A stretch of 32,000 nt of DNA from Candidatus Peribacter riflensis (GTDB taxonomy: Bacteria; Patescibacteriota; Gracilibacteria; Peribacterales; Peribacteraceae). Below are positions 1 to 32,000 of the stretch, one piece after another (the stretch's first letter is position 1; the number at the start of each line of letters is the position of its first letter). The stretch lies in contig CP013062.1 in NCBI GenBank assembly GCA_001430755.1, forward strand, positions 210,001 to 242,000. Reading direction: 5' to 3'. Position numbers and translations under genes: made by a program. The notes under the pieces are model-generated. The model searched no databases. It was not told where the DNA came from and worked only from the letters and a program-made list of their open reading frames with translations.

Positions 1-34
1 GTCGGTCATAGTCGGAGACAGTGTACCTTTGTTC

Positions 35-130
35 GGGAATTTGGGAACTAGGGGACTTGGGAACTAGAGACTCAAAAAAGATGGCACTTCTCAACCGAAT
101 TCCCTATTTCCCGAGTTCCCTACTTCCCTC
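35..130. repeat. Octamer-periodic inverted-repeat hairpin element (GGGAACTA subfamily) abutting the 3' end of gene 132..494
   Basis: Purine-rich left arm 35-70 reads gggaattt/gggaacta/ggggactt/gggaacta. Pyrimidine-rich right arm 97-130 is its imperfect complement (ccctatttcccgagttccctacttccctc). Loop is about 27 nt. It shares the 14-mer ttccctacttccct with the element at 12301-12396. Confidence 0.7.
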
Positions 131-131
131 G

Positions 132-494
132 TCACTGGTCCAGTGCCAATTCGATCAACCCAAACACCAGGAAAATCAGCACCGCGATCCACCAAGTGAG
201 CAGTTGCCAGAGGTGAAAGAGGACGAGTGTGACCATCGCAAGCGCCAGAAAGACGCCCTGCCGCAGCGACACGCTCATGATCTTGCCGGCATCCCAGCTG
301 TGAGTGGGGAGCAGTCTCCACAGGAGCAGAAAGACCAGGGCGCCGGCCGTGCTCACCGAGAGGAAGAGGCTCAAGAAGAATGCAGGAATCGCCTGTCCGG
401 GCGCCGTGAGAGGGCTCACCCGGAGCAGGATGATCACGAGGGAGGTGGCAGAGAGGAGTGCCGCCAGCGAGAGACCGAAGAGGAGGGAAGTCAT
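132..494 (-). CDS. Hypothetical small integral membrane protein (120 aa, about 4 hydrophobic helices)
   Basis: ATG-started ORF with strongly hydrophobic helical segments (LLFGLSLAALLSATSLVIILL, AIPAFFLSLFLSVSTAGALVFLLLW, GVFLALAMVTLVLF, WWIAVLIFLVFGLI). No family recognised. Confidence 0.5.
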   Translation of the reverse strand: MTSLLFGLSLAALLSATSLVIILLRVSPLTAPGQAIPAFFLSLFLSVSTAGALVFLLLWRLLPTHSWDAGKIMSVSLRQGVFLALAMVTLVLFHLWQLLTWWIAVLIFLVFGLIELALDQ

Positions 495-499
495 GGCAA

Positions 500-598
500 A
501 GAATGATGAAGGAAGAATTATGAAGTAAGAATGACTTCCTTTTCATCATTCTTAATTCCTAATTCATTATTCTTAATTCCTAATTCATTATTCTTCTT
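500..598. repeat. Heptamer-periodic inverted-repeat hairpin element, AT-rich variant (TTCNTAA units)
   Basis: Right arm 548-598 reads ttcttaa/ttcctaa/ttcatta/ttcttaa/ttcctaa/ttcatta/ttcttc. Left arm 500-534 (gaatgatgaaggaagaattatgaagtaagaatga) is its imperfect complement. It overlaps the 3' tail and stop codon of the UDG gene. Confidence 0.7.
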
Positions 599-1183
599 CG
601 TTGTCTCGAGAAACAGCCCCAGCGCTCGGAAATCCTCAAACAGTGCCTCTCGCAGATTTCCGTTATGCAGCGCAGCGGCGGGGTGGTAGATGGGGAAGAC
701 CGTGACGTCATCGGTCAGCTTCTGGGGCTTGCCGTGGGCGGCGGTGATGCTGAGCTTCTGGAAGAAGTGCCCCAGGGCATGGCGTCCGAGCGGAACGATC
801 ACCTTCGGTTTGATGAGAGCCATCTCCATCTTGAGCCACGGCATACACTGCGCCTTCTCATCATCGGTGGGATCCCGATTCGCGGGGGGGCGGTACTTCA
901 CGACGTTGCTGATGTACACGTCTGCACGCTTGAGCCCGATCGACATGAGGAGCTCATCGAGGAACTTGCCTGCGGGTCCCACGAACGGGCGTCCGAGTTT
1001 GTCTTCCTGTTCGCCCGGCGCTTCGCCGATGAACATGACCTCCGCCTGCGGATTGCCTTCGCCCAGCACGGGGTTAGCCGTTTCGTGCAGCGGACAGCCT
1101 TTCCATGCCTTCAGTTTCTCCTGCAGGAGCGGGAGGGTGAGTTCCATCCCCGCCATGGTAGCACCAGCCACCCCTCTCTTCAT
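518..1183 (-). CDS. Uracil-DNA glycosylase, family 4 type
   Basis: Motifs GEGNPQAEVMFIGEAPGEQEDKLGRPFVGPAGKFLDELL, NVVKYRPPANRDP and HPAAALHN are typical of family-4 UDG. Start is uncertain: ATG 1183 overlaps the upstream stop as ATGA, with alternatives at 1156 and 1147 (MELTL...). The C-terminal tail KKNNELGIKNNELGIKNDE is encoded by the repeat element. Confidence 0.85.
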   Translation of the reverse strand: MKRGVAGATMAGMELTLPLLQEKLKAWKGCPLHETANPVLGEGNPQAEVMFIGEAPGEQEDKLGRPFVGPAGKFLDELLMSIGLKRADVYISNVVKYRPPANRDPTDDEKAQCMPWLKMEMALIKPKVIVPLGRHALGHFFQKLSITAAHGKPQKLTDDVTVFPIYHPAAALHNGNLREALFEDFRALGLFLETTKKNNELGIKNNELGIKNDEKEVILTS

Positions 1184-1674
1184 TGCCGAAAGTATTTGTC
1201 GATCCGGTTCTGCGTCGCCGGAGAGACCGATCCCCTCATGTCATGCGGAGAGCGTTTTTGCGGTACCGGTGCCCGGGTGTTCCCGGAGAAGTACTGCTCA
1301 ATCCGGTTGGCGGCGGCGTGTTCACGCCGGGGCCAGAAAAGGGCGCTGGCCTGCAGGACCTTGCGAAACTCCTCCAGGAGTCCGTAGCCGATCGGGCGGG
1401 AGCTCGACGGCAGCTGGTTGTATTGATCATGCAGTGTGTCGCGTAGGCGATCCACCTCCCTCTGCAATTCAGGAGTCTGCGGAGATTCCGGGGCCCCTTT
1501 CTCCGACGAACGGTACACGAGTGAGAGCAGGCGCTCGTAGCGGAGTCCAAGATCACGCCGCATCTCCCGGATGTCTCGTCCCTGTGCGTTGTTGCCCGAT
1601 TCGGCTGCGATCATGTTCGTGAGAGCATGCGAGAGATCTTCAACGCCGCGCTGGAGGGCGAGTCTGTGGTACAT
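1180..1674 (-). CDS. Hypothetical protein (164 aa)
   Basis: ATG ORF co-directional with UDG, with a 4-nt ATGA stop/start overlap (translational coupling). Composition is protein-like. No family recognised. Confidence 0.45.
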   Translation of the reverse strand: MYHRLALQRGVEDLSHALTNMIAAESGNNAQGRDIREMRRDLGLRYERLLSLVYRSSEKGAPESPQTPELQREVDRLRDTLHDQYNQLPSSSRPIGYGLLEEFRKVLQASALFWPRREHAAANRIEQYFSGNTRAPVPQKRSPHDMRGSVSPATQNRIDKYFRQ

Positions 1675-1689
1675 GGCGGAAGGGGTATT

Positions 1690-2139
1690 CTAATAGCCCG
1701 CCTTGATCTTCTCAATGCGCTCGGCCACCTTTTTCTTAAGCTCCGGGTTCCCTTCGGCGAGTATCCGTACGGCTGCCAGAGCGGCATTCTTGGGGTGCAG
1801 CACGGTCATCACCGGCACATCCGATGGCATGCGCAGACTGCTGTGCAGATCCACCTGATACTCCTCCAGATTCTGGGCGGGCGGGCAGGTGAGCACGGGG
1901 TGCACAGAGCTTCCTGCGGCTACACCGCCAAGCCCGTTGCTCATGCCGACCACCGTGATGATGACCTGCGGCTGCGGATCGGCATTCAATTTCGCAATGA
2001 TTTCCGCCACCTTCTCGGGCACCTTGTGTGCCGAGGCGACCACGATCTCACTCGGAACAGAGAATTCCTTCAGCGTATCTACGATCTTCTGTGCGAATTC
2101 GGTATCCGATTTGCTGCCGAGGAGGAGGGTGACCAACAT
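1690..2139 (-). CDS. PurE / AIR-carboxylase-family protein (divergent, about 150 aa)
   Basis: LLLGSKSD, VASAHKVPEKV and a glycine-rich GMSNGLGGVAAGSSVHPVLTCPP segment match the PurE fold pattern. Start placed at the internal ATG 2139 (MLVTLLLGSKSD); the longer ORF to 2340 runs through a GC-rich hairpin motif and is unlikely. Confidence 0.6.
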   Translation of the reverse strand: MLVTLLLGSKSDTEFAQKIVDTLKEFSVPSEIVVASAHKVPEKVAEIIAKLNADPQPQVIITVVGMSNGLGGVAAGSSVHPVLTCPPAQNLEEYQVDLHSSLRMPSDVPVMTVLHPKNAALAAVRILAEGNPELKKKVAERIEKIKAGY

Positions 2140-2431
2140 ATGTAAGGAATGAAAGGATGTCACCCTGAGCGTAGTCGAAGGGTGACTTTCATGCATCCAG
2201 TATAGAGGAAACCGACCCGTCTCCGCCAAAGCCTCGTCCTGTACAGGAAACATCCGAAGACGTTTGTTTCCTTTTGGCGCGGATGCTACGCTCTCACGGC
2301 CCTTTGGGGCTTTTTGTTCTCGCTCTTTCTCCTCACCCATGCGCCCGTAGTTTCCACCTGCGCCCCGCTGCTGCGGGGCTACGGCGGGATTGTATGCTAT
2401 GGGCTCTCCCGATCTTTCTCTTCATTCTCGT

Positions 2432-2509
2432 GCGCCCGTAGTTCAGCCCGGATAGAACGCCAGGTTGCGGACCTGGAAGTCGTAGGTTCAAATCCTGCCG
2501 GGCGCACCA
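2432..2509 (+). tRNA. tRNA-Arg, anticodon GCG, with encoded CCA
   Basis: Hand-folded cloverleaf. Acceptor GCGCCCG/CGGGCGC, D stem GTTC/GAAC, anticodon stem CCAGG/CCTGG with loop TTGCGGA (GCG), T stem GTAGG/CCTGC with TTCAAAT loop, discriminator A, then CCA. Confidence 0.85.
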
Positions 2510-2738
2510 TTTATCCAGAACGCCGCAGGCAAAGCCGAGGACGTTCTGGGAAATGTCCTCCGAAGCCTTGGCGAAGGAGGACAAGAACTATTCTGCGATC
2601 TTTTATACTCTCGGTGTTTTCTGATCCAGCCCCCTTCGTCCACCTACGCACTGCGTGCTTCGGCGGACTACGGCGGGCAAAGGATCTTGGGCCTTACGCA
2701 TCGCCCTTTGGGCTCGCGTTCGGCTCCAATTCACCTTT

Positions 2739-2814
2739 GGGGCTGTAGCTCATCTGGTAGAGCGCTTCCATGGCATGGAAGAGGTAAGGGGTTCGAGTCC
2801 CCTCAGCTCCACCA
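2739..2814 (+). tRNA. tRNA-Ala, anticodon GGC, with encoded CCA
   Basis: Hand-folded cloverleaf. Acceptor GGGGCTG/CAGCTCC includes the G3:U70 alanine identity pair. Anticodon stem CTTCC/GGAAG with loop ATGGCAT (GGC), T arm AGGGG-TTCGAGT-CCCCT, A73, then CCA. Confidence 0.9.
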
Positions 2815-2873
2815 TTCGACTCGTCCGCCCGCTTTGCGGGCGAGACTTCGCTCATGGTAAACCATGCGTCAGT

Positions 2874-3446
2874 GTGGGAGTCAGTGCGCTCGGAGCGTAC
2901 AGTGGCGGCATCCTTTTTGCGTACCTGCTCCTCGGCCTGACTTTTGTTCTGATCCTCGGCGTCATCGTGACGGCGGTGGGGAATCTTCTGGTGTGGGTTC
3001 CCTTCGTGCCGGTTCCATACGGCGTCGCGGAGGAGATGGTGCGGTTTGCGCATCTGAAGGGCACAGAGACGGTCTACGATTTGGGAGCGGGGGACGGGCG
3101 CATCCTCATTGCCGCGAAGCGTCTGCATGGGGGTCTTCGCGCAACGGGATGGGAATTCGTGCCCACGGTGTGGCTGCTCGGAAAGTTGCGCATCTGGTGG
3201 TCGGGCCAGAAGATCGCGTTTCGTCTTGGCGATTCGCGAAGACAGAGTGTGCGGGATGCAGACTGCATTTTTCTGTACCTGTTTCCGACTGTCATGCCGT
3301 CACTGGAACGGAAATTCGATCAGGAACTGCGGCCGGGTACGACAGTCGTGTCGTGCGCTTTCCCTTTCCCGCACCATCCACCCATTGCACACACGTCCGT
3401 GCACTGGATGGGGAGAGAGCACAAGTTGTGGCTCTATGAGTGGTGA
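2874..3446 (+). CDS. Membrane-anchored class I SAM-dependent methyltransferase
   Basis: N-terminal hydrophobic helix (ILFAYLLLGLTFVLILGVIVTAVG) followed by SAM motif I VYDLGAGDGRILIAA. The annotated ORF start 2655 runs through tRNA-Ala, so the start was moved to in-frame GTG 2874. Start is uncertain; the stop is firm. Confidence 0.6.
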   Translation: MGVSALGAYSGGILFAYLLLGLTFVLILGVIVTAVGNLLVWVPFVPVPYGVAEEMVRFAHLKGTETVYDLGAGDGRILIAAKRLHGGLRATGWEFVPTVWLLGKLRIWWSGQKIAFRLGDSRRQSVRDADCIFLYLFPTVMPSLERKFDQELRPGTTVVSCAFPFPHHPPIAHTSVHWMGREHKLWLYEW

Positions 3447-3478
3447 GCAGTATGTGACGGCTTGTTGTTGTCCCGTGC

Positions 3479-3865
3479 TTGTGTATGATCGGCCCAATTC
3501 GCATGCCCGAGCTCCTCGAAGCCGGCAGCATCGATTCCGCGTCGGAAGCGGAGGTTGCCCAACCATCTTTTGTGCCCTGGCGTCTGACGCATGGGCGGCT
3601 GGATGTGCGGCAGGAAACAGAGCTCCTGCTGCGTGCGCGCTGGGAGGAAGGGGATGCCGTGCGCCATGCCCGATTCGGGTGGAGTGGTATCGTGATTGGG
3701 AGGTGGGTGGAAGCCGACGGAACGGTCTGGGTGGCCGTGGAGTGCCAGCCCGACGAGCCGACCTCCCTGATCCCGTTCCATACTCGTGCGGATCTGCTGC
3801 TTCCGTATCGACCGTCAAATGGTAAACAAAAAGGGCACCCGCCCGAGGGGCGAGTGCCCCGGTGA
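3479..3865 (+). CDS. Hypothetical protein (128 aa)
   Basis: ATG ORF with G/C-biased third codon positions, as expected for coding sequence in this genome. No family recognised. Its 3' end overlaps a hairpin that reads as a minus-strand terminator. Confidence 0.4.
   Translation: MCMIGPIRMPELLEAGSIDSASEAEVAQPSFVPWRLTHGRLDVRQETELLLRARWEEGDAVRHARFGWSGIVIGRWVEADGTVWVAVECQPDEPTSLIPFHTRADLLLPYRPSNGKQKGHPPEGRVPR
3822..3859 (-). terminator. Rho-independent terminator, minus strand
   Basis: Hairpin GGGCAC-C-CGCCC-GAG-GGGCG-A-GTGCCC at 3833-3859, followed on the minus strand by TTTTTGTTT (complement of 3822-3832). There is no T-tract on the plus-strand side. Confidence 0.6.
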
Positions 3866-4304
3866 CTCCAACACGAGTGAGGTGTGCTGGAGATCACATT
3901 CCAGGTGACCAGTCTGGCTCCCTGTCCTTGAGCGCGCTGGAGTGTGGGCGCGCACCACTGTTTGTGTTGGTGTGAGCCCGAGTGCTCGGGCGTCGGCCTC
4001 CCGTTTATACCCTGGGAGCGGGGAATATTTGTGTTTGCCGGAGCCTAAGTGGCTCCAGTGTTGCGCGGTGGTCAGCCGCGTTCTGCACGGAGTGCAGAGA
4101 AGAGCAGGGAGGAGAGAGAAGTGACTGACCCCGCACCGTTCCGTGCGTACACGGAAGGGTGCGGGGCCTGAAGAAGATCTTCAGGAGGAACGCGAGAGTC
4201 ACGGGCGACGGGAGCGTATGAGGCCTCCGCAGCCGTGAAGTCGCGGTGTCACTTCTCACTGCTCACTGCTTTTTTTGTCAGGGAGAGGGAGTGAAAGAAC
4301 AAAT
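3822..4304 (-). ncRNA. Candidate structured non-coding RNA of unknown class (about 480 nt)
   Basis: The interval lies between the minus-strand promoter (4311-4339) and terminator (3822-3859). It has no credible CDS; the only ORFs are GTG-started and R/P/S-rich. It holds many GC-rich hairpins (4129-4166 with 16 bp, 4167-4185, 4083-4097, 4064-4080, 4040-4056, 3975-3990) and two CU-rich tracts on the minus strand. Confidence 0.3.
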
Positions 4305-4310
4305 CTAGGT

Positions 4311-4339
4311 AGTATAGCATTCTTTGCATAGTCAGGCAA
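4311..4339 (-). promoter_or_regulatory. Sigma70-like promoter, minus strand: TTGCCT-17 nt-TATACT
   Basis: The reverse complement of 4311-4339 reads TTGCCT gactatgcaaagaatgc TATACT. Predicted transcription start is near 4304, divergent from gmk. Confidence 0.45.
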
Positions 4340-4369
4340 CGCAGGAGTGAGGTAGGATGCGGACCAGCC

Positions 4370-4969
4370 ATGGCTTCTTCTGGCCCCGTTTCCGGCAAGC
4401 TTGTACTCATCATCGGCCCGAGCGGTGTGGGAAAGAGCGTGGTGCTGCGCGCGCTCAAAGCACAGCATCCCGAATACGTCTTCCCGCGCAGCGCCACCAC
4501 GCGCCCGCGGCGCCCCGGCGAAGGGGATGACCTCTACCGGTTCCTGACGGATGCCGAGTTCGATGCGCTCGTGAGAGAAGGCAAGGTGCTCGAGTGGGCC
4601 ACGGTGCATGTCGGCGCCCGCTACGGCACGCTGGAGCAGGAGATTGTTCCAGCCCTCGAGCAGGGCAAGCTGGTCGTGCGCGAAGTGGATATTCAGGGGT
4701 TTCACAGTATCCGGGTGCACCCGCTCTTCGCGGGGGCAACGAAGCGGTTTCCCCTTCTTTCCGTCTTCATTCTCCCCGAGAGCCGCGCACAGCTCATCGC
4801 ACGCATCCGCAAGCGTGCGCCCATGAGCGACGAGGAGCTTGCGCATCGCTTGCAAAGCATGGATCGTGAACTCCAGGATGCCGCCCTCTGTACCGCGCAG
4901 GTGGTGAACCGGGAGGGGAAGCTCGCCGAGACGATTGCAGAAGTGGAGCGGGCGATGAGCGGAGCATGA
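4370..4969 (+). CDS. gmk: Guanylate kinase
   Basis: P-loop GPSGVGKS, followed by SATTRPRRPGE.G.DY.F and the rest of the pattern typical of Gmk across 199 aa. Confidence 0.9.
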   Translation: MASSGPVSGKLVLIIGPSGVGKSVVLRALKAQHPEYVFPRSATTRPRRPGEGDDLYRFLTDAEFDALVREGKVLEWATVHVGARYGTLEQEIVPALEQGKLVVREVDIQGFHSIRVHPLFAGATKRFPLLSVFILPESRAQLIARIRKRAPMSDEELAHRLQSMDRELQDAALCTAQVVNREGKLAETIAEVERAMSGA

Positions 4970-5029
4970 GTAGACAAGTTCCTTGGACATTTTTATTGCG
5001 CCATCAGTCGTGCCGAGTAACATTCACGC

Positions 5030-6022
5030 ATGGCGCGCCCGAAAGTCGCACTCCTCTACGTTGGCGGGTCCATCGGGATGAAAATGAACCGCAAGACAGG
5101 GCGCATCGAGCCCATCGAGTCTTTGAACGAAATCCACCGTTTTCTGCCGGAGCTCCAGCGCGAAGTGGCGCTGAAGTTCGTGAGCCTGAGCAATGTGGGC
5201 TCGTCGGAGGTGACGCAGGAGGACTGGGTCGAAATCGCCCAGACGATCGAACGCTCGTATGACGAATTCGATGGGTTCGTGGTCGTGCATGGCACGAACA
5301 CCATGAGCTACACGGCGGCGGCGCTGAGTTTCGCGCTGCAGGGCCTCAGTAAACCGGTCATTCTCACGGGCGCGCTTCTGCCTATCAACGATATTGCCGG
5401 TGACGGGCGCATGAACCTGGTCTTTGCGATCCGTGCCGCGCAGCTCGATATTGCCGAGGTGTGTGTGGTCCTGGGGCCCCATGTGCTCCGCGGGTGCCGG
5501 GCGAAGAAAGTGGATCAGTCTCTCCTTCAGACCTTCGCCACCACACGTACCCCGCCACTGGCGGAATTCAATGAGGGTGTTCATCTGGCTCCGCACCGCG
5601 TTGTGCGGCGCAAGCGGCAGCTTCTGTGTCGGCCGACGTTCGACCCGCACGTGGCCACGATCACGCTGCACCCTGCGCTCACCACCACATTCCTCGATGC
5701 AATCCTCTCGACCAAGCCGCACGGCATCATCATGCGTGCCTACGGGCCCGGCATGCTCCCCGAGCGGTTGTTCCCGTGGCTCCGGCGCGTGACGTCACAG
5801 GGGATTCCCATTGTCATGACCTCCCAGACCATTCGCGGCCGGGTCGATCTGCACCGGTTCCGCAAGCAGGCGACGCTGGAGCAGTTCGGCGTGATTTCGG
5901 GCAAAGACATGACGTTCGAGTGTGCTCTCGTCAAACTCATGTGGGCGCTCACACAGACATCGAGCAGCCATCGACTGCGCGAGTTGATGGAGAGAAGTCT
6001 GGTAGGGGAACTCGAAGAGTAG
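5030..6022 (+). CDS. ansA: L-asparaginase, type I (cytoplasmic AnsA-like)
   Basis: Matches remembered E. coli AnsA over its full length: VGGSIGM (for TGGTIGM), VVHGTNTMSYTAAALSF (for ILHGTDTMAYTASALSF), KPVILTGA, and C-terminal LVGELEE. Confidence 0.8.
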   Translation: MARPKVALLYVGGSIGMKMNRKTGRIEPIESLNEIHRFLPELQREVALKFVSLSNVGSSEVTQEDWVEIAQTIERSYDEFDGFVVVHGTNTMSYTAAALSFALQGLSKPVILTGALLPINDIAGDGRMNLVFAIRAAQLDIAEVCVVLGPHVLRGCRAKKVDQSLLQTFATTRTPPLAEFNEGVHLAPHRVVRRKRQLLCRPTFDPHVATITLHPALTTTFLDAILSTKPHGIIMRAYGPGMLPERLFPWLRRVTSQGIPIVMTSQTIRGRVDLHRFRKQATLEQFGVISGKDMTFECALVKLMWALTQTSSSHRLRELMERSLVGELEE

Positions 6023-13873: not shown

Positions 13874-14002
13874 CAAACTCCCTCTCCCATCGGGAGAGGG
13901 GCGGGGAGAGGGGAGGCTCAAATGTGTTATCCCATCTTGATCTCCAGCCTTCGCTCCGCGAAGCGGAGCTACGGCCGGCAGGCGATACCACGCCGTGGGG
14001 AA

Positions 14003-14494
14003 TCAGCCCATCTTAATTTCGATATCCACGCCGGAGGGCAGGCTCAGAGATTGCAGGCTCTCCATGGTTTTGAACGTGGTCTCTTTGAGGTCGATCAGGC
14101 GGCGGTGCGTGCGCATCTCAAACTGATCGCGCGCGTCTTTGTGCACGAAGGTCGAGCGGTTCACGGTGAACTTGCGGATCTTGGTGGGCAGGGGAATGGG
14201 CCCGTGGATCACGGCGCCGCTGCGCTCAGCCGTGTCGATGATCTTGGCGGCTGCCTCATCCAGAACCGTGTGATCGAAGGCGCTCAGGCGGATGCGGATC
14301 GACGGGGGCGACTTTACGACATGCGCTGGGGCAGTTTTCTTCTCCGAAACAACCACGGTCTCCTTTTTCCCTGCCGGCTGAAGCTTCAGCGAAGGCTGGG
14401 GGGCATCCGGCTTCTTCGCTGTGGAAGGAGCTTTTTTGACTTCCTTCTTCGCGGAGGCAGGTTTCTTGGCCGGAACCTTCTTTGGGGGAACCAT
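14003..14494 (-). CDS. rpsJ: 30S ribosomal protein S10 with an N-terminal extension of about 60 aa rich in Lys, Ala and Pro
   Basis: The C-terminal 98 aa match S10 ([10 protein letters not shown]...GPIPLPTK...[17 protein letters not shown]...GVDIEIKMG). No alternative start lies near the core, so the extension [29 protein letters not shown]... appears to be translated. Confidence 0.9.
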
Positions 14495-14565
14495 GGGAGA
14501 GGAGGGGAGAAAGAGCAGAGTGAAAACCGCAGGGGGAGGGGTGCCTCCCCCGAACGGATGGATTG

Positions 14566-15747
14566 CTATTCAAGGACCTTGGTCACCACGCCGGAGCCGA
14601 CCGTGCGGCCGCCTTCGCGGATGGCGAAGCGGGTTCCTTCATTCAGGGCGATCGGAGCGCCGAGCGTGACGACGAACTTCACGTTGTCACCCGGCATGAC
14701 CATTTCCACGTTTTCGGGCAGCTCGACTGCGCCGGTCACGTCGGTCGTACGGAGGTAGAACTGCGGCTTGTAGCCCTTGAAGAAGGGCGTGTGGCGACCA
14801 CCTTCCTCCTTGGTGAGGATGTACACCTCGGCGTCGAACTTGGTGTGCGGGGTGATGGAGCCGGGCTTGGCCAGCACCTGGCCGCGCTCGATATCTTCGC
14901 GCTCAATACCGCGCAGGAGCAGGCCTACGTTATCGCCGGCCATTCCTTCGTCCAGGAGCTTGTGGAACATTTCCACACCCGTGACGACGGTCTTGCGGGT
15001 CGGCTTGATGCCGACGACCTCGACCTCTTCGTTGATCTTCACCTTGCCCTGCTCGATACGACCCGTAGCCACGGTGCCGCGTCCCTTGATGGAGAAGACG
15101 TCTTCCACGGACATCAGGAAAGGCTTGTCGGTCTGGCGCTCAGGAATGGGGATCCACTCATCGAGCGTTTCGAGGAGCTTTTTCAGGTTGTCGATCTGGG
15201 CCTGGTCGCCTTCGAGAGCCTTGAGGGCAGAGCCCCGGATAATCGGTGTCTTGTCACCCGGGAACTCGTACTTGGTGAGGAGCTCGCGCACTTCGGTCTC
15301 CACCAGGTCAATGAGCTCAGGGTCCGTCACGAGATCGATTTTGTTGAGGTAGACCACGATGTACGGCACGTTCACCTGGCGGGCCAGAAGAATGTGCTCG
15401 CGGGTCTGGGGCATGGGTCCGTCCGCAGCCGAGACCACAAGAATGGCACCGTCCATTTGAGCGGCACCGGTGATCATGTTCTTCACGTAGTCGGCGTGCC
15501 CCGGGCAGTCCACGTGCGCGTAGTGGCGCTTGGAGGACTCGTACTCCACGTGCGCGGTGTTGATGGTGATGCCGCGCTCTTTCTCTTCAGGGGCATTGTC
15601 GATGTCGGCGTAGCCCTTCTTCTCGCCTTCCGGAGAGAAATTGAGGGAGAGAGCTGCAGTGAGCGTGGTCTTACCATGGTCGACGTGACCAATGGTGCCG
15701 ACGTTCACGTGCGGCTTGCTGCGGTCAAATTTCTTCTGCTCTGCCAT
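14566..15747 (-). CDS. tuf: Elongation factor Tu
   Basis: Full-length EF-Tu: [23 protein letters not shown], and the C-terminal beta-barrel motifs. Confidence 0.97.
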
Positions 15748-15927
15748 AACAAAGGAGGGAAAAGGGGAATATCAGAAGCACTCTAGCTTCATTTTGCCCG
15801 AAAAGTCTAGGGAGAATGCAAGGGGGAGTCAACGGATTCAAGGTCAAAATGAGGGTTAGGAGGAGGATGGAGCGGGCAGGATTCCTGAGACTTCGCGCAG
15901 GGTAGAGCTCTCCGATATGCTCGGCCT

Positions 15928-16896
15928 ATGCGGCGATCAGAGCGCATTTCGGCCTTCGCAGAGACGATGTGGGATTGGTATCTCGTCCACAAGAGGCGCC
16001 TTCCCTGGCGCGACCTCCGCACAGCAGACGCGAGCGAACGGGCGTGCCGCATTCTTGTTTCCGAAGTCATGCTCCAGCAGACACAGGTGGAGCGGGTGAA
16101 GGAGATCTATATCCGCTTCCTGAAGGAATTTCCAACGCTGCATGCTCTTGCGAGCGCGTCGAGTCGCGCAGTGATTATCGCGTGGCGCGGCATGGGCTAT
16201 AACAGCCGCGCGCTTCGGCTCCGTGATGCCGCACGGAAGATTGTGGAGGAGTGCGGTGGCATTTTTCCAGACAGTCTCGAGGCATTGGAATCGATCAAAG
16301 GCATCGGACACTACACGGCTGCTGCCATCCGAAACTTCGCCTTCAATCTGCCCACGCCGTGTATCGACACGAACATCCGCCGCATCCTGCACCGCACGTT
16401 CGTGGGGCCCGAAAGGCCGGATGGGACCTGGAAAAAAGATGATCGATATCTGTTGAAAATTGCAGAAGAGACATTGGATGCAGCCATGGATGGAGGGCGC
16501 GATCACGATGCGCGAAATTGGCATGCGGCATTGATGGACTTTGGCTCCCTCGTGCAGACGAAGAAGAATCCTCGGTGGGACCTTTGTCCGCTCACGGCGA
16601 AGGGAATCATGAAAGCCACCAGTGCGAATTTCCCGAAGTCCGAGGTCCGAAGTCCGAAATCCGAGCCTGGTCGCAAGATCGCCAGCCGCTTCGTCCCGAA
16701 CCGGATCATGCGTGGCAGGATTGTCGGAGCCCTGCGCGACGCACCGTCGGGCATTACGCTCGACGCACTCGGCAGGTGCGTGGCGGCCGATTGGTCCCAT
16801 GCACAGCACCGTCAGTGGCTGCAGGGGCTGCTCCGAAAGCTGGAACAGGAGAAACTGGTCGCCCGACGGGGGGCGGCCTACGTTCTCCACGGATGA
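15928..16896 (+). CDS. MutY-like HhH-GPD DNA glycosylase with degenerate Fe-S loop and a C-terminal winged-helix-like domain instead of a NUDIX-like domain
   Basis: LPWR, VSEVMLQQTQV, the HhH motif LESIKGIGHYTAAAI and the catalytic-Asp region CIDTNIRRIL. Only one of the four expected cluster cysteines is present (HAALMDFGSLVQTKKNPRWDLCPL). A heptamer repeat is inserted at 16632-16666. Confidence 0.75.
   Translation: MRRSERISAFAETMWDWYLVHKRRLPWRDLRTADASERACRILVSEVMLQQTQVERVKEIYIRFLKEFPTLHALASASSRAVIIAWRGMGYNSRALRLRDAARKIVEECGGIFPDSLEALESIKGIGHYTAAAIRNFAFNLPTPCIDTNIRRILHRTFVGPERPDGTWKKDDRYLLKIAEETLDAAMDGGRDHDARNWHAALMDFGSLVQTKKNPRWDLCPLTAKGIMKATSANFPKSEVRSPKSEPGRKIASRFVPNRIMRGRIVGALRDAPSGITLDALGRCVAADWSHAQHRQWLQGLLRKLEQEKLVARRGAAYVLHG
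16632..16666 (+). repeat. Stop-free heptamer tandem repeat (CCGARNT, 5 units) inside the MutY-like CDS
   Basis: Reads ccgaagt/ccgaggt/ccgaagt/ccgaaat/ccgagcc and translates as PKSEVRSPKSEP. It has the same 7-nt periodic build as the intergenic hairpin arms, but no TAA/TAG and no obvious partner arm. Confidence 0.6.
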
Positions 16897-19800
16897 TCAA
16901 TACGTGATGATTTTCGGGACCGGCACGGAGGTGCCGCGGGTGCAGACGTCGGGATTGGGAGTCTTGTTGCAGACCCACCCCGCTTCGTACTTGCACGCTG
17001 CGCTGCAGCCGTCGCCGCTGTTCTTGTTGCCATCGTCGCAGTCTTCGTACAGATCCCAGCGGCCGTTGCCGCACGTTCCCCGGCTGCAGCTCGAGGGGCG
17101 GTCCTTGAACACTGCGCACGAGAAGCCGGATTCCACCTTGCAGTCTCCACCGCATCCGTCGTTGCCGACAACATTGGCATCGTCACACTGTTCTCCGGTA
17201 TCCACCTTGCCGTTGCCGCACAGCGTGCGTGTGCAGACAGATTTCTGGCCGTAGACCTTGGTACAGGAAAAACCGCCCTGTGTGAGGCACTTGTAACAGC
17301 CGTCTCCTGAGGCGGAATTTCCATCGTCACACCACTCCGGCTGCTCCATGATGCCGTTACCGCATACGGCGAGTGGCCTGCTGCTCGAGCTCGACACACA
17401 CTGGTGGGTGAAGAGCAGGGGAACTTTCTGCCAGCCGATCTGGTGATTGATGATGTTGCCCACCGGCGTCCTCTGCCGGATGAAGATCGGCTTCAATTCA
17501 AAGATCATCGAGGTCGGGTCGATGCAGCTCTTGCTCGTGCTAAACTTGCTGCGATTGATCCGGAAAGTGAAGGGGAAAGAGAACTTCCTGCCCGGCGTTG
17601 CCGGAGTAATGGCGGGCACGGGGCAGGTGAAGTAGACGGGGTATCCCGAGATGCCGCCGGAGGGATAGCTCCTCTTGCAGGTGGGCGGGTAGGAGAGCAC
17701 CTCAGGGCCGCTCATGATCCACGAGACCGTGAATTCTGTGGCCTTGTCGAAGAGGTCTCCTGTGTTCTCGACGACTGCTGTCAGTGTATAGGGAGTATCG
17801 ACGGGGCCGTAGGTGGGGCCTTCGACTTTCAACGTAAGCGCGGGCTGCGGGATGGTGTCGCCGGGATAGATGATATCTGGGTGGAGAGTGGCAGAATCTT
17901 CGGGGCTGGGGCCCGGCTCAGGCTGTGGTTCGATCGGGGCAGCGGGAGCATTTGCACACGTGCACGCATCCACGATGCACCGGCCGCTCATGCAGCTCAT
18001 ATACGTTGTGCACTGGCCTCCTCTGGCGGCCCCCTGGCAGCAGACTGGGGGGAGGCTGCAGCCATTGGCGTCCTTGCCGATCTGCGGAAAGAGCACGCCG
18101 TCGTGGCATGCGGGCGGGGGGGAAGAAGGACAGGACGGGAGAGAGCAGGAACAGTTCTGGAAGTTGCACGTTTGCTGTGGGCAGGGGGCGACGAAGCAGT
18201 TGATCGGCGGGCAGGCAACGCCCACTTCGCACTGCTCGTTCCCTTCACGGATGCCGTTGCCGCACGCCGCAAGCGGCCTGCTGCTCGAGCTCGAAGGACA
18301 CTTGTGCGTGAAGAGCAGCGGCACTTTCTGCCGGCCGATCTGGTGATTGATAATGTTGCCCACAGGTGTTCGCTGCCGGATGATGATGGGCTTCAATTCA
18401 AAGATCATCGAGGTCGGATCGACACAGGTATTTCTGCCAGTGAATTTGCTGCGGTTGAGCCGGAAGGTGAAGGGAAAGGACAACTGCCTTCCTGGTGTTG
18501 CGGGGGTGATGGCCGGTACGGGGCAGGTGAAGTAGACGGGGTATCCCGAGATGCCGCCGGAGGGATAGCTCCTCTTGCAGGTGGGCGGGTAGGAGAGCAC
18601 CTCAGGGCCGCTCATGATCCACGAGACCGTGAATTCTGTGGCCTTGTCGAAGAGGTCTCCTGTGTTCTCGACGACTGCTGTCAGTGTATAGGGAGTATCG
18701 ACGGGGCCGTAGGTGGGGCCTTCGATCTTGAGTTTGAGTTTGGGCTGTGGGATGACATCGCCGGTGTAGATTATATCGGAGTACAGGTCCCCGCCCGCAG
18801 ACGGAGAGGAGGCAGAGTACGTGGGGCACGGCACATTCAGAGGAACAGAGATCATGGTGCCGTTCGGGCCCTGGCAATCACGGTGGGTTGGCAGCACGCC
18901 CGCAAAGGAGCTGGAACTGGCAATGACAGAAGTGCCGCAGGTGGGCTGCCGCGAGCTTGGTACGAACATGACGGCATCGATGGCGAACTGGGCATTGCGC
19001 GGTGCGCCATTCTCCGCGTACAGAAAGACGCCGAGGTAGCTGTAGTCTTTGGTGATGTTCAGATTGCCGAAGTACTGCCACTTTCTGCCGTTGCACGTCC
19101 AGCTGGGGGTGGGGCTGCTCTGCTGGTTGATGGTTGCGCGGGTATAACGGGCGTCCTCGGTCGGTGTCGAGAGGAGCCCAAAGGAGCGGTCGATTTCAAG
19201 GGTGACCTGGCGCGAGAAGCCGGAACTCGGTTCCCATGTGGCGTACATGCTGTAATCGCCCTCAGGAACTCTCGTGACAGACCACCCGCCCCATTCGAGA
19301 GGCCGGTTCCAGTCCTGCGGACCGGAGGCATGCACGTGTTGAGACCCCATGTGGCCCGCGGTGCTGGTCGACCAGCTGCCGAGGTACGACATGAAGCCGC
19401 GGTCGCTGTTGTCGAGCACGATGTCTGCGCGGTTGGCCAGGGCGAGGGAAGCCGCTGCAGCCGAGGCCGAAGCCGCCGTGGCGGTCAGGGTACAATGCGA
19501 AGGCGACCCGGTGCAGGTCCACCCCTCCCGGATGGAACAGCCTTCCGTGCATCCGTCGGAATTTTCGCTGGAATTTCCGGTATCGCACTGTTCACCGCTA
19601 TCCACTTTGCCGTCGCCGCAGTAGCCGTAGCAGTTCATTTGTGCATCACACCTGCCGGTGAGGATACGGTTCCCGCTCAGGCAGCCCACGATGCATAGCT
19701 GGCCCGCGCGGGTGCACCCGCCCGTGCGGCCGTAGGTATTGCCGCAGCGGAAATTCGTGTTGGGCGCCTGACATCTGCACTGCAGACATTCCTGCGAAGC

Positions 19801-19989
19801 GGGGCAGGTGCCCAGACCGGGTTCCATGCACGTTTCGCCCACATCAATCGTTCCGTTCCCGCAGGAGGCGGGAATGGCCTGAGACCTCCACAGCGCCGTG
19901 GGCTCCACAATGATGAGCACGACCGCCAACAGCGCAAAGAGGCCGATGGGGAGGATGAGCGAGCGAAGGCGCAGGAGGCGGGGGACCAT
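16897..19989 (-). CDS. Large secreted or anchored cysteine-rich modular surface protein (about 1030 aa)
   Basis: N-terminal hydrophobic anchor or signal (LLRLRSLILPIGLFALLAVVLIIV). Multiple CGNG..D.GE.CDDGN...GDGC..C repeats of the Myxococcus-type cysteine-rich repeat pattern. One golvesin-C-like putative glycan-binding domain (VLDNSDRGF...AIDAVMFVP). Two copies of a beta-sandwich-like domain of about 175 aa. Start is either ATG 19989 or ATG 20034; its stop abuts the MutY-like stop. Confidence 0.85.
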   Translation of the reverse strand: MVPRLLRLRSLILPIGLFALLAVVLIIVEPTALWRSQAIPASCGNGTIDVGETCMEPGLGTCPASQECLQCRCQAPNTNFRCGNTYGRTGGCTRAGQLCIVGCLSGNRILTGRCDAQMNCYGYCGDGKVDSGEQCDTGNSSENSDGCTEGCSIREGWTCTGSPSHCTLTATAASASAAAASLALANRADIVLDNSDRGFMSYLGSWSTSTAGHMGSQHVHASGPQDWNRPLEWGGWSVTRVPEGDYSMYATWEPSSGFSRQVTLEIDRSFGLLSTPTEDARYTRATINQQSSPTPSWTCNGRKWQYFGNLNITKDYSYLGVFLYAENGAPRNAQFAIDAVMFVPSSRQPTCGTSVIASSSSFAGVLPTHRDCQGPNGTMISVPLNVPCPTYSASSPSAGGDLYSDIIYTGDVIPQPKLKLKIEGPTYGPVDTPYTLTAVVENTGDLFDKATEFTVSWIMSGPEVLSYPPTCKRSYPSGGISGYPVYFTCPVPAITPATPGRQLSFPFTFRLNRSKFTGRNTCVDPTSMIFELKPIIIRQRTPVGNIINHQIGRQKVPLLFTHKCPSSSSSRPLAACGNGIREGNEQCEVGVACPPINCFVAPCPQQTCNFQNCSCSLPSCPSSPPPACHDGVLFPQIGKDANGCSLPPVCCQGAARGGQCTTYMSCMSGRCIVDACTCANAPAAPIEPQPEPGPSPEDSATLHPDIIYPGDTIPQPALTLKVEGPTYGPVDTPYTLTAVVENTGDLFDKATEFTVSWIMSGPEVLSYPPTCKRSYPSGGISGYPVYFTCPVPAITPATPGRKFSFPFTFRINRSKFSTSKSCIDPTSMIFELKPIFIRQRTPVGNIINHQIGWQKVPLLFTHQCVSSSSSRPLAVCGNGIMEQPEWCDDGNSASGDGCYKCLTQGGFSCTKVYGQKSVCTRTLCGNGKVDTGEQCDDANVVGNDGCGGDCKVESGFSCAVFKDRPSSCSRGTCGNGRWDLYEDCDDGNKNSGDGCSAACKYEAGWVCNKTPNPDVCTRGTSVPVPKIITY
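17350..17880 (-). repeat. Intragenic duplicated segment, copy 1 (about 530 bp)
   Basis: Aligns at a fixed +900 bp offset with 18250-18780. Positions 17618-17825 are 100% identical to 18518-18725 (208 bp); the flanks are diverged. Confidence 0.9.
18250..18780 (-). repeat. Intragenic duplicated segment, copy 2 (about 530 bp)
   Basis: Partner of 17350-17880. Encodes DIIYTGDVIPQPKLKLKIEGPTYGPVDTPYTLTAVVENTGDLFDKATEFTVSWIMSGPEVL..., close to the corresponding peptide of copy 1. Confidence 0.9.
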
Positions 19990-20011
19990 AGGAGGACGAA
20001 GGAAAAAAGAA

Positions 20012-23000
20012 TTACTGGCAGGTGCACGATTCAATGAAGCACGAACCGTTACCGCACTTCAGATTGATCGAGCACTGGGCCTGCGGATTATTTGCGCCAT
20101 TGCAGCAGACAGGCGGCTGTGGACAACCATTGGGGCCGGGACCCAGCTGCGGCACCAGCACGCCGTTCGGGCAGTAGGGAGGGGAGAGGGCAGGGCAGAT
20201 GGTCTGGCAATCCTGCGGACAGTTACACAAGTTCTCTCCCGGCCCGCACTGGCCGTTGCCGCAGCGCGCGCAGGTGAATGAACCTCCTGTCAAGAGACAC
20301 GAGCCATTAGGACCGACACGATCACTTGAGATCTGTTGCAGGCCGGCGCAACAGGGCGGGGGGAACTGCACGACCGGTCCGGTCTTGCCTTCCTGAATAC
20401 AGGCTTGAGCGGAAGAGGATCCGCCAGCGACGCACCGGCAGTTCTGCTGGTCGCACACGAGCCCCTTCAGCGGACACTTGTCGTAGTTGAGGCTGGGTTC
20501 GCACTGGCTGTCTTCTTGGGGATCCAGCCAGCCGTTACCGCAGGTCGGGCCTGGAGGAGAGCAGTCTTGTGGGCAATTGCAGTGGTTCTCCCACTCTTCG
20601 CACGTGCCGTTGCCGCAGTCGGTGCAGAGTAATCCGCCGACTGGGAGCTCCGTCGGACATGAGCCGTCCGGCTGGGGAACGGATCCCGGATTCACTCCCG
20701 TGAGGTCCGGGCAACAGGCGGCGCCGGGAATGACTGGAGCTGTTTTCCCTGCAGGAGTGCAGTCCGGGCAATCCTGTTCACAGGTGCACTTATCCTCGCC
20801 CGTACCACAGGTGCCATTACCGCACGTCTGCCACCAATTGTCGATGCACGTGCCCAGAGAACCGTTATCAGGAGCCACACACATGTCACCGACAAGGGTG
20901 CTGCTCGGTCGGATGCCCGCGTTCCTGCTGCAGCAGCTGGTGGGGCCGAAGACGGAGGAGGAGTAGACGGTCTCGCCATTGTTCGCGCAGCCTGCGGAGG
21001 AGGAAGAAGAGGAACTGCGGGGGACGCAACGGCAGCAAGATCCCATGCAAGAGCTGAGATCTCCGCATGCGTCGGTGCATTCAAGCTGGCCGTTGAAGCA
21101 GTCGAGCGGGATGTGCTCGCACTGGTTGTTCACCTTCTGGGCGAGACACTGGTAGCCGCTGGGGCAGTTTTGCCAGTACCCTGCAGAGGAACTGGAAGAG
21201 GAAGAAGGTCCGGTTCCCGGGAACCACGCGTACGCGCCTTTACCGCCGTCTCCCACCCCCACGAACTTGCCGGCACCATAGGTGACGGACAGATAATTTT
21301 CCGAGAATCCCTGCTGCAGGCTGCCGACGACATTCCGCACCCACGTCTGGCCGTCGGCGGAGTAGGCCCCTGCGCCCGACATGCCCACCGCCACAAACCT
21401 GCCATTGCCGTAGGTGATGCCGTGCAGGATGGACGAATCCACTTTCATGTCCGCAATTCCCGTCCAGCGGATCCCATCGGTCGAGTACGTACCCTTGTTT
21501 TCCTCTCCCACCGCCACAAACCTGCCATTGCCGTAGGTGATTGCGTTGAGGAACGTCGTTCCGACTTGCAAATCACTAATGGCCGTCCATGTGGCGCCGT
21601 CCGTGGAATAGGATCCTTTGCCATTCGGTCCCACCGCCACGAATTTTCCGTTGCCGTAGGTGACATCGAACAGGTGTTCGCCATAGCTCCTGGTGTCTCC
21701 GATGGCCGTCCAATTGATGCCGTTGACCGAGTAGGCGCCTCTGCCCGAGTTGCCCACTGCCACGAACTTTCCATTGCCGTACGTGACGGAGAGCAGGGAG
21801 GTTGATCCCACCTTCATGTCACTGATGGCCGTCCAATTGATGCCGTCCGTGGAATAGGCGCCTTTTCCTGAGGTGCCCACCGCCACGAATGTGTTGCCAT
21901 TGTACGCGACGGAAGCGAGCGGGCTCGTTCCGACGCGCATGTCACTCACCCTGGTCCAGGGCATGAAAGCTGCGGGCGAGCGTTCGCAGATGCTGGGCTG
22001 GCCGCTACAGGTCCATCCGCTCTCGATCTGGCAGCTCGCCGAGCAGCCGTCTCCAGCGCGGGTGTTCTGGTCGTCACACTGTTCGTTCCCTTCGATGCCT
22101 CCATTGCCGCAGGTCGGACCGCCTGCCGCACCTGTGGCGAGCACTTTGCCGTTTCGTCCGTTGCCGCCGATGTAGTAGTCGCTCACCGTACCCAGCATCC
22201 ACAGTTCCCCCTGGTGAGAGACGGCCTGATCGGGCACGAAGTCGTTGAGGCCCGAAGGCAGTGCTCCGGAAACAATCTGCCAGTCCGTTCCGTTCCGGGT
22301 GACCGCAGCCGATCCGGCGAACGAGCCCGTTTTGCCGATGAGCCAGATAGAGCCGTTGTGCGTCACGGGACGCAGCAGACGGGCGTTGGCGGTCTGGGAG
22401 GGGAGGGTAGACACCTGCGTCCAGGAAGAGCCGTTGTTCGACATGTACACCTTGCGCGTACTCGAGCGGTCCAGGATGAAGAGACTGTCGCCGATTGTGA
22501 AGGCGTCATCTTTGGTGACGTGGAAGGGCAGGTCCGGCTGTATGCGAGCCCAGCTTCCGCCATCGTGCACATAGATTTCTCTGGAGGGACGTGCGACGGC
22601 TGTCTGTCCGATGAGTGAGCTGATCAGAGAGCCGAAGAGGGAACCTGAGAAGGGCGAAGCTTTGTCGGAGCCGCCGAGCAGGTAGGTGCGATTCCCCACG
22701 CGCAGCGCTGCAGCATCGTAACGGGGAACCGGGAGAGCGAGATCAGGGTTGCTCCTGAAGCCGACCGTCAGAAGGTTGGGGGTTTCGAACGCCCAATGTG
22801 CCACGCTGCTTTCATCGGCGAGACCGCCGAGCAGGAGGGCGCCGACCTCACCCAACTTCAGTGAGGCGGCATTCGAGAGCGGCTGTGGCAGAGAGGCGAC
22901 TCTGCGCCACGAGAGCCCATTGTCAGAGCGGAATTCATCATCAGACTGTCCCCAGAAATCCTTGCCGCCGACGATGTAGAGATAGTTACCGTTGCTGAAG

Positions 23001-26000
23001 AGGGCGTATTCCGAGATGGTGCTGATGAGGTACGACTCACCCAGGGTGCGCCAGTTGAGCGAGCCCGGCGGCGGATTCACGCAGCGGCAGTCAGCAGAGC
23101 AGCTCTGAGGCGGAGCGCAGCGGTCATCGAATCCGTCGCACTGTTCCTGTCCCTCCACACGATCATTGCCACAGTAGCTCGTCAGACACTGGCAGGTGTC
23201 TCTGTTGCAGAATTCCTGATTGGGGCAGGGGATATTCGCCTCGCACTGCTCGCCCGGATTCAGCTGGCCATCTCCGCACCGGCCGCCCTGGGCGGAGGAG
23301 GAGGAACGGCCGCACGCGAGCTTGCACTGGTCGTACGAGGTATACGGACAGGAGGGAGTGAAGGAGGGTTGGCACAATCCTGCAATGCAGCAGAACCGGG
23401 CCTGTTCAGAAATCGCTGACGAAGAGCTGCGCGGTTGCGAGGCAGCGGATGAGCTGGAGACGGGGCGGGGGCAATCCATCGGACAGTTGCAGTAGTTTTC
23501 GCCTGTCGTGCACTTGCCGTTGCCGCACTGACGGATGCAGACGAGGGAGAAGGTGATATCCGGACACTGGCCGGAGGGCTGTGGGGCAAGATTGGGCCAG
23601 GCCACCAGACCGGAGCAGCATGGGCGCCAGGAAGCTTCGTCGATGACTTCGCCTTCTCTCGCACAGGTGCCGGCAGAAGATGAACTCACGCTGCTGACGC
23701 GCGAGCTGCTCGAACGGGAGATGGAGCTGGAGGAGGGAGTCGTAGCGATGCAGCCGCCGCACTGTCCCAGGCATCCGTTGTTCCCGCAGATGCCCTGGTA
23801 CCGGAGAGTCGTGCCCGGAGGGCAGTCGAGCGGGAGCTGGAGGCACTGACCATTGGGGCATTGCGAAAGGCAGATGAAGCCTTCCTGACAACCCTGCCAG
23901 GGCTGGGCCTGGCAGACCGGAGCGATGCTCGAAACCGCGCTGCTCACGCGCGACGAACTGGATGAGGAAACGGGGGCATCGACAGGTTCGATGCGCACAG
24001 CGTCGGCACTGAGGCCGTAGGGGTTGGTGAGCACGACGGAGAGGCGGTTTCCTGAGATGGTGTAGGATCCGAGATCTTTCCACGAGACGAAGCGATACAT
24101 CGGGCCATTGGGCGGGAACGAGTGATCCACCGTTACACTTCCCACCTGCTTTGCGCTCTCCTCCGGAGCGCCGTTGCGAATGGAGTACACGGCGTTCTTA
24201 TTGACGAAGTTGCTAATTGAAAGGGCTCCGTAGGTGGCCAGCACGCGGTAGCGGCCGGGGGAAACGGAGAAGCTCCACGAGGCCATGGCATTAGAATTCG
24301 GCAGGGTTCCGTATTTCAGGGTGATGTCGTCGTCGAAGAGGGGGGTCGAGACGGGGCCGATGGACCAGTCGCCGGGCATGGGGAACTGTCGCTCCTCCCA
24401 CTCCCCTCCGGAAGCGCGGAAGCCAGGATCGCCGTTGTCGATGAGGGTCACGCCGAGTGGTGGAGGGAGAGTAGAGCTGACGTTCTTCACGATGCGGATG
24501 GCAGAGACGACGATGGGGCGGGACATCGGCTCGGAGGGCGTGGGGGGCGGGGTCGGAGCGTGCTCCACTCTGAGCGAGTTGGAGGCCGCCGCCACCTGTC
24601 CGATTTTGATCCACACCATGGTCTTCGTCAGGTCGGGCCATGCCGGGCAGAGCGGGCTGCCGAAAGGAACGAACAGCGGTTGGACCTGCCGGCTTCCGTC
24701 GTACACGCGCCAGAAGCTGGGGGGACAGGGAGTTTGGTTGGGATTGCCCTTGGTGACTTGTACGTAGATGTCGTAGGTGTTGTGCGGCAAGACCTGGAGT
24801 GACCACGAGGAGAGCGTGGTGTTCTGCGGAGTGGTCGAAGTCGAGAAGTTGGGGCTGCCGGTGTTGAGGGTGGTCGTCACGTTGGCAGTGAGCGGTGTTG
24901 CAGAGGGGGAGCAGGCACACGCGTCACACGCGCTCCCTTCGCCGCAGGAGTAGTCAGCCTCGCAGGCCTCGCTGGGTTCGAGCGTCGTATTGCCGCAGAG
25001 GGAACAGCTTTTGCAGGCGATGCAGTTGCGTCCGACAGGGCAGCCCTCATTCGAGCCTGTTTCGCAGACCTCGCGCGGGATGCCGCTCGGTTCGAGGTAA
25101 CCGTCGCCGCACTGCGAGACGGGCAGACACACGTTGCCCGGACCCACGTAGTAGCCGGGAGGACACTCGACCGGCTGGCAGGTGCATTCCACTCTGGTCG
25201 TCGGGTAATCCCCCCCCGGTCCTTCAATGAAGGTGCAGGAGGCGAGGGTGCCGTCGGGGCAGCAGCGGCACTCGCCGTAATTTGGATCACAGGATGTGTT
25301 CCCATACTGGCAGGTGCAGCAGCCCATCTGCGTATTCCACACACCCCCGCGCATGGAGCACTCCATGGTGATGTCGCTGGGGTAGATGGGATTAAAATTC
25401 CGGATCACGAAGCACGCCGAGTCGCCGATGGTGGACATTCCACCGGACGTTCCTCCCTCCTGGCCACCGGTTTTCGGCGGCATCATGCCATAGGAATCAC
25501 TGGCCATCTGTCCTCCCGATTCGCCGCCTGCATCAGGAGGGATGTAGCCGCTGTTTGGCATGCTCGCGGCTGCGGAGTACCACATGCCTGCAGAGGCGAA
25601 GACCGCGCTGGACACATTTCCTCCAAACCAGGGGGTACTGCTGGCTGAACCGAAGGTGGGCAACCAATTGAAGGCAGAGGAAGAAACGGAAGAGGCAACG
25701 GGCAGAGGCGGAGGAGAATAGGTGGCGCTCCAGGCGGCGCTGCTGGAAGGCTTCGTCCACCAGCCTGCCTGCGATGCGGAAGAGGCCTGGCTCGCCCATG
25801 AGCTGCGGGCGGAGCTGACTACAGAACCTGTGGGCACGCACTGGTTGTTGATGCATTCCGTGTTGCCCTGACAGCCGTTGTAGGGCGCGGAGTAGTCGCA
25901 GGTGGTGTTGCACCGTGCGCGGGGCTCGATCATGGGATACTGCCTGATGCGCGGGTTACTCACACAGATGTACGGAAAGCACTCCGGATTGCTGGTACAT

Positions 26001-26722
26001 CCCTTTCCATTGGTGGGAGGAGACATGCCGAGGAACGCATCAATCTGATCGTTGGGCACGCACGATCCGCTGATGCACTGTGCGGCTCCGCACCCGTTGT
26101 AGGGAAGGGAATAATTACATGCAGGAAAACCCGAATCGGCACGGGGAATGGCGGTAATGGCTTGCGCGGGGGACATCGCGCGCTCGATGCGCACGGCATC
26201 CGCGATGACGCCGTTGGTGGTGAGCGCCTGCGGGCGCGAGAGCGTGACCGAAACGGTCGGACCCCTCACCGTGTACGTGCCGAGCAGCACCCAGTTCTTT
26301 CCGTCAAACACATTGCCGGCAGGATCGACTTTCTGGTTCACCGTTGCGGTGCCGATGGTGGTCACCCCATCCTTGATCGTGTAGGGGGCCTGATTCGTGA
26401 GCAGGCTGTAGGCTTTGAACGTGACGTAGATCTTGATGGAACCGGCAGTGACATTCGAAAAGGTCCAGGTCGCCGAAAGGTTGGGGTCGGTGACGACGGC
26501 CGGAGAGACGAGATCTCCCCCATAGCCCAGCGCATGCTGAAAGCGTTGCCAGCCTTGTCCTGCAGTCCTGAAGCCCGCATCTCCGTCATCTATTGTCACG
26601 GAACTTCCGGCGGCGAGCTGTCCCTGCAGGGAATCTTCCTGCAAATTCCACAGCGTGCCGGTAAAAGCCGCGCCGACACTGAGGGCGAGGATGGAGAGGA
26701 CGGCCAGTCGTTTGGTAACCAT
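20012..26722 (-). CDS. Giant secreted cysteine-rich modular surface protein (about 2236 aa)
   Basis: Start placed at ATG 26722 (MVTKRLAVLSILALSVGAAFTG, signal-like). At least two golvesin-C-like domains (TIDDGDAGF...ADAVRIE and LIDNGDPGF...ADAVRIEP). Serine-rich linkers. Many CGNG.C..GE..C.CP.DC mini-modules and CGNG..E..E.CDD...GDGC repeats. Two Asp-box (S.DG..W) beta-propeller regions. The C-terminal module is shared with the neighbouring gene. Confidence 0.85.
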   Translation of the reverse strand: MVTKRLAVLSILALSVGAAFTGTLWNLQEDSLQGQLAAGSSVTIDDGDAGFRTAGQGWQRFQHALGYGGDLVSPAVVTDPNLSATWTFSNVTAGSIKIYVTFKAYSLLTNQAPYTIKDGVTTIGTATVNQKVDPAGNVFDGKNWVLLGTYTVRGPTVSVTLSRPQALTTNGVIADAVRIERAMSPAQAITAIPRADSGFPACNYSLPYNGCGAAQCISGSCVPNDQIDAFLGMSPPTNGKGCTSNPECFPYICVSNPRIRQYPMIEPRARCNTTCDYSAPYNGCQGNTECINNQCVPTGSVVSSARSSWASQASSASQAGWWTKPSSSAAWSATYSPPPLPVASSVSSSAFNWLPTFGSASSTPWFGGNVSSAVFASAGMWYSAAASMPNSGYIPPDAGGESGGQMASDSYGMMPPKTGGQEGGTSGGMSTIGDSACFVIRNFNPIYPSDITMECSMRGGVWNTQMGCCTCQYGNTSCDPNYGECRCCPDGTLASCTFIEGPGGDYPTTRVECTCQPVECPPGYYVGPGNVCLPVSQCGDGYLEPSGIPREVCETGSNEGCPVGRNCIACKSCSLCGNTTLEPSEACEADYSCGEGSACDACACSPSATPLTANVTTTLNTGSPNFSTSTTPQNTTLSSWSLQVLPHNTYDIYVQVTKGNPNQTPCPPSFWRVYDGSRQVQPLFVPFGSPLCPAWPDLTKTMVWIKIGQVAAASNSLRVEHAPTPPPTPSEPMSRPIVVSAIRIVKNVSSTLPPPLGVTLIDNGDPGFRASGGEWEERQFPMPGDWSIGPVSTPLFDDDITLKYGTLPNSNAMASWSFSVSPGRYRVLATYGALSISNFVNKNAVYSIRNGAPEESAKQVGSVTVDHSFPPNGPMYRFVSWKDLGSYTISGNRLSVVLTNPYGLSADAVRIEPVDAPVSSSSSSRVSSAVSSIAPVCQAQPWQGCQEGFICLSQCPNGQCLQLPLDCPPGTTLRYQGICGNNGCLGQCGGCIATTPSSSSISRSSSSRVSSVSSSSAGTCAREGEVIDEASWRPCCSGLVAWPNLAPQPSGQCPDITFSLVCIRQCGNGKCTTGENYCNCPMDCPRPVSSSSAASQPRSSSSAISEQARFCCIAGLCQPSFTPSCPYTSYDQCKLACGRSSSSAQGGRCGDGQLNPGEQCEANIPCPNQEFCNRDTCQCLTSYCGNDRVEGQEQCDGFDDRCAPPQSCSADCRCVNPPPGSLNWRTLGESYLISTISEYALFSNGNYLYIVGGKDFWGQSDDEFRSDNGLSWRRVASLPQPLSNAASLKLGEVGALLLGGLADESSVAHWAFETPNLLTVGFRSNPDLALPVPRYDAAALRVGNRTYLLGGSDKASPFSGSLFGSLISSLIGQTAVARPSREIYVHDGGSWARIQPDLPFHVTKDDAFTIGDSLFILDRSSTRKVYMSNNGSSWTQVSTLPSQTANARLLRPVTHNGSIWLIGKTGSFAGSAAVTRNGTDWQIVSGALPSGLNDFVPDQAVSHQGELWMLGTVSDYYIGGNGRNGKVLATGAAGGPTCGNGGIEGNEQCDDQNTRAGDGCSASCQIESGWTCSGQPSICERSPAAFMPWTRVSDMRVGTSPLASVAYNGNTFVAVGTSGKGAYSTDGINWTAISDMKVGSTSLLSVTYGNGKFVAVGNSGRGAYSVNGINWTAIGDTRSYGEHLFDVTYGNGKFVAVGPNGKGSYSTDGATWTAISDLQVGTTFLNAITYGNGRFVAVGEENKGTYSTDGIRWTGIADMKVDSSILHGITYGNGRFVAVGMSGAGAYSADGQTWVRNVVGSLQQGFSENYLSVTYGAGKFVGVGDGGKGAYAWFPGTGPSSSSSSSAGYWQNCPSGYQCLAQKVNNQCEHIPLDCFNGQLECTDACGDLSSCMGSCCRCVPRSSSSSSSAGCANNGETVYSSSVFGPTSCCSRNAGIRPSSTLVGDMCVAPDNGSLGTCIDNWWQTCGNGTCGTGEDKCTCEQDCPDCTPAGKTAPVIPGAACCPDLTGVNPGSVPQPDGSCPTELPVGGLLCTDCGNGTCEEWENHCNCPQDCSPPGPTCGNGWLDPQEDSQCEPSLNYDKCPLKGLVCDQQNCRCVAGGSSSAQACIQEGKTGPVVQFPPPCCAGLQQISSDRVGPNGSCLLTGGSFTCARCGNGQCGPGENLCNCPQDCQTICPALSPPYCPNGVLVPQLGPGPNGCPQPPVCCNGANNPQAQCSINLKCGNGSCFIESCTCQ
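21221..21958 (-). repeat. Six tandem 123-bp (41-aa) Asp-box/BNR-like propeller-blade repeats inside the giant CDS
   Basis: Peptide repeat W(T)xIxDxxVGxxxLxxVTYGNGKFVAVGxxGxGAYSTDGxx. The DNA repeats strings such as ccaccgccacaaacctgccattgccgtaggtgat. Confidence 0.8.
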
Positions 26723-26800
26723 GGAGAAAGAGGGAGAAGTATTTGCTGAATCGTACCATTGCAGGAATACAGCGCATCCGTGATGGCTTGACGGGAACGA

Positions 26801-26868
26801 TGAAAACAGACAAAGAAACAAGGAGTGCAGGCGAGGGAACCGACGCAGGTTTCCTCGAGTGCACTCCT
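26801..26868 (-). terminator. Rho-independent terminator of rny, minus strand
   Basis: Long hairpin at 26821-26868 (AGGAGTGCA-CT-CGAGGAAACC-TGCGTC-GGTTCCCTCG-CC-TGCACTCCT as read on the minus strand), followed by the T-rich tract tgtttctttgtctgtttt. Confidence 0.65.
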
Positions 26869-26883
26869 GTCTTTTCCATCTCT

Positions 26884-28440
26884 CTACTTCGCCGTCTCTT
26901 CCACTCTCCGCTCCCGGATCACGTTGACCTTGATCACTCCCGGATACGTGAGGTCCTTTTCGATCTTCTCGGCGATGTCTTTGGCCAGTTTGGCCTGCTG
27001 CAGGTCATCCACTTTCTCGGTATCCACGTACACGCGCACCTCGCGGCCGGCCGAAATCGCGAAGGCGCGCTTGACGCCTTCGAAGCTCTTGGCGGTCTCT
27101 TCCAACTCCTTCAGACGGCGCACGTAGGCCTCGAACGACTCGCGCCGCGCACCCGGCCGGGCGCCGGAAATGGCGTCTGCGGCGGCGACGATGAAGGCCT
27201 CGGGCGACTCGATCGGCACATCGTTGTGATGGGAGGCGATGCAGTGCAGCACCTCGGGGCGCACTTTGAATTTTCGTGCGATCTCGAGACCGATCTCCAC
27301 GTGCGTGCCTGACACTTCGTGATCGAGGGCCTTACCCACGTCGTGGAGCAGACAACCCTCGGCCACTATCTTGGCATCGGCGCCGATCTCTTCGGCGAGC
27401 ATGCGGCCGATGTTCGCCATTTCCAGAGAGTGCTTGAGCACGTTCTGGCCGTAGCTGGTGCGAAACCGAAGCCGCCCGATAATCTTGAGCAGATCCTGGG
27501 GGTAATTGGTGATGCTCAGTTCCTCCGCGGCACGCTTGCCAAACTCCAGCATCATCTTGCCGACCTCCTCCTTCATTTTTGTCACGACCTCTTCGATGCG
27601 TGCCGGCTGAATGCGGCCGTCTTTGATGAGTTTTTCCATCGCCAGTTTCGCCACGTAGCGGCGGGCCAGATCGTAGCCCGAGATGACGATGGCGCCGGGG
27701 GTATCATCAATGATGATGTCCACGCCGGTTGCCGCCTCGAACGCGGTGATGTTGCGTCCCTCTTTACCGATGATCTTGCCCTTCACGTCGTCGGAAGGCA
27801 GTTGCACGACGGTCGCGGTGGATTCCGTGGCGACCTCAGAGGCGTAGCGTTGCATGGCTTCGGCGAGCAGATTTTTCGCCTCCTCCTCGGCCTCCTCCTT
27901 GAACTGCTCTTTCACGAGCTTGGCCTGGCCGGCGTAGAAATCTGAAAATTCACGGACGAGTTCCTCTTTCAGTTGTTCTTTTGCCTGTTCCTGCGTGAGT
28001 TTCGACACACTCTCCAGCGCCTCGCGATGCTTGGCGCTCGCCGCCGTCAGTTCCGTCTTCAACGTGGCGACTTCCGATTCCTGCTTCTGCACGTTGGCGC
28101 GCTGGCGCTCCACTTCGTGCACCTTCTCGTCGAGGGATTTTTCTTTCTCCTCCAGGCGGCCTTGTTCCTTTTCAATCTTCGCCTCCATCTCGGTGGCCTG
28201 CGCTTTGGCCTCGGAGAGAATTTCTTTCGCCGTGACACGCGCTTCGGCTTCCGCCGTTTTGATCTGGCTCTGCGACTGCTGAACGCGCAGGGTCAGCCGA
28301 TCGAGCTCTTGCTCTTTCTTGGCGATTTCGTTCTGGAGCGAGACACTGACGTGCTTTCCTTTCGAGAACCAGAACCAGCCGGCGAGAACGCCGAGCAAGC
28401 ACCCTGCGAGGAGTGCGAGGAATACGATGGTGTAGTCCAT
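26884..28440 (-). CDS. rny: Ribonuclease Y
   Basis: N-terminal TM helix (IVFLALLAGCLLGVLAGWFWF), a long coiled-coil, a KH domain (GKIIGKEGRNITAFEAATGVDIIIDD) and an HD domain (HSLEMANIGRMLAEE...LLHDVGKA). Confidence 0.95.
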   Translation of the reverse strand: MDYTIVFLALLAGCLLGVLAGWFWFSKGKHVSVSLQNEIAKKEQELDRLTLRVQQSQSQIKTAEAEARVTAKEILSEAKAQATEMEAKIEKEQGRLEEKEKSLDEKVHEVERQRANVQKQESEVATLKTELTAASAKHREALESVSKLTQEQAKEQLKEELVREFSDFYAGQAKLVKEQFKEEAEEEAKNLLAEAMQRYASEVATESTATVVQLPSDDVKGKIIGKEGRNITAFEAATGVDIIIDDTPGAIVISGYDLARRYVAKLAMEKLIKDGRIQPARIEEVVTKMKEEVGKMMLEFGKRAAEELSITNYPQDLLKIIGRLRFRTSYGQNVLKHSLEMANIGRMLAEEIGADAKIVAEGCLLHDVGKALDHEVSGTHVEIGLEIARKFKVRPEVLHCIASHHNDVPIESPEAFIVAAADAISGARPGARRESFEAYVRRLKELEETAKSFEGVKRAFAISAGREVRVYVDTEKVDDLQQAKLAKDIAEKIEKDLTYPGVIKVNVIRERRVEETAK

Positions 28441-28971
28441 GGGGACATGGGGCAGGGAAATAAGCCCTGCTCCGACTCAAAAGCTTCTTACCTGTCTATC
28501 CTCCCTGGCAGGAGGCGGACCGATGTGTGGCGAGAGAGGAAAGTCACAGGAGGAAGATTCTAAAGAAGGGGAGCAGAGGGGAAAAACGTGGATCGTAGAG
28601 AGCAGAGAAAACGCTCAGAATGAGCACGCTGACATTCTAGCGAATTTTTGCGTCTTTGCGAAGAGAGAAAGTCAGCGCTTTCTGAAGCCACCGTGTTTTC
28701 CCCAAGCCAAAAGGTTGCATTGACGTTTTGGCGGTGCGGGGTGCTGCTAGACTCCTCTCCACGTGGAACATCCGCAGCGTCAGATGGTGGAACTTCTGTA
28801 CGAACGACTCGGTCGTTCGATGCGGTGGTTTCCTTCGAGCGCATCGGGCACTGGCTAGGGCCGGTACGGATGCTCCGCTCCCTGCGCGCGCAAGAAGTGA
28901 AAGAGGGCAGGGGAGTTCCAAAGGAGGATGGAACCTGTTTTTGAGCCTGTGGAAGCCAAAAAACACCTGCC

Positions 28972-31356
28972 GTGTTTCCGGCATTTGATTATGACTCCTG
29001 CCAAGACACCGGATCGGGGGTGCAATGGAACGCTTTGGCATTCCGATTGTTCCTCCATCGGCTTTCGCTGTACCTGCTCCCCGCAGGTGTGCTGCTCTGC
29101 CTTGTTCTGCCGGGGCTGCACGGGCGCGTTCTTGCCGGCGAGGGCGGTGTCGTGATCAGCGAAGTGCTGTGGATGGGATCGGATCTCTCCACCTCGGATG
29201 AGTGGGTGGAACTCGCCTGTTTCCCCGCATCGGATTGTGATCTCTCGGGATGGTCGCTCACGAGCCTGAAGAGTTCCGGCGAAGAGGCAATCATCATTGC
29301 GTTCGCAACGGGCACGGTTCTGTCGGCTTCGGAGGCGCGTGTGATCAGCAACTTTCCCGCGACATCGTCACGACTCGCCTCCGATCCTTGGATGACCACA
29401 ACGGCGATGGCCCTGCCGAATACGAAACTTCTCTTACGACTCCGCGATGCGGCAGGCGTCATCCGCGACGAAGTGGATGACGGAGTCGGCAATCCCTTCG
29501 CGGGAGCGAACCCTTCGGGCGGTCCCAAGGCCAGTATGGAGCGCATCGATCTCTCCGCTTCCGGAAACATTCCCGAAAACTGGCGCACAGCGGTGGCGTC
29601 TCTCGGCTTCAAAGATGGTTCACCCATTTTCGGCACGCCGGGCGAAATAGCTTTGGACCGCGGCCGCGAAGGGCCGCTCTCCTCTGCATCTTCTGCTTCC
29701 TCTCAGGCCTCTCTCACTTCTTCAACCTCTTCCACTTTTTTTGCTTCTTCATCCTCCGGCTCCTTCATGAGCAGCGAGTCATCTTCTTCCCTCGACTACG
29801 CTCGGGATGACACTGCGGTGTCATCAGCATCCTCTGCTTCTTCTGCTTCCTCCTCCTCCTTTGTCCTCATCACCGAAGTCCTCGCGAATCCCATCGGAGC
29901 GGATACCGACGAGTGGATCGAGATCGCGAATCTGGGAGCGGGTTCTGTGAATATTGCGGGATGGGTGCTCGACGATGGCAATTCCTCTGCGGAGTACATC
30001 ATCCCACCGCGATCCGGTGCTGATTTTTTCCTGCTCCCGGGCGAGCATGTTTCTTTTCGAAAATCCCAGACAGCCCTTCCGCTCGATAACAGCGGCGAGC
30101 GCGTGAGCCTCATGAGCGGCTCTATGCTCATCGATGCGTTTGCGTATCCTCTGACGGCGGAAGAAGTGAGCTTCGGACGCGATCCCAATCCTCCCTTTGC
30201 GCTTCATGCATTCTGCGTCCCAAGCGAAGGAAGAAAGAATGTCAGCGAGCCGCTCGCTCCGCGCATCATCATCCAGGATGCCGGTGCAGCCACAGTCGGC
30301 AGCGCGTTCGTCGTCGGCGAAGGGCATGTCACGCTCAACCTGCAGGCCGCACTGGGAGCGGGTTCCCTCGCTTCCGCAGCATGCGTGTGGGATTTCGGCG
30401 ATGACGCGGTGAGCAGCGCGTGTAACCCGTCATCGCACACGTTTTCCGATCCCGGCGACTATGCCGTGCGCCTCACGGTGCGCGATTTCTGCGGCGGGAT
30501 CTCGGTGAGTACGCTTGATGTGACTGTGCTGCCAGAAGAGGAATCCGTCGTGCACTCTTCTGTTTCTTCTGCATCCTCGATTTCATCGGTTTCCTCTCTT
30601 TCCTTTAGTTCCTCTATTTCCTCTATTTCTTCGCTTCCCTTTATCCGTGTAGAAACCGGAGTCATCTTGAGTGAAGTGCAGATGATGGGTGATGAATGGA
30701 TCGAACTCTGGAATCCGACCGACCACGAAATTTCTCTCGGAGGCTGGATGCTCGATGACCTCCGTGAAGGCGGGCTTGCCCACCGTAGCTCGAAGAGCGG
30801 AGGCGGGAGTAAGCCATGGAAGCTTCCTGTGGATTCCAGAATCCGAGCAGGGGAGTATCTGATTTTTTCCAGAAATGAAACCAAACTCCAGCTCAATGAT
30901 TCGGGCGATGACGTGTGGCTCATCGCTCCCGATGGTTCCTGGTCGGATCACGTCACGATTCCGAAGCTGAAGTCGGGCATATCGTTCAGTTTCTGCGATG
31001 GGGAATGGAGAAGTTCCGACCCCACTCCGGAGTTACCGAATGCTTGTCAGACAACGGTGTCGTCACCTGCCCCATCTATTGCAGTCACAAAGAAATCCAT
31101 CGTCGCGACCACGCCCGCATTTTCGCGAACGCGCTACGTCGTGGCTTCTCAATCCTCTATTTCTTCTATTTCCTTTTCATCCTTTCAATCCGGTTCGTTC
31201 CTCATGTCCTACGCGCTGTCTGAACTCCCAGCCACCCTTACCGCCGCAGGCCCTGTTGCAGAACAGTCCTCCGTCCCCGAAGTGGGCGCGCTGGGGGCGC
31301 TTTCGGGGCTTGGGATTGCCCTGATGTGGTTTGGTCGCAAATGGTGGGGGCTTTGA
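28972..31356 (+). CDS. Surface protein with three lamin-tail-domain (LTD)-like modules, one PKD-like domain, Ser-rich linkers and a C-terminal hydrophobic anchor
   Basis: LTD-like starts VVISEVLWMGSDLSTSDEWVEL, VLITEVLANPIGADTDEWIEIANLG...GWVLDD and VILSEVQMMGDEWIELWNPTD...GWMLDD. PKD-like CVWDFGDD...HTFSDPGDYAVRLTV. C-terminal PEVGALGALSGLGIALMWFGRKWW. The ORF-track start 28972 is a GTG; in-frame GTG 29020 or TTG 29047 would give a cleaner signal peptide, so the start is uncertain. Confidence 0.75.
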   Translation: MFPAFDYDSCQDTGSGVQWNALAFRLFLHRLSLYLLPAGVLLCLVLPGLHGRVLAGEGGVVISEVLWMGSDLSTSDEWVELACFPASDCDLSGWSLTSLKSSGEEAIIIAFATGTVLSASEARVISNFPATSSRLASDPWMTTTAMALPNTKLLLRLRDAAGVIRDEVDDGVGNPFAGANPSGGPKASMERIDLSASGNIPENWRTAVASLGFKDGSPIFGTPGEIALDRGREGPLSSASSASSQASLTSSTSSTFFASSSSGSFMSSESSSSLDYARDDTAVSSASSASSASSSSFVLITEVLANPIGADTDEWIEIANLGAGSVNIAGWVLDDGNSSAEYIIPPRSGADFFLLPGEHVSFRKSQTALPLDNSGERVSLMSGSMLIDAFAYPLTAEEVSFGRDPNPPFALHAFCVPSEGRKNVSEPLAPRIIIQDAGAATVGSAFVVGEGHVTLNLQAALGAGSLASAACVWDFGDDAVSSACNPSSHTFSDPGDYAVRLTVRDFCGGISVSTLDVTVLPEEESVVHSSVSSASSISSVSSLSFSSSISSISSLPFIRVETGVILSEVQMMGDEWIELWNPTDHEISLGGWMLDDLREGGLAHRSSKSGGGSKPWKLPVDSRIRAGEYLIFSRNETKLQLNDSGDDVWLIAPDGSWSDHVTIPKLKSGISFSFCDGEWRSSDPTPELPNACQTTVSSPAPSIAVTKKSIVATTPAFSRTRYVVASQSSISSISFSSFQSGSFLMSYALSELPATLTAAGPVAEQSSVPEVGALGALSGLGIALMWFGRKWWGL

Positions 31357-31363
31357 GGATCTC

Positions 31364-31392
31364 TTGAAATTGCGTACACATTTGTGTACACT
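31364..31392 (+). promoter_or_regulatory. Putative TA-operon promoter (TTGAAA-17 nt-TACACT) with embedded inverted-repeat operator GTACACA-tt-TGTGTAC
   Basis: TTGAAA at 31364-31369, TACACT at 31387-31392, and a 7-2-7 palindrome at 31374-31389 between and overlapping the hexamers. It lies 26 nt upstream of the antitoxin ATG. Confidence 0.45.
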
Positions 31393-31417
31393 ATGGATCG
31401 TTCTTCCCCTTCATACC

Positions 31418-31726
31418 ATGGCAAAGACCCGCACGATTGGCGTCCGCTCCCTCCGGGCGAATATGCAGAAGATCCTCAACGAGGCACGGAGGGACAATGT
31501 CCACTTCGTCATCATGCGCTTCGGCGAGCCGGTGGCTCATTTAGTCCCCGTAAAACCGCGAAGGAAGCGGACAATGGAGCAACTGGAAGCGGATATCGCC
31601 GAGGCCCGGAGGCAGATCGCGAGAGGCGAGTGGTACACGACCGAGGAGGTCCGGCAGATGCTCGGACTCCCAGCATCAAAATATCGTCGTCAGCGCATCA
31701 AGACCTCGCGCAGTTACCGCCAATGA
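31418..31726 (+). CDS. Type II antitoxin, Phd/YefM-like N-terminal fold (102 aa)
   Basis: The N-terminus MAKTRTIGVRSLRANMQKILNEARRDNVHFVIMRFGEPVAHLVPV fits the Phd/YefM pattern. It lies immediately upstream of, and overlapping, a RelE/ParE toxin ORF. Start moved to ATG 31418. Confidence 0.7.
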   Translation: MAKTRTIGVRSLRANMQKILNEARRDNVHFVIMRFGEPVAHLVPVKPRRKRTMEQLEADIAEARRQIARGEWYTTEEVRQMLGLPASKYRRQRIKTSRSYRQ

Positions 31727-31929
31727 TCGCTGCGCGCATCCTCGACAAGATGGAGTGGTATGCCGCCCATGTCGATCCGCTGCACTTTGCCAAACCGTTG
31801 CAAGGCAGCCGTCGGGGTTTATTTCGGTTCCGTGTGGGTGATTATCGCATCCTCGTGGATGTGAAGGGCCGTATGCACGTCATCGAAGTCTTTGCCGTCC
31901 GCCACCGCAGAGAGGCCTATCAGTCATAG
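31723..31929 (+). CDS. Type II toxin, RelE/ParE superfamily
   Basis: The C-terminal signature LFRFRVGDYRILVDVKGRMHVIEVFAVRHRREAY is typical of RelE/ParE. ATG 31723 overlaps the antitoxin stop (ATGA). The upstream in-frame sequence (IKISSSAHQDLAQLPP) still looks like the family N-terminus, so the true start may be upstream, for example GTG 31630. Confidence 0.7.
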   Translation: MIAARILDKMEWYAAHVDPLHFAKPLQGSRRGLFRFRVGDYRILVDVKGRMHVIEVFAVRHRREAYQS

Positions 31930-32000
31930 GTCCCTCCCGTTCTTGGCTTCAGCGAAGGCTTTAAGCCTCCCCTTGAGAGAAAAGGCGATTTTTGGTACAA

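What the first reader, a model, noticed from the sequence alone, without database searches (positions are those of the whole stretch)
3822..4339. Promoter-to-terminator bracketed, hairpin-dense region of about 480 nt with no credible ORF: candidate novel ncRNA
On the minus strand, a near-consensus promoter (TTGCCT-17-TATACT, 4339-4311) points into a region with no plausible CDS. That region ends at a clean intrinsic terminator (hairpin 3859-3833 followed by TTTTTGTTT). In between are at least six GC-rich stem-loops, including a 16-bp stem at 4129-4166 directly abutting a second hairpin at 4167-4185. The RNA strand also carries two CU-rich tracts (cactccctctccct and cttctctctcctccctgctcttctct). 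I searched by eye for RNase P (GGAAAGUCC with ACAGAA.CCGGCUUA near the 3' end), tmRNA (tRNA-like 3' end, tag ORF) and SRP RNA (GGAA tetraloop with AGCA) signatures. None fitted. In such a compact genome, about 500 nt of non-coding sequence with its own promoter and terminator is conspicuous.
Basis: partly seen in the sequence, partly recalled or inferred. Interest (0 to 1): 0.6.

Follow-up and report, generated by a model that had tools for sequence, protein, structure and literature searches.

The report
New large structured RNA beside gmk
The gene-free stretch next to the guanylate kinase gene of this tiny groundwater bacterium (Candidatus Peribacter) is a real gene for a 480-base, intricately folded non-coding RNA that matches no catalogued RNA family. 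Versions of it sit in the same place in most relatives of the group, so it looks like a new class of large bacterial RNA whose job is still unknown.

Summary
On the minus strand, an extended -10 promoter (4339-4311) and an intrinsic terminator (3860-3824) bracket a 481-nt unit (about 4305-3824). It folds far better than shuffles (z = -10.9) and shows no coding signature. No Rfam 15 family matches it. RNase P RNA and tmRNA lie elsewhere in the genome, and no SRP GTPase gene was found.

Homologues of 337-657 nt occur once per genome. I found them in 107 of 151 Peribacteraceae genomes. By layout, at least 12 further families of the same class also have one. The gene is almost always transcribed divergently from gmk, and it was not seen beside gmk in other CPR classes.

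Covariation is strong: 46 of 62 pairs in the 5' domain show compensatory changes. Hairpins are inserted at fixed sites. A 6-bp loop-loop contact (UGACCA/UGGUCA here) covaries across families, and both of its hairpins are lost together in four genera.

My verdict is a new family of large, ornate, stand-alone RNAs. The function is unknown. My best guess is the folded core of a lineage-specific ribonucleoprotein. An RNA-only assembly, a regulator and a ribozyme remain open.

This scan had already noted the same family in another Peregrinibacteria genome.

The parts
4334..4339 (-). -35 hexamer TTGCCT of the RNA gene's promoter
   Evidence: Promoter scan. A TTG.. hexamer sits at the same spacing in homologues.
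4311..4319 (-). Extended -10 element TGCTATACT
   Evidence: TGnTAnAnT is kept in nearly all homologues across genera and families.
4293..4306 (-). Predicted start (G4305 or A4304) and conserved 5' motif AGAUUUGUUCUUUC
   Evidence: It lies 6-7 nt after the -10. GAUUYGYUCNUU is conserved in Peribacteraceae, and GAUUU.. or ..GUUCUUU in other families. The 5' end is inferred, not mapped.
4279..4293 (-). Leader CU-rich tract. CUCCCUG (4285-4279) is the 5' strand of the closing helix P1.
   Evidence: RNAalifold pairs it with 3918-3926. It covaries between genera: UCCCUGUCC/GGACAGGGA versus CUACCCUU/AAGGGUAG. P1 is weak or absent in some genera.
4248..4269 (-). Helix H1, 5' (purine-rich) strand GCAGUGAGCAGUGAGAAGUGAC
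   Evidence: It pairs with 4104-4125. The inner 10 bp are invariant in 33 sequences. The two pairs between the conserved mismatches each show 8 compensatory changes.
4190..4247 (-). Arm H2-H4 of the three-way junction
   Evidence: 14 of 17 pairs show compensatory changes (helices 2-4). One genus member has a hairpin inserted at the tip.
4167..4185 (-). Hairpin H5 (CCUGAAGA-UCU-UCUUCAGG), preceded by the unpaired anti-SD-like GUUCCU
   Evidence: 7 of 8 pairs covary across genera. A complementary 25-nt copy lies at the 3' end of another gene in this genus.
4129..4166 (-). Hairpin H6 (16-17 bp)
   Evidence: All 17 pairs show compensatory changes. Its length varies between genera.
4104..4125 (-). 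Helix H1, 3' (pyrimidine-rich) strand GUCACUUCUCUCUCCUCCCUGC
   Evidence: This motif was used for the species-wide scan.
4064..4080 (-). Hairpin KL-a. Its loop holds UGACCA (4074-4069).
   Evidence: The loop is complementary to the KL-b loop. The two covary and are lost together.
4024..4036 (-). A/C-only linker 1 (AAACACAAAUAUU region)
   Evidence: ACAAACA-type linkers occur in all family members, and AAAAACAAAAACA in AT-rich families.
3976..4018 (-). Hairpins A (3998-4018) and B (3976-3991, GCCCGAG-CACU-CGGGC)
   Evidence: Hairpin B is nearly invariant in sequence across genera.
3959..3974 (-). A/C-rich linker 2 (CACACCAACACAAACA)
   Evidence: It holds the most conserved columns of the 3' domain.
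3932..3953 (-). Hairpin C (GCGCGC..GCGCGC) with a CC-rich loop
   Evidence: 5 of 6 pairs covary in the unfitted alignment.
3918..3926 (-). Purine motif GACAGGGAG (GGUAGGGAG in most relatives), the 3' strand of P1
3901..3917 (-). Hairpin KL-b. Its loop holds UGGUCA (3911-3906).
   Evidence: It is the partner of KL-a.
3864..3895 (-). Hairpin D
   Evidence: Compensatory changes within the genus. It is absent in the shortest homologues.
3824..3860 (-). Intrinsic terminator: hairpin 3833-3860 plus U tract 3824-3832
   Evidence: It is present in every homologue, and the stem sequence is partly conserved as GGGCAYCUGCCC or GGGGCACUCGCC.
4370..4969 (+). gmk (guanylate kinase), the divergent neighbour that is always linked to the RNA gene
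   Evidence: Pfam PF00625, E = 1.5e-23. gmk is adjacent in 30 of 32 family loci, and the RNA layout lies upstream of gmk in other families.

Best explanation
**Shown.** Window 4305-3824 (minus strand) is a stand-alone gene for a structured RNA of about 481 nt. It has its own strong extended -10 promoter and its own intrinsic terminator. It occurs once per genome and has been kept by selection on its fold.

**Fold.**
- A closing helix P1 joins the CU-rich leader to a GGGAG-type motif near the 3' end.
- A 22-bp helix H1 has almost invariant purine and pyrimidine strands. It encloses a three-way junction (H2-H4, H5, H6).
- A 3' half consists of hairpins separated by A/C-only linkers.
- A 6-bp kissing contact between two distant hairpin loops (UGACCA at 4074-4069, UGGUCA at 3911-3906) ties the two halves together.

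**Inferred.**
- The RNA is made constitutively and at a high level, is stable, and acts in trans.
- Most likely it is the folded core of a lineage-specific ribonucleoprotein. The sequence-invariant H1 helix with its two conserved mismatches, the invariant hairpin B and the A/C linkers would be the protein-contact surfaces.
- Its synthesis is coupled to gmk through a shared, back-to-back promoter region.

I put about 0.9 on 'a genuine structured RNA gene of a new family' and about 0.35-0.4 on the ribonucleoprotein-core mechanism. The confidence figure given for this explanation is a compromise between the two.
For: - **Signals and fold.** Promoter and terminator are present. Folding gives z = -10.9.
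- **No known family.** No Rfam match.
- **Homologues in the genus.** All 8 genomes of the genus have one, at 73-86% identity, with whole hairpins inserted at fixed sites.
- **Genus-level covariation.** RNAalifold predicts 137 pairs, 24 of them compensatory.
- **5' domain across 33 sequences.** 95.6% of cells are paired and 46 of 62 pairs have changes on both sides. With the partners slid by 1-3 columns, 44-49% are paired. 0 of 500 shuffles reach the observed values.
- **Alignment not fitted to the model.** In a MAFFT alignment of 12 genera, 30 of 62 predicted pairs are compensatory.
- **Copy number and spread.** There is one hit per genome in 107 of 151 family genomes and 62 of 84 genera.
- **Species-wide scan.** The H1 motif hits 38 contigs among 185,579 species genomes. 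About 35 are titled Peribacteria, Peribacteraceae, Peregrinibacteria or Patescibacteria.
- **Synteny.** The gene is divergent from gmk in 30 of 32 loci, while the downstream genes vary.
- **Kissing loops.** They covary as UGACCA/UGGUCA, AGACCA/UGGUCU, UGACCG/CGGUCA, ACGACU/AGUCGU, CCAAUC/GAUUGG, GACUUA/UAAGUC, CGACGA/UCGUCG and CCAACA/UGUUGG. Both hairpins are missing together in four genera. A genome's own two loops are complementary over at least 5 nt in 41-52% of cases, against 4-17% for cross-family pairings.
- **Not coding.**
Against:
- **No partner protein.** None was identified. The only conserved neighbour is gmk, an enzyme, and no Hfq was found.
- **H1 conservation has other readings.** Sequence invariance in H1 could reflect RNA-RNA contacts or catalysis instead of protein binding.
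- **P1 is not universal.** It is weak or absent in several genera. The CU and GA tracts could pair in an alternative register, so part of the secondary structure is unsettled.
- **Homology beyond the family is less firm.** It rests on position, motif order, weak model hits and loop covariation, not on a significant model score.
Confidence: 0.5

Rival explanations
1. RNA-only quaternary assembly. Like ROOL, GOLLD and OLE, the RNA forms a symmetric homo-oligomer, and the UGACCA/UGGUCA loop pair and other contacts act between molecules instead of within one.
For: The RNA is large and ornate, and no partner-protein gene is linked to it. The covarying loop-loop pair is not self-complementary, so it could equally link neighbouring protomers. 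Cryo-EM showed such assemblies for three large bacterial RNAs of unknown function (PMC12286853, listed).
Against: Covariation cannot tell intramolecular from intermolecular pairing. The RNA shows no sequence or model similarity to ROOL, GOLLD or OLE. It is a single-copy chromosomal gene with fixed synteny, whereas, from my own knowledge, ROOL and GOLLD are often phage- or tRNA-associated.
Confidence: 0.15
2. Regulatory RNA, in one of three forms. (a) A sponge for a protein that binds the A/C-rich linkers, working like CrcZ. (b) A base-pairing regulator, for example through the exposed GUUCCUCC plus H5 against the 3' end of the Tyr/Asn-rich protein mRNA. (c) A cis partner of gmk whose face-to-back promoter competes with, or is antisense to, gmk transcription.
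For: There are two to three conserved single-stranded A/C-only tracts. A 25-nt complementary site sits at the stop codon and 3' UTR of one gene and is kept in all 8 genomes of the genus. Linkage to gmk is invariant, with only about 30 nt between the -35 element and the gmk start codon.
Against: No Hfq was found. Two or three linkers are few for a sponge. The 25-nt second site is genus-specific, and genus g40 has none for its own H5. A sponge or antisense RNA does not need a 340-660 nt fold with long-range tertiary contacts kept across a class.
Confidence: 0.2
3. Ribozyme. The invariant nucleotides of H1 and of the junction form an active site for an unknown RNA-catalysed reaction.
For: The fold is large and complex, with tertiary contacts and blocks of invariant nucleotides inside helices. 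From established knowledge, that pattern is typical of RNase P and self-splicing introns.
Against: No substrate, no processing site, and no resemblance to any ribozyme family in Rfam. Invariance is concentrated in a regular helix, not in junction strands.
Confidence: 0.08
4. A very divergent member of a universal RNA family (SRP RNA, 6S RNA, RNase P RNA or tmRNA) that the Rfam models fail to recognise.
For: No SRP RNA is detected anywhere in the genome. The only 6S-like hit in the genome is below threshold.
Against: RNase P RNA (147 bits) and tmRNA (96 bits) are found elsewhere. The SRP proteins are missing too: Pfam SRP54 and SRP_SPB give no match, and no ORF carries the SRP GTPase motifs. 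They were also not found in the class or phylum samples, so no SRP RNA is expected. The size and branched fold do not fit 6S, and a 6S-like candidate lies at C1:1156093-1156243.
Confidence: 0.03
5. Protein-coding gene or small-ORF mRNA that was missed because of the high G+C content.
For: Stop-free stretches of 79-171 codons exist on the RNA strand in the GC-rich homologues.
Against: Their frames and positions differ between homologues. Substitutions show no periodicity (p = 0.77), and 76% of indels break the frame. The 84-aa ORF has no Pfam match. AT-rich relatives have no ORF of 90 aa or more there.
Confidence: 0.02

Closest known systems
OLE RNA (Rfam RF01071; about 610 nt, anaerobic extremophilic Bacillota)
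   Same: A large, single-copy, chromosomally encoded and highly structured RNA. It is confined to one bacterial lineage, has many hairpins and conserved internal loops, and its biochemical function is unknown.
   Different: No sequence or covariance-model similarity. From my own knowledge, OLE lies inside an operon with its protein partner genes (oapA and others). This RNA is a monocistronic unit divergent from gmk, with no linked partner gene.
ROOL and GOLLD RNAs (about 600-800 nt; cryo-EM homo-oligomeric cages, PMC12286853)
   Same: An ornate multi-hairpin architecture, loop-loop contacts and no known protein partner.
   Different: No model match. From my own knowledge, ROOL and GOLLD are often near tRNAs or in prophages and are patchily distributed. 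This RNA is one copy per genome at a fixed locus across a whole class.
CrcZ / CrcY (about 400 nt, Pseudomonas; A-rich motifs that sequester Hfq/Crc)
   Same: Similar length: stem-loops separated by conserved single-stranded A/C-rich tracts, with its own promoter and terminator.
   Different: No Hfq was found here. There are only 2-3 tracts. Long-range tertiary pairing and a conserved three-way junction are not features of CrcZ. There is no sequence relationship.
Universal structured RNAs (RNase P RNA, tmRNA, SRP RNA, 6S RNA)
   Same: Housekeeping-like behaviour: one copy per genome, a strong promoter, a conserved core with lineage-specific hairpin expansions, and tertiary loop contacts.
   Different: RNase P RNA and tmRNA are encoded elsewhere. 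The SRP system was not found. The 6S size and shape do not fit. Distribution is limited to one class of Patescibacteria.

Membership tests
Any Rfam 15 family | Covariance-model score at or above the family's gathering threshold | tested here: not met
   In the window only two tRNAs pass. At E <= 10 the best matches in 3700-4450 are chance hits to miRNA, snoRNA and lncRNA models far below threshold. 15 related loci give only tRNAs.
SRP RNA (RF00169, RF01854) | Model match or domain IV motif | tested here: not met
   No match in the whole genome, even at E <= 1 for the large form.
SRP RNA (RF00169, RF01854) | Partner protein Ffh (SRP54 GTPase plus M domain) encoded in the genome | tested here: not met
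   PF00448 and PF02978 give no match. No ORF carries G1 together with DTAGR and TKxD motifs. Not found in the 151 class or 81 phylum genomes sampled.
6S RNA (RF00013) | A rod of about 180 nt with a central bubble, plus a model match | tested here: not met
   No match in the region. The RNA is 481 nt and multi-branched. A sub-threshold 6S-like hit lies elsewhere, at C1:1156093-1156243.
RNase P RNA / tmRNA | Model match; for tmRNA, a tRNA-like end and a tag ORF | tested here: not met
   Both genes are found elsewhere in the genome, at 147 and 96 bits. ARAGORN finds nothing here.
OLE, ROOL, GOLLD, raiA, HEARO (named large bacterial RNAs) | Match to the family's covariance model | tested here: not met
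   All of these are in Rfam, and none appears even at E <= 10.
Riboswitch or cis-regulatory leader | Lies in the 5' UTR of a co-oriented downstream gene that it controls | tested here: not met
   The unit ends in a strong terminator. The next gene is convergent or differs between genomes.
Protein-coding gene | Conserved reading frame, 3-base substitution periodicity, frame-preserving indels | tested here: not met
   Variable sites fall 52/45/50 by position modulo 3 (p = 0.77). 82 of 108 indels are not multiples of 3. Stop-free stretches shift frame between homologues. No Pfam match.
Large ornate stand-alone bacterial ncRNAs (a loose kind, not a homologous family) | Longer than 300 nt, many covarying helices, tertiary contacts, own transcription signals | tested here: met
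Large ornate stand-alone bacterial ncRNAs (a loose kind, not a homologous family) | Shown to be transcribed as a discrete, abundant RNA | not testable with these tools

The most novel reading that the evidence does not exclude
This is a previously undescribed class of large structured RNA. It is ancestral to the whole Peregrinibacteria/Gracilibacteria-type class of CPR bacteria, including at least one recoded lineage. It is kept at one locus back-to-back with gmk, and it has a conserved kissing-loop tertiary fold. On this reading it is a new housekeeping ribonucleoprotein, RNA machine or RNA-only assembly specific to these ultra-small bacteria.
Probability: 0.6. Interest if true: 0.85.

Novelty: categorically new. 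Interest (0 to 1): 0.78.

Why it matters
Very few large, intricately folded bacterial RNAs are known (rRNAs, RNase P RNA, tmRNA, group I and II introns, OLE, GOLLD, ROOL, raiA, HEARO). Each one that was understood revealed new biochemistry.

This RNA is conserved once per genome in most genomes searched from a major uncultured lineage with 1-Mb genomes. Spending 350-650 nt plus a strong promoter there implies an important function.

It gives structural biologists a compact target with a clear covariation-supported model, and an experimentally tractable question: is it a monomer, an oligomer or a ribonucleoprotein? It also gives CPR biology a new lineage marker, and possibly a link between guanine-nucleotide metabolism and an RNA-based function.

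Tried and rejected
1. **SRP RNA idea.** I followed it because no SRP RNA was detected. I dropped it because the SRP GTPases were also not found in this genome, in the class sample or in the phylum sample. A paper also states that SRP subunits are absent in many CPR (PMC8080830). The RNA's distribution is narrower than that absence.
2. **Model limits.**
   - Models R1 and R2 (5' domain) find only 40 of 151 family genomes and nothing outside the family. The 5' domain is reduced to a plain hairpin in some genera (G018).
   - Model R3 (3' domain) ended up with only 4 base pairs, so it is effectively a sequence profile. It finds 107 of 151 family genomes but nothing significant in other families.
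3. **gmk-linked RNA across all CPR.** Earlier scan notes suggested this. I did not see it: 1 of 19 gmk loci from other classes shows the motif order in the expected place, against 3-5 of 19 in control regions.
4. **Crude kissing-loop statistic.** The longest complement between whole segments does not discriminate (mean 5.5 own versus 5.2 cross-family). Only the loop-restricted versions do.
5. **Trans-target idea.** The 25-nt second copy is genus-specific.
6. **Other databases.** The plasmid database gave no match. No Hfq was found.
8. **Literature.** Searches found no paper describing such an RNA in Peregrinibacteria or CPR.
Full report
**1. What is in the window**

On the minus strand, TTGCCT-17-TATACT (4339-4311, with TG before the -10) points into a region with no credible gene. 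A 13-bp G+C-rich hairpin (3860-3832) followed by UUUUUGUUU closes the region.

The 484-nt transcript folds to -231.5 kcal/mol, against -163.8 +/- 6.2 for dinucleotide shuffles (z = -10.9). The flanking genes are gmk (4370-4969, plus strand, Pfam PF00625) followed by an asparaginase. On the other side is an unannotatable convergent ORF.

**2. What it is not**

- No Rfam 15 family matches at gathering score, and there is no credible match at E <= 10. ARAGORN finds nothing there.
- The genome is one 1.248-Mb contig with 58.5% G+C. It encodes RNase P RNA and tmRNA elsewhere and has a sub-threshold 6S-like hit elsewhere.
- No SRP RNA is detectable. I followed this lead and dropped it. The SRP54-type GTPase and M domains were not found either. 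My own six-frame motif search found no ORF with SRP GTPase motifs. The domain was not found in 151 class genomes or 81 phylum genomes sampled. This agrees with a published remark that SRP subunits are missing in many CPR bacteria (PMC8080830).
- It is not coding. In the genus alignment, variable sites fall 52/45/50 by position modulo 3 (p = 0.77). 82 of 108 indels are not multiples of three. The longest stop-free stretches shift in frame and position between homologues. The 84-codon ORF has no Pfam match. AT-rich relatives have no ORF of 90 codons or more at the locus.

**3. Relatives and structure**

*Genus level.* BLASTN finds the unit in all eight genomes of the genus (73-86% identity) and in a second genus. 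The aligned RNAs are 480-657 nt long. They differ mainly by whole hairpins inserted at fixed points, and by paired substitutions in stems. RNAalifold on these ten sequences gives 137 pairs, 24 of them with compensatory changes.

*5' domain across genera.* A covariance model of the 5' domain (window 4102-4271) finds one full-length copy in 40 of 151 genomes of the family, in 28 of 84 genera.
- On the 33-sequence alignment, 95.6% of cells are standard pairs and 46 of 62 pairs have changes on both sides. With every 3' partner slid by 1-3 columns, 44-49% are paired. None of 500 shuffles reaches the observed values.
- That alignment is fitted to the model, so I repeated the test on a plain MAFFT alignment of 12 genera. 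RNAalifold recovered H1, H2-H4, H5, hairpin C and the terminator, and 30 of 62 pairs were compensatory.

*Resulting model, in window coordinates:*

| Element | Position | Note |
|---|---|---|
| 5' motif | 4306-4293 | AGAUUUGUUCUUUC |
| P1 | 4285-4279 with 3924-3918 | closing helix |
| H1 | 4269-4248 with 4125-4104 | 22 bp, two conserved mismatches, inner 10 bp invariant |
| H2-H4 | 4247-4190 | arm of the three-way junction |
| H5 | 4185-4167 | hairpin |
| H6 | 4166-4129 | hairpin |
| KL-a | 4080-4064 | hairpin, loop UGACCA |
| Linker 1 | 4036-4024 | A/C-only |
| Hairpins A, B | 4018-3976 | |
| Linker 2 | 3974-3959 | A/C-rich |
| Hairpin C | 3953-3932 | |
| KL-b | 3917-3901 | hairpin, loop UGGUCA |
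| Hairpin D | 3895-3864 | |
| Terminator | 3860-3824 | hairpin plus U tract |

*P1.* It covaries between genera: UCCCUGUCC/GGACAGGGA in this genus against CUACCCUU/AAGGGUAG in G048 and G018. It is weak or missing in some genera. The two CU tracts and the two GA tracts resemble each other, so an alternative register is possible and I could not settle it.

**4. A tertiary contact**

The loop of KL-a (UGACCA) is complementary to the loop of KL-b (UGGUCA).

- The two loops change together in other genomes:

| KL-a loop | KL-b loop | Where |
|---|---|---|
| AGACCA | UGGUCU | three genomes of the family |
| UGACCG | CGGUCA | two genomes of this genus |
| GACG | CGUC | one genus |
| ACGACU | AGUCGU | family f26 |
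| CGACUC | GAGUCG | family f26 |
| CCAAUC | GAUUGG | family f16 |
| GACUUA | UAAGUC | family f15 |
| CGACGA | UCGUCG | family f7 |
| CCAACA | UGUUGG | family f27 |

  These were read.
- Four genera lack both hairpins at once (G095, G066, G046, G049).
- In an automated loop-restricted comparison, a genome's own two loops share at least 5 Watson-Crick-complementary bases in 41% of cases (MFE loops) or 52% (all hairpins). Loops paired across families do so in 4% or 17%.
- The cruder whole-segment statistic does not discriminate.
- Covariation cannot say whether the contact is within one molecule or between molecules.

**5. Distribution**

*Within the family.* A profile of the 3' domain finds exactly one copy in 107 of 151 family genomes (62 of 84 genera). 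In the class sample it finds 13 of 15 family genomes and none of 135 genomes from 33 other families. Some genera have a reduced 5' domain, which explains the lower yield of the 5' model. An exact scan for the H1 3'-strand motif over 185,579 species genomes gave 38 contigs. About 35 are titled Candidatus Peribacteria, Peribacteraceae, Peregrinibacteria or Patescibacteria group. Two are probably mis-binned contigs.

*Synteny.* In 30 of 32 family loci the RNA gene is divergent from gmk, with the asparaginase gene behind gmk, while the downstream neighbours vary.

*Other families of the class.* Prompted by this synteny and by earlier notes, I fetched gmk loci from other families. At least 12 further families (f2, f3, f7, f10, f12, f13, f15, f16, f24, f25, f26, f27) have a 300-700-nt ORF-free unit upstream of gmk on the opposite strand. 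It has the same order of elements:
- an extended -10 promoter;
- a GAUUU- or GUUCUUU-type 5' end;
- a long purine/pyrimidine helix;
- a ..CUACUUUUCG..CGAAAGGC element that holds the KL-a hairpin;
- A/C-only linkers (AAAAACAAAAACA);
- a GGUAGGGAG-type motif, the KL-b hairpin and a terminator.

One of these families (f25) is a lineage whose gmk contains in-frame TGA codons, so it is probably recoded.

*Tests of this wider homology.*
- A motif-order test is positive in 13 of 22 non-family loci in the expected region and strand, against 1-3 of 22 in three control regions. In other classes of the phylum it is positive in 1 of 19, against 3-5 of 19 in controls. There gmk is usually preceded directly by a co-oriented gene.
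- With filters off, five of the six weak hits of the 3' profile in class loci (E = 0.3-0.9) fall in the expected place and strand.
- Families f4, f8, f11, f17, f22 and f23 were negative or unclear.

So homology beyond the family is well supported but not proven by a significant model score. All three model builds had been used.

**6. How it probably works**

*Shown.* It is an independent, single-copy gene for a structured RNA under selection for its fold.

*Inferred from the near-consensus extended -10 and the strong terminator.* Expression is constitutive and high, and the RNA is stable.

*What the conservation pattern points to.* H1 is invariant in sequence on both strands and has two conserved mismatches. 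Hairpin B is invariant. The linkers contain only A and C even in a genome with 58% G+C, so they cannot mis-pair. This points to recognition by something that reads sequence. I take a protein partner as most likely, which makes the RNA the core of a lineage-specific ribonucleoprotein (about 0.35-0.4).

*Alternatives.*
- An RNA-only homo-oligomer, as shown for ROOL, GOLLD and OLE (PMC12286853): 0.15.
- A regulator (sponge, base-pairing RNA, or promoter interplay with gmk): 0.2.
- A ribozyme: 0.08.

*Link to gmk.* The fixed back-to-back arrangement, with about 30 nt between the -35 element and the gmk start codon, suggests coupled or competing transcription. I could not identify the gmk promoter.

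*Expression evidence.* None could be obtained.

**7. Comparison and novelty**

The closest known things are the large ornate bacterial RNAs of unknown function (OLE, ROOL, GOLLD, raiA). By its A/C-rich spacers it also resembles CrcZ. It is a member of none of them, because every model-based membership test failed.

Literature searches found no description of such an RNA in Peregrinibacteria or CPR.

This scan had already noted the same family on another Peregrinibacteria genome (e1-4394959). A probable further member lies between asparaginase and gmk (e1-4340765). My analysis agrees with those notes and adds three things: the kissing-loop contact, the family and class distribution figures, and the exclusion of the SRP idea.

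**8. Verdict**

This is a real feature and a new RNA family. Its function is unknown.

Noticed in passing
window 4168-4192 (minus strand); genome C1:542162-542189; L145-L149: The 25 nt spanning the junction and hairpin H5 of the RNA (CGUUCCUCCUGAAGAUCUUCUUCAG) occur a second time in this genome, and blastn finds them at 96-100% identity in all seven other genomes of the genus. In the six genomes I examined, the second copy lies in the complementary sense exactly at the stop codon and 3' UTR of a small secreted Tyr/Asn-rich protein gene, just before its terminator. That mRNA could therefore pair with the RNA over about 25 nt. Genus g40 has no such second site for its own H5.
   Followed up: partly
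whole genome G000 and the class and phylum samples: No SRP54-type GTPase (Ffh or FtsY), no SRP M domain and no SRP RNA were found in this complete genome. The domain was also not found in 151 genomes of the class or 81 of the phylum; only P-loop fragments matched. A paper (PMC8080830) notes that SRP subunits are absent in many CPR bacteria.
   Followed up: partly
genome C1:1156093-1156243 (minus strand), outside the window: A sub-threshold 6S RNA match (37 bits against a cut-off of 46.4, E = 3e-6). It may be this organism's 6S RNA.
   Followed up: no
window 3479-3865 (plus strand): A 128-codon ORF converges on the RNA gene, and its last codons overlap the RNA's terminator hairpin. It has no Pfam match, and the region downstream of the terminator is not conserved between genus members, so its reality is uncertain.
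   Followed up: partly
L195 (G209, family f22), upstream of gmk: A recoded relative has a different-looking, G+C-rich, hairpin-dense, ORF-free stretch upstream of gmk. It starts near a GGUAGGGAGG motif and has no A/C linkers. It may be a strongly diverged version of the RNA or something else.
   Followed up: no
L170 and L172 (genome-contig hits): Two contigs carrying the Peribacteraceae-specific H1 motif are filed under a Chloroflexota bin and a Nitrosomonas bin. They are probably mis-binned Peribacteria contigs.
   Followed up: no

Follow-up and report, generated by a model that had tools for sequence, protein, structure and literature searches.

The question raised by this locus is what two adjacent, very cysteine-rich proteins, here called A and B, do for the tiny groundwater bacterium that encodes them, Candidatus Peribacter riflensis (CPR, Peregrinibacteria). 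The genes form a co-directional pair on the minus strand of the 32,000-nt stretch of DNA that was analysed (the window), which an earlier sequence-only reading had called a very large investment; the pair accounts for ~0.8% of the Peribacter genome. Both proteins had already been listed in Table S4 of Anantharaman et al. (2016, PeerJ 4:e1607; PMC4736985), A as RIFOXYC2_FULL_PER-ii_58_32_229 (2236 aa, 140 Cys) and B as RIFOXYC2_FULL_PER-ii_58_32_228 (1030 aa, 66 Cys). In that paper they belong to the large Cys-rich proteins, extracellular by prediction and with a possible role in attachment; 20 such proteins hold 19% of all cysteines of the Peribacter genome, and weak similarity to Myxococcus repeats and to pappalysin was given for both (PMC4736985). 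The core finding, with the same guess on function, has therefore been known since 2016, and the earlier description of the components as uncharacterised holds for experiments, although the observation itself was published. The 2016 paper is without a module map, golvesin-like domains, propellers or the shared 62-aa module, and without conserved synteny or blade-number variation (PMC4736985). Nothing is added here to the basic finding; what is new is the genomic slot, the shared module, the blade variation and the module swapping.

Both proposed open reading frames were present, with a gap of 22 nt between them (Table 1). Cysteine makes up 6.3% of A and 6.4% of B, and both counts are even. The terminator scan, in which terminator-like sites overall occurred at chance level, found none in the A-B spacer, and a sigma-70 promoter scan returned 0 sites. 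Since the spacer is so short and carries no terminator-like site, A and B are probably co-transcribed.

Table 1. Features of the A-B locus. Coordinates are positions in the window; all features lie on the minus strand.
Feature	Residues	Coordinates (strand)	Basis
Gene A, mosaic exported protein (predicted), 2236 aa, 140 Cys; ATG at 26722, stop 20012-20014		20012..26722 (-)	ORF and translation, independent assemblies, Table S4
N-terminal signal-like hydrophobic segment (MVTKRLAVLSILALSVGAAF...)	A 1-25	26648..26722 (-)	Hydropathy, conservation
Golvesin_C (CBM6/35/36-like) beta-sandwich no. 1	A 41-184	26171..26602 (-)	Pfam PF25275
Two short CxYSxPYNGC... Cys motifs, then Ser/Ala/Gly-rich low-complexity linker	A 195-460	25343..26140 (-)	
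Cys-rich, CGDG/CGNT half-repeats	A 460-625	24848..25345 (-)	Cys density map, regex
Domain conserved in orthologues (aligned in P0002-P0005)	A 626-750	24473..24847 (-)	
Second Golvesin_C-like domain (LIDNGDPGF...ADAVRIE)	A 758-915	23978..24451 (-)	BLAST, custom HMM
Ser-rich linkers alternating with Cys modules	A 916-1222	23057..23977 (-)	Self-similarity to aa 1835-2172, regex
Kelch-like beta-propeller region, four S-x-[DN]-G-x-x-W motifs	A 1223-1533	22124..23056 (-)	Kelch_1
Single Myxococcus-type cysteine-rich acidic repeat	A 1536-1572	22007..22117 (-)	TIGR02232, 52.6 bits
Six 41-aa (123-nt) YGNGxFVAVG...S-x-DG-x-x-W repeats	A 1590-1835	21218..21955 (-)	Repeat family D1, AF2, Foldseek
Ser linkers and three ~70-aa Cys modules ending CGNGxCxxGExxCxCxxDC	A 1836-2171	20210..21217 (-)	Self-comparison, regex
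A-type copy of 10-Cys module, extreme C-terminus	A 2172-2236	20015..20209 (-)	Alignments, HMM search, AF2
A-B spacer, pyrimidine-rich, 22 nt		19990..20011 (-)	Sequence; terminator and promoter scan
Gene B, mosaic protein, 1030 aa, 66 Cys; ATG at 19989, stop 16897-16899		16897..19989 (-)	ORF and translation, independent assemblies, Table S4
Arg-rich start, then long very hydrophobic segment	B 1-32	19894..19989 (-)	KD up to 3.0 over 19 aa
Cys-rich region including one myxo-type repeat (aa 124-166)	B 43-170	19480..19863 (-)	TIGR02232/DUF4215, regex
Divergent golvesin-like domain (VLDNSDRGF...IDAVMFV)	B 190-340	18970..19422 (-)	
Domain X copy 1 (~165 aa, 4 Cys)	B 395-563	18301..18807 (-)	Self-comparison
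B-type copy of 10-Cys module (..GVLFPQIG...CCQGA..GGQC..), internal	B 620-680	17950..18132 (-)	Alignments, HMM search
Domain X copy 2	B 695-863	17401..17907 (-)	Self-comparison
Three tandem Myxococcus-type cysteine-rich repeats	B 876-1012	16954..17364 (-)	TIGR02232, regex

The locus had been described as an island, a label that was not upheld. The GC content of the pair (0.60-0.63) is near that of its flanks (0.55-0.61; genome mean 58.5%), no tRNA or mobility gene adjoins the pair, the nearest tRNAs being 14 kb off, and the slot is conserved. The gene order RNase Y, A, B, HhH-GPD, EF-Tu was kept in at least 11 contigs of related Peribacteria, and the pair occupied the same slot in every related contig examined (L007-L009, L011, L013-L020). 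Within this fixed slot the module content and the unit count vary. Interior modules are swapped between species, B holding an FG-GAP propeller in some and domain X in others; this kind of variation is what one typically sees in proteins that mediate interactions. Among the A orthologues the shortest, P0044 with 329 aa, is reduced to the signal, Golvesin_C, the 10-Cys module and some small Cys modules.

In agreement with the sequence-only reading, hydropathy revealed one N-terminal hydrophobic stretch in each protein. That of A (KD 2.0 over 19 aa) is signal-peptide-like and weaker than that of B, as judged by hydropathy alone; together with the GTLWNLQG that follows, it is highly conserved in the orthologues. 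The segment of B, also conserved in orthologues, is by its hydropathy a probable uncleaved signal-anchor. Since the first 28 residues of A are more strongly conserved than is usual in a signal that is cleaved off, A may itself be anchored at its N-terminus. No lipobox ([LVI][ASTVI][GAS]C) was found in A or B, the first Cys lying at aa 202 and aa 43, respectively; for A, this contradicts the label 'putative lipoprotein' given to _229 in 2016 (PMC4736985). Neither protein has an LPXTG motif near its C-terminus or a C-terminal hydrophobic segment. Type IV prepilin-like processing of the A N-terminus was rejected on inspection, there being no G|F(T/M)LxE motif. As had been stated, no catalytic domain is recognisable in A or B by Pfam and NCBIfam.

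The claim of at least two golvesin-C-like domains in A and one in B was supported, at different levels of similarity. Residues 42-181 of A matched PF25275 over the full model length (54.6 bits, cutoff 31.6), and this domain is 65-71% identical in all A orthologues. The second domain of A was not reported by Pfam (segment searches, E <= 1); it matched the first by BLAST (E 2.6e-14) and scored 117 bits with a custom HMM built from 36 such domains. The B domain reached 43.2 bits with the custom HMM and 14.7 bits (E 0.034, aa 190-270) with PF25275, below the cutoff, and would be a divergent relative short of Pfam-level membership. A third such domain at A 626-750 was ruled out (custom HMM 3.9 bits), and a search of PDB sequences with the golvesin domain gave nothing informative (E 0.16). 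PF25275 is taken by us to be equivalent to IPR033803. In that class of carbohydrate-binding modules, which includes golvesin, the CBM of Bacteroides Cbeg4/Cbeg5 binds defined glycans (PMC9166713). Protein A resembles Cbeg4/Cbeg5 in being non-catalytic, in its (predicted) secretion and in having the same beta-sandwich; identity is low, however, and the architecture there is Fn3 plus CBM, in contrast to the Cys-rich mosaic of A and B. By analogy the golvesin-like domains may bind carbohydrate, a CBM-like fold being in itself no proof of sugar binding.

Runs of Ser were confirmed in both proteins. Myxococcus-type repeats were likewise found in both above the NCBIfam cutoff for TIGR02232 (20.8 bits), with one repeat in A (52.6 bits) and four stretches in B (138.8 bits in total). 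For PF13948/DUF4215 (Pfam cutoff 27 bits) B scored 52.3 and A, just below, 25.6. The CGNGxxExGExCDDGNxxxGDGC repeats are thus common to A, B and the DUF4215/TIGR02232 proteins (Myxococcota 'fibro-slime' or 'cysteine-rich repeat'), which are the closest non-Peribacteria matches of B, but they cover <2% of A (one 37-aa repeat) and ~15% of B. TIGR02232 repeats also give rise to pappalysin annotations; the pappalysin metalloprotease domain is absent from A and B (Pfam). The CGNGxCxxGExxCxCxxDC mini-modules, which had been assigned to both proteins, were found by regex four times in A and not in B. One of them closes a ~70-aa module, CxxEG..CCxGL..CGNGxCxxGExxCNCPxDC, within A 916-1222; the stretch with the other three (A 1836-2171) is homologous to an internal region of the B orthologues P0021 and P0022 (31-34% over 340-400 aa). 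Self-comparison also revealed an internal repeat in A 195-460 (202-227/275-301).

The two copies of domain X in B are 86-91% identical (DNA 84-88% identical, spacing 900 nt). Orthologues P0021 and P0022 have a single copy, and copy 1 appears to be a lineage-specific extra copy. An assignment of domain X to the CARDB/DUF11-like Ig domains was rejected: the pattern is similar, but hhalign against the 4-Cys CARDB-like domains of the homologues gave 4% probability. Domain X had no informative match among PDB sequences, and when ten separate segments were searched against Pfam at E <= 1, domain X, the shared module, A 626-750 and the Cys-rich regions, A 195-460 and A 460-625 among them, all stayed without a match.

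Two Asp-box propellers had been proposed in A. Both regions carry S/T-x-[DN]-G-x-x-W motifs (nine in total), one being Kelch-like and the other modelled as a propeller, but no BNR/Asp-box Pfam family was matched at E <= 1. The Kelch-like region scored 25.3 bits with Kelch_1 (PF01344, cutoff 20.1) as a segment and 20.6 bits, in two stretches, within the whole protein. It had a weak Kelch match in the PDB (E 0.03) and weak matches to NANM (21 bits, cutoff 45) and DUF6242, and at 49-55% identity it is the best-conserved large domain among A orthologues. The 41-aa repeats were modelled as a six-bladed beta-propeller (AF2 pLDDT 77.7, pTM 0.82), for which Foldseek returned Ycf48, Kelch and designed six-blade propellers (E ~1e-11); PDB sequences gave nothing informative (E 0.2). 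Ycf48 and Kelch are the best PDB fold matches of these repeats, with no functional link to photosystem assembly. Scores with DUF6242 (PF19755, cutoff 29) were 28.8 and 24.6 bits, the latter for the 41-aa repeats, and the score with NF053688 (BamI-like equivalog, cutoff 370) was 30.9 bits, all of them below cutoff; there is no functional link to BAM, and the blade number of A, as a further difference, is apparently polymorphic. Similar YGNGxFVAV-repeat regions (35-41% identity) occur in giant proteins of other bacteria, among them giant CPR proteins such as Saccharibacteria P0010. The 41-aa propeller is absent from A orthologues P0002-P0006 and belongs to this lineage only. Among near-identical strains the number of 41-aa units (5, 6 or 7) is essentially the sole difference over 9.8 kb. 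The blade number is possibly polymorphic between strains, the alternative being assembly collapse; strain-level indels within large proteins were reported in 2016 (PMC4736985).

The module claimed to be C-terminal in A and internal in B was clearly recovered, with 44% identity over 72 aa (E 1.9e-20) between the two copies. It spans ~62 aa with 10 Cys, has the A-type consensus CP..pP.C.NGVLVPQLG...NGC..PPVCCNGA....C....C..G.C....C.C, and is the best-conserved segment (65% mean column identity); the A-type and B-type signatures stay distinct. Its HMM gave ~20 full-length matches in 1.84 billion representatives, a homologous-protein search with the module profile returned one fragment only, and the loci with the module in species genomes, found with a single peptide pattern, all proved to be the same A-B slot (8/8). 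The module thus appears to be almost restricted to the A/B pair. The same result (8/8, one peptide pattern) led us to drop the idea of a general C-terminal sorting tag of many proteins. The AF2 model (pLDDT 85) is compact and metal-free, and the module had no fold match in PDB or BFVD and no PDB sequence match. Its first half is also found, repeated in tandem, in small CPR proteins with PG_binding_1.

The reading that we favour, with a probability of roughly 0.55, is that A and B are a conserved pair forming a Sec-exported, disulfide-stabilised surface binding apparatus (adhesin or lectin) for glycans or the surfaces of other cells. This agrees with the 2016 interpretation and with the general idea of the sequence-only reading, adhesion or host recognition being deduced from domain content. 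Both proteins would leave the cell via Sec and be stabilised outside by many disulfides, although in an anoxic aquifer the Cys thiols could instead stay free or bind metal. Small Cys-knotted spacers and Ser-rich linkers would carry non-catalytic binding domains, namely the golvesin-C/CBM-like beta-sandwiches near the N-termini, with the Kelch-like and 41-aa-repeat propellers as further ones. B would be held in the membrane by its uncleaved signal-anchor, and A would be held at the surface by its C-terminal 62-aa module, pairing with the module of B or with an envelope ligand that both share; the module inside B could also bind something other than A. A more specific and rather doubtful version is that the module is a new Peribacteria-restricted fold whose two subtypes dock secreted A on membrane-anchored B, while unequal crossing-over varies the binding head. 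The proposed arrangement resembles that of Ser-rich-repeat/MSCRAMM-type Gram-positive adhesins in its N-terminal signal, its Ser-rich spacers projecting binding domains and its variation in repeat number; it differs in the lack of an LPXTG/sortase motif or C-terminal anchor, in the disulfide-rich spacers and in the absence of homology.

Of the other explanations, the one that survives best, though we consider it unlikely, is that A and B are structural proteins of the envelope or coat, in which Cys modules cross-link a rigid S-layer-like or sheath layer and the 'binding' domains grip wall polysaccharides of the cell itself instead of a partner. The abundance of Cys and the Ser-rich linkers would suit such a layer, as would the strict synteny beside housekeeping genes and the half-module repeats found with PG_binding_1. 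Heavy investment in amino-sugar polymers of the surface is seen in the genome, along with S-layer genes; the 2016 authors suggested that the cysteines give rigidity (PMC4736985). Coat proteins are, however, usually uniform, whereas here modules are swapped between species and blade number is strain-variable, and Pfam shows neither SLH nor any further wall-binding domain in A and B.

Still less probable is a role as secreted substrate-capture proteins with which a fermentative cell would gather polysaccharide or sugars of the sialic type, in the manner of scaffoldins or surface glycan-binding proteins. The window lacks a linked glycoside hydrolase or transporter, few glycosyl hydrolases were reported for the genome (PMC4736985), and the NanM score lies far below its cutoff. 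In favour are the CBM-like domains, the weak NanM-like and Kelch matches in the propeller, and the nearby glycogen phosphorylase and phosphoglucomutase genes.

Mineral attachment or metal binding via free thiols, in place of a disulfide-stabilised protein-ligand apparatus, is very improbable. The source was an anoxic or oxygen-perturbed aquifer, cysteine-based surface attachment was mentioned in 2016 (PMC4736985), and vicinal CC and dense Cys clusters are present. Against this, Cys spacing is invariant and module-like, as is typical of disulfide knots, the Cys counts are even, the 10-Cys module gives a confident compact model free of metal, and a disulfide-formation protein was reported in the genome (PMC4736985).

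That the pair is a mis-assembled chimera, as the sequence-only reading had allowed, or a set of non-coding long ORFs is rejected as having almost no probability, in spite of the unequal repeat array of A between assemblies and of the many long spurious ORFs that high GC produces (for example a 764-aa antisense ORF at 17404-19698): independent assemblies gave identical gene calls, exact B was present in at least 18 contigs (ENA, NCBI, JGI), six loci matched the full 9.8 kb with, apart from unit-length indels, one SNP (at 21818, inside the 41-aa repeat array), closed, curated genomes exist, and A and B are real genes, with orthologues in other species, at 39-70% identity, that hold the Cys positions and the synteny.

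The matter bears on the way in which CPR bacteria, with genomes of ~1 Mb, attach to other cells and depend on them. Through the fixed genomic slot, an orphan module specific to the pair and a blade number that may be polymorphic, the module map offers a handle on domains for glycan arrays and on the pair for docking tests, and the A-B locus a marker for strain typing. If the docking and crossing-over proposal were true, strains of this ultra-small and probably symbiotic bacterium would differ in their binding heads as a result of unequal crossing-over among the 123-nt blade units (5, 6 or 7 blades).

Genes A and B, encoding large modular Cys-rich proteins that are likely exported, lay within two long minus-strand ORFs detected by an ORF scan of the window (20012-26821 and 16897-20034). 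The pair was co-directional and adjacent, as the sequence-only reading had stated: 22 pyrimidine-rich bases separated the TAA stop codon of A from the B ATG. A contained 140 Cys (6.3%) and B contained 66 (6.4%), and Ser and Gly were abundant in both. Since scans detected neither a terminator-like site between the genes nor a sigma-70-like promoter in the A-B region, A and B are likely to be co-transcribed. The leaders ahead of both start codons were pyrimidine-rich and lacked a purine-rich Shine-Dalgarno motif. In six assemblies, gene calling never picked up an ORF antisense to B; this ORF most likely arises incidentally, because the opposite strand is GC-rich and poor in stop codons.

Positions in the window of genes A and B and of associated features
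Feature	Position	Strand	Details
Gene A	20012-26722	minus	2236 aa; ATG start same as independent gene calls
Gene B	16897-19989	minus	1030 aa; ATG start same as independent gene calls
Leader, B start	19990-20011	minus	ttcttttttccttcgtcctcct ATG
Leader, A start	26723-26745	minus	tacttctccctctttctcc ATG
A aa 1-29	26636-26722		family consensus M..KR...L..LSVGAAF.GTLWNLQG
B aa 1-36	19882-19989		family consensus ..LP.GLFA..A.....P.ALW..Q
Antisense ORF	17404-19698	plus	764 aa
tRNA-Arg(GCG)	2432-2509	plus	~14 kb from A-B pair
tRNA-Ala(GGC)	2739-2814	plus	~14 kb from A-B pair
T4SS-pilin/TrbC-like gene	9889-10695	minus	C-terminal region, 54.7 bits
T4SS-pilin/TrbC-like gene	10692-11897	minus	C-terminal region, 47.3 bits
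Lamin Tail Domain gene	28972-31356	plus	794 aa; three Lamin Tail Domains, PKD domain
ParE-toxin ORF	31384-31929	plus	domain in C-terminal half, 37.9 bits

Golvesin-C-like domains had been proposed, at least two in A and one in B, and this was borne out. A residues 42-181 matched Golvesin_C in Pfam (54.6 bits, cutoff 31.6); we take this family (PF25275) to belong to the InterPro entry of the Cbeg4/5-type CBM class. A 758-915 was not detected in Pfam and B 190-340 scored 14.7 bits against the same cutoff. A 758-915 matched the first golvesin domain of A by BLAST (E 2.6e-14), and a custom HMM trained on 36 golvesin-like domains from homologues gave 117 bits for A 758-915 and 43 bits for B 190-340. 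With the same HMM, A 626-750 was ruled out as a third golvesin-like copy (3.9 bits). DUF4215 was detected in both proteins (Pfam), and the expected Myxococcus-type cysteine-rich repeats (TIGR02232, NCBIfam) were found once in A and four times in B. The mini-module CGNGxCxxGExxCxCxxDC, listed earlier as a common part, occurred four times in A, each copy forming the end of a ~70-aa, 10-Cys module, and was absent from B. Modules of both proteins were set apart by Ser runs, in keeping with the Ser-rich linkers described earlier.

Two propellers had been assigned to A. Residues 1590-1835 comprised six 41-aa repeats (YGNGxFVAVG...S-x-DG-x-x-W) that modelled as a propeller in AlphaFold2, with four strands per unit (pLDDT 77.7, pTM 0.82, six-sequence alignment); the top Foldseek PDB matches were Ycf48, Kelch domains and designed six-bladed propellers (E ~1e-11, TM 0.60-0.70). 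The other region, A 1223-1533, was Kelch-like by Pfam score (Kelch_1 25.3 bits, cutoff 20.1), with weak matches to NANM and DUF6242. B contained two copies of an unassigned ~165-aa, 4-Cys domain, domain X (395-563 and 695-863), which were 86-91% identical in protein and 84-88% in DNA and spaced 900 nt apart; on sequence comparison, the pair represents a recent internal duplication.

The best-supported reading, to which we give a probability of about 0.55, is that A and B form a putative two-protein surface apparatus. Both would be exported by Sec and stabilised by disulfides, and lectin-like beta-sandwiches and propellers, carried on Ser-rich and Cys-knotted spacers, would bind glycans or the surfaces of other cells. 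Glycan binding was shown experimentally for Cbeg4/5 (PMC9166713), members of the golvesin/CBM6-35-36-like class. That the Cys-rich pair instead builds an envelope or coat structure appears unlikely. A role in substrate capture is less probable still, and thiol-mediated binding of minerals or metals by these proteins is very doubtful. Neither protein matched a catalytic family in Pfam or NCBIfam, as had been anticipated.

The shared Cys-rich module, reported earlier as C-terminal in A and internal in B, was confirmed (A 2172-2236, B 620-680). An alignment of 22 copies (65 aa) showed ten invariant Cys, a mean column identity of 65% and the core CP..pP.C..G[VI]L.PQ.G...NGC..PPVCC.GA....C....C..G.C....C.C. 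The A-type module (GVLVPQ...CCNGA.NP.AQC) was always at the extreme C-terminus of A orthologues, and the B-type (GVLFPQ...CCEGAASGGQC) was present in one or two copies per B orthologue. When 1.84 billion representative proteins were searched with a profile of the module, only ~20 full-length matches (E < 1e-14) were obtained; weaker matches came from small secreted proteins with ~35-aa tandem repeats similar to the module's first half. Among these proteins, two (P0045 and P0048) carried PG_binding_1 followed by repeats of an unannotated type, CP.Y.PP.C.NGTL...G.D.NGC.....C. One genome per GTDB species was scanned with a single peptide pattern, which further copies may have escaped; this gave eight loci, all in the A-B slot; seven were labelled Peribacteria or Peregrinibacteria and one, a short contig, Paceibacterota.

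Each protein had one hydrophobic stretch, at the N-terminus as previously noted. The stretch in B was long and strongly hydrophobic (KD 3.0), and that in A was moderately hydrophobic (KD 2.0). Motif and hydropathy inspection found no lipobox, LPXTG or C-terminal anchor in either. Four points tentatively suggest that B may be a membrane-anchored base onto which A docks via the paired modules: the unequal hydrophobicity, the absence of another anchor in A, the confinement of the module to these two genes, and the fact that its two subtypes have been kept in parallel. Alternatively, A itself could be N-terminally anchored, given its unusually conserved N-terminus. Conservation of the B N-terminus was also unusually high, and L-W soon after the hydrophobic core was seen in most, not all, other module-bearing proteins.

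Comparison across related genomes showed that the pair was conserved and that module content varied between orthologues. Across A orthologues (329-2494 aa), the N-terminal 185 aa (signal plus Golvesin_C) were retained at 65-71% identity, as were the C-terminal module and, as a rule, the Kelch-like propeller (49-55%); the interiors varied, holding as many as five golvesin-like domains as well as CARDB-like domains and additional Cys modules. The 41-aa-repeat propeller was present in none of five A orthologues (P0002-P0006); giant proteins from other bacteria, one from Saccharibacteria among them, contained similar repeats. In the B slot, two relatives had an FG-GAP propeller in place of domain X, and two B orthologues (P0021 and P0022) had one X domain, two tandem modules and a ~340-aa stretch homologous to the C-terminal third of A. 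Both proteins follow one ground plan (N-terminal hydrophobic segment, nearby golvesin-like domain, module towards the C-terminus), and they have the look of old tandem paralogues that gained modules and swapped them.

The description of the pair as an island was not upheld. GC content (0.60-0.63) was near flank values, the only tRNAs in the window (2432-2814) showed no association with the pair, and the flanking genes were housekeeping genes (RNase Y, HhH-GPD glycosylase, EF-Tu, S10, RNase III, NusB). The order RNase Y, A orthologue, B-like gene, HhH-GPD (opposite strand), EF-Tu was found in four Peribacteria contigs (L007, L008, L009, L011), and the slot order was kept in all informative loci of the GTDB species genomes (L013-L020). 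The earlier observation was confirmed and its interpretation partly supported, since the island was wrong and adhesion is plausible from the domain content. The Lamin Tail Domain gene, divergent from RNase Y, kept its position in most related contigs with sufficient upstream sequence, not in L011, and may encode another surface protein of the neighbourhood; in L009 a ParE/Phd pair also lay near it. Synteny of the tandem TrbC-like genes was likewise kept in relatives.

Over 9.8 kb, six closely related assemblies differed from the window by one SNP (21818, blade unit 2; C in the window, T in all six) and by insertions or deletions of one unit length within the blade array. L001, L003 and L004 carried +123 nt and had seven units; L005 carried -123 nt and had five. 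Units 4 and 5 match exactly in register over 35 nt, and the five-unit junction fell within this stretch. In the seven-unit form, the additional unit was a 122/123 copy of unit 2, differing only at SNP 21818, so that both variants stood in adjacent tandem units. A seven-unit ancestor that underwent unequal crossing-over would explain this pattern; equally, de Bruijn assembly could have collapsed tandem 123-nt units that are nearly identical, and the original assembly used k = 40-100 (PMC4736985). Five genomes were told apart by indels in large proteins (PMC4736985), which is consistent with real blade-number variation. In two public assemblies, N runs in L004 (14243-15590) and L003 (8444-8594) interrupt EF-Tu (79 + 303 aa) and gene A (1816 + 460 aa); the breaks are gaps in the assemblies and not biology. 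The exact B sequence was present on at least 18 public contigs, including GCA_001787775.1 and Rifle aquifer re-assemblies (Anantharaman et al. samples), and it is scarcely credible that the two genes as a whole are an assembly artefact.

The genome of Candidatus Peribacter riflensis (Peregrinibacteria, CPR; 1,248,071 +/- 217 bp, 58.5% GC) has been published (PMC4736985). Its Table S4 lists ORF_228 (66 Cys, 1030 aa, 'pappalysin-2; hypothetical') and ORF_229 (140 Cys, 2236 aa, 'kelch repeat...; putative lipoprotein'), which correspond exactly to B and A. The core finding is therefore already in the literature, and the sequence-only reading independently repeated both the published observation and its interpretation. 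Beyond this, the present analysis maps the modules, shows that the slot is conserved and that the orphan module is specific to the pair, documents the internal duplication in B and describes the lineage-specific propeller of A, in which blade-number polymorphism is possible; these are useful leads of modest interest.
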